Shown here: piece by piece, positions 1 to 64,000 of the stretch
How positions within the stretch are numbered: the stretch's first letter is position 1
Layout: the number at the start of each line of letters is the position of its first letter
From: an uncultured Gemmatimonadales bacterium
Lineage (GTDB): Bacteria > Gemmatimonadota > Gemmatimonadetes > Gemmatimonadales > Gemmatimonadaceae
Reading direction: 5' to 3'
DNA: 64,000 nucleotides
Assembly: GCA_963707505.1 (NCBI GenBank)
Contig: CAVPQB010000006.1
Coordinates: 32,001 to 96,000, forward strand
Program-made: the position numbers and the translations under genes
The notes under the pieces: model-generated
Database searches by the model: none
What the model saw: only the letters and a program-made list of their open reading frames with translations
Told to the model about the DNA's origin: nothing

Positions 1-2459
1 ATGTCGCCGAGAATCGCGCCACCGCTCTCCTGCCGAATGTCGTGCATCCCAAGCATGTAACGTTTGGCGCGCGTGAGCTCCTCCTCCGTCACAGGTGCAG
101 TGCGCAGATTGTTGAATTGCTCGATCAGCGCATCGCGCGCTTCTCCCTCCCGTTCTGGTGCGGTCGCGATATAGGCCATGAACTCCCCACTCAGCCGATG
201 CTCGCTACCGAACGCGTGGACCGTGTACGCGAGCGAGCGCCGGTCGCGCAACTCTTCGAAGAACCGCCCACCCAGGCCACTCGCAATCGACGCCAGCACG
301 TGCGCTGCGAACCGATCGTCATTCGTACGTGACGGTGACGGCAATCCAAGCACGAGGGCACTCTGGTTCTTGTCGCGCGCGACACAGCGCACTACGGAAT
401 CCGATGGCCATTCCGGGACGGGCAGAATCTCCCGCGCAGCGAGCGACAGATCGCTGAAATTATCGGCGACGGTGTTGGCCACTTCGTCGGCATTCATGTC
501 GCCCGTCAGTGCGATCACGAACGGCGCACGTAGTAACGCGGTGCGATACCAATCGCGCACATCGCTGAACGCGAGCGAGCGCAAGGATTCTTCCGTTCCG
601 CCCGCCGGAATCGAGTACGGGTGCCCTTCATACGTCGCTTCCGTCGCGAGACGCATCGGATAGCGGTACATGTCGTCTCGCAGGCGCGCGACGTCGGTGA
701 TCATCGCCGAGCGCTCGGTCTCGAGCGCGTCATCCGGAAGCGTTGCGTGCTGTATCACATCGCCGAGAAGCGCGAGCGCAGGCTGCAGGTTGGCGGCGGG
801 AACCGAGAACGACCAGCCGAAAGTCTCGGAGCCGACCGACGCTCCGATGCTACCGCCCAACAGCTCCGACTCTTCCGCAATCTGAAGCGAGGTGCGTGAG
901 GTGGTCGCACGTGACGCCGTGCGTGCACCGAGTGCGGAGATACCAGCCCGCTCTCGTGGCTCATATGCAGATCCAGACGCTGCGTACACACCGATGTGCG
1001 CGATCGGCGCATTTGCGCGACGCTTGATCAGTACCGGAATTCCGGACTCGAGCTCGTACACAAGTACGCCCGCTTCATCGCGTATGAACCTGGCTGGTGC
1101 GTGCGACGGTGCAACTTCCGCGACGGATGGCACTGATGCATCGAGTGGCGCGACGCTCCCGCTATTCAGGAGCGCGTGGAACGCGGCTGGATCGACTGCC
1201 ACCACGGCCGCGTTGCGCGGACGGTACACCACGGCGCCAGCGAGATCTTCGCCAAGATACTTCCGCACGACCGCGACGACCGATTTCGCATCCGCGCGCA
1301 TGAATGCGTCGTAATACTCCTGTCCCTTCCGCCATCCACCCAGCGATTCCCACTCGGCGAGATACGCCGCCTGTCCTTCCGTAGTCTCGATATGCCGAGC
1401 CCAGCGCGACATGAAGAGCTTGTGCGCACGCTCGACCTCATCGGGTGATACTTCGCCCGCGCGCACTGCCGCAAGCTGCGCCCACATCGCGCGCGCAGCA
1501 TCGGCCGCAGTCGCCGGATCTCCCTCGGATGACATGACGAAGACACCGACTTCAGCGGGTGAATAATTGTACGCGCCGACGCTGCCAGCCAGTTTCCGGT
1601 CTCTCACTGCGCGATACAACCGCGATGCACGGCCGCTTCCCAGCACGGCGGCCGCGAGATCCAGCGCCGGAACGTCGGGATGCTCGTTCGGGACGGTGCG
1701 CCAACCAATCTCGACGTGCGTCTGCTCAACGTCGCCGCTCAGCTCCTCGTAGCGAAATCCGGAATGCGCTGGCTCCGCTGGTCCCGGCGTTCGTACTGGC
1801 TCACCGGACGGCAGCGCGCCGTACAGCGCCTTCACACGTTCCAGGGTTTCAACCGGATCCACGTCCCCCGCGATTGCGAGTACGGTGTTGGATGGTGTGT
1901 AGAAATTGCGATAGAAGCGCGAAACGTCGTCACGCGTGAATCCGCGGAGCTCGTTCGGTCTGCCGATGCGCCAGCGCCGGATCCGATGCCGGTCGTGCAA
2001 CAGCGCGTACAGCGTTTCTGTCGTAACCGCGCCTGCGTTGTCTTCCTTGCGCATCGCTTCCTGGATGATCACCTCCAGCTCCTTCGCGAGCGCTTCGGCC
2101 TCGATCGCCGAGTTCGCGTAGGCATCCGCCTGCACCGCCAGACCCTCGTCGAATCCGCTCGCCGGCAGCACGGCGTAATAGCTCGTATGGTCGTAGATCG
2201 TATGTGCGTTCAGATATCCGCCAGCGGCTTTGGTCGCCTTCGCTATCTCGCCGACTCCGTACTTCGCCGTCCCCTTGAAGTACATGTGCTCCAGCACGTG
2301 CGCGATTCCCGCGACATCATCGGTCTCGTCAAAGTAGCCAGCCCTCACGTACGTATTGACGGCGACGACTGGCGCTGCCGCATTCTGATAGATGAGCACG
2401 GTAAGGCCGTTTGCGAGCACCGTGCGCGTTACCGCGTCTGCATTGATGAACGTCGTCAT
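1..2459 (-). CDS. M16 (pitrilysin/insulinase) family zinc peptidase, 3' end runs off the window
   Basis: Hand translation from ATG 2459: MTTFINADAVTRTVLANGLTVLI...GIAHVLEHMYFKGT, with the inverted zinc motif HxxEH. The same frame is open at the left edge, so it is missing from the ORF track. Confidence 0.9.
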   Translation of the reverse strand, partial: MTTFINADAVTRTVLANGLTVLIYQNAAAPVVAVNTYVRAGYFDETDDVAGIAHVLEHMYFKGTAKYGVGEIAKATKAAGGYLNAHTIYDHTSYYAVLPASGFDEGLAVQADAYANSAIEAEALAKELEVIIQEAMRKEDNAGAVTTETLYALLHDRHRIRRWRIGRPNELRGFTRDDVSRFYRNFYTPSNTVLAIAGDVDPVETLERVKALYGALPSGEPVRTPGPAEPAHSGFRYEELSGDVEQTHVEIGWRTVPNEHPDVPALDLAAAVLGSGRASRLYRAVRDRKLAGSVGAYNYSPAEVGVFVMSSEGDPATAADAARAMWAQLAAVRAGEVSPDEVERAHKLFMSRWARHIETTEGQAAYLAEWESLGGWRKGQEYYDAFMRADAKSVVAVVRKYLGEDLAGAVVYRPRNAAVVAVDPAAFHALLNSGSVAPLDASVPSVAEVAPSHAPARFIRDEAGVLVYELESGIPVLIKRRANAPIAHIGVYAASGSAYEPRERAGISALGARTASRATTSRTSLQIAEESELLGGSIGASVGSETFGWSFSVPAANLQPALALLGDVIQHATLPDDALETERSAMITDVARLRDDMYRYPMRLATEATYEGHPYSIPAGGTEESLRSLAFSDVRDWYRTALLRAPFVIALTGDMNADEVANTVADNFSDLSLAAREILPVPEWPSDSVVRCVARDKNQSALVLGLPSPSRTNDDRFAAHVLASIASGLGGRFFEELRDRRSLAYTVHAFGSEHRLSGEFMAYIATAPEREGEARDALIEQFNNLRTAPVTEEELTRAKRYMLGMHDIRQESGGAILGD

Positions 2460-2504
2460 TTCTCGATGAAGCAAGGATGAGGCAAGGATGAAGCACAACG
2501 GGCG

Positions 2505-2538
2505 AAAAAAGCTCGGCCGCAAATTGTTTGCGGCCGAG
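2505..2538 (-). terminator. Intrinsic terminator after the TPR genes
   Basis: CTCGGCCGCAAA-N3-TTTGCGGCCGAG hairpin followed by a T6 tail on the minus strand. Confidence 0.75.
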
Positions 2539-2576
2539 GATCATTATCGAAGCTGAAACCGGGCGCGGGAGCCGCG

Positions 2577-3737
2577 TCAGGGACCCGCTGGTGCGTTTGG
2601 ATTGGGCTGTATCGTAACGCACGAAGACCACGTCCCCGTGCCTGCACGCGCGAAGAATTTCTGCGCTTCCGCTGCGCGGTTGAGTCCCATCAACGCGCAC
2701 CCCAGGTATCCCTGCGCCGCACTATCGGCAGGGTTGAGCTGAGCCGCGCGAATGAGAAAATTGCGAGCCAGCGACGGATTGTGATCCGCGAGCTGGAATA
2801 TCCCCATCTCCCGTTGAGCGGGCTCGTTTGCCGGATCTAGCCGGATCGCCGTGACCAGCTCCTGCCGCGCCGTGTTCATGTCGGGCGGAGTGTCGCTGCG
2901 CGCGAGCCGGGAGAGAAACACGTGCGGCTCTGCTCTGTTCGGATATTCGTGTGCGATGGCGCCGAACGCGGCACGCGCCGCCTCGGTGCGGCCAGTGGTC
3001 ATCAGATCGATGGCATTGCTCATCTCGCCGTCGAACTTGGAATTGCCACCCATCGTGAAGTAAGCCGCTGTCGCGATGATGATCAAGAGGATCACACCCG
3101 CACCGATCATCATCGGGCGTGTAATCTTCCGGGCACGCGCCGGAATGCGCGACGGCGCGGCTGTCGGATCATCTACTGAAAAACCAGTAGTTCGTGGAGC
3201 TGCGGATGAAGCGGTCGTGGCACCGCCTGACGCACCCCTTGCTGCGCCAGAAGCAGCGCCGCCAGAAGCAGCGCCCATCGCTGCACCAGCTACAGCACCG
3301 GTTGCCGCACCGGTTGCCGCACCGCCCGGCGCGAAAGTGGATGTGGACGAAGCATCGGTTGCGTTCGGCGCTGCTGTCGTCGATGGCTCGTTCGCGACGC
3401 GGGTGAGCTCGTTGTAGCCTGCACGCGCAAAGCCGACGTCGGTCAACGTCGGCTTGTACGCTACGTCATCCGAGCGGTTCCGGGCGTCCCAGAAGCTCGC
3501 GATGGTATTCGCGTTCTCCAGATTGAGGACTCCGCGTTGACGCAGCTCGCGGACCAGAGCCTGACCAGAAAGGGTGGAGCCGCCGAGCATTGCCCGCATG
3601 GCAGTTTCGGCGACTCCCCATAGGTCCATTATGTCTGCTGCCGCATCCTCGGGCCCGCGGATCTGGTCGAGCCGACCGTACACAACGCGACCCTCGCTCA
3701 GGGCGGCCTGCGCGGCGGCTCTATCGGAGGGCGTCAC
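2577..3737 (-). CDS. Membrane-anchored tetratricopeptide repeat protein
   Basis: 386 aa ORF with an Ala/Gly-rich linker, one TM segment and C-terminal TPR-like helices. Confidence 0.7.
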   Translation of the reverse strand: MTPSDRAAAQAALSEGRVVYGRLDQIRGPEDAAADIMDLWGVAETAMRAMLGGSTLSGQALVRELRQRGVLNLENANTIASFWDARNRSDDVAYKPTLTDVGFARAGYNELTRVANEPSTTAAPNATDASSTSTFAPGGAATGAATGAVAGAAMGAASGGAASGAARGASGGATTASSAAPRTTGFSVDDPTAAPSRIPARARKITRPMMIGAGVILLIIIATAAYFTMGGNSKFDGEMSNAIDLMTTGRTEAARAAFGAIAHEYPNRAEPHVFLSRLARSDTPPDMNTARQELVTAIRLDPANEPAQREMGIFQLADHNPSLARNFLIRAAQLNPADSAAQGYLGCALMGLNRAAEAQKFFARAGTGTWSSCVTIQPNPNAPAGP

Positions 3738-4873
3738 CTATCGATGCGCAGCAGTCCCGCCGTGGCGCTCCCCTTGATGAAGCTTTCCGGGTCGCGCCAG
3801 GGAATTTCCACGCCCGTCTTTCCGTATCCGCGCCTGGCTTCCTTCGCCATGTACTGGTCGATTGGAAGGCCGGCTGCCTTCTGGTCTCGCATCTGTTGCA
3901 CGATCTCCTCCCAGGTGCCCTGGTATGTGTGTCCGCCACTCTCGATACTGTGGTGGGTCACTGGCAACTCCTGGACCTCGGTGATCGCTTCGTCCGCTGG
4001 CGTACCGCCGTCCACCAGCGAATTCAGCAGGGCCCCGAACATCTCGATCTGGCCGCGAGTCTTTTGCTGATCCCGCTCCATCGCCCTGGCCTCTATCTCG
4101 GCGAGCATGTCGTCTATCTCATCCGGCTCGCCAGCCAGCTCCTGGACGCGGTCTTCCCATGGCTTCAGCTCCGGATCTCCGTCCGTCAGCTTGAAGATTG
4201 ATTTTTTGAGCTCTATGAGGCGCCAGATTCCGAGCTCGTCCCAGTGGTCGTCCGGATTGGACTTGTCCAGATGGTAGAGCGCAGCCTCGTAGTCGCCGCG
4301 GTCGTACAGAATGTTGGCGAGATACACCCTCGCCTCGACATGATCGGGATCCAGTCGCAACGCGGTGCGGAGCGTGACGATTGCCGCCTCGTCCTCGCCC
4401 AGACGATGCTGGGCGTAACCGACGCACGACACGGCTTCGGCATTTTCAGGCGCATTCTGGACGGCTATCTCGAAGAACTCACGTGCGTTGCCGATCATCC
4501 CTTCCCTGAAGAGTGCGCGACCGATCTGAAGCATCAGATCGAGGTCATCGGCGTAGCCAAGCTCGAGCGTTCGCCTGAAGCAGTGCAGCGAGGCATCCCG
4601 CTGGCCAAACTTGAGCAGGGTTTCACCGATGCCTGCAAGGGCATCTTCGTGATCGGGATCCAGGATGAGCGCCTCCTCGAAGGCGCGACGGGCCCACGCG
4701 TATTCCTCACGGGCGTGGTGCGCGTATCCCACGCCGATGTGAAGCTCCACAGCGCTGGGATACAGTGTCAGACCTTCGCGAAGTACTGCTAGTGCTTGAT
4801 CGTATTCTCCCTCGTTATAAAGTTGGTGCGCGCGTTCGTCATATTCTTCGGACGAAAGGAATGGGCTGGGCAT
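3734..4873 (-). CDS. Tetratricopeptide repeat protein
   Basis: Several TPR motifs (ALILDPDH, ALRLDPDH). Start taken at MPSPF, after a GGGAGG RBS. Confidence 0.85.
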   Translation of the reverse strand: MPSPFLSSEEYDERAHQLYNEGEYDQALAVLREGLTLYPSAVELHIGVGYAHHAREEYAWARRAFEEALILDPDHEDALAGIGETLLKFGQRDASLHCFRRTLELGYADDLDLMLQIGRALFREGMIGNAREFFEIAVQNAPENAEAVSCVGYAQHRLGEDEAAIVTLRTALRLDPDHVEARVYLANILYDRGDYEAALYHLDKSNPDDHWDELGIWRLIELKKSIFKLTDGDPELKPWEDRVQELAGEPDEIDDMLAEIEARAMERDQQKTRGQIEMFGALLNSLVDGGTPADEAITEVQELPVTHHSIESGGHTYQGTWEEIVQQMRDQKAAGLPIDQYMAKEARRGYGKTGVEIPWRDPESFIKGSATAGLLRIDR

Positions 4874-4910
4874 CCGGCACACCTCCCTCGATCGGATACA
4901 TTGCTGTCGT

Positions 4911-4940
4911 ATTCTACTCGGCGACACACGGTTTGTTCAA
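4911..4940 (-). promoter_or_regulatory. Candidate sigma70-type promoter for the TPR genes
   Basis: TTGAAC-N18-TAGAAT on the minus strand. Confidence 0.45.
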
Positions 4941-5141
4941 GAACCGACACAACTAATATTCAGCGCGGACCACTACTTCGACAATCACCAGATTCGTGCT
5001 GACGCCGGCCAAAACAAGCAAGTCGCCGGCCACTCCCACGGGTAGTTATTATTAGAGTCTCGGCTTGACCGCTCAGGTAATAACAGCGGCCAGGCCGTTG
5101 TCGCTTCCGTCGTTGCTTCAAGTGTGGCTGCAAGTGTGGCT

Positions 5142-6350
5142 TCACGTGACGACCGCAGAGCTGGCGACTTCCGAAAAGCGACGCCAATCGCCGTTGGCGA
5201 GACACTCGTCGATCGCACCTATGCATGCGTCAAGCTCCTCGTCTCGCGTGTAAAAATGGGGTCCGACTCTGATGCCCGCTCCGACACGATAATCAACGAT
5301 GATGTTTCGCGACAGAAGGAATTGCGCGACCTCACGTCCGTGCGGCACGTCGAACGCCACGGTGCCGCCTCGTTGCCTTGATTCACGTGGCGCATGCACA
5401 CGGTAGCCGCGCGCATCCGCAGCGGCGATCAGCCACTCGGTCTGACGCACTGACTTGGCGCGAATCGCATCGATGCCCGCTTTGAGTACGATCCGAGGGC
5501 CCGCGACGGCTGCGAACAACGCCGGAATCGCAGGCGTGCCGGTAAGCCAGCGCTCGATTCCGCCGGCATAGTCCATATCCTGCTCGAATGCGAACGGATG
5601 CGCGTGGGCCTGCCAGCCGGTCAGAGACGGCTCCAGCGCTGTCCGCACCTCGGGCGAGACATACAGAAAGGCAGCGCCAGGCCCGCCGCACAACCACTTC
5701 AATACGCCGCCGGTGAGGAAATCCACGCCGGATCGCTTCACGTCCACGGGAATTACTCCCACCGAATGATAGGCGTCCAGCGAGACGAGGGCTCCGACAC
5801 TGTGCGCATGCGCACAGATCGCGTCGGCGTCCATGATGAACGCCGACTTGAACAGAACGTGGGACACGGAGACGAGCCGCACATGCTCGTCGATCGCGTC
5901 GATCAGCCGATTCTGATCGATGCTGAGTCCGTCGTCCGACGGAACGACCACCACGCGCGCGCCGAACCGTCGAGCGAGCTGCTCGTAGGCATAACGCACC
6001 GACGGAAAGTCCAGCTCGGTCATCACGATGGTATCGCGCTCGCCAGTGAAGTCCAGCGCCGATAGAACGATGGATTGCGCGATCGATACGTTCGGCTGCA
6101 TGGACACCGAACGTGCATCGGCACCAATCAATGGCGCGATGGTATCGCCAACGCGCACCGGCATGTCCCACCACCCCTGTGCCCACGCACGCACGCCAAG
6201 CTCGGCCCATTCACGCGCGTACTCCGCCAACTGCTCCGGCACCGCACGCGGCATAGCGCCAAGTGAGTTGGAGACCAGATAATTCGTCCGCTCGAGAATT
6301 GGAAATTCTTCGCGGAATGCAAGCAGTTCGTCAGCCACCGTGTCGTCCAC
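5142..6350 (-). CDS. kynU: Kynureninase / class V PLP-dependent enzyme
   Basis: NSLG, DAYHSVG, LKWLCGGPG and TGTP motifs typical of kynureninase-like enzymes. Confidence 0.7.
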   Translation of the reverse strand: MDDTVADELLAFREEFPILERTNYLVSNSLGAMPRAVPEQLAEYAREWAELGVRAWAQGWWDMPVRVGDTIAPLIGADARSVSMQPNVSIAQSIVLSALDFTGERDTIVMTELDFPSVRYAYEQLARRFGARVVVVPSDDGLSIDQNRLIDAIDEHVRLVSVSHVLFKSAFIMDADAICAHAHSVGALVSLDAYHSVGVIPVDVKRSGVDFLTGGVLKWLCGGPGAAFLYVSPEVRTALEPSLTGWQAHAHPFAFEQDMDYAGGIERWLTGTPAIPALFAAVAGPRIVLKAGIDAIRAKSVRQTEWLIAAADARGYRVHAPRESRQRGGTVAFDVPHGREVAQFLLSRNIIVDYRVGAGIRVGPHFYTRDEELDACIGAIDECLANGDWRRFSEVASSAVVT

Positions 6351-6351
6351 T

Positions 6352-8005
6352 CTACCGCGAGCTCAGCGACTTTTCACGAATGGCGCGGAACTCGGCGTCC
6401 CTGTTCCACGTCGGGATCGTAGTCGAGTTGGCAAGCTGCGTTCCGAAGCGGTACGCGATGTCGGCGATCTGTGCCGTTCCTGTGAGCGGCCACTTGGGAT
6501 TGTACTCGTCCGAGGGCTGGTGGTAACGCTTCGCGACATACTCGTCTGCCTGCGCCTTGCCCCACCCCGCCGGCTTGCCGACGAAGTCCATGCCAGCTGC
6601 GATGGTTGTCGACGGAATTCCAACGCGTGCGAACGAGAAGTGATCGGAGCGATAGAAATAACCGGCCTCCGGGTGCTCGTCCGGAGATATGCGAACGCCG
6701 TCCGGCTTGAGCATCGCCGCGAGCGCAGGACCGAGCGAGCTCTTGTTGTCGCCCATTACGGTGACATCGCGCACCGGACCTTCGGGATTTGCCTCATCGA
6801 CATTCAGATCGGCGATGATGTCGCGCGCCGGTACGGGCGGATGCTCGCCGAAGTATTGCGAGCCGAGCAACCCGGCTTCTTCAGCGGTAACGAACGCGAA
6901 CAACTGCGAGCGTTTCGGTTTTACCGGTGCCTTCGCCGCCGCGTGCGCAACGGCGAGAATCGCGGCGACACCTGACGCATTGTCGTACGCACCATTGTAG
7001 ATGGAATCGCCGTTGATCGCCGGTCCGATACCGAAGTGATCGTGATGCGCGCTGTAAACCACGTACTGCGAAGCGAGCTTGGCGTCCGAGCCAGGTACCA
7101 ATCCCACGACATTGTTCGCGGACATGTGCGCGACGCGGTTTCTGAACGACATGTCGACCGTTATGCCGGTCGCGACCGGACGAAAGGCACGCGTGTCGGC
7201 CTGTTTGACAAGATCCGCGAGATTCAGCCCCGCCTGTTTCAGAAGGTTGGCCGCGACATCATGCTGTACCCAGCCACGCACCGCAATCGGCGCCGGCCCG
7301 TTTTCGGGCCGCGGAAGCGTCCTGTGCTCTGTAGAGTTCGACGAGACCACGACCTGCCACGGATAACCCGCCTCGTACGTCGTGTGAACGATCAGCATTC
7401 CCGCCGCGCCCTGACGTTCCGCCTCTTCGTACTTGTAGGTCCATCGGCCGTAGTACGTCATCGCCTTGCCGCCGAACAACGTCGGCTCCGCAGGGGTCGC
7501 AGGCGGATCGTTCACGAGAACGAGCAGAATCTTCCCCTTGAGATTCATTCCCTTGAAATCGTCCCAACGATATTCCGGAGCCTTCACACCATATCCAACA
7601 AATACGAGTTCGCCCTTTGCTTCGCTTGCGGGCGTCGCAGAGCCGGCCCAGACCACCACATCGCCGGTTGAATGAAGATTTGCAGTCGCCTTACCGGACG
7701 CTGTCACCTTGATCGTTGCGGGATCTGCCGTCACAATGTCTATGGGCACCTTCTGAAAATAGGAGCCGTTCATACCTGGCTTCACGCCGTACGACTCGAG
7801 CTGCGCGGCTATGAACTGCTCGGCGAGCGCGCCGCCACGCGTAGCAGGTGCGCGGCCTTCCAGCAGATCAGACGACAGGAATCGGAGATTGGCGTCTATC
7901 TCGCGGACCGGCATCACGGTAGTCGCAGGTTGCTGGGCGGCGGCCGCACGCAGAAACAAGAATCAACGCCAGGCCGGCGATGGACGCATGACGGGAGATG
8001 GGCAC
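6352..8005 (-). CDS. Secreted M28 family aminopeptidase with PA domain (probable extra base near 7948)
   Basis: SAHHDH, GAYDNASG, AEEAGLLGS, YRSDH and YHQPSD motifs. The signal peptide from GTG 8005 (MPISRHASIAGLALILVSA) lies one base out of frame with the 6352-7959 ORF. Confidence 0.85.
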
Positions 8006-8143
8006 TGTTGTGTGTCCTCTGGTTGGTGGGAACACTGTATTCTTCTACAGATAAATTACCCGCCACAGGGCGCAGATGTATTCCGCGTCCCGAGTTATGC
8101 CTCGATCACTGCGGTATTGGCGGAGTCTGTCACACTGAGGGAC

Positions 8144-9769
8144 ATGGTTTCACAGGGGCGACCAAACTCATTCGGACCAAAGCGCTTCGTGGCTCTGGGC
8201 GCGCTCCAGATCGGAGCGCTGGCTGTCGTGCTCGCCTCGACGCCGTTCAAGCCATTCGAGCTGGACCGGTTCTTCGTACCGAAAGAGCTTGCGCTTCACA
8301 TAGCGGCATTCGTCTGCGTGCTGTTCTGCCTCGGCCGTCTGCGCACGCTGGCGCTCGACCGCGTGGATTTCTTCCTCGTCGCGTTCGGCGCGCTGTCGGT
8401 CGTCTCCGCAATTCTCGCATCGAATCGCTGGCTTTCGACTCGCTCGGTGGCTATCACGATCTCCGGACTCGCCGTGTTCTGGTGCGCGCGATCGCTGGCA
8501 GCAAGCGGTCTCAAGCGCCCCCTCATGGCAGTGATAGTACTGGCGACGGTCCTCGGCGCCGCCAGCTCGCTGGCGCAGGCTTACGGATTCGATAGCGATT
8601 ACTTCACGCTCAGCCGCGCACCCGGAGGAACGTTCGGAAATCGAAACTTCGTCGCGCACGTGTCCGCGATTGGTGTGCCACTCCTCGTATGGTATGCGGT
8701 CACGGCAAGACGAGCGATAGCAGTGCTTCTCTGCGCGGTCGGGGGCGCGATCCTGGCCGCCGCGCTGGTGCTGTCGCGCTCGCGCGCCGCATGGCTCGCG
8801 CTACTCGTCGTCGCGATTCTTCTCGCGATACCGGTATGGCGCGCAGCTCTTCGAGTCCCTCACGCGAACGCCGGACGACGGTTGGTCTTTCTCGGAATCC
8901 TTGCCGCCATCGGCGTCGTGCTCTCGCTCGTTCTTCCCAACCGACTCAACTGGAAGAGCGACTCTCCATATCTCGACTCCGTGCGCGGCGTGGTGGCGTA
9001 CAACAGCGGCAGTGGACGCGGGCGGATCATACAGTACCGCAACACGCTCCACATGGTCGAGGCATATCCAATCCTCGGCGTCGGTCCCGGCAACTGGCCG
9101 GTGCACTATCCAAAATTCGCGACACGCAATGACCCCTCGCTGACGCGCGACGACAACGTAACCGCGAACCCGTGGCCGAGTAGCGATTGGGTGGCACTCA
9201 TTGCGGAGCGCGGGGTGGTTACCGTCGTGGCGCTGCTATTGGCATTCGCAGGTATCATCATCAACGCGTTTCAACTGACACGCGGCAGCACCGCCAACAA
9301 TCCGGATGCGCGCGATCCCTTCCTGCCAGTCGCGGTTACTGCGACTGTGTTGATTGCCATCGCGGTCGGATTTTTCGACGCGGTCCTGATACTTGCGGCG
9401 CCCGCCTTCATCGTCTGGGCGTCGCTCGGCGCGCTCGGCGCTACGGGACGAACGCGTTCCGAATGGACTCCGACTACAGGTTCACGAGCGCGCTGGTCAC
9501 TCGTGCTCGTCGTGCCACTATTCCTTTTCGCGCTGCAGAGCACCGGCATGACGGTCGCGATGCAGGTGTTCGGCACCGGCGACCGGCTCGGCAGCGTCGA
9601 GCAGGCCGCCATCCTGGACCCCGGTAGCTATCGGATCCAGATGCGACTGGCATTGCTTGCGCTCAACCGACGGGGCTGTGCGCTGGCGCGCCCGCACGCG
9701 CTTCGCGCGGAGGCAATGCTCCCTGCGGCGGGCGCGCCACGAAGCGTCCTGCGACACTGCGGCGGCTGA
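8144..9769 (+). CDS. O-antigen ligase (Wzy_C) family membrane protein
   Basis: Multi-TM protein with GTFGNRN, SRSRAAW and PILGVGPGNW motifs; GAGGGA RBS before ATG 8144. Confidence 0.8.
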   Translation: MVSQGRPNSFGPKRFVALGALQIGALAVVLASTPFKPFELDRFFVPKELALHIAAFVCVLFCLGRLRTLALDRVDFFLVAFGALSVVSAILASNRWLSTRSVAITISGLAVFWCARSLAASGLKRPLMAVIVLATVLGAASSLAQAYGFDSDYFTLSRAPGGTFGNRNFVAHVSAIGVPLLVWYAVTARRAIAVLLCAVGGAILAAALVLSRSRAAWLALLVVAILLAIPVWRAALRVPHANAGRRLVFLGILAAIGVVLSLVLPNRLNWKSDSPYLDSVRGVVAYNSGSGRGRIIQYRNTLHMVEAYPILGVGPGNWPVHYPKFATRNDPSLTRDDNVTANPWPSSDWVALIAERGVVTVVALLLAFAGIIINAFQLTRGSTANNPDARDPFLPVAVTATVLIAIAVGFFDAVLILAAPAFIVWASLGALGATGRTRSEWTPTTGSRARWSLVLVVPLFLFALQSTGMTVAMQVFGTGDRLGSVEQAAILDPGSYRIQMRLALLALNRRGCALARPHALRAEAMLPAAGAPRSVLRHCGG

Positions 9770-9944
9770 AACTTCGCAAGCAGCCAGCTTCGCCGGCGCC
9801 AAACAACGGCGAATTAGTATAGATTTGTGGTAGCCTGCATGGCTCGGATGCTCGCTCCATGCAGTGGCTCCGCCTTTCACCGCGCACCGCCGCCCGCCGG
9901 CGCAGTCCCGCGCGGCCGTGCGCGACCGCACCGAGAACCACAAA

Positions 9945-12719
<2,775 letters not shown>

Positions 12720-12726
12720 ATAAACT

Positions 12727-12786
12727 CGTCATTCCCGCGAAAGCGGGAATGACGCCTTTATTTAACCCGCTTTCGCGGGAATGACG
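12727..12786. repeat. CGTC-type REP palindrome pair
   Basis: CGTCATTCCCGC-GAAA-GCGGGAATGACG plus an inverted partial copy at 12766-12786. Confidence 0.8.
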
Positions 12787-12862
12787 ACGTGCGCTGCCTC
12801 TCAACGGTAGAACGGCCCGGCGTTTGCCTTTACAGGCTTACAACTCTCTCCGGAGGAACGCC

Positions 12863-13342
12863 ATGCACTCGCGAACCTTTCATACCCCACTGGCGGCGAT
12901 CGCGTTGCTCGCGACCGCATTCACGATCGCCCCGCTACGCGCTCCAGCGCAGGACACCACGTCCACCGATTACCGCGTGTCCATCGACGGAACGCCTGCC
13001 GGAACGGCGACGGCCGTGGTGAATCTTCCCGGCAACGCCGTCGTTCTGCATCAGAATTCCACTCCGAACCTGCCCTCCAAACAGATAGTGTCAGGAGACC
13101 AGGGCACAATCATGCTGACGACGACCGATCCCGGGCTCGTCTCCGCGATCCAGGCATGGATGAAAGCCGACAACGCGGGCTACAAGGACACCGTACAGCG
13201 CAAGACAGTCGAGATCGACCGCATCGGTGGTGGCGCCAATTCACGCACGCGTCTCTCCGGCGCGTGGCCCACCAAGCTGACGGCGGCAACTACAGGGAAT
13301 ACGATAACGATCGTGTATCAGCAGCTCGCGCCGGTGCCGTGA
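12863..13342 (+). CDS. Secreted protein resembling T4 gp19-like / eCIS tail tube proteins
   Basis: GGAGG RBS and a Sec signal peptide; motifs YRVSIDG, IQAWMK, QRKTVEI, LSGAWPTKL, ITIVYQQL. The CDS is solid; the family call is by eye. Confidence 0.55.
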   Translation: MHSRTFHTPLAAIALLATAFTIAPLRAPAQDTTSTDYRVSIDGTPAGTATAVVNLPGNAVVLHQNSTPNLPSKQIVSGDQGTIMLTTTDPGLVSAIQAWMKADNAGYKDTVQRKTVEIDRIGGGANSRTRLSGAWPTKLTAATTGNTITIVYQQLAPVP

Positions 13343-13447
13343 TCGTCACTTGCCCTGACTCGCGAGAGACTGGGGCCGCAGCGAAATCGGCGGCCAGATA
13401 AAATCCCCGCTTGCGCGATCGTCGCTATCACCACAATTTTATTTTCG

Positions 13448-13561
13448 ATGCGCCACTCTTCTCCCGCAACGCGATTTTATTATTACGCCAGCTACTGGGG
13501 ACTCCCCCAGGGTGTAATCGTCGCACGCGGGTACTTGGCCAGGTCAGGACAGCAAGGCTAG
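13448..13561 (+). CDS. Aromatic amino acid leader peptide (37 aa)
   Basis: [37 protein letters not shown]; the F-Y-Y-Y-x-x-Y-W cluster lies just upstream of a terminator and the DAHP synthase operon. Confidence 0.85.
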
Positions 13562-13627
13562 AAGTACCGAAGCAGCGCTCTCGATATCACGCCCTGGGGA
13601 TTCAATCCTCAGGGCTTTTTTGTTTTT
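13495..13627 (+). promoter_or_regulatory. Transcription attenuator of the aroF-pheA-aroH-thrC operon
   Basis: Protector CTGGGG/CCCCAG (13495-13510); 11-bp antiterminator 13505-13515/13589-13599; terminator 13591-13615 with T tail. Confidence 0.8.
13591..13627 (+). terminator. Attenuator terminator hairpin
   Basis: GCCCTGGGGA-TTCAA-TCCTCAGGGC-TTTTTTGTTTTT, about 25 nt before the aroF start. Confidence 0.9.
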
Positions 13628-13652
13628 CCGACCGATCCACCGAGGCTCCAAA

Positions 13653-14642
13653 ATGTCCCAGTCAGCTCCTGAGTACGCGTTAGCCGCGCACCCAACCACC
13701 GTTGGCGACGCCAGATCGTCGACGAAACCCGTTCGCGTGACTCCCACGCTTGTCATTGGCGGTCACGACGTAGTCGTCGCGGCCGGCCCGTGCTCCGTCG
13801 AGGGATACGACATGCTCCTCGCCAGCGCGCGCCACGTGCAGTCGGTCGGTGGCACACTGCTGCGCGGCGGCGCTTTCAAGCCGCGTACATCTCCCTATGC
13901 ATTTCAGGGACTCGGCGAGGAAGGGCTTCTGCTGCTCGCATCGGTCCGCGAGCAGACTGGGATGCCGATCGTTACCGAAGTGATGGATACCCGCCAGGTC
14001 GCGCGCGTCGCACAGATCGCAGATGTCATTCAGGTCGGCGCGCGCAACATGCAGAACTTCCCGCTGCTGGCCGAGTTGGGACGCGCAGGAAAACCGGTAC
14101 TCCTCAAACGCGGCGCATCGGCGCGAATTTCGGAGCTTCTGCTTGCTGCCGAGTATGTGATGGCGAACGGGAACGAGCGCGTGATACTGTGCGAGCGCGG
14201 TATTCGAACGTTCGAGACGATCACCCGCAACACACTCGATATCTCAGCGATCCCCGTGCTGAAAGCCGAGACGCATCTTCCCGTGATCGTCGACCCGAGT
14301 CATGCAGGTGGTCGTGCGGATCTCGTGCTGCCGCTCGCCCTCGCCGCGATCGCCGCTGGCGCTGATGGATTGATCGTCGAGGTCCACCCCGATCCATCAG
14401 TAGCGCGCTCAGACGCAGATCAGCAGCTGACGTTCGCCCAGTTCACCGATCTCATGCACGGCATCTCACTGATCGCCGCCGCGAGCAACCGCACGGTCCG
14501 TACGTCGATTCCCTCTCCGGTCGTGCCGAACATCGCGGCGACCGATGTCACCGACAGGCCGCACGCCCCACGGCGGCGTGGAGAGGAGACGCCTGCGGAG
14601 GAGACTCTTGCCGAGGAGACTCTTGCAGTGGTGGCCGCATGA
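13653..14642 (+). CDS. aroF: DAHP synthase, type I-beta, without an N-terminal regulatory domain
   Basis: [36 protein letters not shown] and VDPSH motifs. Confidence 0.92.
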
Positions 14643-15313
14643 TCGCGACACACAGCTCGACCGCGCGACTCTCTTCCACGCGTGAACACTCCGACGACGG
14701 TATCCACGTTGCATTTCAGGGCGAGCTCGGCGCATACGGAGATCAGGCCATCGCGCAACGCTGGCACGGCGATGCGGTGCCAGCGCCATCGGCATCCTTC
14801 GAGCACGTAGTGGCCGATGTCGCGTGGGAGATAGCCGATTTCGGGATACTCCCCGTGTGGAACTCGGTGGTGGGCGACATCGCGGCCGGATGTGCAGCCG
14901 TCAAGCTTGCCAGGAGCTCACCATATGGGCTCGTCGTGATCGGCGACACCCACGTCGTCGTGCGACATCATCTGCTCGCCCTTCCAGGCAGCCGAGTCGA
15001 TTACATCGAATCCGTGACCAGTCATCCCGTCGCGCTCGCGCAGTGCGGCAAGTTCCTCGCGGCGCATCCGAAGATCAAGCCGATATCGGGATATGACACC
15101 GCCGGTGCTGCTCGTGACCTGGTGATGCATGGGACACGTAATGCGGCCGCGATCGCAGGCCGCGTCGCTGCCGAACGCTACGGTCTCATCATACTCGAAG
15201 CGGACATCCAGGATGTCCCCGACAACGTGACACACTTTCTCATACTGGCGCGTCCGGTACGTAAAAGCGGCGAATCGCGCATGCCGCGCGTGAGCGAGAT
15301 CGTTCGATGGTGA
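14639..15313 (+). CDS. pheA: Prephenate dehydratase, catalytic domain only
   Basis: [25 protein letters not shown] and DNVTHF motifs; ends before any ACT domain; ATGA overlap with aroF. Confidence 0.85.
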
Positions 15314-15738
15314 CCACACCCGACCTGGACGCGTGGCGAGTGCGAGCAGTCCGCGGCGCAACAACGGTCGCTGGAGACAATCAGCTGCTCGTCCATGACG
15401 CCATACGCGAGCTCCTGACCACTCTGATGGCGCACAACGACATCAGGAAAAACGACATCGTCAGCGCAGTGTTCACCGCCACGACCGACCTGCGTTCCGC
15501 CTTCCCCGCTACCGCCGCGCGCGACCTCGGCTGGAACGACGTGCCGATGCTGTGCGCGTCGGAGATCGATGTTCCGGATGCCCAGCCACGCTGTCTTCGC
15601 GTGCTCCTGCACGTCGAGCGTCGCGTCTCCCAACCGCCGCTCGTTCCGATTTACCTCCGCGACGCCGCATCGCTCAGACCGGATCTGTCGGCCGCATCTC
15701 AGCGCGAGCCGGAGCTGGCGGGAATGGCGCAGAGTTGA
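15307..15738 (+). CDS. aroH: Chorismate mutase, AroH class
   Basis: VRAVRGATTV, FTATTDL, FPATAAR, VPMLC and SLRPDL motifs. Confidence 0.92.
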   Translation: MVTTPDLDAWRVRAVRGATTVAGDNQLLVHDAIRELLTTLMAHNDIRKNDIVSAVFTATTDLRSAFPATAARDLGWNDVPMLCASEIDVPDAQPRCLRVLLHVERRVSQPPLVPIYLRDAASLRPDLSAASQREPELAGMAQS

Positions 15739-15752
15739 TATATCCACTTGTA

Positions 15753-16862
15753 ATGCCATCAGGGAAATCCGAACTCACGCATGTCGGTGCCAGGCCTCGC
15801 ACAGCGCGCGGCGTTCTGGCTCGCTACGCAGAATTTCTTCCGCTGACTGCAGCGACCCCCGCCCTGTCTCTCGCAGAGGGCGACACCCCCTTGCTCGCAG
15901 CTCCGCGCCTTGCAAAGTGGGTTGGCGTGGATGACCTGCACCTCAAGTACGAAGGTGCCAATCCGAGCGGATCGTTCAAGGATCGCGGAATGGTCGTCGC
16001 CGTCGCCAAGGCGATCGAGGCCGGCTCGACGACGATAATCTGTGCATCCACGGGCAACACCTCGGCAAGTGCCGCTGCTTACGCGGCGCACGCAGGCATC
16101 AAGGCTGTAGTTTTGCTGCCCGCCGGAAAGGTTGCGCGAGGCAAGCTTGCGCAAGCTATCATGGCTGGTGCGACGGTGATCACGCTCGAGGGAAACTTCG
16201 ACCAGGCACTCACGGTCGCGCGCGATCTCGCACGTGATTACCGCGTCGCGCTCGTGAACTCGGTCAATCCACATCGCATAGCTGGCCAGACGACGGCGGC
16301 GTTCGAAGTGTGCGACGTGCTCGGCGATGCACCGGAAGTTGTCGCGTTACCCGTCGGTAATGGCGGTAACGTCACCGCGTATTCGGAAGGCTTCCGCATA
16401 TACCGGGACGCGAACCGGAGCACACGCATGCCCGTGTTCATCGGCGCACAGGCCGCCGGCGCCGCTCCGCTTGTTCACGGCGCACCGGTCGCGAACCCCG
16501 AAACTGTTGCGACCGCGATACGAATCGGCAATCCGGCCAGCTGGACGTCGGCGGTGAATGCGGTAACGTCATCGGGTGGCGAATTCAGCGCCGTCACCGA
16601 CGATGAAATTCTCGAATCGTATCACAGGGTCGCTGAGCTCGAAGGCGTATTCTGCGAGCCCGCCTCCGCCGCAGGGATCGCTGCACTCAGAATCGCTGTT
16701 CGCAACGGACGTGTTGCGCCAGGAATGCGCGCTGTCTGCGTGCTTACCGGCAACGGACTGAAAGATCCCGATCGTGCGGTGCCGGAATCGTTTACTCCTG
16801 CGATTCTTCCAGCTGACGCGACAGCGCTCGCCAGACAGCTGCATCTGACACGACTGTCGTGA
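15753..16862 (+). CDS. thrC: Threonine synthase (short type)
   Basis: EGDTPL, NPSGSFKDRGM, CASTGNTSASAAAY, PVGNGGN, ATAIRIGNP and LTGNGLKDP motifs. Confidence 0.9.
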   Translation: MPSGKSELTHVGARPRTARGVLARYAEFLPLTAATPALSLAEGDTPLLAAPRLAKWVGVDDLHLKYEGANPSGSFKDRGMVVAVAKAIEAGSTTIICASTGNTSASAAAYAAHAGIKAVVLLPAGKVARGKLAQAIMAGATVITLEGNFDQALTVARDLARDYRVALVNSVNPHRIAGQTTAAFEVCDVLGDAPEVVALPVGNGGNVTAYSEGFRIYRDANRSTRMPVFIGAQAAGAAPLVHGAPVANPETVATAIRIGNPASWTSAVNAVTSSGGEFSAVTDDEILESYHRVAELEGVFCEPASAAGIAALRIAVRNGRVAPGMRAVCVLTGNGLKDPDRAVPESFTPAILPADATALARQLHLTRLS

Positions 16863-16900
16863 ATCACAGCGCCACGACATATCCACGTGCAAACTCCTCC

Positions 16901-16929
16901 TTGCGGGCGCGAGTACGGAGCTGTATCGT
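16901..16929 (+). promoter_or_regulatory. Candidate promoter giving a leaderless transcript at ATG 16936
   Basis: TTGCGG-N17-TATCGT followed by 6 nt and then the leader ATG. Confidence 0.6.
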
Positions 16930-16935
16930 AGTTCA

Positions 16936-17022
16936 ATGCAGTCATTCAATCGCGCAAACAATGTGCTCCCATCCAATCCCAATCGAAACTGCTTGGGGCG
17001 GGTGATCGTGTTGCGCGGATGA
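16936..17022 (+). CDS. Asn-rich leader peptide (28 aa)
   Basis: MQSFNRANNVLPSNPNRNCLGRVIVLRG*; 6 Asn in residues 5-18; followed by a terminator and then tRNA-Asn. Confidence 0.75.
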   Translation: MQSFNRANNVLPSNPNRNCLGRVIVLRG

Positions 17023-17055
17023 TCTGACAGCACCAGACATTACCGTTACACATTC

Positions 17056-17092
17056 GCCCTTCCGAGCGGTCGCTCAGAAGGGCTTTTCGTTT
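17056..17092 (+). terminator. Attenuator terminator upstream of tRNA-Asn
   Basis: GCCCTTC-C-GAGC-GGTC-GCTC-A-GAAGGGC-TTTTCGTTT; the 5' arm region (17051-17060) can instead pair with 16995-17004. Confidence 0.85.
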
Positions 17093-17132
17093 AGAACTCG
17101 TCGCTGATTGCCGAAACTCAGGGCAATCCCGA

Positions 17133-17205
17133 TGGGGTGTAGGTCAATTGGCAGACCGCCCGACTGTTACTCGGGAAGTTGCAGGTTCGAATCCCGCCGC
17201 CCCAG
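17133..17205 (+). tRNA. tRNA-Asn (GTT)
   Basis: Cloverleaf: acceptor TGGGGTG/CGCCCCA, D arm GGTC/GACC, anticodon arm CCCGA-CTGTTAC-TCGGG, TTCGAAT loop, G73; CCA not encoded. Confidence 0.93.
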
Positions 17206-17395
17206 CTTGAAATACACGGTTACGATATCAACGCCCGAGTCGTATTGATGAATTCGGAGCCATTCCACACAGCCCTGGCGACGACTGGCGGCATGCCAGC
17301 CGGCGCAAACTGCTAATGAAGTCAGCCCCACTTCAGCGCCTTGATATCCACCCTGCCACTCGGCAGGGACTGCGTAGCAGCGTCACCGCGACTCT

Positions 17396-19474
17396 GTGAC
17401 CCCAATGCGCACGTCTCGGGCGCACGTGAGCCCGTCAACCCCGACGCAAGTCGCCCGCGAGACAACCTCTGTCTGGGAGATCGGGCTCTTCCTGCTGGCG
17501 ACCGCGTGCTTCGCGGGATATCTCGTCTGGGTCGGCTTCGACAGTATGGGAGGCGGCAGCACCGCGTCCCGCGTTCCGATCGTTACCCAGTCGCTGCTGT
17601 TCGTCCTCTCGATGCTGACCGCTGTCCTCTGCGCTATCGTGTCTGGACACGGCCTCGATCGAGCCACGCGGCGGGCATGGCTCTTCTTCGCCATCGCGCA
17701 GATTGCGACCGGAATCGTCAGCCTGTCATGGGTTTACCGCCTCGCATCCGGCAGTGGCGTCGCTGGACCACTGGCGCTCCAACTGATCGCCGCGACGTAC
17801 GACGTTTTCCTGCTGGCGGCCCTCGTCACGTTCCCTGTCCGGCGCATGGCCAGTGGCGACCGGTCGACGTTCTGGTTCGATGGTGCAATCGTCGCCGGCG
17901 TCGCGGCGCTGCTGACGTGGCATTTACTACTACGCGCTGCCCTCGTCGCGGCCGGATCGGACTGGCGCACCGCCATGTATGCGTTGGCCTACCCGGTAGC
18001 GGATGTGGTGCTTCTGTTCGCAGCAGTGGTGCTGTTGCTCCGGCGCCCGTTACCGGGAAGTCTGCGGTCCATTCGCATCATTGGCGTCAGCATTCTTCTT
18101 AACACAGCCGCCGATCTGCTCTACATGTGGGCATACATCGCACATGAATCCCAGGCCGGTCGGTTCTTCTATGTGGTGTGGGCGGTCGTTGCGTGGATGG
18201 CCACGGCCGCGGTGTTCGCCCAGTGCCAGAATCTGCAGCAGGATTTCGGGTCGGTACATCTCACGTCGCATGAGCGGCGCAATCATCCGCAAAGCCTCAT
18301 TCCGTATCTGGCGATAGCAGCCATTTACGCAACGCTGATAGTCGAGGCATTTCGAACCGAGGCTCACGCTGCAGTCGTTTCGCCAGTTGCTCACCGGCTG
18401 TCCATCGCCGCGGACTTCCCCGTCACCACGATTGTCGTCGGAGCGATGGTGGTGACAGCGATCGTGATTGCGCGTCAGGTTGCGGCGCAGCGAAGAAACG
18501 CCGAGCTCGTGCGCGAGCGACTCGCACGTGAGGCGCACTTCCGTGCGCTCGTCCAGCATTCGTCCGACATGGTGCTGGTGCTCGAAGCAGATGGAACGGT
18601 ACGCGAGGCCAGCCCCGCGGTCGCGCGCGTTCTCGGTCACGCGCCCCAAAAAGTCGTGGGACGCACATTCTGGGAGTTCTTCGTCTCCGACGACATGGCG
18701 GTCGTTCAGGCCGATATCGCGCAAGCCATCGCCGCTGGCGACGGAGAGGTCACCGCGAGCGGCCCGTGCGAGTGGCGCATCCGCGCGGCCAACGGCAGTG
18801 AGCGATGGGTCGAAGCCATCTGCACGAACCTGCTCGACGATCCCGTCGTGATGGGGCTCGTCATCAACGGGCGTGACGTCAGCGAGCGCAAGCAGCTGGA
18901 AGTCGAGCTCACGCATCGCGCATATCACGATACTCTCACCGGGTTGGTGAATCGCACACGCTTCCGCGCAAAGGTCGTCGACGCCATCGCTCGCACCAAA
19001 TCCGGCAAAAGACCCGATGACGGACGGAGCGGGCTCGCAATTCTCTACATCGATCTCGATGGCTTCAAGGCTGTCAACGACATCTTCGGACATGACGCCG
19101 GCGATCTGGTCCTTGCAACGATCGCCGATCGCCTGCGCGACGCTACCCGCGGCTCCGATACCGCTGCACGGCTTGGGGGCGATGAATTCGCGATTCTGCT
19201 GGAGCGCCTGCGAGACGCGGATGAAGTTCGCATGGTTGCGAAACGCGTATTACACCTCGTGCGCGGTCCGATCAGAATCGATCACCGGGACGTTGTGGTC
19301 GGCGCCAGCATCGGAATCGTGTGCACCTCACTCGGCGACACAACCAGGGAACGCGAACGCGCGATAGATCCCGACGTCCTGCTGCGCAACGCAGACTCTG
19401 CGATGTACGCCGCGAAGGCCCGGGGACGCGGGAATTACGAGTTTTTCGTTCCCGTCGCGGGCGAGATTGTGTGA
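17396..19474 (+). CDS. Membrane-bound PAS + GGDEF diguanylate cyclase
   Basis: Multi-TM N-terminus, PAS domain, DLDGFKAVND, RLGGDEF, ADSAMYAAK; no EAL domain. Confidence 0.9.
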   Translation: MTPMRTSRAHVSPSTPTQVARETTSVWEIGLFLLATACFAGYLVWVGFDSMGGGSTASRVPIVTQSLLFVLSMLTAVLCAIVSGHGLDRATRRAWLFFAIAQIATGIVSLSWVYRLASGSGVAGPLALQLIAATYDVFLLAALVTFPVRRMASGDRSTFWFDGAIVAGVAALLTWHLLLRAALVAAGSDWRTAMYALAYPVADVVLLFAAVVLLLRRPLPGSLRSIRIIGVSILLNTAADLLYMWAYIAHESQAGRFFYVVWAVVAWMATAAVFAQCQNLQQDFGSVHLTSHERRNHPQSLIPYLAIAAIYATLIVEAFRTEAHAAVVSPVAHRLSIAADFPVTTIVVGAMVVTAIVIARQVAAQRRNAELVRERLAREAHFRALVQHSSDMVLVLEADGTVREASPAVARVLGHAPQKVVGRTFWEFFVSDDMAVVQADIAQAIAAGDGEVTASGPCEWRIRAANGSERWVEAICTNLLDDPVVMGLVINGRDVSERKQLEVELTHRAYHDTLTGLVNRTRFRAKVVDAIARTKSGKRPDDGRSGLAILYIDLDGFKAVNDIFGHDAGDLVLATIADRLRDATRGSDTAARLGGDEFAILLERLRDADEVRMVAKRVLHLVRGPIRIDHRDVVVGASIGIVCTSLGDTTRERERAIDPDVLLRNADSAMYAAKARGRGNYEFFVPVAGEIV

Positions 19475-19854
19475 GTCGGACAATGGTCACCGCAGCCAAG
19501 CTCGCCGCGGTGATCAGCGAACCATCGGTATCCGCGCTCCGCAACTTGCCGCGCGAACGGTAGCCGAAACAACCACGATACAACCCATCCGGCGCGCAAC
19601 GCTTTTATGATCTCCTCGACCGCCGCCGCCCCCTCCCACGTCCGGCTATCGGAAGCTCGCACTACCTGAAGCGATTCGTCGTACGCGTTTGCGGGAATCC
19701 ATGGAAACCGGTCCCGAACTCCCACTGACTGCGACGGTACGATCTCCAGAGCACTGTGCGTATCAAGTTTGGCGAGCCGCCGTACGAGCCGCGTGCAGAC
19801 TCCGCAATGGCCATCGTAGATAACGGTGAGCTGCGTTCCCGTCGCTTCGCTCAT
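19435..19854 (-). CDS. DCC/DUF393 family thiol-disulfide oxidoreductase
   Basis: VIYDGHCGVC (DxxCxxC) and YRWFADHR motifs. Confidence 0.85.
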   Translation of the reverse strand: MSEATGTQLTVIYDGHCGVCTRLVRRLAKLDTHSALEIVPSQSVGVRDRFPWIPANAYDESLQVVRASDSRTWEGAAAVEEIIKALRAGWVVSWLFRLPFARQVAERGYRWFADHRGELGCGDHCPTHTISPATGTKNS

Positions 19855-19876
19855 GCGCCGCCATTCCCTGTCGCGG

Positions 19877-20938
19877 TTACGCGCCGTGATAATCGATCGC
19901 CATCGCCGGCTGCTGCTGCGTGAGGCAGTGCAGCGTTCCCATTCCCCACACGAGATCCACGGCATGTATTCCGATCACCCTGCGATCCGGAAATAGCGTG
20001 GCAATGATGTCGAGCGCAACGCGGTCGTTCGCATCGTTGAACGTGGGTACGAGGACGACTTCGTTCGCGATGTAGAAATTTGCGTAACTCGCCGGAAGCC
20101 GCTGTCCATCCATGATGACCGGACGTGGATACGGCAGCAGCACGACGTTCAACGGCTGCCGCTCCGAAGCGAGACGCAACCGTTCCAGATTGTCCGCAGA
20201 CGACACGTGATTCGCATCCGACGGATCGGCTTCATACGCCAGCGCGACTGTATCGAAGTTGACGAAGCGCGCTACATCGTCGATGTGTCCGTGCGTATCG
20301 TCACCGGCGCATCCATTGCCGAGCCAGATCGTGTCATGACAGCCGAGATAGGTAGCGAATGCATGTTCGTATCCGGCGCGCGTGACACCTGGATTGCGGA
20401 CCTGCACATCACTCAGCAACCACTCTTCGGTGACGAGGATCCTCCCCTGTCCATTCACCTCGATCCCACCACCTTCGAGCACCAGTCTCCGATTCGCGTC
20501 ATCCGGACGCATCGCCGATGTCATGGGTAGCCCAGTCGCATCCTGGATCGCGTCCGGAACGCGGCGGTCACGCGTGAAGTTGGCGTACTTGGCCCAGGCG
20601 TTGAAATCCCACGCGATCATCTCAACTTCGCCGTTCTCGTTCCACACGAACGACGGCCCCGAATCGCGCAGCCACACACGATCCGTCGGAACGAGCATCA
20701 GATTGACACGCTGCATCGCAACGTCGTGTGAGCGCAGCATCGCCACGGCAGAATCGCGAACGGCCTCGTCGTGACACAGAATCTCGACGCGTTCGTGCAT
20801 GGCGAGCACCCGGGCTATTTCCGCATATGCCCAGCGTACAGCCTCGAGTTTTCCAGGCCAGTCAGGCTCGTGGTGTGGCCATGCGATCCAGGTTGCGTCG
20901 TGCCGCTCCCATTCGGCCGGCATGCGCCAGCGCGTCAC
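19877..20938 (-). CDS. aguA: Agmatine deiminase family protein
   Basis: MPAEW, WLRDSGP, LEGG, DDTHGHIDD, ASYANF and GTLHCLTQQ motifs. Confidence 0.9.
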   Translation of the reverse strand: MTRWRMPAEWERHDATWIAWPHHEPDWPGKLEAVRWAYAEIARVLAMHERVEILCHDEAVRDSAVAMLRSHDVAMQRVNLMLVPTDRVWLRDSGPSFVWNENGEVEMIAWDFNAWAKYANFTRDRRVPDAIQDATGLPMTSAMRPDDANRRLVLEGGGIEVNGQGRILVTEEWLLSDVQVRNPGVTRAGYEHAFATYLGCHDTIWLGNGCAGDDTHGHIDDVARFVNFDTVALAYEADPSDANHVSSADNLERLRLASERQPLNVVLLPYPRPVIMDGQRLPASYANFYIANEVVLVPTFNDANDRVALDIIATLFPDRRVIGIHAVDLVWGMGTLHCLTQQQPAMAIDYHGA

Positions 20939-21855
20939 CCCAGGTACCGATTCAGAATGGGTGAGTATGCGTCGATACGCCTGTCACGCAGGAATGGCCA
21001 GTTGCGGCGCGTGTATTCGATCAGTGCAGGATCGCATTTCGCGACAAGCACGGTCGGCTCGACACCGGCCTCGGCGATTACTCTGCCAAACGGATCCGAG
21101 ACGAAAGAGTGGCCGAAGAATTCGATTCCGTCGGTACCCGGCTCTTCCTCGAATCCAACGCGATTGGGTGATGCGACATACACGCCATTCGCAATTGCGT
21201 GCGCGCGCTGCGCCGTACGCCATGCATCCAGCTGCGCCGGACCGAACTCCGCCTTCTCGGCGGGATGCCAGCCAATCGCCGTGGGATAGAAGATGATGTC
21301 GGCACCGAGTAGTGCGGTGATACGTGCGGCCTCCGGATACCACTGATCCCAACAGATCAGGACACCGACATCGGCATAGCGCGTCTTCCAGACTCGAAAG
21401 CCGCTCGCGCCCGGGTGGTCCTCCTTCTCGTATGTGCGGTTCGCGTCGCCAGGCGTGAAGTAGTACTTCTCGTAGTAGAGCGGGTCGTCAGGAATGTGCA
21501 TCTTGTGATACACACCCAGCAGCGAGCCGTCGGCGTCGATCACCGCTGCCGAGTTGCGGTAGAGCCCTGCGGCCTGACGCTCGAAGATCGGTACGATTAT
21601 CACGACCTCGAGCTCTCGGGCCAGCTCCTGCATCCGATCAGTTACGGGTCCGGGAATGGGCTCCGCGATGTCGAACCGCTCGCAGCTCTGGCTGGTGCAG
21701 AAGTAGTGCGAGTTGAACATCTCCTGCAGGCAGATGACCTGGGCCCCGCGGCCCGCCGCCTCCCGGATCCGGGCCACCGCCCTGTCCAGTGTCTCGGCGG
21801 GCGTTGCGGCGACCGCTTCCTGGATGATTCCGACCGTGAAGGGCTCTCTGCGCAT
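20935..21855 (-). CDS. aguB: N-carbamoylputrescine amidase (carbon-nitrogen hydrolase)
   Basis: E-K-C triad context (LQEMF, KMHIPDDP, ICWDQWYPE) and YPTAIGW; coupled to aguA. Confidence 0.85.
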   Translation of the reverse strand: MRREPFTVGIIQEAVAATPAETLDRAVARIREAAGRGAQVICLQEMFNSHYFCTSQSCERFDIAEPIPGPVTDRMQELARELEVVIIVPIFERQAAGLYRNSAAVIDADGSLLGVYHKMHIPDDPLYYEKYYFTPGDANRTYEKEDHPGASGFRVWKTRYADVGVLICWDQWYPEAARITALLGADIIFYPTAIGWHPAEKAEFGPAQLDAWRTAQRAHAIANGVYVASPNRVGFEEEPGTDGIEFFGHSFVSDPFGRVIAEAGVEPTVLVAKCDPALIEYTRRNWPFLRDRRIDAYSPILNRYLG

Positions 21856-22075
21856 AGGCGAAAATTAACCGAATCCCGCTCGATACAGGACCTGCGGCGG
21901 AGCCCGCCGGCTTCAATCGACACCGTCGCCTGCCGAAACTCTCTCTAGAGTTGTGTCCCCGTCGGGTGAGATGGTGACACAGTGCTCGTCCATGTCGTCC
22001 TTGTAGAGCGGCATCGGTTAGAACGGCGTCGAGCCGATGGCATGCCTGGCTATCGCGGTGGCATTGGAGGTTTTG

Positions 22076-23188
22076 TTGGATCGTCGTATCGTCGTCGCGG
22101 CTCTTGCCGCGTCCATAAGCACCTTGAGTACCTTGGTCGCATGCTCCCGCCAGCCTCGGGAGTATCTGCTTGGCGCGGCCGGTCCCCAGACCGTGGCATA
22201 CGGAATCCAGAACCAGCACGGGATCGATCTCGCAGTGGATGAGATCAACCGCGCCGGTGGGATAGACGGTGTGCCGCTTCGCGTCGTCGCTCGTGATGAT
22301 CGTGCAAGCGGAGCTGACGCAGCGCGCGTCGCCGGTGAGTTCGTGGCGAACCGAAAGATTCTTGCGGTGATCGGCCACGCAGGCTCTGGTGCCGAGGTAT
22401 CGGCTGCGCGCGTATACGACGGCGGCCATCTTCCGGCTATCGCCACGACGCCATCGTCGCCCGACATAACGGGCATCTCGCCGTGGGTGTTTCGCATGAG
22501 CACCAGCGACTCCGTGAACGGTATAACGCTCGCGCGGTTCGCATCGTCGCTGAGTGACTCGCTGCACCGTCCTGCAAGGGTCGCTGTTCTGTATCATAAC
22601 GACTCCTATGGACGCGGACTGTCCGACGCGTTCCTTCACAGTTTCAAGGGTCAGGTTCTGAGTACCGATCCGATCGGCACCGATACGAACCTCGAGCCGT
22701 ACATCACGTACTTCAAGGCACACACGCCTGATATCGTATTCGTCGCAAGTGATGAGGATCTCGGAATAAAGGTGTTGCGCGAGGCACGCAGGCAGCAACT
22801 GTCGGCCACGTTCCTCGGCGGCGACGGATGGCAGGGTGTGGTGAGCGATCCTGCCTCGGAAGGCGCCTTCGTCGGGACACCGTTCACCGCGCAGAATAGC
22901 AGCGACGCGACGCAGAAATTCGCGTCCGCATTTCGCGCCAGGTACGGCATGGTGCCGGACGCACATGCCGCGCTCGCTTACGACGCAACACGTTTGATCG
23001 CGAGCGCGCTGAAAAGCGGCGCTACCACCAGAGCCGAGATTCGTGATTATCTCGCATCGCTCAAGCAATCGACCGCATTCGCGAGCCTGTCTGGCCCCAC
23101 ATGGTTCGATGGGACCGATCCGGTTGGAGATGCTTTCCGCATGACCCGCGTACATAACGGGCTCATGCTTCCGGTGGCACGCCAATGA
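22076..23188 (+). CDS. Leu/Ile/Val-binding-type substrate-binding lipoprotein
   Basis: GIDLAVDEINRAGGIDG and AALAYDA motifs; LVAC lipobox; TTG start inferred from GGAGG at 22066-22070. Confidence 0.85.
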   Translation: MDRRIVVAALAASISTLSTLVACSRQPREYLLGAAGPQTVAYGIQNQHGIDLAVDEINRAGGIDGVPLRVVARDDRASGADAARVAGEFVANRKILAVIGHAGSGAEVSAARVYDGGHLPAIATTPSSPDITGISPWVFRMSTSDSVNGITLARFASSLSDSLHRPARVAVLYHNDSYGRGLSDAFLHSFKGQVLSTDPIGTDTNLEPYITYFKAHTPDIVFVASDEDLGIKVLREARRQQLSATFLGGDGWQGVVSDPASEGAFVGTPFTAQNSSDATQKFASAFRARYGMVPDAHAALAYDATRLIASALKSGATTRAEIRDYLASLKQSTAFASLSGPTWFDGTDPVGDAFRMTRVHNGLMLPVARQ

Positions 23189-24900
23189 GTATCCGTGAAC
23201 ATCTTCGCCTCACGACGATCAGGGATACGCTCCTCGTGGGATTTGCGGCGCTGGTATTCTGCCTGGTAATCGCTGGAACCGTCGGGTGGATGGCGGTCAG
23301 AGCCGGCGCCGGCGACGTCACTGGTGAGTTGCAGAGCGTACTCGCTACGGCACAGCAGACTTCGGATTACTCGAACATCGTAACGCGAGAGATCCAGGCG
23401 GCGTCAGCCTATCTCACCAACGGAGATTCCGCATCGCTGCGTGAATTTCGCCAGCTTGGGCACTCGGCCCATGGCTTGCAGCGTCAATTCGGCACCACGC
23501 AACGTGCAACGCCGACCGAAGTTGCAGCGATCGCCGCAGTCGATAATCGACTTGCAGACTTCGAGAACGCATATGCGCTGGCGCATCGCCTGCGCGATAT
23601 GGGCCGCACACAGGAAGCCCGCGCGCAGGCCGAGCAGGGACGCCTTGTTGTGGCCGGTCTTCTCGGCGATCTCACGCGCTTCGAGGACACCAAGGCCGCC
23701 GATGTCTCGAACGCGACGAGCCACATCGATTATCTGGCGAAGTGGCGCGCAACAGCGGTACTGGGTGCCGTCGCCATCGCTGTGCTGCTCGCCATAATGA
23801 TCGCGATTCGCACCATCCGCGCGATCGCGACACCACTTCAGGAGTTATCCAAGCACGCGCGGAGCTTCAGCGAAGGCGATCTCACTGCCCGCACCGCGAC
23901 GGCCGGCCTTCCAGGCGAATTTGCGACGGTCGCAATTGCGATGAATCACGCCGCCGATTCGCTATCGCGTGTCATCGACGTCGCGACGCAGACCGCCGAT
24001 GATGTGACACACTCGGCAGGCGACCTGGCCAGCGCATCGCAGCAGATTTCGGACACCGCCAATCAGGTGTCAGAAGCCGTGACGCAGGTTTCAGCCGGCG
24101 CCGAGGCGCAGGTGCGGCAGATCAAGGTCGTGACCCACTCGCTCGACACGATTCGCGATGCGGCGGACAGTGTCGCAGCTGGAGCCGAGGAGGTGCAGGC
24201 GCTCGCAGCATCGATCCACGGCCAGGCGGCCGACAAACGCACGGAGCTGGAGCGAACTCTCTCGATACTCGTGGATGTTCGCACGATAGTCCGGCAGGCA
24301 GCCGAGGAAGTGCGCGCGCTCAATTCGACAGTCGGCGACATCAACAAATTCGTCATCTCTGTAGGACGCATTGCCGACCAGACCAATTTACTGTCACTGA
24401 ACGCCGCAATCGAAGCCGCGCGTGCGGGCGCAGCAGGCCGCGGGTTTGGCGTCGTCGCGGACGAGATTCGCAAGCTCGCTGATCAATCACGTGCGGCGGC
24501 CGACGATGTGGTTGATCTCACAAGCTCCGTTACGAGCCGCGTGACGCGGACCTACAGTACGATGGAGCGTGGTGAAAATCAGGTCGGCGAGCTGGAGCGC
24601 GTGTCCCGCGATATCGACGACGCTCTGGCATCGATCGCAGCAGCGGCCGAGCGCACTACGCGTGCGGCAGAAGGAGTCGCGCGTACGGCAGACGACAACG
24701 TTCGCGTGGTTCAGCGCGCAACGGACGGCCTCGCCGCCGTCGCACGCACCGCCGAGGGCCACGCCGCAACCGCGATGCAGGTCAGCGCGTCGACCGAGGA
24801 ACAGAGCGCCGCATGCGAACAGATGACGACAGCGTCAGCTTTGTTGCTACGCGGAAGTACGCATCTGCGAAATCTGGTCGGAGAATTGCGCACGACGTAG
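23185..24900 (+). CDS. Methyl-accepting chemotaxis protein
   Basis: Two TM segments, HAMP domain and the signature IADQTNLLSLNAAIEAARAGAAGRGFGVVADEIRKLA. Confidence 0.95.
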   Translation: MSIREHLRLTTIRDTLLVGFAALVFCLVIAGTVGWMAVRAGAGDVTGELQSVLATAQQTSDYSNIVTREIQAASAYLTNGDSASLREFRQLGHSAHGLQRQFGTTQRATPTEVAAIAAVDNRLADFENAYALAHRLRDMGRTQEARAQAEQGRLVVAGLLGDLTRFEDTKAADVSNATSHIDYLAKWRATAVLGAVAIAVLLAIMIAIRTIRAIATPLQELSKHARSFSEGDLTARTATAGLPGEFATVAIAMNHAADSLSRVIDVATQTADDVTHSAGDLASASQQISDTANQVSEAVTQVSAGAEAQVRQIKVVTHSLDTIRDAADSVAAGAEEVQALAASIHGQAADKRTELERTLSILVDVRTIVRQAAEEVRALNSTVGDINKFVISVGRIADQTNLLSLNAAIEAARAGAAGRGFGVVADEIRKLADQSRAAADDVVDLTSSVTSRVTRTYSTMERGENQVGELERVSRDIDDALASIAAAAERTTRAAEGVARTADDNVRVVQRATDGLAAVARTAEGHAATAMQVSASTEEQSAACEQMTTASALLLRGSTHLRNLVGELRTT

Positions 24901-24906
24901 GAGCCT

Positions 24907-25111
24907 CGTCATTCCCTATGAAATGGACGTCACCCCCGCGAAAGCGGGGGCCCATGGACGAGGAGTGAGGCGTAGCATCCAAGTTCGCAGGTGTCGCCTT
25001 GGACGGATGAAGGACGGAAGTACGGTTGTTGTCTCAGATCAATGACACCTGCAAACCTGATACAACTCATCTGAGCGTCGTCCATGGATCCCTGCTTTCG
25101 CAGGGATGACG
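24907..25111. repeat. CGTC-type REP doublet forming a long imperfect inverted repeat (REPIN-like)
   Basis: Arms 24928-24960 and 25079-25111 are inverted copies; inner inverted repeat GCAGGTGTC (24987) / GACACCTGC (25044); lies between convergent genes. Confidence 0.75.
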
Positions 25112-25142
25112 AGCTCTCGCACGGATGACCGCGTCTGCTGTA

Positions 25143-26351
25143 CTACCGGATCAACCCGAACGCCGCTTCACGTATCGTATCGAACGCCGAGAGCCCCTTC
25201 CCCGCCGGCCCCGTTCCCGGCTCGAGATCCGTATCCGTATTGAACACGGCGATCACGGCTGAGCCATTCGCGGGATTCAGGTACATGAACGACACGAATC
25301 CCGCCTGTTCGCCCGTATGACCGATGAAGGTCGCAGCACCCTTGTGAACCACGAAGAACGACATTCCCATCGCTTCCGTCTCGTCGACAGTCGCCGGCTT
25401 CGTTGGATGTATCGGTCGCCACATTTCTTCAAGGCTCGAGCGCGCGAGCACGATGTCGTAGAGTCGCTGCTTCGCAGAGTCGCCGTGCGTCGCGTTGGTC
25501 AGGAAGCCCATGTAGGTGACGAGATCGGCAAGCGGCGCGTTCCAACCGCCGTTGGGAATCGTGATCCCGGGATCGAAGTCACTTCCGTTGTCCTGTACAA
25601 GCTCACGGCCAGTCGAATCGCGCAGCAACGTGTAATTGTGCGAGCGATCCCGCGCCAGATAGTACGGTGTGATTCCGAAGTAGCTGTGCGTGAGTCCCAG
25701 CGGTGACAGAATGTTCTTCTGCACGTAGTTCTCCCACGGATCACCGGTGATATGCTCGATGATCCGCGCGAGGTAGATGAACCCGGGATTGGAATAACTG
25801 AATCGCGTGCCGGGCTTGAACAACAGCTCCTGATATGGCATCATCGCCACTAACTGATTCCAGGTCGTCGGCTCGAACGGCTCCCACGACTTCCCCTGCT
25901 TGTACGGCCAGGTCGGATTCTGGAATCCCGCAGAATGCGACATCAACATCCTGATGGTGACGCTGTCCATCGAGCCGTACGGATCATGAACCTGCCGCAG
26001 TTCCGGTATGTAGCTGGTGACGCGATCATCGAGCGACAGCTTGCCACGATCACGCAGCTGCATTATCGAGATCGCGGTAAGAGTCTTGGTTATCGATCCG
26101 TAGTGGAAGATCGAGTTGTCGTCGATGCGCTTTCCGGTCGCCCTGTCAGCATAACCATACTCGTGTTGCGCGACCACCTTTCCATCGTGCATCACCACGA
26201 TACTTCCGCCAACTATGCTGTCACGCGCGGAATAGCGGTCGAACATCTGCGTGAACGCGTCCCAGCCGGGCGGCAGGGCTGCCCGCTGTGCGGCAAGCGG
26301 ATGCGTCGCGACGAGCGCAACCAGACAGAGTGATCTGCGTATGAGCATCAT
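25143..26351 (-). CDS. Secreted serine hydrolase, beta-lactamase-like family
   Basis: SITK (SxxK), YSN and GHTG motifs; signal peptide. Confidence 0.9.
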   Translation of the reverse strand: MMLIRRSLCLVALVATHPLAAQRAALPPGWDAFTQMFDRYSARDSIVGGSIVVMHDGKVVAQHEYGYADRATGKRIDDNSIFHYGSITKTLTAISIMQLRDRGKLSLDDRVTSYIPELRQVHDPYGSMDSVTIRMLMSHSAGFQNPTWPYKQGKSWEPFEPTTWNQLVAMMPYQELLFKPGTRFSYSNPGFIYLARIIEHITGDPWENYVQKNILSPLGLTHSYFGITPYYLARDRSHNYTLLRDSTGRELVQDNGSDFDPGITIPNGGWNAPLADLVTYMGFLTNATHGDSAKQRLYDIVLARSSLEEMWRPIHPTKPATVDETEAMGMSFFVVHKGAATFIGHTGEQAGFVSFMYLNPANGSAVIAVFNTDTDLEPGTGPAGKGLSAFDTIREAAFGLIR

Positions 26352-26378
26352 TTCACACCAGGAAAACCGGTGAAGGAT

Positions 26379-27344
26379 CTACCGGGAAAGCACGCGTGCA
26401 AAGACCTCGCAATCCACATTGCCACCCGATAATACCACACCAACCTTACGTCCGCGCATGGAGTCGCGCTCCTGCATCAGAGCCGCCAACGCCGCAGCGC
26501 CGGCACCTTCTGCAACATTATGCGTATCGGTGAAGTACGCGCGCATCGCTTCCCCCACCTCGGCGTCGCTCACCTGCACGACGCGCTCGGCGCCGCGCAT
26601 GATGATTTCGAGCGGCTCCGCGAGTGGAGTGCGACACGCCATTCCGTCCGCAATCTCGGTCGTGACCGGGTGTGACACGACCCGGCGAGCGGAGACCGAC
26701 AGCGCGTAAGCGGGTGCACCTGTCGAAACCACTCCGACGATTTTGGTGGACAATCCGAGGCCATCACGCGCCGCTATCATCCCGCAGATCCCCGAGCCGA
26801 GCCCGATCGGCACGTAGACCGTATCCATATCCGGTGCAGCCCGAAAGAATTCGAGCGCGTAGGTACCGACGCCACTCACCAGGTGTGGATGATACGACGG
26901 CAACCTGTGCCAGCCGCGCTCCGTGGCGATCCGGTCGGCCGCCTCTACTGCCGCCTGGAAGTCGTGCCCTTCCTCGACAAGATCTGCACCCAGCGCCCGC
27001 ATCGCCCTGTTCTTCTCCACGCTGTTCCCGTGCGGAACGACGACGAGAACCGGAATGTCGTAGCGCCGCGCGGCGAATGGCACCGACTGGCCATGGTTGC
27101 CGCGCGTCGCCGTCACGATGCCCGGAACCTGCTGTCCGGCACGCTGCAGATGATCCATGTACACGATTCCACCACGCACCTTGAAGGCGCCGACAGGAGT
27201 GTGGTTTTCGTGCTTGACGATCACTTGCGCCCCTGTGCGCTCCGCAAGCAAGGGCCACGCATATTGCGGCGTCGGCGGCATCAACCGGCGGACGATCTCC
27301 GTCGCGGCCTCGAGATCGCTCAGCGATGGAAGGGTGGCTGTCAT
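26379..27344 (-). CDS. Threonine/serine dehydratase family PLP enzyme
   Basis: [31 protein letters not shown] and LSGGNVD motifs. Confidence 0.88.
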
Positions 27345-27446
27345 GCGGATCAAAATACTCGTTATCGGTGCGCTCGGCGACGACAATGGCCGGCCGTACT
27401 CACGTCGCCCCGAGCCTGTGAGACACTGCCTGTTGTAGATTTCACC

Positions 27447-28148
27447 ATGTCCCACACACGTCCCGCTGTCGTGCTTTTGAGTGGTGGCCTCGACTCTACA
27501 ACCGTGCTCGCCATTGCCAGGCGCGACGGCTATGAGGTCAATGCGCTCTCGTTCAGCTATGGGCAGAGACATGACCGCGAGATCGACGCTGCACGCCGGA
27601 TAGCGAACAGCTATGGCGTTGCGCGTCACGAGATAGTGACGATCGATCTTCGCGTGTTCGGCGGCTCCGCTCTCACATCGGACATTGCCGTTCCCAAGGG
27701 ACGCGACGTGAAGGACGCGACGGACGTCCCGGTTACGTATGTACCGGCTCGCAATACGATTTTCCTATCGTACGCACTCGCGTTCGCCGAAGTTACCGAT
27801 GCGCGAGACATATTCATCGGAGTCAATGCACTCGACTATTCCGGCTATCCCGATTGCCGGCCCGAGTACATCCATGCATTCGAGCGCATGGCCAACCTCG
27901 CGACCCGAGCCGGCGCCGAAGGCAATGCGATCAACATTCGTACGCCGCTCATCGATCTGACCAAGGCACAGATCATAGCGCTCGGCATGTCGCTCGGCGT
28001 CGACTATTCAATGACCACGAGCTGTTATGATCCATCCGCGACCGGCGAGGCATGCGGCGAGTGCGATGCGTGTCAGCTACGCCTTGCCGGATTCAGTGCG
28101 GCAGGATCCACCGATCCGATAGCGTACATGGGCGCGGGACGCGTTTAG
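27447..28148 (+). CDS. queC: 7-cyano-7-deazaguanine synthase
   Basis: [20 protein letters not shown] and SCY...CGECDAC motifs. Confidence 0.95.
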
Positions 28149-28152
28149 ATCG

Positions 28153-28791
28153 ATGGCGTACACAGTCAAGGAAATCTTCTACACGCTCCAAGGGGAAGGA
28201 GCAAACACCGGCCGCGCGGCAGTGTTCTGCCGCTTTTCGGGGTGCAATCTGTGGACGGGTCGCGAGAGCGACCGCGCGAATGCCGTCTGTACGTTCTGCG
28301 ACACTGATTTCGTCGGTGTTGGCCCTGACGGCGGGAAGTTCGCAAATGCCGAAGCGCTCGCCGATGCGGTCGAGGCGGCGTGGACACCGGCTACAGAAGA
28401 CGGAGCGGAACGATTCGTCGTGTGCACAGGAGGCGAGCCGCTGCTGCAGCTCGACGAGCCTGCCGTCGAGGCGCTGCATCGTCGTGGCTTTCGCGTCGCT
28501 GTCGAAACCAATGGAACGCAGCCCGCAACAGCTGGCCTCGACTGGATCTGCGTGAGTCCCAAGGCCGACGCGGCGGTCGTGATCACGGCCGGTGACGAAC
28601 TCAAGCTGGTCTATCCGCAGGAACGCGCAATGCCGGAGCGTTTCGCGAATCTCCAGTTCACGCACTTCTTCCTCCAGCCGATGGACGGACCGTCCCTCGA
28701 ACAGGCTACCCGAGCAGCAATCCAGTATTGCCTCGACCATCCGAAGTGGAGGCTGTCGGTTCAGACGCACAAGGTCGCCGGAATCCGCTGA
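28153..28791 (+). CDS. queE: 7-carboxy-7-deazaguanine synthase (radical SAM, Cx14CxxC type)
   Basis: EIFYTLQGEG, GCNLW...CTFCDT, TGGEP, ETNG, SPK and QTHK motifs. Confidence 0.95.
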   Translation: MAYTVKEIFYTLQGEGANTGRAAVFCRFSGCNLWTGRESDRANAVCTFCDTDFVGVGPDGGKFANAEALADAVEAAWTPATEDGAERFVVCTGGEPLLQLDEPAVEALHRRGFRVAVETNGTQPATAGLDWICVSPKADAAVVITAGDELKLVYPQERAMPERFANLQFTHFFLQPMDGPSLEQATRAAIQYCLDHPKWRLSVQTHKVAGIR

Positions 28792-28899
28792 CGTTCCGAC
28801 CGTATTGAGTGGTGCTCGCGCTGTTGCCGAAGGGCTGTCATACGCGTCGTAAGTCGATGAGCCCGGCGATAGCGACCACACCTGTACTCGGACTGACTC

Positions 28900-30678
28900 T
28901 TGTCCGATGAGTTGAACGAAATGCGCGGTGCTGGCCGAGATGTCGCGGGGGAGGATCGCACGTACGAAGCCGTGCTGGCCAGCGAGGCGCGCTTCCGAGC
29001 AGTCTTTGAGCACTCCGCCGTTGGCATTGCGCTCATCGAAACCGATGGCAGGATCATCGCTACCAATCCTGCCATGCAACAGTTCCTTGGCTACTCCAGC
29101 GAAGAGCTGCTGAACCGTCAGATGCACCAGCTCGTTCCCGAGGACGACGCCAACGGTCTGGCCGCAGCGATGGCGGCGATCTCGAGCGGCGCGAGTCCGG
29201 AGCTGGCGATCGAGCAGCGCTATACCCGCCGCGATGGCGAGATCGTATGGGCCGCGCTGACGATGTCGCGCGCGCACAGCGCCACCAGCGGCGAGTCGCT
29301 CGGCGTCATCGCCATGGTGCAGGACATACGTACACGCAAGTCGCTCGAAGAACGTCTCACACATCAGGCGTCACACGATCCACTGACGGATCTCGCCAAT
29401 CGCACGCTGTTCCGGCAACGAGTCGAGATTGCACTGCAGCGCGCAGCACACCGTGACCGCGTGGTGGTGATGTTTCTCGACGTCGACAACTTCAAGGCGG
29501 TGAACGACAGCGCGGGGCACGGTGCCGGCGACCAGCTTCTCGTCGTCGCAGCAGCCCGATTGCTCAACGCGACCCGTGGCTCGGACTCCGTCGCTCGGTT
29601 TGGTGGCGACGAGTTCGCCATCCTGCTCGAGAATGTGCGCGACGATGAGGAGGCAAGGATCGTTGCCGATCGCATTACACGCACCATGCGACAGCCGATC
29701 CAGATCGGAAACGAGACGGTGATCGCCGGAATCAGCATAGGCATCGCGCGACCACACTCCGACAGCGATGGCGCCGATGAGGTGCTCCGCAATGCAGATG
29801 TGGCGATGTACGCCGCCAAGGGATCAGGCAAGAACCGCTACCAGTTCTTCGAGCCTTCGATGCACACGGCCGTGGTGGACAGGGTCAGCCTCGAGACCGA
29901 TCTGCGCCACGCAGTGGCCGCACCCGCATCGGAATTCGTGCTGCACTATCAGCCGCTCGTTCAACTCGATACGGACGCCGTCGTCGGCGTCGAAGCCCTT
30001 GTGCGCTGGAACCACCCTCACCGCGGCGAGCTGCAGCCCGCTGATTTCATCACGGTGGCAGAGGAAACCGGTCTCATCATTCCGCTTGGCCGATGGGTGC
30101 TTCGTGAAGCCTGTGCGCAGGCCTTCGCCTGGTGGCACGGCTTGCCGGATGAACATCGCATGAGCATTGCCGTAAACGTATCCGGCAAACAGATCCAGGA
30201 CGCGACCTTCGTTTCCGACGTCGCTGCTGCACTCGCCGACTCCGGACTTCCGCCGGAACGACTGGTGCTCGAGATCACGGAAACCGTCATCATGCACCGT
30301 ACCGAAATGATGGTCCAGCGACTGCAGGAGCTGAAAGATCTCGGGGTTCATCTCGCAATCGACGACTTCGGCACGGGTTACTCATCGCTCAGCTATCTGC
30401 AGCAGTTCCCGATCGACATCATCAAGATCGACAAGGCATTCATCGAAGGGATGGAGCGTGACCCAGCCGGCGCTGCCCTTACGCGCACGATCATCGGACT
30501 CGGTGGAACGCTGGGCCTGTCGACGATCGCCGAGGGAATCGAGCATGCGTCGCAGCGAGCGACGCTCGAGGATCTGGGCTGCGTCATGGGCCAGGGTTTC
30601 CTGTTCGCGCGGCCATCGATAGCCGCCGGCGTGGGCGAGAACGTCAGCAAGCCAAACAGGGCGCCGGAGAATAAGTGA
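28900..30678 (+). CDS. PAS + GGDEF + EAL protein
   Basis: PAS/PAC domain, RFGGDEF, VEALVRW and IDDFGTGYSSL motifs; start uncertain (28900 or 28921). Confidence 0.93.
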   Translation: MSDELNEMRGAGRDVAGEDRTYEAVLASEARFRAVFEHSAVGIALIETDGRIIATNPAMQQFLGYSSEELLNRQMHQLVPEDDANGLAAAMAAISSGASPELAIEQRYTRRDGEIVWAALTMSRAHSATSGESLGVIAMVQDIRTRKSLEERLTHQASHDPLTDLANRTLFRQRVEIALQRAAHRDRVVVMFLDVDNFKAVNDSAGHGAGDQLLVVAAARLLNATRGSDSVARFGGDEFAILLENVRDDEEARIVADRITRTMRQPIQIGNETVIAGISIGIARPHSDSDGADEVLRNADVAMYAAKGSGKNRYQFFEPSMHTAVVDRVSLETDLRHAVAAPASEFVLHYQPLVQLDTDAVVGVEALVRWNHPHRGELQPADFITVAEETGLIIPLGRWVLREACAQAFAWWHGLPDEHRMSIAVNVSGKQIQDATFVSDVAAALADSGLPPERLVLEITETVIMHRTEMMVQRLQELKDLGVHLAIDDFGTGYSSLSYLQQFPIDIIKIDKAFIEGMERDPAGAALTRTIIGLGGTLGLSTIAEGIEHASQRATLEDLGCVMGQGFLFARPSIAAGVGENVSKPNRAPENK

Positions 30679-30721
30679 TCGCCCGCTAAGTTTAGGGAGC
30701 GTCCAACACACCATCCCCGGA

Positions 30722-30844
30722 ATGCCGATCCATCTGGTAAAAGGCCTCACCCTCGCTCTGGCGTTGCTCGCGCCCGTCGTCACCACGCTCTTCTTTCACA
30801 GACGATCACTTGCTGCAGCACGGCGACAGGGTCAGGTGCAATAG
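30722..30844 (+). CDS. Putative 40-aa single-pass membrane microprotein
   Basis: MPIHLVKGLTLALALLAPVVTTLFFHRRSLAAARRQGQVQ*; its TAG overlaps the GTG start of the next gene. Confidence 0.5.
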   Translation: MPIHLVKGLTLALALLAPVVTTLFFHRRSLAAARRQGQVQ

Positions 30845-31374
30845 TGTACGCTGGTCACGTCGGCTTTGGGCTTGGTGCGTACTCGTTCCGAAAGACACTC
30901 CCGCTGTGGCTCGTGCTCGTCGCGGCGCAGATCCCGGATTGGCTTGACGCTGGGTACTGCGTTGCAGACATCAGTCGCGGTCCTTACGGCATGTACACAC
31001 ACGGATTCATCCCCGTTGGAGTGTCTGCGATCGTCTTTGGGTTGCTTGCTTACGCAATCACTCGCGACGTCACGGGCATGTTGATCGTGGCACTCGTCGT
31101 CGTGTCGCACTGGGCTCTGGACTATCTTACGGGAATCAAGCCGACGTGGCCGGGCGGCCCAATCGTGGGTATGAATCTCTATGCACGGCCGTTGGTCGAC
31201 TTCGCGCTGGAATCGGCAACGATCCTCGTGGGATGGCTGCTGTATCGTCGCACGCTTCCGGAGTCAGCAAGAAATCATGCTTGGACATATGCCACACTGC
31301 TGATGTTGTGCACGCTGCAAGTACTTGCAGGCGCAGCATTCGCACTCAGTCTTGGAGGTCACGCAAAATGCTGA
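30844..31374 (+). CDS. Membrane-bound metal-dependent hydrolase-like protein
   Basis: H near the N-terminus, PDWLD, THG and SHWALD motifs; several TM segments. Confidence 0.75.
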   Translation: MYAGHVGFGLGAYSFRKTLPLWLVLVAAQIPDWLDAGYCVADISRGPYGMYTHGFIPVGVSAIVFGLLAYAITRDVTGMLIVALVVVSHWALDYLTGIKPTWPGGPIVGMNLYARPLVDFALESATILVGWLLYRRTLPESARNHAWTYATLLMLCTLQVLAGAAFALSLGGHAKC

Positions 31375-31640
31375 TGAGCATCCCCATCATATCGCCGATC
31401 GAGATACGGGTCGGCGAGCCGGGCGTTCGCATGCTGCCGGCGCCGGATTACGAAGTTCATGCGCTTCCCCCCGCTGCAATCCTGAGCGCCGAGACGTCAA
31501 CGCCGCCGGAGGATCCCGCAATCACCGCGCTGAATGAGATCGAGCTCGCCGCACAGATCAGCGAATATCATGATTTCTCCTGGTGGGATGAGCGTATTCG
31601 TCAGATCCGCGACCGACTTGCGCAGGACGGAGCAAGCTGA
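31374..31640 (+). CDS. Hypothetical protein
   Basis: MSIPIISPIEIRVGEPG...; start abuts the previous stop codon. Confidence 0.5.
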   Translation: MSIPIISPIEIRVGEPGVRMLPAPDYEVHALPPAAILSAETSTPPEDPAITALNEIELAAQISEYHDFSWWDERIRQIRDRLAQDGAS

Positions 31641-31762
31641 GGAGAATCGTCGTGCACGCAGAAGGAACATCACTCCGGCGAAGGCGGCGGCGACGAGCGT
31701 TGACGGGGTGAGACGCCCGGCGAGGATGACGCTGAAATGGCGCGGATGGCGATGCTAGCGCA

Positions 31763-32646
31763 TCACAGATCATCCACCGATTTCGGCCAGTCCTGTTTGA
31801 GCAACCGTGACAGTCCGCGATCCGCCAATAACTTCCCGCCGGTCTGGCACCGCGCGCAGTAATCAGTCTCGTTACTCGCATAGCGAATGCGCTGGACCGG
31901 GGTTCCGCATACCGGACACGGCTGCCTGTACTTGCCGTGCACAGCCATCTCCGGACGAAATGCCGTGACGCGCTCCGGGAACTTATCGCCGGTCTCCGCG
32001 CGCAGGCGATCGGTCCACTCGCGCAACACCGTGCGCGTTGCGTCGTATAACCTGAGTGCATCATCGTCGCTGATGCGTCCGCTCAGTGCGACTGGCGAGA
32101 GACGCGCGCGATGCAATATCTCGTCGGAATATGCGTTACCGATCGCATCGAACATACGCGGATCAGTGAGCGATCGCTTCAGTGTGTGATTCTCGCTCCG
32201 CAGCCGCGTGGCAAATGCACTGAAATCCGCGGCGAACACGTCGAGGCCGCCACGATCTATCTGCGACAACGCTTCTCTGCCGCTGACCAGTGACAGCGAA
32301 GCCCGTCGCGTGGTTCCGGCTTCGGTGAGAACGAGCGTGCCAGCTGTGAACTCAAACGTTGCGAGACTCAGCTTTTTCGGCGCAGCCTTGCCAGCTCGGC
32401 AACCAGCGCAACCTGCCGGCGATCATGAGATGGATGACGATGAACAGGTCGCCTTCCAGCCCAATGACAAGTCGCTTTCCGATTCTCGCGATCTCCGCGA
32501 CTTCACGTCCGTTCGACTTCGGAGATTGGCGGATCGAAGGTTCGCAGCACGAACGGATTCAGCACGTGCAACGCGACGAGCCGCTGATTCAGAATGCGCC
32601 TGCTCAGCGCCTCGATGTAAACCGTGATATCGGGCAGCTCAGGCAC
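31763..32646 (-). CDS. Fpg/Nei family DNA glycosylase (two apparent +1 frameshifts)
   Basis: N-terminal PELPD, RIGKR, HLMIAG, H2TH motif [11 protein letters not shown] and a CPVC...CARCQ zinc finger; extra bases near 32511 and 32396. Confidence 0.85.
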
Positions 32647-32652
32647 TCTCGG

Positions 32653-33748
32653 TCACGTCAGAAATTCGTGCAGCAACGAATGAAAGTGGTGCACTCCGTT
32701 CTCTCGCTTCACCGAGTAGCGTCCGCGATCGTAAACCCTGGATCTGAGGTTCTTCTGAACCGCCTCGCAGATCTCTATATCCTCGACCTGTATCTCATCG
32801 CTGAACTTCAACAGTCGAGTCCATGTCTCGTCCGCCTCCACGTTTGCCGGAGGATTCGCTGAATACCACTCGAAAATCGTCAACGTGCGATCAGCGCCGA
32901 GCGGTAGGATTACGTTCGTCTGCATCTGTCCCAGGTACACATTGAGCATGACGTTGGGGAACAGCCAGTAGTATTGTGCCTGGTCGTCGGCAGTGCCGCT
33001 CTGCTCGGGAGGAAGATAGTTGCGCGCCTCCCGGTTCCCGACGACTGGGCGCAGCGGCGCGTGTTGCAGCGAGTAGTACCGGTGCGGCTCGACGTGATAC
33101 TGATCGTACGCTATCTCCTTGTGAAGACCGGGATGCACCACCGGAATGTGGTAGCCTTCGAGATAGTTGTCGATGTACACCTTCCAGTTGCAGTTGAGTG
33201 TGTACTCGCGCCGCATTACGTAGCGCATCTCGTCGATGTGAAAATGTCGCGCACGATCGGGGATGTCCTCCAGAAACTCGCTCAACGGCGGCGCCTTGAG
33301 ATCCAGATTCGCGAAGACGAGCGATCCCCACTGCGCCACCTGAACCGGCTTGAGGTGCATGTCCCCCATGGAGAATCGCTCGACACCTTCCATCTCCGGC
33401 GCGCGAATCAGATCGCCCTGAAGGTTGTAGGTCCATCCGTGATAGTGGCACTGCAACGTCTTTCGCTTGCCACATCCCACGGCGACCATCCCTGCCCTGT
33501 GCAGGCAGACGTTGTGAAAGCCGCGCAGGGTTTCACCGTCGCGTAGTATCACGATTCCCTCGCCGGCGACGTCTGCAGTGAAGAACTGACCCGACTCGGC
33601 GACCTGCTCTGCACGCCCCACGAGCTGCCACGTTGCGGCCGAATATTCGCTCCTGCTCCAGCTCGAGATAGACCGCATCCGTGTAGAGACGCGACGGAAT
33701 CGTTGATGCGCTCGCGATCGACGCGTCGAACGGGAAATGGACGGGCAT
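32653..33748 (-). CDS. Rieske non-heme iron oxygenase alpha subunit, choline monooxygenase-like (one apparent +1 frameshift)
   Basis: NVCLHRA, CHYHGW, NWKVYIDNYLEGYHIPVVH and EDIEICE motifs; N-terminus out of frame at about 33633. Confidence 0.88.
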
Positions 33749-33786
33749 GAGAAATTCCTGGATCGATTGGTCAGAAATTGTAACAC

Positions 33787-33824
33787 AAAAAGGGGCCCGG
33801 CAGCATCACGCCGCCGGACCCCTT
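33787..33824 (-). terminator. Intrinsic terminator
   Basis: AAGGGGTCCGGCGGC-GTGAT-GCTGCCGGGCCCC-TTTTT on the minus strand. Confidence 0.8.
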
Positions 33825-33849
33825 CATTGAAAGCCTTATCGTAGCGTGC

Positions 33850-34779
33850 TTATGGCACGAGCAGAATCAGGTACGGCGAGGGGCGCCAAAAGGTCTTCGG
33901 GTCAGTAATGTGAATCGCCCCGTGGAACACTCGGCCCTTTGCATTGGACCGGTCTGCACCGGTGAGGTCCTGCGACGAGATGACCTCGTACGAACGCGTG
34001 GTATCTACCGGAACAGTCGTCATCGCTGACATGTCGAACGCCCGGAACAGCGTGGAATCAGGATGGCCGTTGGTCGGCCGGATGGTCTGGCCGATCTTCA
34101 CGATGAACGGGAAGCGCGACCCGCCAACTGCCTGAGCGATGTGGTGCTTCACGAGGTAGTCGGCCGTGCCGCTGACGACGAACACCCTGCGATTCTCATA
34201 AGCTGTGGAATCGATGGTGTAGCCCAGCTGCTGCGTACGGTACTGCAGCGAATCGCCACGGATGTTCGACGCGTAGAGCTGCCGGACCAGTGAATCGGCG
34301 CGCGACTGCGACGACGCGAGCTGGGTCTGCAACGCAGCGACGGTCGTCTGGAACTCCGTGACCTGTGACTTGAGCTGACTGTTCTCGCCACCCAGCCTGG
34401 AAACCCGTTCGTTTATGGTGCGAAGACGGGCCTGTGTGCTCTTGAGACGCGCGAGAGCCTGGACCGTCCGTGCACGAACGCCTTCTTCGTAGGAAGTGAT
34501 CGGCTCACCCTTGTTCTTTGCCTTGACGCCAGCTGAAGAGGTTGCCGAGTCGATTGACGCCATCGCCGCCAGAAGGCTGCGCGTAACGCCCATGAGCGAA
34601 TCCTTCTGTGCCTGTAGCTCCGCCGTCTGGGACACGGTCGTGGAATCGGTCGCCGGTGCCGTGGCGGTGCTGGCTGACGTTGTAGCCCCCGCACTCGTGC
34701 CCTTTTCACCTTTCTGGCAAGCGGCGAGCGTAATCGCCAGCAGGACAGCTGGTGATATCCATCTTGCGGCACGACTCAT
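33850..34779 (-). CDS. Coiled-coil lipoprotein, possibly Cbp1-like
   Basis: LAAC lipobox, long coiled coil and C-terminal ITDPKTFWRPSPYLIL. Confidence 0.65.
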   Translation of the reverse strand: MSRAARWISPAVLLAITLAACQKGEKGTSAGATTSASTATAPATDSTTVSQTAELQAQKDSLMGVTRSLLAAMASIDSATSSAGVKAKNKGEPITSYEEGVRARTVQALARLKSTQARLRTINERVSRLGGENSQLKSQVTEFQTTVAALQTQLASSQSRADSLVRQLYASNIRGDSLQYRTQQLGYTIDSTAYENRRVFVVSGTADYLVKHHIAQAVGGSRFPFIVKIGQTIRPTNGHPDSTLFRAFDMSAMTTVPVDTTRSYEVISSQDLTGADRSNAKGRVFHGAIHITDPKTFWRPSPYLILLVP

Positions 34780-35201
34780 ATATGCTGATCTCCCATAGTG
34801 GTTACATGCGCCGCTGCATCCGCAGAGGGCATATTCCGGACTGCTGTTCGAACGAATGCCTGCCAGTATCGCGCCAGAGTGATAATCATATGTTTAACGT
34901 GCTGCGCACCTCGGATCCAGCTGAGCGTGGCGCGAGCAAAAGGATAAGTTTCTCCTATGAAAAAGCCCCGTGAGACGTCGTGGATCATGATCAACTATTT
35001 CCCCGTTTGATCGCGCAATGGATTGCCCTGGATCCACGCCAACGGAGCGCTGGATCGGGGAACAGGGAAATTTTGGCTGGTCAGAGAATCCCCGATCGGG
35101 CCGCCGTCGAAGGGATGCGCCTCACTCCGCCGAGAGACCGTGCCTGTGTACGACAGGCGCTATCCGGACGGCACCCGACGAAGACCGGCGCACCAGTCAC
35201 G

Positions 35202-36653
35202 GTGACACGTGCTGCCAGATGGCTCATGGTGGTCGTCGTAGCCGCATTGACGGTCGCCGCTCCGCGAACGGCGTGGGCCCACGCGCATCTGGTCAGGAGC
35301 GCGCCGGCGGCTGGAGCTCACCTGGGCGTCTCGCCGACTGTGATCGAGCTCTGGTACAGCGAAGCCGCGGCAGCGACGATGACCACGATATCCATCACCG
35401 GACCGGGTGGCAGCCGCGCATCACTCGGTCGGGTGAAGGTCGACCCGAGCAATCCGCTGCGCCTGCTTGCGACGGTCGATGCGCCTCTCCAGCCGGGAAA
35501 GTACACGCTGGCCTGGCGCACCGTCGCGAAGGACGATGGACATCCCTCCAGCGGCAGTTTCACCTTCGTTATCGATAGCGCAGCGCCCGGAACGGCGGCC
35601 GCGTCTATGAATGGCGTCGCTACTGCATCGAGCGGCGCAACACAGAGCGATAGCGCCAGGACGCCGGGCACCACGGCTCCGGTTCCCGTTCAGGGAATGG
35701 ATGTGGAAGCACCGGCCTACGTAGTGGCGCGCTGGCTGAATTTCATCGCGCTTATAACGGTAGTGGGAGCGGCGGCGTTCGTATTGCTCGTACTGCCAAG
35801 GGTGGGCTCGCAGGACGATGCAGACACTGTCAGCGCCTTCGACGATGCCGCGACCAGGCGAGCGGCCAGGCTCGGGCTTGCAGCCGGAATCGTTTTTCTC
35901 ATATCCGCCGTATGCCGACTGTACGCGGAGCACGCCGTCGTCGGAGGCGACGTGGCGATGGGGACGATCCTGGGTTCGTTCTGGGGGCGAATCTGGGTCA
36001 CGCAGTTTGTCATTGCGGTGATCGTGTGCATTGCCTTTGCATCTGCTCGTGGCTCGCGCCGAGGAGGGATCGCATGGCTCGCTGTTGCTATTGTTTCGGT
36101 GGCGCTGGCGGCAACGCCGGCATTCTCCGGACACGCCATTGCTGCCCCCGGAAACAGAGGCCTCTCCATTGCACTCGACGTCATTCACGTAGTGGCGGCA
36201 GGCGCGTGGCTGGGCGGGTTGCTGACGCTCACAGTCGTTGGCGTGCCGGTGGCGCTCTCGATTGGTAAATCGACTGACACGGATGCGCGCGCGCCACGAG
36301 GGCTGCCATTGGTTGCAAGACTGGTGAATGCGTTCAGTCCGCTGGCGCTGGTCTTTGCGGGATTCGTCGTTGCCAGCGGCGTGATTGCCGCGTGGATGCG
36401 TATCGGATCTTTCACGGCGCTGTTCCATTCGACGTATGGCACGGTGCTTCTCGTAAAGCTGGGCCTTGTGATACTCGTACTCGCCGGCGGCGCGTACAAC
36501 TGGCTGCGGATGCGCGGAGCGCTCGCTCACCGGGAGACGGGCGCGTCTGCGGTTGGCAGCTTCCGGCGCTCGGCGTGGATCGAGCTCACAGCTGGAGTGC
36601 TCGTGATCGCCGCCACAGCTGTCCTCGTGGCGACTCAGCCGCCTGTGCGCTGA
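35202..36653 (+). CDS. CopC-CopD fusion copper resistance/uptake protein
   Basis: Signal peptide ending AWA-HAHL, DDGH motif, then a CopD TM domain (SGHA, HVVAAGAWLGG, YGTVLLVK); start inferred. Confidence 0.88.
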   Translation: MTRAARWLMVVVVAALTVAAPRTAWAHAHLVRSAPAAGAHLGVSPTVIELWYSEAAAATMTTISITGPGGSRASLGRVKVDPSNPLRLLATVDAPLQPGKYTLAWRTVAKDDGHPSSGSFTFVIDSAAPGTAAASMNGVATASSGATQSDSARTPGTTAPVPVQGMDVEAPAYVVARWLNFIALITVVGAAAFVLLVLPRVGSQDDADTVSAFDDAATRRAARLGLAAGIVFLISAVCRLYAEHAVVGGDVAMGTILGSFWGRIWVTQFVIAVIVCIAFASARGSRRGGIAWLAVAIVSVALAATPAFSGHAIAAPGNRGLSIALDVIHVVAAGAWLGGLLTLTVVGVPVALSIGKSTDTDARAPRGLPLVARLVNAFSPLALVFAGFVVASGVIAAWMRIGSFTALFHSTYGTVLLVKLGLVILVLAGGAYNWLRMRGALAHRETGASAVGSFRRSAWIELTAGVLVIAATAVLVATQPPVR

Positions 36654-36816
36654 GTCACGCAGCTCACGTCGAAGCGGGAATACTCGCTTCTCTCCGGAGC
36701 GGCTCGGGACCATGCTGCCGATGGCTGGGTATGATATCGCTTCTGGTGACGTGACCGGACGCTGATCCGCGCCACGATGCGCCCCTTTCGATACGTCAAC
36801 GATCGAGGAACTCGGC

Positions 36817-38325
36817 ATGACAGGCGGGCCAAGCCAATCGAGCCTGACGCGCTGGGCCACGCCGGCGCGAGGATACAGCGCCGGCGGCGTTGATGATTCT
36901 GTTTCGAGGACGCGACGAACGGCATGGTGGGCGCCTCTCGCATTCGTCGCAGTCGTACTCGCCGTTCTGACCGCGACTCCGGTGCTGGTGAGTTATCGCG
37001 TGCGCCGACTGCGCGATCAGCTTACTGACGGCAGCGGCGCGGGACGGGTCATCGTCAACGATCTCGAAGTAGCATTTGCGACACAACTACTGATCCACGA
37101 AGGCGAGAATGCTGCCGGCACCCCTGCGGCAAGTGCGTCGGGTGATTCGCTCGCCAAGTTGCGTGAGCGGGTCGACGAAGTGGCGCTCGATTCAGTTGCA
37201 CGACGTGTGGGGCCGGATGCCGTCGAGCAATTCGTGGAGCTGCGCACGCTTGCGAGATCGTGGCACGACCGGATGGACTCGGAGGTGGTCACGTCTGGAG
37301 TCGCGACGGCGAGACTCACCAAGGGTCTCAGCATAACCGCGCAGCAAGTTCTCAACTCCGCCGAGGCACTGGACAGCTATTTCCAGGCGCTGGGACTGCA
37401 GCAACGCGCGCGCATTCGAAGCCTCGAACGGGTGAACCTGATATCGGCCGTGATACTCGCACCGCTGGCACTTGCTGGAGCGCTGGTGCTCTTCTGGACA
37501 GGACGGCGCACGCTGTTCTTCGCGCACGCCGCAGAGCGCGACAGGGCAGCGCTTGCGCGCGCGATGCTGTCCAAGGCCACGCTCCTTCGCGGCCTTACAC
37601 ACGACCTCAAGAATCCACTCGGCGCCGCCTACGGCTACGCGGAGCTTCTCCAGGACAACATGGTGGGCCCGGTTTCCCCGGAGCAACACGAAATGCTCGG
37701 CAGGATCAAGGGGCTCGTCACATTGTCCGTGACTACCGTGAACGACCTGCTGGAATTGTATCGCGACGGCTCCGACGGTCTGCAACTACAGCGAGTGCCG
37801 ACCGAGTTGGACAGTCTGGCGCGAGTCGTAGTGGCGGATTTCATGGCGGAGGCGCAGCATGCAAATCTGGATCTCGCGTTCGAGAGCGATACCTTGTTGG
37901 AATCGGATGAGCCGCGCGCGGCCGGCAATTCGTCCACTCTTGCGAGCACCGATCCGGCGCGGGTACGGCAGATCCTCGGGAATCTGGTTTCGAATGCGAT
38001 CAAGTACACGCCGGCAGGCGGCCGCGTGCGACTGTCGATCCGCGGACCGAGCAAGAGTGATCCGCGGATTGCGATCGACGTGAGAGATACGGGGCCCGGC
38101 ATCCCGGCGCCATTTCAGGAACGCATCTTCGAAGAATTCTTCCGTCTACCGGAGAACGAAGGAATTGCCGGATCGGGTGTAGGACTCGCAATCAGTCGTC
38201 GCTTCGCGCGTCTGTTGGGCGGCGATATCACGGTGACGGACTGGTTCGAGGGCGGATCCGTATTCACTCTGTGGCTGCCTGCGGATCGGGCGGGAAAACA
38301 CAATGCGCCGGTAAGGGTCGCGTAG
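36817..38325 (+). CDS. Membrane sensor histidine kinase (no adjacent regulator)
   Basis: THDLKNPL, NLVSNAIKYT, DTGPGI and GSGVGL boxes. Confidence 0.92.
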   Translation: MTGGPSQSSLTRWATPARGYSAGGVDDSVSRTRRTAWWAPLAFVAVVLAVLTATPVLVSYRVRRLRDQLTDGSGAGRVIVNDLEVAFATQLLIHEGENAAGTPAASASGDSLAKLRERVDEVALDSVARRVGPDAVEQFVELRTLARSWHDRMDSEVVTSGVATARLTKGLSITAQQVLNSAEALDSYFQALGLQQRARIRSLERVNLISAVILAPLALAGALVLFWTGRRTLFFAHAAERDRAALARAMLSKATLLRGLTHDLKNPLGAAYGYAELLQDNMVGPVSPEQHEMLGRIKGLVTLSVTTVNDLLELYRDGSDGLQLQRVPTELDSLARVVVADFMAEAQHANLDLAFESDTLLESDEPRAAGNSSTLASTDPARVRQILGNLVSNAIKYTPAGGRVRLSIRGPSKSDPRIAIDVRDTGPGIPAPFQERIFEEFFRLPENEGIAGSGVGLAISRRFARLLGGDITVTDWFEGGSVFTLWLPADRAGKHNAPVRVA

Positions 38326-38350
38326 ACGGAAACGCAGCATGGCAAAGATC

Positions 38351-38411
38351 CGTCATCCCCGCAAAAGAGGACCATCCGGACACGTCATTCCCGCTTTCGC
38401 GGGAATGACGG
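38351..38411. repeat. CGTC-type REP palindromes
   Basis: Degenerate copy at 38351-38370 and CGTCATTCCCGC-TTTC-GCGGGAATGACG at 38383-38410; lies between convergent genes. Confidence 0.8.
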
Positions 38412-38412
38412 A

Positions 38413-40707
38413 TCATTTAACCGGCGGCAGATTCGTCAGCAGATACCGCGTCAACAACGAGTAGACGTGAAGCGTGGTACCCGCGCCCTCACAGATGCAG
38501 TGAGTGCGATTGGGATACACCATCATGTCGAACTCCTTGCCGAGCGACACCAGGCGATTGACGAGACGCTCGGTGCCCTGATAGTGAACGTTGTCATCGC
38601 CCGATCCGTGCACCACGAGCAACTTGCCGCGCAACCCCTGCGCGAAGTTGATCGGCGATCCGACATCGTAGCCGTGCGCATTGGTGGATGGGAGGCCGAC
38701 GTAGCGCTCCTCGTAAATCGTGTCGTACAATCGTTGATCCGCGACAGGCGCCACAGCCATGCCGAGCTTGTACACGTCCGGATAACGGAACATCGCGTTG
38801 AGCGTGCTCGATCCACCACCGCTCCAACCCCAGATCGCGACGCGACTGCTATCCGCGTACGATCTCGTGCGCGCGAACGTACGTACCGCCTCCGCTTCTT
38901 CCTTGCTCGAAAGCGGTCCAATGGCGCCATAGATAACGTGACGCCATGCGCGTCCCTTTGGCGCTGGTGTCCCGCGGGTGTCGAAGCTGACGACGATATA
39001 GCCGAGGTCGGCCAACATACGATGCCACAACATTCCAGGGCCACCCCAGCGATCCACTACTGTCTGTGCGGCTGGCTCGCCATATACCTGAACGAGTACT
39101 GGATATTTCCTGTTCGGATCGAAGTTGCGCGGGCGCAACATCCAGCCATCGAGTGTGGCACCGTCGCTGATGTGAACCTGAAAGAATTCGACAGGAGGCT
39201 GCACCAGTGACGCGACCGCGGTCCTGAGCGCCGCGTTGGTGACGAGCGTACGCGCAGAGCGATGCGCGGGCAGCTCGACGATGTCAGTGACCGGTGGCGT
39301 GTCGAACGTCGAATATGTGTGGACTGCCCACTGTGCGTTCGGCGATATCGAATAGCTGTTGGTGCCAGTGAGGTTTGCCGGCGTCACGCGCTCAGGCGGG
39401 CCAGGCGACCGGTAGGATACGCGGTAGAGGTACCGTTGCGTGGCGTTCGTCGGCGATGCGACAACGTAGAGCCAGCCGCGCTTCTGATCGACACCCGCGA
39501 CGGAGACCACATCATACGCGCCGGGTGTGACGAGCCGCAATTCGCCTGTCGCACGACTGCCTACATATATATGGCGCCATCCATCGCGCTCACTCGGCCA
39601 GAGAAATTCCTTGCCGCCATTCAACCACTGGAAGTCCTGCTCACGCATGTCGACCCAGGTGGTATCCTGTTCCGTGAGGAGACGATGTATGTCGCCGGTG
39701 CTCACGCTCGCTAGGACGAGATTATCCGTGTTCTGAAGGCGGTTCATCCGCTGGATGACCACGTTGTTCGCGTCAGCCCATTCCATCCATGGGACGTAGT
39801 TGTTGCGCGGGTCACCGGTGAGCTTGGCCCAGACAACGGGACCACCCGTGGCATCGACGACACCTACGCGAACCGCTGAATTGGTCGTGCCCGCCTTGGG
39901 GTACTGGATTTCTTTCGTGACGGGATACAACGAGTCCGTATCATTGATGAGCGTGAAGTTGCGGACTCCGGACATGTCGAACTGCCAGAACGCAATGTGT
40001 CGCGAGTCGGGACTCCATCTGAATCCGTCGCGCAGGTCGAATTCCTCTTCGTATACCCAGTCACTCATGCCGTTGACGAGCGTGCGCGTCGCGTCGCTCG
40101 TCAATCTCGTTACGGCGCCACCGGCAGTCGGCTCGACGTACAGGTCGCCCTTGTAGACGTAGCCTACGTGCGACCCGTCCGGAGAGAACTTGGCAAACAT
40201 GAGCGTACTGGGCTCGGTACTGGTGCCCACCCGGTGGAGTGCGCCGGAATGCGTATCGAGCACCCAGTAGTCACCGCGTGTGTTCTGACGCCACACCTTC
40301 TGGGTGTTCGTGAAGATGAGCAGATGACTTCCGTCCTGTGACCACGCGTAGTTATCGACTTCGAGCGGTTTTGCCGAAGTCGATGGACGGAGCTGTCGTG
40401 CCGAGACCAGAACCTCTCGCGCGCCGGTTCCCGCTGCATACTGCACGATGTCGGTGCCACCGGCAACATCTTTCGATGGCTCGAGTGTCGTGTAGTGAGT
40501 TCCGTCATCACGCCAGCGCGCGGGGGCGGCCCGATCGCCGACGTAGGCTCTGGAATCGAAGATCCGGTGTAGCGATGAATCGACATGCGCGGGAAGCTGC
40601 CCGTGCAGCCGTACCGGAACAACCGACACAATGGTCGCTGCTGCTGCGACGTACGCCAGGCGGTGAAGCATACCTGACCGCGCGGCGCAGCTCGAATGAA
40701 GATTCAT
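38413..40707 (-). CDS. Secreted dipeptidyl peptidase IV (S9B)
   Basis: DWVYEEE, YPKAG, GWSGGG, DDNVH and catalytic His context. Confidence 0.93.
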   Translation of the reverse strand: MNLHSSCAARSGMLHRLAYVAAAATIVSVVPVRLHGQLPAHVDSSLHRIFDSRAYVGDRAAPARWRDDGTHYTTLEPSKDVAGGTDIVQYAAGTGAREVLVSARQLRPSTSAKPLEVDNYAWSQDGSHLLIFTNTQKVWRQNTRGDYWVLDTHSGALHRVGTSTEPSTLMFAKFSPDGSHVGYVYKGDLYVEPTAGGAVTRLTSDATRTLVNGMSDWVYEEEFDLRDGFRWSPDSRHIAFWQFDMSGVRNFTLINDTDSLYPVTKEIQYPKAGTTNSAVRVGVVDATGGPVVWAKLTGDPRNNYVPWMEWADANNVVIQRMNRLQNTDNLVLASVSTGDIHRLLTEQDTTWVDMREQDFQWLNGGKEFLWPSERDGWRHIYVGSRATGELRLVTPGAYDVVSVAGVDQKRGWLYVVASPTNATQRYLYRVSYRSPGPPERVTPANLTGTNSYSISPNAQWAVHTYSTFDTPPVTDIVELPAHRSARTLVTNAALRTAVASLVQPPVEFFQVHISDGATLDGWMLRPRNFDPNRKYPVLVQVYGEPAAQTVVDRWGGPGMLWHRMLADLGYIVVSFDTRGTPAPKGRAWRHVIYGAIGPLSSKEEAEAVRTFARTRSYADSSRVAIWGWSGGGSSTLNAMFRYPDVYKLGMAVAPVADQRLYDTIYEERYVGLPSTNAHGYDVGSPINFAQGLRGKLLVVHGSGDDNVHYQGTERLVNRLVSLGKEFDMMVYPNRTHCICEGAGTTLHVYSLLTRYLLTNLPPVK

Positions 40708-40734
40708 GGCAGTTGCCGTGAAGAGGGTAGCCGA

Positions 40735-41670
40735 TCAGGCAGCGGACGCCGTAGTCGTCATCGGTGTTGATTTGACGGCGGGACGGCGTGCGAGATGATC
40801 CCGGAGCAGCTTGCGAGTTTCTGCGATGGCAGACGCGGGTAGCTCGAGGCGCGGCGCACGAACCGACGCGGTTCCGCAACCCATCTCCTGTTGCACGAAC
40901 TTGATGTACTGAACGAATTCCGGCACCGTATCGAGGCGTAGCAGCGGCAGGAACCAGTCGTAGATCGCCCGCGCTTCCTTGATCTTGCCCGCGCTGGCCA
41001 GCCGCACGAGCTCCACTGATTCGGCGGGAAATGCATTGACCAGGCCGGCGATCCATCCGCTGGCGCCCATGACGATGGATTCGACGATCATGTCGTCAAG
41101 GCCGGCGAATACGTTGAGCCTGTCACCCACTCGCGCAACAACGGCCGTAACGCGGCGTACGTCGCCACTGGATTCCTTCACTGCGTGGAGATTCGGATGC
41201 TTCGTCAGCTCAGCTACCTGTTCCGGAGTGACGTCCGTACCGTACGCGATGGGATTGTTGTAGAGCATGCACGAGAGATCCGTCGCCTCGATCACGGCGC
41301 TGAAGTGTGCGCGCATTTCCGGCCAACTGCCCTTGTACACGTAAGGCGGGAGCGCCATGATACCTTCGCATCCCACCTGAGCCGCGCGTTTCGCAAGTGC
41401 GACACATTCAACGGTCTGAAGACCCGAGATGCCGGCGACGATCGGAACACGCTTGCCGACCGAGCTCACACAGGTTCGAAGTATCTCGACCTTTTCATCG
41501 AAGTCGAGCGTTGCACTTTCACCAAGCGATCCGAGCGCAACGATGCCGGTGCAGCCGTGATCTACGAGCCACGAAACATGGCGCGCCACGAAATCGTGAT
41601 CGACAGTCAGATCCTGCTTGAACGGCGTTGTGATCGCGGGGAACACACCCGTCCATTGCGCCTTCTTCAT
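40735..41670 (-). CDS. DapA family enzyme, probable delta1-pyrroline-4-hydroxy-2-carboxylate deaminase
   Basis: GSLGE, YNNP and KESSGD motifs; located in a hydroxyproline operon. Confidence 0.85.
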   Translation of the reverse strand: MKKAQWTGVFPAITTPFKQDLTVDHDFVARHVSWLVDHGCTGIVALGSLGESATLDFDEKVEILRTCVSSVGKRVPIVAGISGLQTVECVALAKRAAQVGCEGIMALPPYVYKGSWPEMRAHFSAVIEATDLSCMLYNNPIAYGTDVTPEQVAELTKHPNLHAVKESSGDVRRVTAVVARVGDRLNVFAGLDDMIVESIVMGASGWIAGLVNAFPAESVELVRLASAGKIKEARAIYDWFLPLLRLDTVPEFVQYIKFVQQEMGCGTASVRAPRLELPASAIAETRKLLRDHLARRPAVKSTPMTTTASAA

Positions 41671-43013
41671 TGGTACGCTTCTCCGACAGAGGAATTGAAA
41701 AGGATCGAAGGAGTCGCGTCATCCGCGACCTCCGACGACAGAACTGACACCAGCACCGGTTCGATGGGCGGCCGAACCGTGTCCGGCTGCCATGCGAGAA
41801 GGAAATCCAACCCTGGCATGCACGTGCGGCCCTGACAGGGGCCCATGCCGGCACGTGTGTACAACTTGGCCTGACGTGCGCAGGCCGCATCCTTCACAGA
41901 ACCGTATGACACATCCTCGCACCGGCACACGATCGTTTCGGCGGAAGGAAGCGACCGTAGCTCCTCACGAAGTGCGAAGGCGTCGAGCATGCGCCGAGCG
42001 TCAATCTCGAGCGCCGCACGCTTTCGTAGCAATACGTCGGAGACACGGGCCCGCGGCGAGACGGTCAACCCGGCGATCTCGCCTTCGATCAACGCCAACG
42101 GTGCTCCGCCAATGCCCGTTGCCTCGCCCACTGCGAGTACGTTCGCAACAGTGGTGCGCTGTTGCGCATCCACCACAATGGCGCCGTCTCGCGTTTCGCA
42201 GCCAAGCAGCCGTGCGAGCTCGATGTTCGGTACGAGGCCGTAGCCGGTGCAGAGCACGTCGACTGCCTCACGCCACGTCCGGCGACCATTGGTTACTGTG
42301 ACGCTCTCCAACCGATCGGTTCCGTGTGCCGCAGTCACCCACGTGCCAGGCGAGTAGGATGTGGATAGAAAGCGTGCACGATATCGGGCCGCCTGCGCGA
42401 CCAGCGCAGGCGCTCGCCACAAGCCAGCTGCAAACCTCATCACCGCACTGCGCCGAGCCTGCTCAGCGACGAGTATCAGCCTCGCACCCGAGCTCGCGAG
42501 CGACGCCGCCACGGGGAGCATCAGCGGCCCCGAGCCGGCAATGATCACGCGCTTGCCGGCGAATGATGCACCGGACTTGAGCAATGCCTGCGTACCGCCG
42601 ATGCCCATCACACCGGGAAGCGTCCATCCGTTGAATGGGATGAACAGCTCGCGCGCGCCCGTCGCGAGTATGATCCTGGCCGCACGTACCCGCAGCGCGC
42701 TGCCGGATGAGTCCGCCAGAATCTCGAATTCTGCATCTTCATTCTGCACATCCACTACCGATGTGCCATGAATCACATGCGCGCCCGAGCGCGACAGCTG
42801 TGCGATCCAGTGTTGCGCGACGCGCGGAACCGAGCCGCCACTCACGTGACGCCAGATCTGTCCGCCGGCCTCCAGCCCGCGATCGAGCACGATGACACGC
42901 AAACCGGATTCCGCCGCGCGCGCCGCCGCGGCTATTCCGGCCGGTCCCGCACCGATCACTGCGACGTCGGCTACGATGAGCGTCACGTCCGTGCCAGCGA
43001 GCGGCGCCATCAT
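41667..43013 (-). CDS. FAD/NAD oxidoreductase, probable D-hydroxyproline dehydrogenase large subunit
   Basis: GAGPAG, ATGARE, GWTLPGV, CRCEDV and GMGPCQGRTC motifs. Confidence 0.85.
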   Translation of the reverse strand: MMAPLAGTDVTLIVADVAVIGAGPAGIAAAARAAESGLRVIVLDRGLEAGGQIWRHVSGGSVPRVAQHWIAQLSRSGAHVIHGTSVVDVQNEDAEFEILADSSGSALRVRAARIILATGARELFIPFNGWTLPGVMGIGGTQALLKSGASFAGKRVIIAGSGPLMLPVAASLASSGARLILVAEQARRSAVMRFAAGLWRAPALVAQAARYRARFLSTSYSPGTWVTAAHGTDRLESVTVTNGRRTWREAVDVLCTGYGLVPNIELARLLGCETRDGAIVVDAQQRTTVANVLAVGEATGIGGAPLALIEGEIAGLTVSPRARVSDVLLRKRAALEIDARRMLDAFALREELRSLPSAETIVCRCEDVSYGSVKDAACARQAKLYTRAGMGPCQGRTCMPGLDFLLAWQPDTVRPPIEPVLVSVLSSEVADDATPSILFNSSVGEAYQ

Positions 43014-43279
43014 GCGTCAGTCGCCGTGCGAATGTGCATTCCATCAGCGACCGCGATCAGACATGCGCGCTGATGTGGTCTACTGTCGATCGTCACTCTG
43101 CACTCGAAGCAGACGCCCATGCCGCAGACAGGGCCGCGCGGATCCCCCGAAACAGATCTGCGAAAAGCCGCGATTCCAAGATTGAACAGCGCGGCCGCCA
43201 CTGTCGTCCCCGCAGCTACACGCATGCGCTGGTCGTCAACGACGATGTTCAGCTCCGCTGCTGCACCGTTGATCGCCAT
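43010..43279 (-). CDS. 2Fe-2S subunit of the dehydrogenase
   Basis: CGMGVCFEC...RAC; real start MAING overlaps the upstream stop. Confidence 0.85.
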   Translation of the reverse strand: MAINGAAAELNIVVDDQRMRVAAGTTVAAALFNLGIAAFRRSVSGDPRGPVCGMGVCFECRVTIDSRPHQRACLIAVADGMHIRTATDA

Positions 43280-44403
43280 CAGTGCGCTCCAACGCCGGCG
43301 AGCACGCGCGACGGAGCGAATGGCGCTGGATCGATCGCGGGCTCGCGTCCAGTGATGAGATCCGCGAGCAGCTGTCCCGTTCCCACCGATGTGGTGATAC
43401 CGAGTCCCTCGTGACCGGCTGCGATCCATAATCCCGGCGTCTCGTCCCATGAGCCAATGAGGGGAAGCTTGTCCGGTGTCGCCGGACGAAAGCCGGTCCA
43501 CGTCCGGATCGCTGACGCGAGCGCCAGTCCCGGCATGAAGTCGAGCGCACGATCGAGCATGTTGCGCACGATGGACCGATTGATCGATCCGTCCCATCCA
43601 ACAAGCTCGCGCGATGAACCGATCAACATCTGTCCTGTAGCCCGCGGCTGAACGTTGAACGCGACTGATTCCGTCGTCATCGTGTGCGCGCTGGTCAGAT
43701 ATCCAAGCTCGACCAGCTGGTGTCGGCAGAATCCCGGATACCGGTCGGTGATGACGAGATGTCCCTTGCGCGGCACGATCGGAATTCCGGGAGTAAGCTC
43801 CGGTACCAGCGCACCCGCTGCGTTGATCACGCAGTCGCATGAGATCCGTTCGTTGCCGGCAATCACTTCGCGGGCGCCGATCGCGTTTACACGAACGCCC
43901 TCGCGCAGCCTGGCACCATTCGCGATCGCGCGCTGCAGCAACGCCCGCGCACCATTCGGCGGATAGATGACCGCATCGCCGCGCACGAGCAGGGCGCCAG
44001 CCAGCCCGGGGCGCAAATGCGGCTCGGCTTCGGCAAGCTGCGCTGGCGATAATATCTCGGTCGCGACCCCGCTATCCGCGTAAACGCCCTGTTTTGCGCG
44101 CACCGCTTCGAGCTGCTCGCCATCTTCGGCAACCCAGAGGGTGCCGCACGCTTCGTGCTCGACGTTATGCGGCAGCTCTGGCGCCAGTGCGGTCCACAAT
44201 CGTCCGGAATACGCGGTGAGAGCGAGCTGCGCAGGCGAATCATCCATCACTACCAGATGACCCATGCCGGCAGCTGTCGTACCGCTTCCGGCGAAGCTCG
44301 CGTCGAGTACCAGCACGCTCATACCGGAACGAGCCAGCGCCTCGGCGCATGCTGCACCGACGATTCCCGCGCCGACAACCACAGCGTCGTGGTGCGCAGT
44401 CAC
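43279..44403 (-). CDS. DAO-family FAD oxidoreductase, probable D-hydroxyproline dehydrogenase catalytic subunit
   Basis: GAGIVG, GMGH, WTGFRP and GHEGLGIT motifs. Confidence 0.87.
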   Translation of the reverse strand: MTAHHDAVVVGAGIVGAACAEALARSGMSVLVLDASFAGSGTTAAGMGHLVVMDDSPAQLALTAYSGRLWTALAPELPHNVEHEACGTLWVAEDGEQLEAVRAKQGVYADSGVATEILSPAQLAEAEPHLRPGLAGALLVRGDAVIYPPNGARALLQRAIANGARLREGVRVNAIGAREVIAGNERISCDCVINAAGALVPELTPGIPIVPRKGHLVITDRYPGFCRHQLVELGYLTSAHTMTTESVAFNVQPRATGQMLIGSSRELVGWDGSINRSIVRNMLDRALDFMPGLALASAIRTWTGFRPATPDKLPLIGSWDETPGLWIAAGHEGLGITTSVGTGQLLADLITGREPAIDPAPFAPSRVLAGVGAH

Positions 44404-44440
44404 CGTGTCCCGTCCACGCGCGGCACCGATGCAGTGCGGA

Positions 44441-45448
44441 TCACGCCGAAGGGATTCCACCGCGGAACGGGTCCGCCTGGTCGAATAGAAGCTTCGCTTC
44501 CGCTGTCACGTACGCCGTACCGCGAATGTGCGGAATCAGCTCACCGCGCTCGTTCGTCGTGAGCCAACCCGTGAACAGGCTTCCCGTGATGCTCTCCTGC
44601 CGCCACCGAGTCCCGAGTGCGATCTCACCCTTGGCATAGAGTACGGCAAGCTTGGCGGACGTCCCGGTGCCACATGGAGAGCGGTCGTATTCACCGCCCG
44701 AGCACAGCACGAAGTTCCTGCAATCCGCATCCGCGCGCGTCGGTGCCGCAGAGATCTCTATGTGATCGATCGGCTCGCCGTTCGCGCCCGTGATGCCTGC
44801 GGCGTTGATCGCATCCTGAATGGCCTGCGTGACGCGCGTCAATTCCTTCGCGTTGGCGGCAGTTACTGCGATCGGCGTGTTGTGCGTGATGAAGAACCAG
44901 TTACCGCCCCACGCAACGTCGCCCACTACGCGACCGATGCCTGGCACCTGAACCTCGACGTTGCGCGCATGACAGAATGACGGGACGTTCTCGATCGTCA
45001 CGCTGCCATCGACACTGAGCTCCGCCGACACGGTTCCGACAGGTGTGTCCAACCGGATTGTGCCGGGTTGAACACGACCGAGGTGTTGCAGCGTGCGTAC
45101 GACACCGATTGCGCCATGTCCGCACATCCCCAGATACGTTCCGTTGTTGAAAAAGATCACACCGGTGGTCGAATCTGGATTCACGGGTGGTGTCAAAAGC
45201 GCGCCAACGATCGCGTCGTTGCCACGCGGCTCGCACACCACCGCACGCCGAAGATGGTCGAAGCGCGTGCGCACATCCTCGCTCCGCTCCGCCATCGTAG
45301 CGCCGCGCGGCTGTGGCCATCCGTCCAGCACCACTCGCGTGGGCTCGCCCTCGGTGTGCGAATCGACAACGTGGATATTCGCGGGAAATGTGGCGGGTGA
45401 TTCTTCTGCAATCACGCCCGACTCGGCGGTGGCGGCGCCGTTGGTCAC
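44441..45448 (-). CDS. Proline racemase family, probable 4-hydroxyproline 2-epimerase
   Basis: DSHTEGEPTR, MCGH and DRSPCGTG (two-Cys type). Confidence 0.92.
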   Translation of the reverse strand: MTNGAATAESGVIAEESPATFPANIHVVDSHTEGEPTRVVLDGWPQPRGATMAERSEDVRTRFDHLRRAVVCEPRGNDAIVGALLTPPVNPDSTTGVIFFNNGTYLGMCGHGAIGVVRTLQHLGRVQPGTIRLDTPVGTVSAELSVDGSVTIENVPSFCHARNVEVQVPGIGRVVGDVAWGGNWFFITHNTPIAVTAANAKELTRVTQAIQDAINAAGITGANGEPIDHIEISAAPTRADADCRNFVLCSGGEYDRSPCGTGTSAKLAVLYAKGEIALGTRWRQESITGSLFTGWLTTNERGELIPHIRGTAYVTAEAKLLFDQADPFRGGIPSA

Positions 45449-46899
45449 GGATTCACCTGTACTGTCTTGATCTCGGTATAGAACTCGCGCGCAGCAGGTC
45501 CCTGCTCGCGGCTGCCGGAGCTCGAGCCCTTCATTCCGCCAAAGGGCGCGTGCGGATCGACACCAGTGGTGTCTCCATTCACGCGCACGAGGCCGACGTG
45601 AATGCGATTGATGTAATCCAGCGCTGTGGTCAGATCACGCGTGAAGATCGATGCGCTCAGACCATAGGACGTGCGATTCGCCAGCTCGATTGCGTGATCT
45701 GCGTCGTCTGCGGTGAATGCGGCCAGCACCGGCCCAAACAGTTCGCGCTGCGCGAGCATTCCATCGGGATCGCCACCACGCACGACTGTTGGCGCAAAGA
45801 AGTTGCCGTTGCTGAACTCGGCGGAGCCGGGTATGGGGACCGAAAACAGTGCCTCGGCGTTCGCATCCTTGAGCGCCTGGGTTATCGAATCATGCGACAT
45901 TCGACTGATCAGCGGACCGACTGCGGCTTTTGCGTCCGTCACAGGACCGATCGGAAGTGATTCCACCTGCGAGCGAAGCTGGCTCAGAAACTCGTTCTCG
46001 ACACTGCGGGCGACGACTACTCTGCTCGTTGCGGTGCACTTCTGGCCCGCGTAGCGCATTGCGCCAGCCGCGGTGAGCGATGCGGCCTTTGCAATGTCAG
46101 CATCTGGCATGACGATGACTACGTTCTTGCCGCCCATCTCGGTCTGATACCGAATATTGCGCGCTGCCGCGGTCGCAGCCACACGTGCCCCCACGGCGCC
46201 GGATCCGGTAAAGCTGACAGCACGAACTTCCGGCGCTCCGAGTAGCGCCGCGCCAACTGTTGCGCCGGCGCCGAACAATACATTGAACACGCCGGCAGGA
46301 ATGCCGGCTGCAAAGGCAGTTTCCGCAAGCAATGCCGCGAGGTACGACGACGACTCCGCCGGCTTGAGTACGACGGTGTTACCGAATGCGAGCGCAGGCG
46401 CGACCTTCCATAGTGGAATCGCCAGCGGAAAATTCCACGGCGTGATCATCGCCACCACGCCGAGTGGCTCACGCAGACTGAACTGAAGCGCGCCCGGAGA
46501 TTGTGCCGGAATGACGTCGCCGATCTGGCGTACCGCCTCACCGGCGTAGTAGCGCAGGATCACCACGCAGCGGGATACTTCGCCGCGCGCCTCGCCGATC
46601 GGCTTTCCGACCTCGCGCGCCATGACCTGCGCCAGCTCTTCGGCCCGGTCGCCGATCGCGGCGGCCCATTTGTAAAGATGCTCGGCGCGTGCCGGACCTG
46701 TGAGTGCGCGCCACGCCGGGAATGCCCGCGCTGCAGCACTTGCTGCCGCATGCGCGTCATTAGCCGAACCCTCCGGCACGAGCGCGATGACATCACGCAC
46801 GTCGGAGGGGTTCACATCATCTATCCATCCACCTGTCTCGCTGTCACGCCAGCCATTATCGATGAAGTGTTGCAGTCGTCTGGCAGTACTACCTGTCAT
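45445..46899 (-). CDS. Aldehyde dehydrogenase, probable alpha-ketoglutaric semialdehyde dehydrogenase
   Basis: ITPWNFP, EMGGKN, GQKCTATSR and ELFGP motifs; operon context. Confidence 0.88.
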   Translation of the reverse strand: MTGSTARRLQHFIDNGWRDSETGGWIDDVNPSDVRDVIALVPEGSANDAHAAASAAARAFPAWRALTGPARAEHLYKWAAAIGDRAEELAQVMAREVGKPIGEARGEVSRCVVILRYYAGEAVRQIGDVIPAQSPGALQFSLREPLGVVAMITPWNFPLAIPLWKVAPALAFGNTVVLKPAESSSYLAALLAETAFAAGIPAGVFNVLFGAGATVGAALLGAPEVRAVSFTGSGAVGARVAATAAARNIRYQTEMGGKNVVIVMPDADIAKAASLTAAGAMRYAGQKCTATSRVVVARSVENEFLSQLRSQVESLPIGPVTDAKAAVGPLISRMSHDSITQALKDANAEALFSVPIPGSAEFSNGNFFAPTVVRGGDPDGMLAQRELFGPVLAAFTADDADHAIELANRTSYGLSASIFTRDLTTALDYINRIHVGLVRVNGDTTGVDPHAPFGGMKGSSSGSREQGPAAREFYTEIKTVQVNP

Positions 46900-47666
46900 G
46901 ATCTTCGTTCCTTTGTTGGTCGCCCTTCTTCAGCCTCGCGCTCCGCGCTGACGAACCTGACGAGCTGACGGCCGGCGCCGAGTATGTGTTGCCGCATGAG
47001 CGAGCAAGCCTGCTTGACATCCTGTGCCGCGACGGCCGCAAGGATGGCGCGATGCTCATCGATCGCGCGCGATTCGCCGTGCGTGAGCACCAGTTGCATG
47101 CGGAGATAACGGTCACTCTGCTGGTGCAGCCGCTGAATGATCGCCATGGTGAATGGGCGATCGGCAGCCGCATAGAGCGTCGAGTGAAATTCCCAGTTCA
47201 GCTTGCCCCACTCGGCGACCTCACCAGCGCGGAACGCCGCCTCGTAAGCCTTGAGTATCTCCTTCGCGCGCGAGATGTGCTCCGCTGTTGTGCGCATGAT
47301 TGCGCGGCGAACGAGGTCGCCCTCGATCTGCGCACGCAGTTCGAACAATTCATTGATCTCATCCACAGAGAGCGACGAAACCACCGCGCCGCGATGCGGA
47401 TTGAATACCACGAGACCCTCTGCTTCGAGCTGGCGTAGTGCTTCGCGAATCGGGATTCGGCTCACGCCCAATTCGGCGGCAAGCGCGTCCTGTCGAAGCG
47501 GTATATCGTCGGCGTAAACCCCGCGCAGGATCCTCTCGCGCAACGCTTCCGTCGCCTGGTGCGTGACAGTTTGGCGCGTGATCGGCACTACCATCATCTT
47601 CGTCTCGTTCGAGCTCTTGCCGACGGCCTTGACGGCCTTGTTGGATGAACCGAGGGTGCGACCCAT
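46896..47666 (-). CDS. GntR (FadR/FCD) transcriptional regulator
   Basis: LAAELGVSRIPIREAL helix-turn-helix and FCD domain (FH...EH); start uncertain. Confidence 0.93.
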   Translation of the reverse strand: MGRTLGSSNKAVKAVGKSSNETKMMVVPITRQTVTHQATEALRERILRGVYADDIPLRQDALAAELGVSRIPIREALRQLEAEGLVVFNPHRGAVVSSLSVDEINELFELRAQIEGDLVRRAIMRTTAEHISRAKEILKAYEAAFRAGEVAEWGKLNWEFHSTLYAAADRPFTMAIIQRLHQQSDRYLRMQLVLTHGESRAIDEHRAILAAVAAQDVKQACSLMRQHILGAGRQLVRFVSAEREAEEGRPTKERRS

Positions 47667-47762
47667 GTGCTATGTTCTCCGGAGTTGGGATGTGGCGTTC
47701 TGGGCCAAGCAATCCGTAGAGATAAGCCGACTTGCCGCGACTCGCCACCAGCACGGTGGATT

Positions 47763-47795
47763 GGATACAATATCCTATTTTCCAGCGCCCGGCAA
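47763..47795 (-). promoter_or_regulatory. Promoter with overlapping palindromic operator
   Basis: TTGCCG-N17-TATTGT on the minus strand; GGATACAATATCC (47763-47775) covers the -10 element. Confidence 0.6.
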
Positions 47796-47840
47796 GTGCG
47801 GGGTGCCGCCGCGGCAGCGGCGGCACCGTTCATCAGACAA

Positions 47841-50800
47841 CTACCGGCGGCCGCCGCTGCCGAACGACGTGGGGATCGGCCCCACCTTTCCCTGCATCCG
47901 GCTGTTGAACGCCGGTACGTCGCGACCGACCAGGGTCGTATAACTGGCCCGTGCCGCGGCCAGCGCCCGCTCGATCCCTCCAAGCACCTCGAGCGACTGA
48001 GCGGTGGGCCGATAGTCGGCGCCTCCAGCGACGTCGCCCGCTCCGCTGCCAACCTCGCCCGATAGCCAGACCAGGCCCATGTACACCTTGAACTGCTCCA
48101 CGTAGTACTTGTCATCGCTCTCCATGTCCGAGCGCGTCAACAATTGCAGCTCCACGCCCAGCATCTGATCGTTCAGACGGTCCAGCTCCGCTACGATATC
48201 CGACTTGCTGGCATTGGCCGCGCGCTCGTCGGCAATCGTCTTTCGCATCGACTCGATGTGATTGATCATGTGCACCGCTTCGGCCATGTCGTTGCGAATC
48301 CGCAGCTGCGTCTGCGTCGACGCGACAAGGTCCGCTGTCGGCGATGGCATGGCGGGATCACGAATCACTTCGAACGGCTGAGTCCAGCTCTTTCCCGCCA
48401 CGGTAAGCCGCACGGAATACCTGCCCGGCGATGCAATCGGGCCAGTCCTGACAGGCGCTTCGATTCCCCAGTGCAATACGGGACGTGTGGATTTCCCGCT
48501 GAACCGCGGATCGGCAAAGATGTGCGGATTGTCAGGGGCGACCGTGCGCAGCACGACCTGGGGCGCCGGCTCGTAGCGCAGATCCCATGGCACACGATTG
48601 AGCCCCGCACGAGCTCGGAGGTGGAACGTACGGATCGCTGTGCCCGATGCATCCAGCACTTCGACGCCCACACTGTCCTGCGCCTGCGGTAGCTCGAAGG
48701 TGAAGTCGGCGCGGCCCGACCGGGCCTGTCGGTATGCCAGGTGCGGTGTGAAGAGGCGTGGCGCTGCAGGCGGCGCAGCAGGAGTGGCAGACGCTCCCTG
48801 CGCCAGCGCCGTGACGTCGCGAAGAATGTAGAGGCCGCGTCCATAAGTCGACACGACGACGTCGTTCCATCGCTTCGGAACGGCGATCCACGTCACCGGA
48901 GCCGCCGGGAGACCCGCGTTGAACTTCGTCCAGTGCGCGCCGTCGTTCACCGAGTAGTAGAACGCGTTCCCCGTTCCTGCGAACAACATCCCCTTCCTGT
49001 CCGGATTCTCGGCAATCGACATCACGTACGCGAGCGGGTGATCGTTCGGAAGGTCCGATGTGATGTTGGTCCACGTGTGTCCGTAATCGGTCGTCTTGTA
49101 GATGTACGGCTTACGGTTATCCATGATGTGGAAATCGATCGCCACGTATGCAGTTGCCGGATCGAAGTGCGACGGCTCGATCTTTCGGATCGTTCCCCAC
49201 GCCGGCAATCCCTTGATGTTGGCAGTGACGTTGTTCCAGTGGCCGCCCGCATCGGAAGTGTACCACAGCTGTCCGTCGTTCGTACCCGCCCAGATCAGGC
49301 CACGCTTGATCTCCGATGGAGCGATTGCGAATACAACCTCACCGTAGAACTGTCCAAGGTTGTCGGCAACGAGTCCACCCGACGAAACGATGCGCGAAGG
49401 ATCGCGCGTCGAGAGGTCCGGACTGATCACGGTCCAGTGCTGGCCTGCGTCCGACGTGCGGAAGATCACCTGACAGCCGTAATACACGGTCTTCGTATCG
49501 AACGGATCGATGGCGAGCGGCGGCGTCCAGTGACAGCGATACTTCGTCTTGTCTGGCGGAGAATCGAGTGTATGGACCCACGGACTTACCGAGCGCGCAA
49601 GCTTGGTGCGTGCATCGTAGCGTGTGACTGTGTTCCCATAACAGCTCGCCCAGACGACGTCCGTGTTCGACCGATCCGGCAGTGTGAAGCCCGACTCGCA
49701 TCCCCCGAGTCCGTTTTCCCACGGCGTGCGCGCGTACACATCACCAAAGCTCTGCGGCAGTAATTCCGGATTCTCCGTCGCGGCGGCGGTGGCGGCGGCG
49801 CGCTGTCGACCCTCGCCCGCGGTCGTGTCGCGAGCAGCTCCGCGCCGGACGGTTGAATCCTTCCGCATGCTGTCGGCGTGAATCGTGTCGGCTGGCGGCT
49901 CCGGACGGCGACGCTCGAAGTTACGGATAGGAGCGTTGCTCGCGCCACGCATCGGGAAGCTGTTGTCCTGACGGTTGGAATAGATCCAGTACGGCACCTG
50001 ATCATCGACAGCCACATGGTACATCTGCCCGTTGGGGAGCGATACCTGCGTGAAATTCTTGCCGTGGTCAAAGGTGATGTGAGCACCGGCGTCGTCCGTC
50101 AGTGAAAAAATGTCCGGGTTCTTTGGATCGATCCAGATGTCGTGCGTATCACCGCCCCATCGCACTTCCTTGAATGTCTTGCCTCCGTCCTTGGATTGCC
50201 AGAAGCTGCTGTTGGCGATGAGAATCTCGTCCGCATTCCCGCTCGACACCTTGATGTCGATGTAGTAGCCGGCGCGACCGATGAGTGTTCGTTGCCAGTT
50301 CACATTCTTCCACGTGCGTCCACCGTCATCCGATCGCCAGACAGACCCCTGATCGGCGGTCTGGATCAGCGCATACACGCGATTCGAATTCGTCGGCGCA
50401 ACTGCGACGTCGATCTTTCCAAGCGGCGATTTCGGAAGACCGGGATCGGTGAGCTTGCTCCAGGTACTGCCTCCATCGCGCGTGACATACAATCCGCTCG
50501 ACGGACCACCACCCAGCATCACCCACGTGTGCATCACCACCTGCCACATTCCGGCGAATACGACATTCGGATCATGCGCGTCCATCGAAAGTCCCGAACA
50601 TCCCGTACCGTCGTCCACGAAAAGCACGCGCGTCCATGACTTTCCGCCATCGGTGGTGCGATACACTCCGCGTTCCTGTTGCGGGCCGGTCGTGCGTCCG
50701 AGCGCGCACACGAATACAATGTTCGCGTTGGTCGGATTGACTATGATCCGGCCGATGCGCCCCGTCTCGCGCAAGCCCATGTTCTTCCATGTCTTGCCGG

Positions 50801-51209
50801 CATCGGTGGACTTGTAAATTCCGTCACCCATCACGTCCGCATCGCGAATCGCCCACGCCTCGCCGGTGCCGGCCCATACGGTGCCCGGTTCCGAGGGCGC
50901 GGTTGCGAGCGCACCGATCGCCTGAACATCCATACTGTCAAAAACTGGCACGAAGGTGCGGCCGCTATCACTCGACTTCCACACACCGCCCGACGCCGAG
51001 CCCATGTACCACGTACGCGGATCACCCGCGACGCCCGAAACCGAGGCGATGCGTCCGCCATTCGCCGGCCCCATGTACTCGAAAGCGAACGGCTCGGTCT
51101 CGAGCCCACGATTTGGCGGACCGGTACGCTGCGCAACAGCGGACGCAGGGCCGAGTGTCATCGCTATTCCGATAGTTGTAGCGATCAGAAAAATCGAACG
51201 ATTGCGCAT
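47841..51209 (-). CDS. Secreted VPS10/BNR-repeat beta-propeller protein (glycosyl hydrolase-like)
   Basis: Many SxDxGxTW Asp-box repeats and a signal peptide. Confidence 0.85.
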   Translation of the reverse strand: MRNRSIFLIATTIGIAMTLGPASAVAQRTGPPNRGLETEPFAFEYMGPANGGRIASVSGVAGDPRTWYMGSASGGVWKSSDSGRTFVPVFDSMDVQAIGALATAPSEPGTVWAGTGEAWAIRDADVMGDGIYKSTDAGKTWKNMGLRETGRIGRIIVNPTNANIVFVCALGRTTGPQQERGVYRTTDGGKSWTRVLFVDDGTGCSGLSMDAHDPNVVFAGMWQVVMHTWVMLGGGPSSGLYVTRDGGSTWSKLTDPGLPKSPLGKIDVAVAPTNSNRVYALIQTADQGSVWRSDDGGRTWKNVNWQRTLIGRAGYYIDIKVSSGNADEILIANSSFWQSKDGGKTFKEVRWGGDTHDIWIDPKNPDIFSLTDDAGAHITFDHGKNFTQVSLPNGQMYHVAVDDQVPYWIYSNRQDNSFPMRGASNAPIRNFERRRPEPPADTIHADSMRKDSTVRRGAARDTTAGEGRQRAAATAAATENPELLPQSFGDVYARTPWENGLGGCESGFTLPDRSNTDVVWASCYGNTVTRYDARTKLARSVSPWVHTLDSPPDKTKYRCHWTPPLAIDPFDTKTVYYGCQVIFRTSDAGQHWTVISPDLSTRDPSRIVSSGGLVADNLGQFYGEVVFAIAPSEIKRGLIWAGTNDGQLWYTSDAGGHWNNVTANIKGLPAWGTIRKIEPSHFDPATAYVAIDFHIMDNRKPYIYKTTDYGHTWTNITSDLPNDHPLAYVMSIAENPDRKGMLFAGTGNAFYYSVNDGAHWTKFNAGLPAAPVTWIAVPKRWNDVVVSTYGRGLYILRDVTALAQGASATPAAPPAAPRLFTPHLAYRQARSGRADFTFELPQAQDSVGVEVLDASGTAIRTFHLRARAGLNRVPWDLRYEPAPQVVLRTVAPDNPHIFADPRFSGKSTRPVLHWGIEAPVRTGPIASPGRYSVRLTVAGKSWTQPFEVIRDPAMPSPTADLVASTQTQLRIRNDMAEAVHMINHIESMRKTIADERAANASKSDIVAELDRLNDQMLGVELQLLTRSDMESDDKYYVEQFKVYMGLVWLSGEVGSGAGDVAGGADYRPTAQSLEVLGGIERALAAARASYTTLVGRDVPAFNSRMQGKVGPIPTSFGSGGRR

Positions 51210-51230
51210 TGAAAGACCGGTGTGTTGTTA

Positions 51231-52604
51231 TCAGGCGCCGCACGCATGCGGATCGTTCCAGTTGAGCGTCGGATCTGCAGGGACGTTCGGATTCGTCTGC
51301 CGTTCTGCATTCGTGTACAGCATTCGGCCAGGCAGTGACGCTGCACCGTTAGCCGGTACGAGCGCGGGCAGGCACGTGCGCTTGTAGTCGTTCCACGCCT
51401 CTACGTTCTGGAACAGAGTGATGTACTTCTCCTGCATGATGCTGGCGAGCGATACAGGCCCCGCAATCGGTGGAAGCGTCAACGCTGAGTGCCACGGCGT
51501 CGGAATCGCCCATGCGGCACGCTCACGGTTGAGCGTGTCGAGCGCTGCCTGCGTGTTACCAAGCTGGAACAATGCCTCCGCCTTGATCAACAGATTCTCA
51601 TTGTATGTGACGAGCGGTTGGCGATAGTCAGGAGCAAGTCGCTTCGCGCTGATCGTGGCCATGTTTCCGGCAAGCCCCTGTCCCGGCGATGCGCCGACGT
51701 AATCTGTCGCGCCAGCCGCAATCTGGTAATACTCGGCCAGTCGTGGATCGCCGAGGCTCTTGAGCAGGTTTACCTGATACTTACCTGCGCGCATGAAGCC
51801 TGTACGCGTTCCGGTGAGCATGAACTGGTACCAGTCGTTCTGCTCGTTCGCGTTGCTGGTCTGGTAGGTGATGTAGTCAGCCGCATTGCTCGAGATGCCC
51901 AGATTGGCCTCGGTCAGGGCCTTTGCATAGTTGGTCGGATCCTTCTCGGCCAGATGCAGATAGAAACGAGCCTTGAGCGTGTGCGCAAGCTGCAACCAGA
52001 GAGCTGGATTTCCCTTGTAGATGATCTCCGCCGCGCCAGGCCCGACTCCCGTAGCAGCACTGAGATTTGCGATCGCCTGATCCAGCGTCGCCAACACACT
52101 GTCGTACACGACCTGCTGCGGATCGTATTTTGGCGTCGGGAACGAATCGGCTTTGGCAGCCTGTGTGTACGGCACGTCGCCCCAGACATCGGCGAGCGTT
52201 CCCATCTCCCACGCCTTGAGCGTCTGCGCTATACCAAGGAATATGTTGTCCCCTGACGCAGCGGAACTCGCCTCGATCGTGCGAATGTCGATCAGCCCGC
52301 CGCCAGTGTACGGCATGCTGAAGTCGCCACTACCGCCGTCCAGCACGTACAGATCCTGCACCTGATATTGCAACTGCGTTCCTGCCATCTGTTGCATCCA
52401 CATGGACACCACGCGTGGCAGGTTGCCGTTGAGAAACTGTGTGAGTTTCGCCTGCACAGCGACGAGACGCTGCGTGGAAGTTGCTGCGGTCGGTGCGTTT
52501 GGACTCGTGATGCAGTCGGAACACTTGAGATAGTTGTCGCCGCAGCTCGCAACAACGACTGGAATCGCCGCTGCCAGTACCGCACTTCTGATGTATCGCT
52601 TCAC
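51231..52604 (-). CDS. SusD/RagB family lipoprotein
   Basis: VASC lipobox, WGDVPY, DPRL and EAWNDYKR motifs; directly follows SusC. Confidence 0.9.
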   Translation of the reverse strand: MKRYIRSAVLAAAIPVVVASCGDNYLKCSDCITSPNAPTAATSTQRLVAVQAKLTQFLNGNLPRVVSMWMQQMAGTQLQYQVQDLYVLDGGSGDFSMPYTGGGLIDIRTIEASSAASGDNIFLGIAQTLKAWEMGTLADVWGDVPYTQAAKADSFPTPKYDPQQVVYDSVLATLDQAIANLSAATGVGPGAAEIIYKGNPALWLQLAHTLKARFYLHLAEKDPTNYAKALTEANLGISSNAADYITYQTSNANEQNDWYQFMLTGTRTGFMRAGKYQVNLLKSLGDPRLAEYYQIAAGATDYVGASPGQGLAGNMATISAKRLAPDYRQPLVTYNENLLIKAEALFQLGNTQAALDTLNRERAAWAIPTPWHSALTLPPIAGPVSLASIMQEKYITLFQNVEAWNDYKRTCLPALVPANGAASLPGRMLYTNAERQTNPNVPADPTLNWNDPHACGA

Positions 52605-52623
52605 GGATGGATCTCCTTTGGGA

Positions 52624-55600
52624 TCAGCGGTTCAGAGCGATCGAAAATACGAACGATCGTGTCTGCGGCATGTTGAAGAAGTCATAGCCCTGCACCAGCG
52701 CATCTGCTCCCGCGAGATTGGTTTCGGGATCCATGCCCGAATACTTGGTCCACGTGTGCAGATTGCGCCCCGAAATCCGAAGGTCGGCGCTGCTGAATCC
52801 GGCACGGCGCACGAATGCGCCGGTGAGCGAGTATGTCACCGATACCTCGCGCAGCTTGGTGTAGGTGCCGTCCTCCATGAACGGCTCGCCTATTCCGGAG
52901 TAGATGCTTCCAAGTCCCGTATACCACGACTGCCCGATCTGAACGGGAGTGCCCTTGCCCGGTCCCACCGCTGCTCCGGGCATGAAGTCCACTCCGAAGG
53001 TACGGGTGACGTCGCGCTGCAGTGTTTCGATCGACGTCCCGAAATTGTTGAGCGCACCGAGCGTCATGTTCGCGACCATACCACCCTGCTTGTGGTCGAG
53101 CAGCGCTGACACGGCCCAGCTTCCCATGTGAACCGTCGTGTGCACATTGCCGGTCCAGTGTGGGTTGGGATCGCCGATTACACGATTCACGGGATCGTTC
53201 ACCGGAAAGCCGGACGCTGCGATGTACAACGCTCCCCTCGGCGCACCCGCACACGCCGACGCGAGATCGACCGGGTTACCTGCAGGATCTTTCAGATTGG
53301 TGCTCGTGGTGACGCCGCAGCGAACGTAGCCCAGTCCGCGGAACGCGAATGTTCCACCGACTGTTGCTGACGGCTGTGCTTCGGAGAACGTTCCGCCACC
53401 TGCGCCGATGTACGACGCACCGTTGAGGCTGAGAACGCGAGTTTCATTCTGCGCCCACTGCCCCCCGATTTCCCACGTCAGCTTCTGCGTGGTGATCGGC
53501 CGCACGTTCAGCGTCGCCTCCCAACCCCGGTTGAGGATCGCCGCTCCATTGAGAAGCTGCGCCGAGAAGCCCGTCGTGGATGGGCGCGGCACACTCAGGA
53601 TCACGTCCGTCGAGTTGTCGCGATAATACGTGATGCCTGCGTCCGCCATCTGATTGAACAGACCAACGTCGAGACCTGTCTCGAACTCCTTCTGGCGCTC
53701 GGGCCTGAGGTTATTGTTGCCCTGTGTGCCGGAAGTGACGAGACCGCCATAGCCACCCTGCGTCGACGACAGTTGATCGGTGTAGCCGCTGCCGAAGATC
53801 GCACGGCCAAGTGTCGAAAGGGTGGAGTAGACATTCGGCTCCTTGCCCGTCTCGCCGTACGACGCACGCACCTTGCCGTAGCTCAGAAGCCCGCGATGGT
53901 CGGTGTTGCCGAGTGCGTTGGTGAACGTCCAGGCGAGGCTCGCCTTGGGATATGACGCGCGCGGATTGCTCGCACCGAACGTGGAGAATCCGTCGTTTCG
54001 AATCGCGCCAGTGAGATACAGCTGATTGTAGAGATCGACAGTCGCTTCGCCGAAATACGACAGCGCGTGGATCACGTAGTCGTTCTCCGTCGCGAGCTGC
54101 GTCACCGTGTTGTTCAGCGAGAACGGCGACGGTGCGATGAGTCCGTTGCCGGTCGCATCCACTTCGCGGCCCCGGCGACTGTTGACGTTGTTCCCAACCG
54201 TCAGTGTGCCGCTCAGGTTGGAGTTGAAGGTGTGCGTTGCGGTCGCAATGAGATTCTGGTCGATCTGGAGGTGCATCAGATCAGCGCGTCTGACGAGACC
54301 GAGTGGAGACTCGCTCGCCGTGAACGCCTCGCCCGTAAGCTGAGTGTCGCCGAAGTAGTCGCCGCCCAGATTCTCCTGCAGGCGCAGCCAGCTCTTCGGC
54401 TGCCAGTCGGCATTGAGATTGGCGATCGTGCGGTTCGTCTCTTCCGTGCTCGGATTCTCGTATACGGCGAACAGCGGATTGTCATATCCGCGCGACCGCG
54501 TGAGCGATGCCGGAGATGGGTCGGGAAAACGATACGACCGCTGCAGTCCCGTCGTGGTCGAGAGATATGGGAACTGATTGAAGTCCGGCGGCGTCCGCAG
54601 CGCGCCGAGCATCAGACCGGACACCGACCCACCACGAAGGATCGATGCACCGCGGTCGTCCGCGAACGAGATGTTGCCGCCAAGCTTGAGGTTGTCGAAG
54701 ACCTTGTGCGTCGCCTTGAGACGCACGTCGGTTCTGTCGTAGTAGTTGTTCGGGCCGATGATCACACCGTTCTGCGCATCGCGCCCACCGGATGCGAAAA
54801 ACGTGGTGCGCTCGTTTCCACCGGATATCGTGAGATGGTTGTTCGTCGTATGACCGGTGTGGAACAGCTCGCTGAAGTGATCGTACGTTGGAACCCCCGA
54901 GAGCGCCGGCCCCCACGAGCCGCTCGCCGCGGAGCAGTCTGGCGTCGAGCATGCACCTGCCTTGCCATTGCTTCCCTGGCCATACTTTGTCTGCAACGGG
55001 ATGCTGTGGTTGACGTCGTCTACGGAATAGCTCGAATTGAGCGTGTAGCGCGTCGGACCGGCCTGCCCCGATTTGGTTGTGATGAGCACGACACCGTTGG
55101 ACGCGCGCGCTCCGTAGATCGCGGCAGCTGCGGCGCCTTTGAGTATGTCGACTGACGCGATGTCGTCGGGGTTGATATCCGACGCGCGGTTCGGCGTGTT
55201 CGAGCCCGTGAGGTTGCTGCCGTTGACGTTGGTCGTGTTGTCGATCGGGACTCCATCGACCACGAATAGCGGCTGTCCGTCACCCGATAGCGACTTGATA
55301 CCGCGAATGCGGATGTACGCCGACGATCCCGGCACGCCTGATTCGGATACGACCGACACGCCCGGCGCCTTGGCTGCAAGCGCGTTGACGACATTCGATT
55401 CGTTGCTCTTTGCGATGGCTGTCGAGTCGACAGAGTTGATGACGTTACCGAGCTTCTCGCGCGTGCTGCTAGTACCAGCGCCGGTGACGACGACCTCGCC
55501 GAGGCGAAGCGGATTACTTGCGAGACTGAAGTTCTGAGTGACAGTCCCGGGTTTGAGTGTGATCTGTACCGATTTCGGTGCGAAACCGATGAGTCGCGCT

Positions 55601-55845
55601 GTGAGCGTGACCTGCTGCCCGAGCGATCGGGCCGCCGACACAGTTATGCTGTAGTGACCGTCAGTGCGCGTCGCCGCACCGAGCCCCATCGTCTGCACCA
55701 CCACTTCTGCCGCCTGGAGCGGGACACCTTTGTCTGTCGTGACCACGCCGACAATTGTGGTTCCCGTTTCCTGCGAGGATGCGCGCTGTGGCGCGAGCTC
55801 CGCACCAATGCAGAGCGGCAACACCAACCATACCGTAGGTCTCAT
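52624..55845 (-). CDS. SusC/RagA family TonB-dependent receptor
   Basis: PLFVVDGVP, DINPDDIASVDILKGAAAAAIYGARASNGVVLITTK and YSGMDPE motifs. Confidence 0.95.
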   Translation of the reverse strand: MRPTVWLVLPLCIGAELAPQRASSQETGTTIVGVVTTDKGVPLQAAEVVVQTMGLGAATRTDGHYSITVSAARSLGQQVTLTARLIGFAPKSVQITLKPGTVTQNFSLASNPLRLGEVVVTGAGTSSTREKLGNVINSVDSTAIAKSNESNVVNALAAKAPGVSVVSESGVPGSSAYIRIRGIKSLSGDGQPLFVVDGVPIDNTTNVNGSNLTGSNTPNRASDINPDDIASVDILKGAAAAAIYGARASNGVVLITTKSGQAGPTRYTLNSSYSVDDVNHSIPLQTKYGQGSNGKAGACSTPDCSAASGSWGPALSGVPTYDHFSELFHTGHTTNNHLTISGGNERTTFFASGGRDAQNGVIIGPNNYYDRTDVRLKATHKVFDNLKLGGNISFADDRGASILRGGSVSGLMLGALRTPPDFNQFPYLSTTTGLQRSYRFPDPSPASLTRSRGYDNPLFAVYENPSTEETNRTIANLNADWQPKSWLRLQENLGGDYFGDTQLTGEAFTASESPLGLVRRADLMHLQIDQNLIATATHTFNSNLSGTLTVGNNVNSRRGREVDATGNGLIAPSPFSLNNTVTQLATENDYVIHALSYFGEATVDLYNQLYLTGAIRNDGFSTFGASNPRASYPKASLAWTFTNALGNTDHRGLLSYGKVRASYGETGKEPNVYSTLSTLGRAIFGSGYTDQLSSTQGGYGGLVTSGTQGNNNLRPERQKEFETGLDVGLFNQMADAGITYYRDNSTDVILSVPRPSTTGFSAQLLNGAAILNRGWEATLNVRPITTQKLTWEIGGQWAQNETRVLSLNGASYIGAGGGTFSEAQPSATVGGTFAFRGLGYVRCGVTTSTNLKDPAGNPVDLASACAGAPRGALYIAASGFPVNDPVNRVIGDPNPHWTGNVHTTVHMGSWAVSALLDHKQGGMVANMTLGALNNFGTSIETLQRDVTRTFGVDFMPGAAVGPGKGTPVQIGQSWYTGLGSIYSGIGEPFMEDGTYTKLREVSVTYSLTGAFVRRAGFSSADLRISGRNLHTWTKYSGMDPETNLAGADALVQGYDFFNMPQTRSFVFSIALNR

Positions 55846-55960
55846 GACTCCTCTCCGACCGCACGACGCAGCAATGTGCAGCAGCAGTGTGCAGCAGAAA
55901 TGTGGAAGCAGACTGGCGCCGCCCACCCGGGATTCCGGCGTCCTCTGCCGAGGACAGGCA

Positions 55961-55990
55961 GGATATAGTATCCCATTTTGGATTCCGCAA
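55961..55990 (-). promoter_or_regulatory. Second copy of the palindromic operator and candidate promoter
   Basis: GGATATAGTATCC at 55961-55973; TTGCGG at 55985-55990 on the minus strand. Confidence 0.55.
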
Positions 55991-56014
55991 GCACGCCTTT
56001 TCCAGCGACGCCGG

Positions 56015-57886
56015 CTATCGAGGATGTGATCCCGTCTTCAGTTGGGTGAGAATCGGCCGCGTCAGTCCGGAGATTTCCGACGCGCCATCGTGGCCGTTCA
56101 GCTCGAACACAACCATGGCGTTCCGACCGCGCCGGAGCCATGCACCCGGTAGGTACAAAGTCTGCTGCGGACCAACATTCCAGTATCGCCCGATGTTGAT
56201 GCCGTTCACAAAAACGATTCCCTTGTTCCACTCCCGCATGTCGAGAAACGTGTCGCCCGTACGATTGAGCGTGAAGCTGCCGCGATACAACGTCGGCGTT
56301 CCAGTTGTTGCGCTCACCTCCTTTTGCATGGTTCCCAAGCTTGGTACGCTACTGAACGGTAGCCGATACATCGACCAGCCAGTGATCTCCGTACTGTCAA
56401 TCGTCACGGGCTGAATTATTCCCTTACGGTCACTCACCAGCGCTGCGCCGTAGTTGATCCGCCCCAGGTTCTCGACCAGAATGTCGAGCCGGCCACCGGC
56501 AGGAACACCAACTGGAGAGGAGAAATTCTTCGTGCGGCGATCGAGCGTCGCGACGCGACGTCCATCCACGAATACCGCTGCATAATCGCGTAAGCCGGGA
56601 ACTCTCAGAACGCCATTCATCGCACTCGCAAATCGATGGCGATACAGCACGTATCCGCTGGACTGATCCAGATCCTCGAACGACATCGGCTGAGCGGCAT
56701 TCACCGCTGTAACACGATCGACAAAGCTGAAGAGATCACTCACAGCCGTGAGATGAACCGGCGGTACAGCGATTACCGGCAGCGAATCAGGCACGGCCGG
56801 AATCGCGTATGACACGTTTCGCCGTATCACGTCGCGCAACGCGTAATACTTGGGGGTCGGCCATCCAGCCTCCGACAGTGGCGCGTCGTAATCGTAACTC
56901 GTCATGCTCGGCTCGATCGGCATCGCCTTTGTGTAGTTGGCGCCAGACGTAAAACCGAAGTTGGTGCCGCCGTGAAACATGTACAGGTTGATGCTCACTC
57001 CGCGCTTCAACAGACTGTCGTACGCGGGGAGAAAACTGTCGACAGGTGTGACGGGAAAGGGCTCCGCCCAGTGCGTGAGCCAGCCCGGGTAAAGCTCCGC
57101 AACCATGTACGGACCGGTGCCCTTGTTGAACGCGTCGACTCGCTTGGTGAGACTGTCGTAATTCATCTCGCCGTTCGCGGCTGCGAAGACGCCGGGAATC
57201 CCGCCCTTCTGAAACAGCCAATCACCGTCGGCCGTGAACAGTGGCACATCGATACCGGCGTCGACCAACATCCTGCGAGTCGCTTCCTTGTAGCTCGAGT
57301 CTGAGCCGAACGAGCCGTACTCGTTCTCGACCTGCACCATGAGAATCGGGCCTCCGTGCGTCACGAGTAATGGCCGTACTTCCTTCGCCATCGCGTTGAT
57401 GTACCGTCGCGCGGCTTTCATATAGCGAGGATCGTTGCTGCGCACAGCCATCGCCGGCGTCTTGAGCAGATAGGATGGCAATCCTCCGAAGTCCCACTCC
57501 GCGCAGACGTATGGTCCCGGACGCAGAATCACCCACAAACCTTCCTCCTGCGCTATCCGGATGAACTCCGCGAGATCACGATTCCCGGTGTGGAAGTCGA
57601 ATACGCCGGGCCGCACTTCGTGATAATTCCAGAACACGTATGTGGCGATGGTGTTGAGTCCCATCGCCCTGGCCATCCTGAGACGATGGCGCCAGTACTC
57701 ACGAGGAATGCGTGCATAATGCAGCTCCCCCGATATGATCTGGAGCGGCTTTCCGTCGAGCACAAACGCGCCATGTGCGATCTGGAAGGAATGCGTGGCC
57801 GGCTTCTGGGCAATGGATGGCGGCGCCATGCCGACGAGGCACGCCATCAAGATCCAGAAACGTCCCGAGGCCTGAGATAGTCGCAT
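56015..57886 (-). CDS. Secreted GH35 beta-galactosidase
   Basis: SGELHYARIP, RPGPYVCAEW, GGPILMVQVENEYG, YMFHGGTNFG and TSYDYDAP motifs. Confidence 0.95.
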   Translation of the reverse strand: MRLSQASGRFWILMACLVGMAPPSIAQKPATHSFQIAHGAFVLDGKPLQIISGELHYARIPREYWRHRLRMARAMGLNTIATYVFWNYHEVRPGVFDFHTGNRDLAEFIRIAQEEGLWVILRPGPYVCAEWDFGGLPSYLLKTPAMAVRSNDPRYMKAARRYINAMAKEVRPLLVTHGGPILMVQVENEYGSFGSDSSYKEATRRMLVDAGIDVPLFTADGDWLFQKGGIPGVFAAANGEMNYDSLTKRVDAFNKGTGPYMVAELYPGWLTHWAEPFPVTPVDSFLPAYDSLLKRGVSINLYMFHGGTNFGFTSGANYTKAMPIEPSMTSYDYDAPLSEAGWPTPKYYALRDVIRRNVSYAIPAVPDSLPVIAVPPVHLTAVSDLFSFVDRVTAVNAAQPMSFEDLDQSSGYVLYRHRFASAMNGVLRVPGLRDYAAVFVDGRRVATLDRRTKNFSSPVGVPAGGRLDILVENLGRINYGAALVSDRKGIIQPVTIDSTEITGWSMYRLPFSSVPSLGTMQKEVSATTGTPTLYRGSFTLNRTGDTFLDMREWNKGIVFVNGINIGRYWNVGPQQTLYLPGAWLRRGRNAMVVFELNGHDGASEISGLTRPILTQLKTGSHPR

Positions 57887-58047
57887 GTGATTCACCCTGA
57901 AGAATTTGCGCTCCCGTCGGCGACCGGCCAGAGGTGCGAATAAGGTGCGTCCTCTCCTTGACCGCCGCCCGCCCAGGCGATAATCTCGCCACCACGGCGA
58001 TCGATCCCGATCCGCCCACGACACGCATATATAAGGAGCACGGACCT

Positions 58048-60159
58048 GTGGCGGATAGCCGGGATCGTTCCAATTCATCGCCCACGTCGCATTCCGGACT
58101 CACCCGGCGCGACTTCCTCGATCGGAGCGGCCGGATCGCCGTCGGACTCGGCGCGCTACAGCTCGGCGCGCTACAGCTCGGCTTCGGCCGCAGTGCCTTC
58201 GCAGAAGGACTCAGCCTGCTCGGCGGATCCGCCACGCCGCTCGCGAGTCGCGCTGCCCTATCGGCAGATGAATTCACGCTCGCCAATGATGCCATAGCTG
58301 CGGTCTGGACCACCGCGGGCGGCTCGTTTCGTCCCGTTCGGCTGACAGACATGCTCAATAATGCGACGCTCCCGGTATCCGCACAGGCATTCACCCTGAC
58401 GCTCGCAGACAAGTCCACGATCCAGGCGAGCGAGATGCGCATCACATCCGCGCCGCGCACGGAGGTGTTATCCCCGAATGCCAGCGCGTCGCGCATGGTC
58501 GAGCGGCTCGCGGGCCATCAGGTGACGATGACGCTGCAGGATCCAGCCGGTCGTATCGAAGCGGTATGGCGTGGGATACTGCGCGACGGATCGAGCTACG
58601 TTCGCCAGGAAATCACGTTACGCGCGCTCGGTGGAGAGGTACCGGTGCACGAGATCGCCCTGCTCGACTTCAACGCTCGCAACGCGATGGCGCCCGGAAC
58701 CGTACGCGGCACCCCGATCGTCGTTGGAGATGCGTACTTCGCATTCGAGCATCCTCTCGCCAACAACGCAGTGGATGGCGATCGCGTGCGTTGCCGGATG
58801 TCGCGCACGTTGCCGCTGCGACCCGGCACTTCTATCGACTTCAGCTCTGTCGCCGGCGTCACTCACCCTGGCCAACTGCGGCGCGACTTTCTCGAATACG
58901 TGGAGCGCGAGCGTGCGCATCCGTACCGCACCTTTCTGCACTACAACTCATGGTACGACATCGGTTACTTCAACAAGTACACCGAGGCCGACGCACTCGG
59001 CGCCATAGCGGCATTCGGAACCGAGCTTCACGAGAAGCGCGGCGTGACGCTCGACTCGTTTCTCTTCGATGACGGCTGGGACGACTCGAAGACATTGTGG
59101 CATTTCAATTCCGGATTCCCAAACGGCTTCACCAACGTCGAAGCTGCAACCCACAAATACGGCGCCGCACCTGGCGTCTGGATGTCACCGTGGGGCGGAT
59201 ACGGTGAGCCGCACAAGGAGCGCATCGAGTACGGCAAGGCGCAGGGCTACGAGACCAACAAGGACGGTTTCGCTCTTTCCGGTCCCGTCTACTACAAGCA
59301 TTTCCGAGATACATGCATCGACATGATCCGGAAGTACGGCGTGAATCAGTTCAAGTTCGACGGAACGGGGAACTATGCAAGTACCTACCCCGGGAGTCCG
59401 TTCGACAGCGACTTTGACGCCGCGATCCATCTGATCGGCGAGCTGCGCACGGAGAAGCCGGATCTGTATGTGAACCTCACGACCGGCACGTATCCGTCGC
59501 CATTCTGGCTGCGTTACGCCGATTCGATCTGGCGTGGCGGAGACGACCACGACTTCGCGGGAATCGGCACGAGCCGACAGCGCTGGATCACGTATCGCGA
59601 CGCTGACACGTATGAGCACGTCGTCCGTGCAGGAGCGCTATTCCCGATCAACTCGCTGATGCTGCATGGAATGATCTATGCCAGACAGGCGCACAATCTG
59701 ATGACCGATCCCGGCAATGACTTCAGCTCCGAAGTCCGTGACTATTTCGGCACGGGGACTCAGCTGCAGGAGATGTACATCACGCCGTCGCTACTCTCAC
59801 CGGCGAACTGGGATACGATCGCTGAATGCGCAAAGTGGTCCCGCAATAACGCTCAAACACTGGTCGACACGCACTGGGTGGGTGGCGATCCGCAACGACT
59901 GGAGCCCTACGGATGGGCATCGTGGTCGCCTCGCAAGGGAATTCTCACGCTCCGCAATCCGAGCAACGTCGCACAGAACATCGCGATCGATCCCGAGCGC
60001 ATCTTCGAGCTTCCACACTCGGCGCCGCGCCAGTATTCTGCCAGGAGTCCGTGGGCGCAGTATCATGGAAATGCGCCGATCCGTTTTCGCGCCGGCGAAG
60101 AGCGCAAGGTCCGTCTTGAGCCCTTCGAGGTACTGACACTTGAAATGGTCACGGTGTAG
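58048..60159 (+). CDS. Tat-exported putative glycoside hydrolase (alpha-galactosidase-like)
   Basis: AAGGAG RBS and LTRRDFL twin-arginine signal; YNSW, FDDGW, GVWMSPWGGY and FKFDG resemble GH27/GH36 clan motifs. Confidence 0.65.
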   Translation: MADSRDRSNSSPTSHSGLTRRDFLDRSGRIAVGLGALQLGALQLGFGRSAFAEGLSLLGGSATPLASRAALSADEFTLANDAIAAVWTTAGGSFRPVRLTDMLNNATLPVSAQAFTLTLADKSTIQASEMRITSAPRTEVLSPNASASRMVERLAGHQVTMTLQDPAGRIEAVWRGILRDGSSYVRQEITLRALGGEVPVHEIALLDFNARNAMAPGTVRGTPIVVGDAYFAFEHPLANNAVDGDRVRCRMSRTLPLRPGTSIDFSSVAGVTHPGQLRRDFLEYVERERAHPYRTFLHYNSWYDIGYFNKYTEADALGAIAAFGTELHEKRGVTLDSFLFDDGWDDSKTLWHFNSGFPNGFTNVEAATHKYGAAPGVWMSPWGGYGEPHKERIEYGKAQGYETNKDGFALSGPVYYKHFRDTCIDMIRKYGVNQFKFDGTGNYASTYPGSPFDSDFDAAIHLIGELRTEKPDLYVNLTTGTYPSPFWLRYADSIWRGGDDHDFAGIGTSRQRWITYRDADTYEHVVRAGALFPINSLMLHGMIYARQAHNLMTDPGNDFSSEVRDYFGTGTQLQEMYITPSLLSPANWDTIAECAKWSRNNAQTLVDTHWVGGDPQRLEPYGWASWSPRKGILTLRNPSNVAQNIAIDPERIFELPHSAPRQYSARSPWAQYHGNAPIRFRAGEERKVRLEPFEVLTLEMVTV

Positions 60160-60315
60160 GGCGCGGATGCATCCGCACCTTCTCCGGAATCCCGCAGTTA
60201 TCTATATCGCTACCGCGGATGCTCCCCCGCCTTCTCCAGCATCCCGTATTGCCCACGCTCTCGCGCGCCTGACGTTACCGCACCTACACCTATACATCCA
60301 ACAGGGTACAACCGA

Positions 60316-62931
60316 ATGCAGCTGACGTCGCTTGATTGGGTGATCGTCGCGGTAAGCCTCTTTCTCTGCTATCTGCCGGCACTGTTTTACATCCGGCGCT
60401 CGCAGTCGAGCGTAGCGGAGTTCTTCACGTCCGGTCAGTCGGCACCGTGGTGGCTGGTCGGCACGTCGATGGTCGCAACAACGTTCAGCACGGACACGCC
60501 GAATCTGGTCACGGACTTCGTGCGCTCGCACGGTGTCTCCTACAACTGGGTCTGGTGGGCGTTCCTGCTCACGGGAATGGCCACCGTCTTCTTCTACGCT
60601 CAGCTGTGGCGTCGCTCGGGCGTTCTCACCGATCTCGAGTTCTACGAGCTGCGCTACTCCGGACGCCCAGCTGCACTCGTGCGCGGATTCCGCGCCGTGT
60701 ACCTCGGCTTCTTCTTCAACATCATGATCATGTCGACGGTGACGCTCGCCGCCGTCAAGATCGCAAACGTGATGCTCGGCTGGGGCCGTCTCGAAACGAT
60801 CGTGATTGCCGGGACGGCCTGCGTGCTGTTTGCCTCGATATCAGGCCTGTGGGGCGTGCTCGCGACTGACATGGTTCAGTTCGCGCTCGCGATGATCGGC
60901 GTGATCGCTGCCGCGTATGTCTCGCTGGATCAACCGGCCGTCGGCGGTCTCGCCGGAATGCTCTCGAAGATCGACCCCAAGACGCTCTCACTCCTTCCCG
61001 ATTTCAACGACACTTCGCTCACTCTCACGGTTCTCGTCATCCCGCTCACAATCCAATGGTGGTCGGTCTGGTACCCGGGTTCGGAGCCTGGTGGCGGTAG
61101 CTACGTTGCGCAGCGCATCCTCGCATCCAAGAACGAGCGTCACGCTCTCGGCGCGACCCTCTGGTTCAACGTTGCGAACTACGCGTTGCGTCCCTGGCCG
61201 TGGATAATCGTCGCGCTCTGTTCCATGCTCGTCTTCCCGACGCTTGGCGACATTCACCGTGCATTGCCAAACGTCGATCCGAAACTTATTGGCAACGATC
61301 TCGCCTATCCGGCGATGCTCACGCTGCTGCCGGTGGGAATGAAAGGGCTGATCATCGCCGCGCTGTTCGCAGCGTACAGATCGACCATGGAAACGCATCT
61401 CAACTGGGGATCATCCTATCTGGTAATCGATTTCTACCAGCGCTTCCTCGCGCCTGGAAAGACCGAGCGCCACTATTTATGGATCTCGCGCTCACTCACC
61501 GCTGTCCTGATGATCGCCGCGGGTGCATTCACCCTGTTTCTATCGACCGCCAGTGACGCATTTCAGCTACTGCTGTCCGTCGGCGCCGGCACGGGGCTCA
61601 TCTATCTGCTCCGCTGGTTCTGGTGGCGGATCAATGCGTGGAGCGAGATATCGGCGATGGCATCGTCGTTCATCGTCGCGATCGGATTCTTCGTGGCGGA
61701 GAAGATGGGTCATGCGGCACCCGAGCCGATGCCGCTTCTTGTCACAGTTGCCGTAACTACTGTGGTCTGGGTGTCAGTCACCGTGTTCACGAGCCCTGCC
61801 GATCACGCGACGCTACTTCGCTTCTACGAGCTCACGCGTCCCGCAGGCCCCGGATGGAAGGCGATTCGTGCGGAGTCCAAAGTAGCCGCCTCACCTGACA
61901 GTCTGCCACAGATGCTGCTCGGCTGGACTTCCGGCGTCATGTTCGTTTACGCAGGTCTGTTCGGAACCGGTAGCATCATCTATGGCCGTACGTTCCAGGC
62001 ATCGATATGGCTTGTCGCTTTCATAGTAAGCGGTGTTGTGCTCATGCAGGTCGTGCGGCGCATCTGGTCGGCTGATGAGCCGGTGCGTAGCAACGACACA
62101 TCCGCGATCGCCGCCAATCGGCCATGCACGAAGGCTGTGATTCTGGCCCGCGGTCTTGGGAAGCGCATGCGCGAGGCCGACACGACTGCTGCACTCGATC
62201 CCGCGCAAGTCGCAGCTGCCGAGTCTGGCATCAAGGGAATGATTCCCATTGGCCGGCCCTTCCTTGATTACGTGCTGAGCTCGCTCGCCGACGCCGGGTT
62301 CACCGATGTCTGCATCGTCGTCGCACCGGATCATGCGGAGATGGAGAGCTACTATACGAGCCACGTCATCCCAAAACGACTGCGCATCTCTTTCGCCGTT
62401 CAGTCCGCGGCGATCGGCACCGCTGACGCTGTGCTGGCAGCCGAGGAGTTTACCGCGGGCGAGCCATTTGTCGTACTCAACTCGGATAACTACTACCCCG
62501 CTGCTCCGCTCACGCGTCTCCGCCTTGCTGATGGACCGGCAACGCTCGGATTCTCGCGCGAGGGACTGTTGCGCGGCAACATTCCAGCTGAGCGCATCGC
62601 GGCATATGCCTTGCTCGACGTTGCGCCCGATGGCAGGCTACGCAAGATATCCGAGAAGCCGGACGCAGCATCGCTCGCTGCGCTGGGCAACGACGTCGAC
62701 GTGAGCATGAATTGCTGGCGCGTTACGTCCGAGTTCTTTCGTGCATGCAGAGACGTACAACCGTCGCCGCGCGGCGAGCTGGAGCTTCCGCTCGCGGTGC
62801 AGTATGCAATCGACATTCTCGGGATGCGCTTCAAGGTCATTCCGGTGAACGCAGCCGTGCTCGATCTCTCCAGACGATCGGACATTCCGCGCGTCGCCGC
62901 TCTGCTCTCGGGGACCGAGGTATCACTCTGA
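60316..62931 (+). CDS. Sodium:solute symporter fused to a sugar-phosphate nucleotidyltransferase domain
   Basis: SSS domain (SMVATTFSTDTP, YVAQR, RWFWWRINAWSE) continues in frame into KAVILARGLGKRM, GRPFLDY, GTADAV, NSDN and RGELEL. Confidence 0.85.
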   Translation: MQLTSLDWVIVAVSLFLCYLPALFYIRRSQSSVAEFFTSGQSAPWWLVGTSMVATTFSTDTPNLVTDFVRSHGVSYNWVWWAFLLTGMATVFFYAQLWRRSGVLTDLEFYELRYSGRPAALVRGFRAVYLGFFFNIMIMSTVTLAAVKIANVMLGWGRLETIVIAGTACVLFASISGLWGVLATDMVQFALAMIGVIAAAYVSLDQPAVGGLAGMLSKIDPKTLSLLPDFNDTSLTLTVLVIPLTIQWWSVWYPGSEPGGGSYVAQRILASKNERHALGATLWFNVANYALRPWPWIIVALCSMLVFPTLGDIHRALPNVDPKLIGNDLAYPAMLTLLPVGMKGLIIAALFAAYRSTMETHLNWGSSYLVIDFYQRFLAPGKTERHYLWISRSLTAVLMIAAGAFTLFLSTASDAFQLLLSVGAGTGLIYLLRWFWWRINAWSEISAMASSFIVAIGFFVAEKMGHAAPEPMPLLVTVAVTTVVWVSVTVFTSPADHATLLRFYELTRPAGPGWKAIRAESKVAASPDSLPQMLLGWTSGVMFVYAGLFGTGSIIYGRTFQASIWLVAFIVSGVVLMQVVRRIWSADEPVRSNDTSAIAANRPCTKAVILARGLGKRMREADTTAALDPAQVAAAESGIKGMIPIGRPFLDYVLSSLADAGFTDVCIVVAPDHAEMESYYTSHVIPKRLRISFAVQSAAIGTADAVLAAEEFTAGEPFVVLNSDNYYPAAPLTRLRLADGPATLGFSREGLLRGNIPAERIAAYALLDVAPDGRLRKISEKPDAASLAALGNDVDVSMNCWRVTSEFFRACRDVQPSPRGELELPLAVQYAIDILGMRFKVIPVNAAVLDLSRRSDIPRVAALLSGTEVSL

Positions 62932-62963
62932 CCGATGTAGCGGCCCGTCTCAACGCGGCGGGA

Positions 62964-64000
62964 ATGAGTATCGCGGAATCAGAGGTCAAGGCCCGACGCA
63001 TCGCGCAGCTCGCGCGTGACCTCGCACGGCTCCGCGGTGACGTGCCAGCCGCTGCCGACAATCCGGTGGCCTTCTGGGTGCCGGGACGAATCGAGGTTCT
63101 GGGCAAGCACACCGATTACGGCGGCGGCCGCAGTCTACTTGTGTGCCGTCGAACGCGGAATCTGCATCGTAGCCAGCGCACGGCCGGGACATGCATCGTC
63201 CACGATCACCGCGAACACGGTGCGCATACTCGATGCACGCTCCGGCGACGTCGCGGAGTTGGAACTGTCACCCGACGTCGAGTCGACACCGGGGCATTGG
63301 TCCAACTACGCGATCACCGTTGCGCGCCGTATCGCGATGAACTTTCCCGGTGAGATGCGTGGCGCGGACATCGCATTCGCGAGCGATCTTCCGCCCGCTG
63401 CCGGCGTGAGCAGCTCGAGCGCTCTCGTTGTCGCGTTCTTCCTGGCGCTCTCCGCCATCAACGATCTGCCTGCGCGACAGGAATATCGCGACAACATTCA
63501 GACGCCGGAAGATCTGGCCGGCTACCTCGGCTGCGTCGAGAATGGACTTGATTTCAAGTCACTGCACGGCCGCGCAGGGGTCGGAACGTTCGGAGGAAGC
63601 GAGGACCAGACTGCGATTCTCTGCGCACGACCGAATGCTCTGGTACAGTACTCGTTTCTGTCCCGTAAGATTCGAACGCGCAATCGCGATTCCGAACGAC
63701 CTTACGTTCGTGATCGCGGCGAGCGGCGTACTCGCAGAGAAAACTGGCTCCGCACTGGAGCTCTACAATCGCGTATCACGCCGTCTGAGCGTCGGGCTCG
63801 AATCCTGGAATCGAGCGACTGGCCGGACCGACACGTCGATGGGCGCGGCCGTCGCGTCGTCACCGGATGCCCGGATACGGATCCGGGAAGTACTTCGCAC
63901 CGCTACCGACGAGACGTATCCACCGGAGTCGCTATTACGAAGATTCGACCAGTTTGATACCGAGGCGAACGAGATCATTCCTGCAGCGGCGGACGCGCTC
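62964..64000 (+). CDS. Galactokinase-like GHMP kinase (two apparent +1 frameshifts; runs off the window)
   Basis: PGRIEVLGKHTDY and PPAAGVSSSSA motifs; extra bases near 63141 and 63657; start uncertain. Confidence 0.8.

Follow-up and report, generated by a model that had tools for sequence, protein, structure and literature searches.

Two probable transcription attenuators, of an aromatic operon and of a tRNA-Asn gene, and the probable RNA-level origin of the peptide motif that they share

Introduction

Two short open reading frames, 3.5 kb apart on the forward strand of a 64,000-nucleotide stretch of Gemmatimonadales DNA (the window), lie upstream of intrinsic terminators and both read VIVxRG at residues 23-28, as VIVARG in leader 1 and VIVLRG in leader 2. 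For two of the five shared residues the codons are identical, and for three they differ in the third position. The question raised by this locus is whether the motif marks one attenuator family. The initial annotation proposed a reusable chassis in which sensor codons had been swapped, with the motif acting either as a nascent-peptide pause signal or as a constraint on the RNA. Leaders that arrest the ribosome through their nascent peptide include TnaC, ErmCL, and SecM. Our analysis points to two separate classical transcription attenuators, probably leaderless, one for an aromatic operon and one for tRNA-Asn, with the bases behind VIVxRG under RNA-level constraint, and we hold this reading with considerable confidence.

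Results

Leader ORF 1 (13448..13561, 37 amino acids) contains the sensor codons F10, Y11, Y12, Y13, Y16, and W17, plus Y29. A promoter-like site (TTGCGC, 17-18 nt, weak -10; 13411..13439) stands before the putatively leaderless start, and several orthologues keep TTGCG and have a TAnnnT-type -10. The 5' strand of the antiterminator (13505..13531) contains the bases read as VIVxRG (13514-13531) and pairs with 13575-13599 in the fold of 13500-13630, while a small hairpin at 13495..13510, seen in the fold and in the consensus structure, holds its 5' arm as an anti-antiterminator. The intrinsic terminator with its T tract (13591..13623; stem 13591-13615, z -4.5) precedes plus-strand genes for a DAHP synthase of the aroF type (13653..14642; PF00793, TIGR01361 above cut-off), prephenate dehydratase (14639..15313; PF00800), type I chorismate mutase, AroH (15307..15738; PF07736), and threonine synthase (15750..16862, start approximate; TIGR00260 above cut-off). 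Aromatic-rich leaders were found at 15 aroF loci. Judged from its sequence, leader 1, upstream of aroF-pheA-aroH-thrC, belongs to the ordinary, classical attenuators of aromatic operons.

Leader ORF 2 (16936..17022, 28 amino acids) has six asparagine codons (N5, N8, N9, N14, N16, and N18), a number with a probability of about 1e-4 at the genome frequency. Its promoter-like site (TTGCGG, 17 nt, TATCGT; 16901..16929) ends 6 nt before the ATG, which is a leaderless geometry. In the predicted fold the 5' strand of the antiterminator (16990..17019), which contains the VIVLRG bases (17002-17019), pairs with 17042-17068, and the terminator with its T tract follows at 17056..17092 (stem 17056-17083, z -4.0). 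Behind it lies a plus-strand tRNA-Asn(GUU) gene (17133..17206) with U1-A72, G2-C71, C38, and G73, the second copy in the genome; the initial annotation did not mention this gene as the target of leader 2. Several other features listed there hold: TTGCG at 13411 and 16901 stands 37 and 35 nt upstream of the respective ATG, both terminators have the form GCCCT...AGGGC-TTTT, and in the folds of both leaders an upstream antiterminator can take the 5' terminator arm and the 5' part can serve as a pairing partner for the CGCGG segment. A strict sigma-70 scan returned 0 promoters and, of the two terminators, recorded only that of leader 1.

In Gemmatimonadota, 50/117 loci with this type of tRNA-Asn have an Asn-rich leader, defined as an open frame from ATG or GTG with at least three asparagines and a stop at the antiterminator, compared with 0/117 and 0/76 in controls. 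All 50 peptides are distinct, and both AAT (118) and AAC (91) are used. With codons for Asp, Gln, His, Tyr, Phe, or Cys the same criterion selected 0-6 loci; with Lys it selected 14 and with Glu 22, largely gene ends. These observations argue strongly against leader 2 being an untranslated promoter leader of the tRNA with a leaky terminator, its asparagine codons a by-product of A/C-rich sequence; this view, which we regard as very improbable, finds its support in one orthologue (G003), where the ATG is replaced by AGG. A -10-like YAnnnT hexamer stands 5-8 nt before the in-frame start in 28/50 Asn leaders, against a background of 6.5%, and T tracts are present in the family. By this definition no leader was found at the other 67 loci, 28 of which follow a dnaJ-like gene and several of which have borderline leaders.

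The possibility that the true target is a conserved protein-coding gene downstream of the tRNA was rejected: at the 31 of 50 leader-bearing loci with enough DNA for the comparison, the downstream ORFs come from unrelated families. The tRNA is the sole constant target of the Asn leaders. Leader 2 is best read as a ribosome-mediated attenuator of a second tRNA-Asn that is inducible, and the presence of Asn-rich leaders before tRNA-Asn in many Gemmatimonadota suggests that the cell probably makes this tRNA as needed. Seven genomes of the genus that have the leader also carry a second tRNA-Asn type. In G011, which is 98% complete, the leader-bearing tRNA-Asn alone was detected with the pattern used, indicating that an auxiliary status is not universal.

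The two leaders were then folded codon by codon, at equilibrium and with a fixed 9-nt ribosome mask. For leader 2 the terminator probability stays at 0.00-0.05 while codons 9-15 occupy the A site and is 0.83-1.0 from codon 16 onward. For leader 1 it is 0.09-0.17 at F10/Y11, about 0.45 at codons 14-16, and 1.0 from W17; at Y12/Y13 it is 0.98, and the equilibrium fold predicts no read-through there. Antiterminator and terminator are thus predicted to be mutually exclusive, clearly in leader 2 and partially in leader 1, with termination set once the ribosome passes codon 17-19. The E. coli pheL control gave the same profile. Shuffled controls also often sequester the GC-rich arm (median 0.67 versus 0.87 for the real leaders, which were higher in 45/50). 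A cruder automated switch test was passed by 37/54 Asn, 6/13 aromatic, 1/24 His, and 5/9 Leu leaders, and was failed by E. coli hisL.

Covariation in the antiterminators is weak, and the sequences come from kin and are not independent: 82% of cells are paired in the Asn leaders, with six two-sided changes (0/500 shuffles), and 83% in the aromatic leaders, also with six (20/500 shuffles). Over nine orthologues the antiterminator helices of leader 1 have 97% and 96% of cells paired and are mostly invariant.

The folds suggest how both leaders would operate. The ribosome would initiate at the 5' AUG and trail the RNA polymerase; translation, leaderless start, coupling, and switching in vivo are what we infer here. 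A ribosome stalled on the sensor codons (roughly 9-16) would hide segment 1, leaving the G-rich segment of codons 20-28 to pair with the 5' arm of the terminator and allow read-through, while a ribosome beyond codon 17-19 would cover the G-rich segment and the terminator would form. Leader 1 would sense charged tRNA-Phe, tRNA-Tyr, and tRNA-Trp and control aroF-pheA-aroH(-thrC). Leader 2 would sense Asn-tRNA and control the second, auxiliary tRNA-Asn gene, a negative feedback in which transcription of the tRNA is set by the decoding of asparagine codons.

The match of the motif in the two leaders is itself uncommon: 14 of 100,000 dinucleotide-shuffled versions of leader 2 had five of six identities in one same-register window, a result that covers one post-hoc pair. 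This figure weighs against our best explanation. A six-frame search of the genome gave 12 occurrences of VIV.RG. The match would favor a nascent-peptide pause signal that defines one attenuator family, and so would its retention: for leader 1 the three nearest relatives keep the motif, for leader 2 it is kept as VIVLRG/VILLRG, and one more orthologue reads GIIARG across an N gap. However, the relatives that keep the motif are 93-95% identical in aroF, which leaves little time to diverge, and all other orthologues are frame-shifted or stopped earlier. VIVxRG is present in 4/15 aromatic and 2/9 Asn-leader orthologues, nearest relatives only. Among 10 closely alignable aromatic leaders, four read VIVARG, five have the bases in frames +1/+2, and one is ambiguous (N gap); in the Asn leaders the same bases are in frame +2 in 5/9, in one of these past the stop. 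More distant orthologues retain the bases, which there lie past the stop or are read in a different frame. In the wider set of leaders VIVxRG was present in 0/50 Asn, 0/25 His, and 0/9 Leu sequences, and in the folding the termination probability has already reached 1.0 when the ribosome is at codons 23-28. The pause signal is thus largely refuted and extremely improbable.

Genome-wide scans for short ORFs followed by a terminator recovered His and Leu leaders and one Met-rich candidate, with no further VIVxRG leader. The proposed VIVxRG family loses its footing with this result and with the lack of conservation of motif and register among orthologues, and of the two roles suggested for the motif the RNA-level constraint is the right one; the bases sit in the antiterminator helix. 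As far as sequence comparison can tell, VIVxRG is a chance in-frame reading of constrained antiterminator bases, those of a G-rich arm and of the TCG/GCGCG-type run behind it. The run after the arm is found in 20/50 Asn, 5/11 aromatic, 14/21 His, 1/8 Leu, and 1/2 E. coli leaders against a background of 13%, figures for a motif that was picked post hoc and with noisy anchoring; in E. coli pheL a similar run lies downstream of the stop codon. A role in pausing of the RNA polymerase is only a guess.

A recent shared ancestor of the neighboring leaders, by local duplication or conversion followed by swapping of sensor codons, would explain the common length, terminator ends, and motif bases. The leaders are likewise neighbors in G003, G015, G016, and G020, and the Asn leader of this clade is longer than the usual type of 19-25 codons, with a layout like that of leader 1. 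The Asn covariance model matches leader 1 with 16.5 bits at 13525-13620, its best non-self plus-strand match in 5.5 kb, and the full-length match of the aromatic model falls on leader 2, but with 3.8 bits (E 0.73). The two models barely detect each other, reveal no common family, and neither finds the other leader genome-wide. Similarity of the whole-leader DNA is marginal (P about 0.05 with the terminator and 0.015 without, 2000 shuffles each), and GCCC...GGGC terminators and the downstream run also occur in His leaders and in the wider Asn family. The direct common origin that had been proposed is thus unsupported by DNA similarity and by the reciprocal models, and we consider it unlikely. 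What does persist from the initial annotation is the idea of ribosome-dependent, probably leaderless attenuators, which appear to be one lineage-wide style: His leaders of this style occur at 25/29 hisG loci and Leu leaders at 9/10 leuA loci.

Discussion

Biosynthetic and synthetase operons are known to be controlled by leader-peptide attenuation, and the general view places bacterial tRNA genes under promoter control. No report of an attenuated tRNA gene was found in the main texts of the mainly open-access literature searched. With ribosomes at its cognate codons gating its transcription, a tRNA gene would act as a direct homeostat for a single tRNA pool, and here the arrangement would be conserved across a soil-abundant phylum. 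The recurrence of asparagine raises the question of why tRNA-Asn needs such control.

One tentative answer, to which we give a low but appreciable probability, is that the attenuated tRNA-Asn may be a specialized isoacceptor, a carrier that Asn shortage would induce and on which AspRS and GatCAB would synthesize asparagine. C38 and G2-C71 distinguish it from the housekeeping copy and occur together with U1-A72; the first two are described as aspartate-type identity elements and the last as an amidotransferase element (PMC9976931). C38 is found in 14/50 leader-bearing and 6/67 other loci, GatB is present, and AsnA was not found in the genome, which is 83% complete. Against this idea, 36/50 leader-bearing loci have A38, the genome encodes AsnRS and two AsnB-family proteins, and its AspRS is without the His of what we take to be the non-discriminating signature. 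If true, the attenuator would act on the tRNA cofactor of a biosynthetic pathway and thereby control that pathway.

Both leaders resemble pheL-pheA and hisL-hisG of E. coli, where trpL, leuL, and thrL are further classical examples, in having a short ORF with cognate codons and a mutually exclusive antiterminator and terminator. The similarity to pheL extends to the predicted switch profile and, for leader 1, to the control of aromatic biosynthesis. They differ from the E. coli leaders in the leaderless-like start, leader 1 also in mixing Phe, Tyr, and Trp, and leader 2 in having as target a tRNA gene and no enzyme. None of the Rfam leader families (His, Leu, Phe, Thr, Trp) nor the T-box was found in 12700-17500 or in 12 related loci, where tRNA alone scored above threshold.

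T-boxes before tRNA genes have been reported in clostridia. T-box riboswitches also switch a terminator according to whether a particular tRNA is charged, and the targets described for them are synthetase, transport, and biosynthesis genes (PMC2494555), whereas the leaders here, which have no T-box match, are predicted to sense through a translated ORF. The mycobacterial polycysteine sORFs described in 10.1101/834739 are likewise leaderless short-ORF sensors of an amino acid, with several loci of one style per genome; these control translation initiation of a protein gene, whereas the present leaders would switch an intrinsic terminator and one of their targets is non-coding. Attenuators of aminoacyl-tRNA synthetase genes, described for pheST and predicted for trpS and leuS in Streptomyces (PMC1262725), similarly let the speed of the ribosome on the cognate codons feed back on how much of one charged tRNA is supplied; in leader 2 the target would be the tRNA gene itself, and the amino acid is asparagine.

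Anatomy of the two leaders

Leader ORF 1 (13448-13561, plus strand, 37 aa) has sensor codons that read FYYY-YW and lies upstream of genes for DAHP synthase, prephenate dehydratase, chorismate mutase and threonine synthase. Leader ORF 2 (16936-17022, plus strand, 28 aa) contains six Asn codons (P about 1e-4), and a tRNA-Asn(GUU) gene starts 50 nt past its terminator stem. The initial annotation described these ORFs accurately, and the following elements were recovered: VIVxRG at residues 23-28 of both peptides, TTGCG upstream of the ATG by 37 nt (leader 1) and 35 nt (leader 2), terminators (fold z of -4.5 and -4.0) and, by fold prediction, an upstream antiterminator able to capture the terminator 5' arm. 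Five identities within one same-register six-residue window were obtained in 14 of 100,000 shuffles, and as whole DNA the two leaders show marginal similarity only (P 0.015-0.05).

The thrC gene (15750-16862) lies between the two leaders as the last gene of the aromatic operon, and a terminator scan of the window found none between thrC and leader 2. A two-way terminator (12727-12754) is located 3' of aconitase and is followed by a 172-aa ORF (12824-13342) without a Pfam match.

Asn leaders across Gemmatimonadota and the predicted switch

A pattern scan for the leader-bearing tRNA-Asn type gave at least 120 loci, 117 of them with 260 nt upstream, and among the matches listed nearly all named records (78/80) are Gemmatimonadota. 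An Asn-rich leader ORF, defined as an ORF 12-45 codons long that starts with ATG/GTG and contains 3 or more Asn codons, amounting to 12% or more of the total, precedes 50 of these 117 loci among the matches listed, versus 0/117 on the reverse strand and 0/76 in a far-upstream window. The 50 peptides are all different, and at 28 of these loci an in-frame start is preceded by a -10-like hexamer at a distance of 5-8 nt (background 6.5%). Among the 67 listed loci below the criterion, 28 lie behind a dnaJ-like gene and several are borderline leaders. Downstream of 31 of the 50 leader loci, the 41 ORFs scanned belong to unrelated families, which leaves the tRNA as the sole constant target of the leader. 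Another tRNA-Asn, without such a leader, is found in the genome under study, and seven leader-carrying genomes of the genus also have the other type; in one near-complete genome the leader-bearing gene is the only copy detected.

For leader 2, the predicted terminator probability is 1.0 without a ribosome. It falls to 0.00-0.05 while codons 9-15 occupy the A site and is 0.83-1.0 once codon 16 is reached; the two predicted folds are mutually exclusive. When the ribosome is placed on the final Asn codons, 45 of the 50 leaders sequester the arm in predicted folds to a greater extent than their shuffled versions (median 0.87 versus 0.67, the shuffles being high too). It is very probable that leaders 1 and 2 are real attenuators. 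By analogy with the classical model, a ribosome would start leaderless translation of the leader ORF, hungry sensor codons would stall it, and the stalled ribosome would lead to transcription read-through, which in leader 2 would amount to negative feedback on Asn-tRNA supply.

Different uORFs precede other tRNA-Asn variants: at two loci (L048 and L057, genomes G005 and G019) a uORF containing three Asn codons is found, together with a terminator, 205-100 nt upstream of a third tRNA-Asn type, and L047 (G039) has yet another uORF, which suggests repeated origin. In the Asn leader at L035 (G003), AGG occupies the start-codon position, with Asn codons and hairpins retained.

The VIVxRG motif and the relation between the leaders

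The initial annotation took VIVxRG for the mark of a reusable attenuator chassis, possibly a nascent-peptide pause signal, with an RNA-level constraint as the alternative. The regions upstream of 30 DAHP synthase loci were collected; 15 with an aromatic leader of the leader 1 type were aligned, as were 9 Asn leaders from the genus. VIVxRG is present in 4/15 and 2/9 of these, respectively, and VILLRG in two further Asn leaders, all carriers being the genome under study and the three relatives closest to it, whose aroF is 93-95% identical. Six more aromatic leaders align closely; five of them carry the motif bases in frame +1 or +2 and the sixth has an N gap; in five genus Asn leaders the motif bases are in frame +2, in one of them beyond the stop. 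In the wider samples, VIVxRG was found in none of the 50 wider Asn leaders (loci among the matches listed, partly overlapping the genus set of 9), 25 His leaders or 9 Leu leaders. A peptide-motif family is therefore not supported. The motif bases make up the inner portion of the antiterminator helix, and both leaders already have a predicted terminator probability of 1.0 when a ribosome covers codons 23-28. Together with the frame shifts among orthologues, this bears out the alternative: the constraint on these bases acts on the RNA. A similar run follows the antiterminator arm in E. coli pheL, where it lies downstream of the stop codon.

Two covariance models, one trained on 9 aromatic leaders and the other on 7 Asn leaders, each recover only their own leader in the whole genome, and not the other. 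With filters off, leader 2 gets 3.8 bits (E 0.73) from the aromatic model, and the Asn model matches leader 1 over its 3' half with 16.5 bits; a common origin, remote or local, is no more than possible. His leaders at 25/29 hisG loci and Leu leaders at 9/10 leuA loci share with leaders 1 and 2 both their promoter-to-ATG geometry and their GC-rich terminators. Two of the His loci are from unpublished genomes (G007, G017) that also enter the tRNA-Asn type count, and the main claims are independent of them. What leaders 1 and 2 have in common is a lineage-wide style of leader; a single VIVxRG chassis family is not supported.

In the genome under study (G000), the His-rich leader before hisG (C1:204207, L201) and the Leu-rich leader before leuA (C3:805137, L202) are of the same leaderless-like style and conserved in relatives. 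A Met-rich repetitive 33-codon ORF with a promoter-like site (C6:158185, minus strand, L203) has a terminator-like hairpin overlapping the start of a membrane-protein ORF, and a 34-codon ORF (C4:402360, plus strand) with a promoter-like site and a terminator precedes a dehydrogenase-like gene and shows no clear sensor codon. At L020 (G028), a Trp-rich leader with a terminator lies about 330 nt upstream of a DAHP synthase match in another family.

Possible roles of the attenuated tRNA: dosage or Asn synthesis

An attenuated tRNA-Asn gene might be explained either by simple dosage or, more boldly, by the tRNA being a carrier for tRNA-dependent Asn synthesis, which we consider unlikely. The leader-bearing tRNA differs from the housekeeping copy at position 38 (C38 instead of A38) and in the second acceptor pair (G2-C71 instead of C2-G71); the available text of PMC9976931 gives C38 and G2-C71 as aspartate identity elements, U1-A72 as an amidation element and, in yeast, t6A37 as an AspRS antideterminant. 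C38 occurs in 14/50 leader loci versus 6/67 others among the matches listed (Fisher P 0.012, kin not being independent). In this genome, which is 83% complete, GatB was detected but neither AsnA nor the GlnRS C-terminal family, so that GatCAB may be there for Gln alone. The genome also encodes AsnRS and two proteins of the AsnB family; according to the accessible part of PMC4206432, Asn can be made alongside AsnRS by GatCAB and a single AspRS. A 94% copy of C4:1370872-1380210, with aspS frameshifted, lies at C5:3857-13201 and is probably a strain duplication or the result of read errors in the assembly.

Comparison with known attenuators

No report of a leader-peptide attenuator of a tRNA gene was found in the mostly open-access literature searched, nor in the available text of PMC2494555, PMC4833913, PMC1262725 and 10.1101/834739. 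Judged from sequence, the attenuator of leader 2 would combine a known mechanism with a target, a tRNA gene, for which we found no report. Leader 1 has no Rfam match; it would work like a classical attenuator and has the features of one that were tested, and is a probable new instance of classical attenuation.

Follow-up and report, generated by a model that had tools for sequence, protein, structure and literature searches.

The classical leader-peptide attenuators, among them E. coli trpL, hisL, thrL, leuL, pheL and pheST, combine a short ORF with clustered codons, a protector helix and an intrinsic terminator in a 1:2/2:3/3:4 helix geometry. Their antiterminator overlaps the end of the ORF, and termination is predicted when the ORF is untranslated. 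The regulated gene is normally a biosynthetic enzyme or a synthetase, and the output of bacterial tRNA genes is commonly ascribed to the strength of their promoters, their copy number, and growth-rate and stringent control. The comparison set used here also includes the actinobacterial trp, trpS and leuS leaders, as presented in parts of PMC1183508, PMC1262725 and PMC4833913. The same elements, including predicted termination without translation, are shared by a locus in front of a tRNA-Asn gene in the window, by which we mean the whole stretch of 64,000 nucleotides of DNA from an uncultured Gemmatimonadales bacterium that was analysed. Judged from its sequence, this locus is very probably a leaderless, ribosome-mediated transcription attenuator that induces a second, supplementary tRNA-Asn (T2). 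It comprises the following features.

15762 to 16862, plus strand: thrC, threonine synthase, last gene of the aroF-PDT-chorismate mutase-thrC cluster (TIGR00260, 306 bits, cut-off 167)
16901 to 16929, plus strand: putative promoter, with -35 TTGCGG (16901-16906), a 17-nt spacer and -10 TATCGT (16924-16929)
16936 to 17022, plus strand: leader ORF of 28 codons, with Asn at 5, 8, 9, 14, 16 and 18
16941 to 17028, plus strand: protector (1:2) fold, 16950-16963:17007-17018 and 16977-16985:16990-16998, -31.4 kcal/mol
16990 to 17068, plus strand: antiterminator (2:3), core 16990-17005:17054-17068, extendable to 17026:17034, -36.8 kcal/mol
17056 to 17092, plus strand: intrinsic terminator (3:4), stem 17056-17083 and U-rich tail 17084-17092, -20.1 kcal/mol
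17106 to 17128, plus strand: small hairpin directly 5' of the tRNA, -11.4 kcal/mol, 90% of cells paired
17133 to 17206, plus strand: tRNA-Asn(GUU) of the second type (T2), anticodon GTT
17396 to 19474, plus strand: membrane PAS-GGDEF protein, context, kept within the genus only

The original prediction had placed the promoter boxes, ORF, terminator and tRNA-Asn(GTT) at these coordinates and counted six Asn codons in the 28-codon ORF (four AAT, two AAC); all of this proved correct on recheck. The terminator tail reads TTTTCGTTT. A generic promoter and terminator scanner, run over the window at its own thresholds, detected neither the leader promoter nor the terminator. The hairpin directly before the tRNA is absent in one relative (G020), and a role in processing or pausing is a guess. 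Placement of the thrC start codon is uncertain, and thrC serves as context to the unit only. Directly upstream of the unit, thrC overlaps in one cluster (13620-16862) with the genes for DAHP synthase, prephenate dehydratase and chorismate mutase, and transcripts of this cluster may read into the leader. An ORF of 172 aa at 12824-13342 begins with a signal-peptide-like stretch and has no Pfam match.

All six AAY triplets inside the window ORF are in frame, and at the genome Asn frequency of 2.8% the probability of at least 6 Asn among 27 residues is 8e-5. To survey relatives, a fixed rule was applied (ATG, 10-45 codons, stop 35-150 nt before the tRNA, at least three Asn). By this rule an Asn-rich short ORF precedes 43 of 177 T2 loci and none of 32 canonical (T1) loci; one of the 43, L045, is doubtful and was excluded from the cross-locus pairing test onward. 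In the first set, a leader ORF was present at 38 of 131 T2 loci compared with 1.3 +/- 1.0 in dinucleotide shuffles, and no other residue was enriched comparably to Asn in these 131 loci. Twelve of 143 rows had been left out of this set (seven failing the tRNA filter, four too short, one duplicate); L092 and L105, both dropped by the tRNA filter, look like real tRNAs. Among the loci fetched later, 6 of 23 new ones carry an Asn-rich ORF, each followed by a hairpin. A leader is missing from around three quarters of T2 genes, among them the Gemmatimonas-labelled loci such as L042 and L067, and the genomes G007 and G190 are present only as T2 loci without one.

The leader peptides share little except Asn, as illustrated by MNNTRGNSNPNMNRNPNGDCDRGLA in L033 (Longimicrobiales) and MNSALNRNNLNNNRPSSRRPG in L116. 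In 30 dereplicated leaders (less than 75% alike), Asn is enriched 7.5-fold, and AAY triplets occur 146 times in frame and 5 times out of frame. Selection on at least three Asn favours in-frame counts, yet cannot yield 146:5; the genomes are kin, and the counts overstate independence. AAT accounts for 87 of the 146 Asn codons (60%), compared with 33% in the genes of the window genome (G000), whereas other NNT codons in the leaders are mostly not enriched. Conservation of the Asn-rich ORF in relatives, which the original prediction had set as a test, thus holds with otherwise unrelated peptides.

These counts bear on the reading that the switch answers to another signal (a protein, general ribosome stalling or an antibiotic), or that the structure is a terminator of fixed leakiness, with the Asn codons not acting as sensor. 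The AACAA motif does pair with UUGUU in the protector helix. In L005 (G003:C3, near 131500), AGG replaces the ATG while five Asn codons and all helices are kept, and decay, an assembly error or a non-canonical start would each account for this. There is also a precedent, since the attenuator-like ilvB and leuA leaders of Streptomyces coelicolor, once mutated, did not behave as attenuators according to a part of PMC1262725. The in-frame bias together with the free exchange of AAT and AAC in unrelated peptides makes such a reading improbable, as does the match between the leader amino acid and the gated tRNA.

Some variation in leader composition was seen as well. A second leader type with three Asn and two Cys codons precedes another T2 copy in L018 (G005) and L027 (G019), so that G019 carries two leader-bearing T2 genes, and the leaders of L009, L010 and L065 contain several Asp codons alongside Asn. 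Scanning G000 genome-wide returned 214 small ORFs with at least four Asn; of the four further candidates examined, three overlap coding genes, and no second Asn attenuator was shown among these four. No Asn attenuator was seen before asnS in this genome, and none of its 50 tRNA calls offered a convincing case of a cognate leader at another tRNA gene.

Pairing energies offer a view of the switch itself. The helix originally proposed as antiterminator, 16995-17004:17051-17060, does exist (10 bp, 3 G-U, -15.4 kcal/mol), but the register 16990-17005:17054-17068 is stronger (-21.6 kcal/mol), and it is in this register that covariation is seen among relatives. The antiterminator is mutually exclusive with the terminator and overlaps the 3' part of the ORF. 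Between the 3' end of the window ORF and the 5' arm of the terminator the pairing energy reaches -31.0 kcal/mol, compared with -19.1 +/- 3.2 in shuffles, 8 of 5000 of which were as strong.

The same relationship extends across loci. A terminator-like hairpin is present at 35 of 43 leader loci, compared with 36 of 134 leader-free T2 loci and 10 of 32 canonical loci. The last 24 nt of the ORF pair with the 5' arm of their own terminator at a mean of -20.0 kcal/mol, compared with -15.8 +/- 0.55 for permuted partners, and none of 100,000 permutations was as strong. The first 24 nt of the ORF, taken through the same permutation test, displayed no preference for their own terminator. The own duplex ranked poorly in L006, L018, L046 and L091.

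Covariation points in the same direction. One subfamily, represented by 21 sequences, has 91 Watson-Crick pairs compared with 78.8 +/- 3.9 (18 of 20,000). Within seven sequences of the genus, the antiterminator has four pairs altered on both sides (a count reached in 5 of 500 shuffles) and the combined protector-terminator state has five (0 of 500 shuffles), the structures having been derived from the window sequence, the sequences being related and the controls lenient. In these seven sequences, the terminator taken separately has 96% of cells paired and two two-sided changes, and the protector fold 80-85% of cells paired with one two-sided change only. Bases 17056 and 17060, which are common to antiterminator and terminator, change together with both of their partners.

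To follow the consequences of ribosome position, the ribosome was simulated by masking the covered RNA, with the A site stepped along the codons. In this folding model, the window terminator is partly on with the A site at codons 1-8, has a probability of at most 0.04 at codons 9-15 and of at least 0.8 from codon 16 onward, and reaches 1.0 without a ribosome. In the nascent window RNA, the terminator 5' arm is captured up to codon 16-18, depending on the footprint. The co-transcriptional model applied to 30 leaders gives a mean capture of 0.70 at the last Asn compared with 0.32 at the stop, with the capture boundary falling between these two points in 25 of 30. At full equilibrium, the terminator mostly forms and only 6 of 35 leaders switch between the last Asn and the stop; hence, the case rests on co-transcriptional folding, on which known attenuators likewise rely.

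The following sequence of events is proposed. RNA polymerase would start at the leader ATG, with a coupled ribosome following. When Asn decoding is fast, the ribosome would pass codon 16-19 and cover the antiterminator strand, so that formation of the terminator ends transcription near 17090. When AAU and AAC are decoded slowly, the ribosome would wait on the Asn cluster and the protector helix would open; the freed segment 16990-17005 could then capture the 5' arm of the terminator, and polymerase would read into the tRNA. With no ribosome present, the protector is expected to hold the antiterminator strand, leading to termination. The signal would be the supply of Asn-tRNA(Asn) to ribosomes and the output more tRNA-Asn, making up a negative feedback loop. 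Candidate causes of low Asn-tRNA include shortage of Asn or Asp, loss or under-modification of the main tRNA, and high demand. The original prediction had likewise proposed that Asn-tRNA shortage allows read-through and yields more tRNA-Asn, which conservation, covariation and the folding model support. It is refined in three respects: the gated gene is a second type of tRNA-Asn and not the sole one, the ORF looks leaderless, and the antiterminator adopts a different register.

The leaderless character is suggested by the geometry of the promoter, which is putative and a consensus match only. ATG 16936 sits 6 nt after the -10 box TATCGT, and in seven genus members the boxes are nearly invariant while the spacer drifts. 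Boxes of the -35/-10 type with the ATG 5-8 nt behind them are found at 19 of 30 leaders. Among 2757 candidate ATGs genome-wide, TANNNT peaks 6 nt before the ATG, with 48 occurrences there compared with about 13 at each of the other offsets. The promoter geometry and this peak together fit leaderless translation of the leader, from a predicted transcription start at or beside its ATG.

Comparison of the flanking genes helps to identify what is regulated. Upstream genes vary and lie on the opposite strand in L010, L017 and L051, while downstream genes fall into more than 15 unrelated families and are on the opposite strand in 8 loci. As the flanking genes vary and the tRNA is the sole constant, the tRNA would be the target. 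In 13 of 35 loci, no more than 15 nt lie between the stem of the terminator and the tRNA, too few for the tRNA to have a promoter of its own there; a promoter of this kind downstream of the hairpin, named earlier as a possible refutation, is thus not upheld.

Two alternatives concern these neighbors directly. The true target could be a protein gene behind the tRNA, with the tRNA as passenger. A class I/II aminotransferase gene lies about 41-66 nt behind the tRNA in L009, L010, L093 and L152, that of L009 and L010 being aspartate-aminotransferase-like, cysK follows the tRNA in L018, and no clear terminator is seen behind the tRNA in the window. Against the variety and partly opposite orientation of the downstream genes, we regard this possibility as very improbable. 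The other alternative, that the hairpin is only the terminator of the thrC operon and the ORF arose by chance, was an option already raised as refuting, and is scarcely credible. In the window, no terminator was apparent immediately past the stop codon of thrC, so the hairpin may also end thrC read-through. However, it lies 194 nt past that stop, thrC precedes the unit in part of the genus only, and the upstream genes differ between loci and are divergent in the three named above.

The tRNA gene that we take as the target is one of two in its genome. G000 has two tRNA-Asn(GUU) genes, namely T2 in the window and the canonical T1 at G000:C4:773508-773582, which has no leader and is preceded by its own promoter-like sequence. 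T2 is distinguished by U1-A72, G73, absence of D-loop base 20A, C38, one T-stem mismatch and a CCA that is not encoded. A pattern scan of genome contigs for the T2 type returned at least 120 loci, nearly all Gemmatimonadota among the matches listed. Searches located T2 in 101 of 121 family genomes and in 80 of 151 phylum genomes, none of them outside the class. Five further genus members each carry T2 and a T1-type match, which in G011 covers the 3' half of T1 only. In G127:C3:41467-88428, eight matches to the 3' half of T2 lie within 47 kb, one of them with the 5' half, probably reflecting repeated integration at T2; an integrase is located behind T2 in L014.

Extra tRNA does not cure a pure shortage of the amino acid, and the benefit of inducing T2 hence needs explaining. 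One explanation makes T2 a spare decoding copy without any particular tie to Asn synthesis: whenever the main tRNA runs low, has been cleaved or is under-modified, the attenuator would replenish the tRNA-Asn pool. We place this reading somewhat short of probable. The canonical copy with its own promoter-like sequence coexists with T2, and the codon enriched in the leaders is the wobble-read AAT, other NNT codons mostly not following. C38 is present in 11 of 42 leader-bearing T2 compared with 5 of 135 others, giving an anticodon loop unlike that of the main tRNA. On the other side, residues whose tRNAs share queuosine (Asp, His, Tyr) or t6A (Lys, Thr, Ile) are not enriched in the leaders, so that a general modification sensor is unlikely; codon content gives no support to queuosine or t6A sensing by the leader. 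G000 moreover has queC and two tgt genes, and a spare copy leaves a possible link to gatB unexplained. In the window, queC and, behind it, an ORF that we take to be QueE-like lie at about 27465-28791.

The other explanation is that T2 serves as preferred scaffold for tRNA-dependent Asn synthesis by AspRS and then GatCAB. The attenuator would then induce a component of the Asn route, much as classical attenuators do. We consider this possible, if doubtful, and a division of work between the two tRNA-Asn types, with T2 as the GatCAB scaffold induced by a leaderless Asn attenuator upon Asn-tRNA shortage, is on balance rather unlikely. Some of the relevant evidence comes from gene content. Across 121 family genomes, asnS is present in 121 and gatB in 114, whereas only 2 encode an AsnB of the E. 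coli type. Searches for T2 gave nothing in 5 of the 7 genomes that lack gatB, compared with 15 of the 114 that have it, G044 and G063 both being counted among these 15; the association rests on two genera. In one genus (g32; G058, G108, G141), AsnB is present in 2 of 3 genomes, glnS is present, gatB is missing and the only tRNA-Asn is canonical, which may represent a natural switch to direct routes. Among the family genomes with glnS, 47 of 52 keep gatB, a pattern that a section of PMC4206432 ties to tRNA-dependent Asn synthesis. G000 itself has no glnS (the genome is 83% complete), and the need for Gln alone would explain its GatCAB.

The tRNAs and enzymes give a similarly divided picture. 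T2 displays both U1-A72 and the absence of 20A, the features of a GatCAB substrate under the rule in a part of PMC1635274, where 20A is described as making amidation 7-fold less efficient in Neisseria. In G000, the canonical copy does carry 20A; however, 22 of 32 canonical copies lack it. No asnA was found in G000, and its two AsnB-like genes lie in polysaccharide clusters, but each of these genes either clears the TIGR01536 cut-off or may still encode an Asn synthetase. The class I/II aminotransferases behind the tRNA in four loci would suit an Asn-related role, but pass no specific family cut-off. At position 30 the single AspRS carries Leu, as do the discriminating enzymes of E. coli and Thermus, which are its best structure hits; non-discriminating AspRS is marked by a His/Gly signature. 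The presence or absence of gatB was not accompanied by any telling difference in AspRS. At G000:C5:5771-6644, the 5' part of aspS occurs a second time in partial, interrupted form, either a duplication or an assembly artefact.

Among other known systems, the T-box is alike in sensing tRNA-Asn charging and in switching a terminator. Work by Saad from 2012 and 2013 reportedly describes a tRNA-Asn-responsive T-box of Clostridium acetobutylicum located before aspS-gatCAB, a case linked to the indirect Asn pathway. A T-box binds uncharged tRNA directly and without translation, whereas the T2 leader displays the signature of translated codons. An Rfam search with E up to 10 gave three matches, none to a leader family (Trp, His, Leu, Thr, Phe) or to a T-box; the tRNA was all that Rfam identified. 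The T-box targets named in a part of PMC2494555 are ligases, transporters and biosynthetic genes, with no tRNA genes among them. Bacteria with both Asn routes (Bdellovibrio, S. aureus, Deinococcus/Thermus) resemble the present system in having AsnRS plus GatCAB, one bacterial AspRS and a U1-A72 tRNA-Asn (PMC4206432, in part). In contrast to the T2 system, the same part of that paper mentions neither a second tRNA-Asn type nor an attenuator for them; it gives Gemmatimonas aurantiaca asnB, gatCAB, asnS and glnS.

A full-text literature search, with the main attenuator and T-box surveys outside its scope, found no leader-peptide attenuator on a tRNA gene. If the proposed mechanism is true, it would represent a direct feedback in which ribosomes measure the reading of one codon pair and call up further supplies of the tRNA concerned. 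The retention of a second tRNA-Asn with an identical anticodon in many Gemmatimonadetes would then be accounted for, and a small testable part for sensing Asn-tRNA would be at hand. The mechanism also predicts that genome annotations have overlooked micro-ORFs in front of tRNA genes. Should T2 additionally be a scaffold for Asn synthesis, the locus would be a biosynthetic attenuator in which an RNA takes the place of the regulated "enzyme" and is at the same time the molecule sensed. By every sequence test run, the T2 leader belongs with the classical leader-peptide attenuators. Unlike them, it has Asn codons that are scattered and not in a run, its ORF looks leaderless, and its target is not a biosynthetic enzyme or synthetase gene but that of the cognate tRNA, the very molecule sensed.
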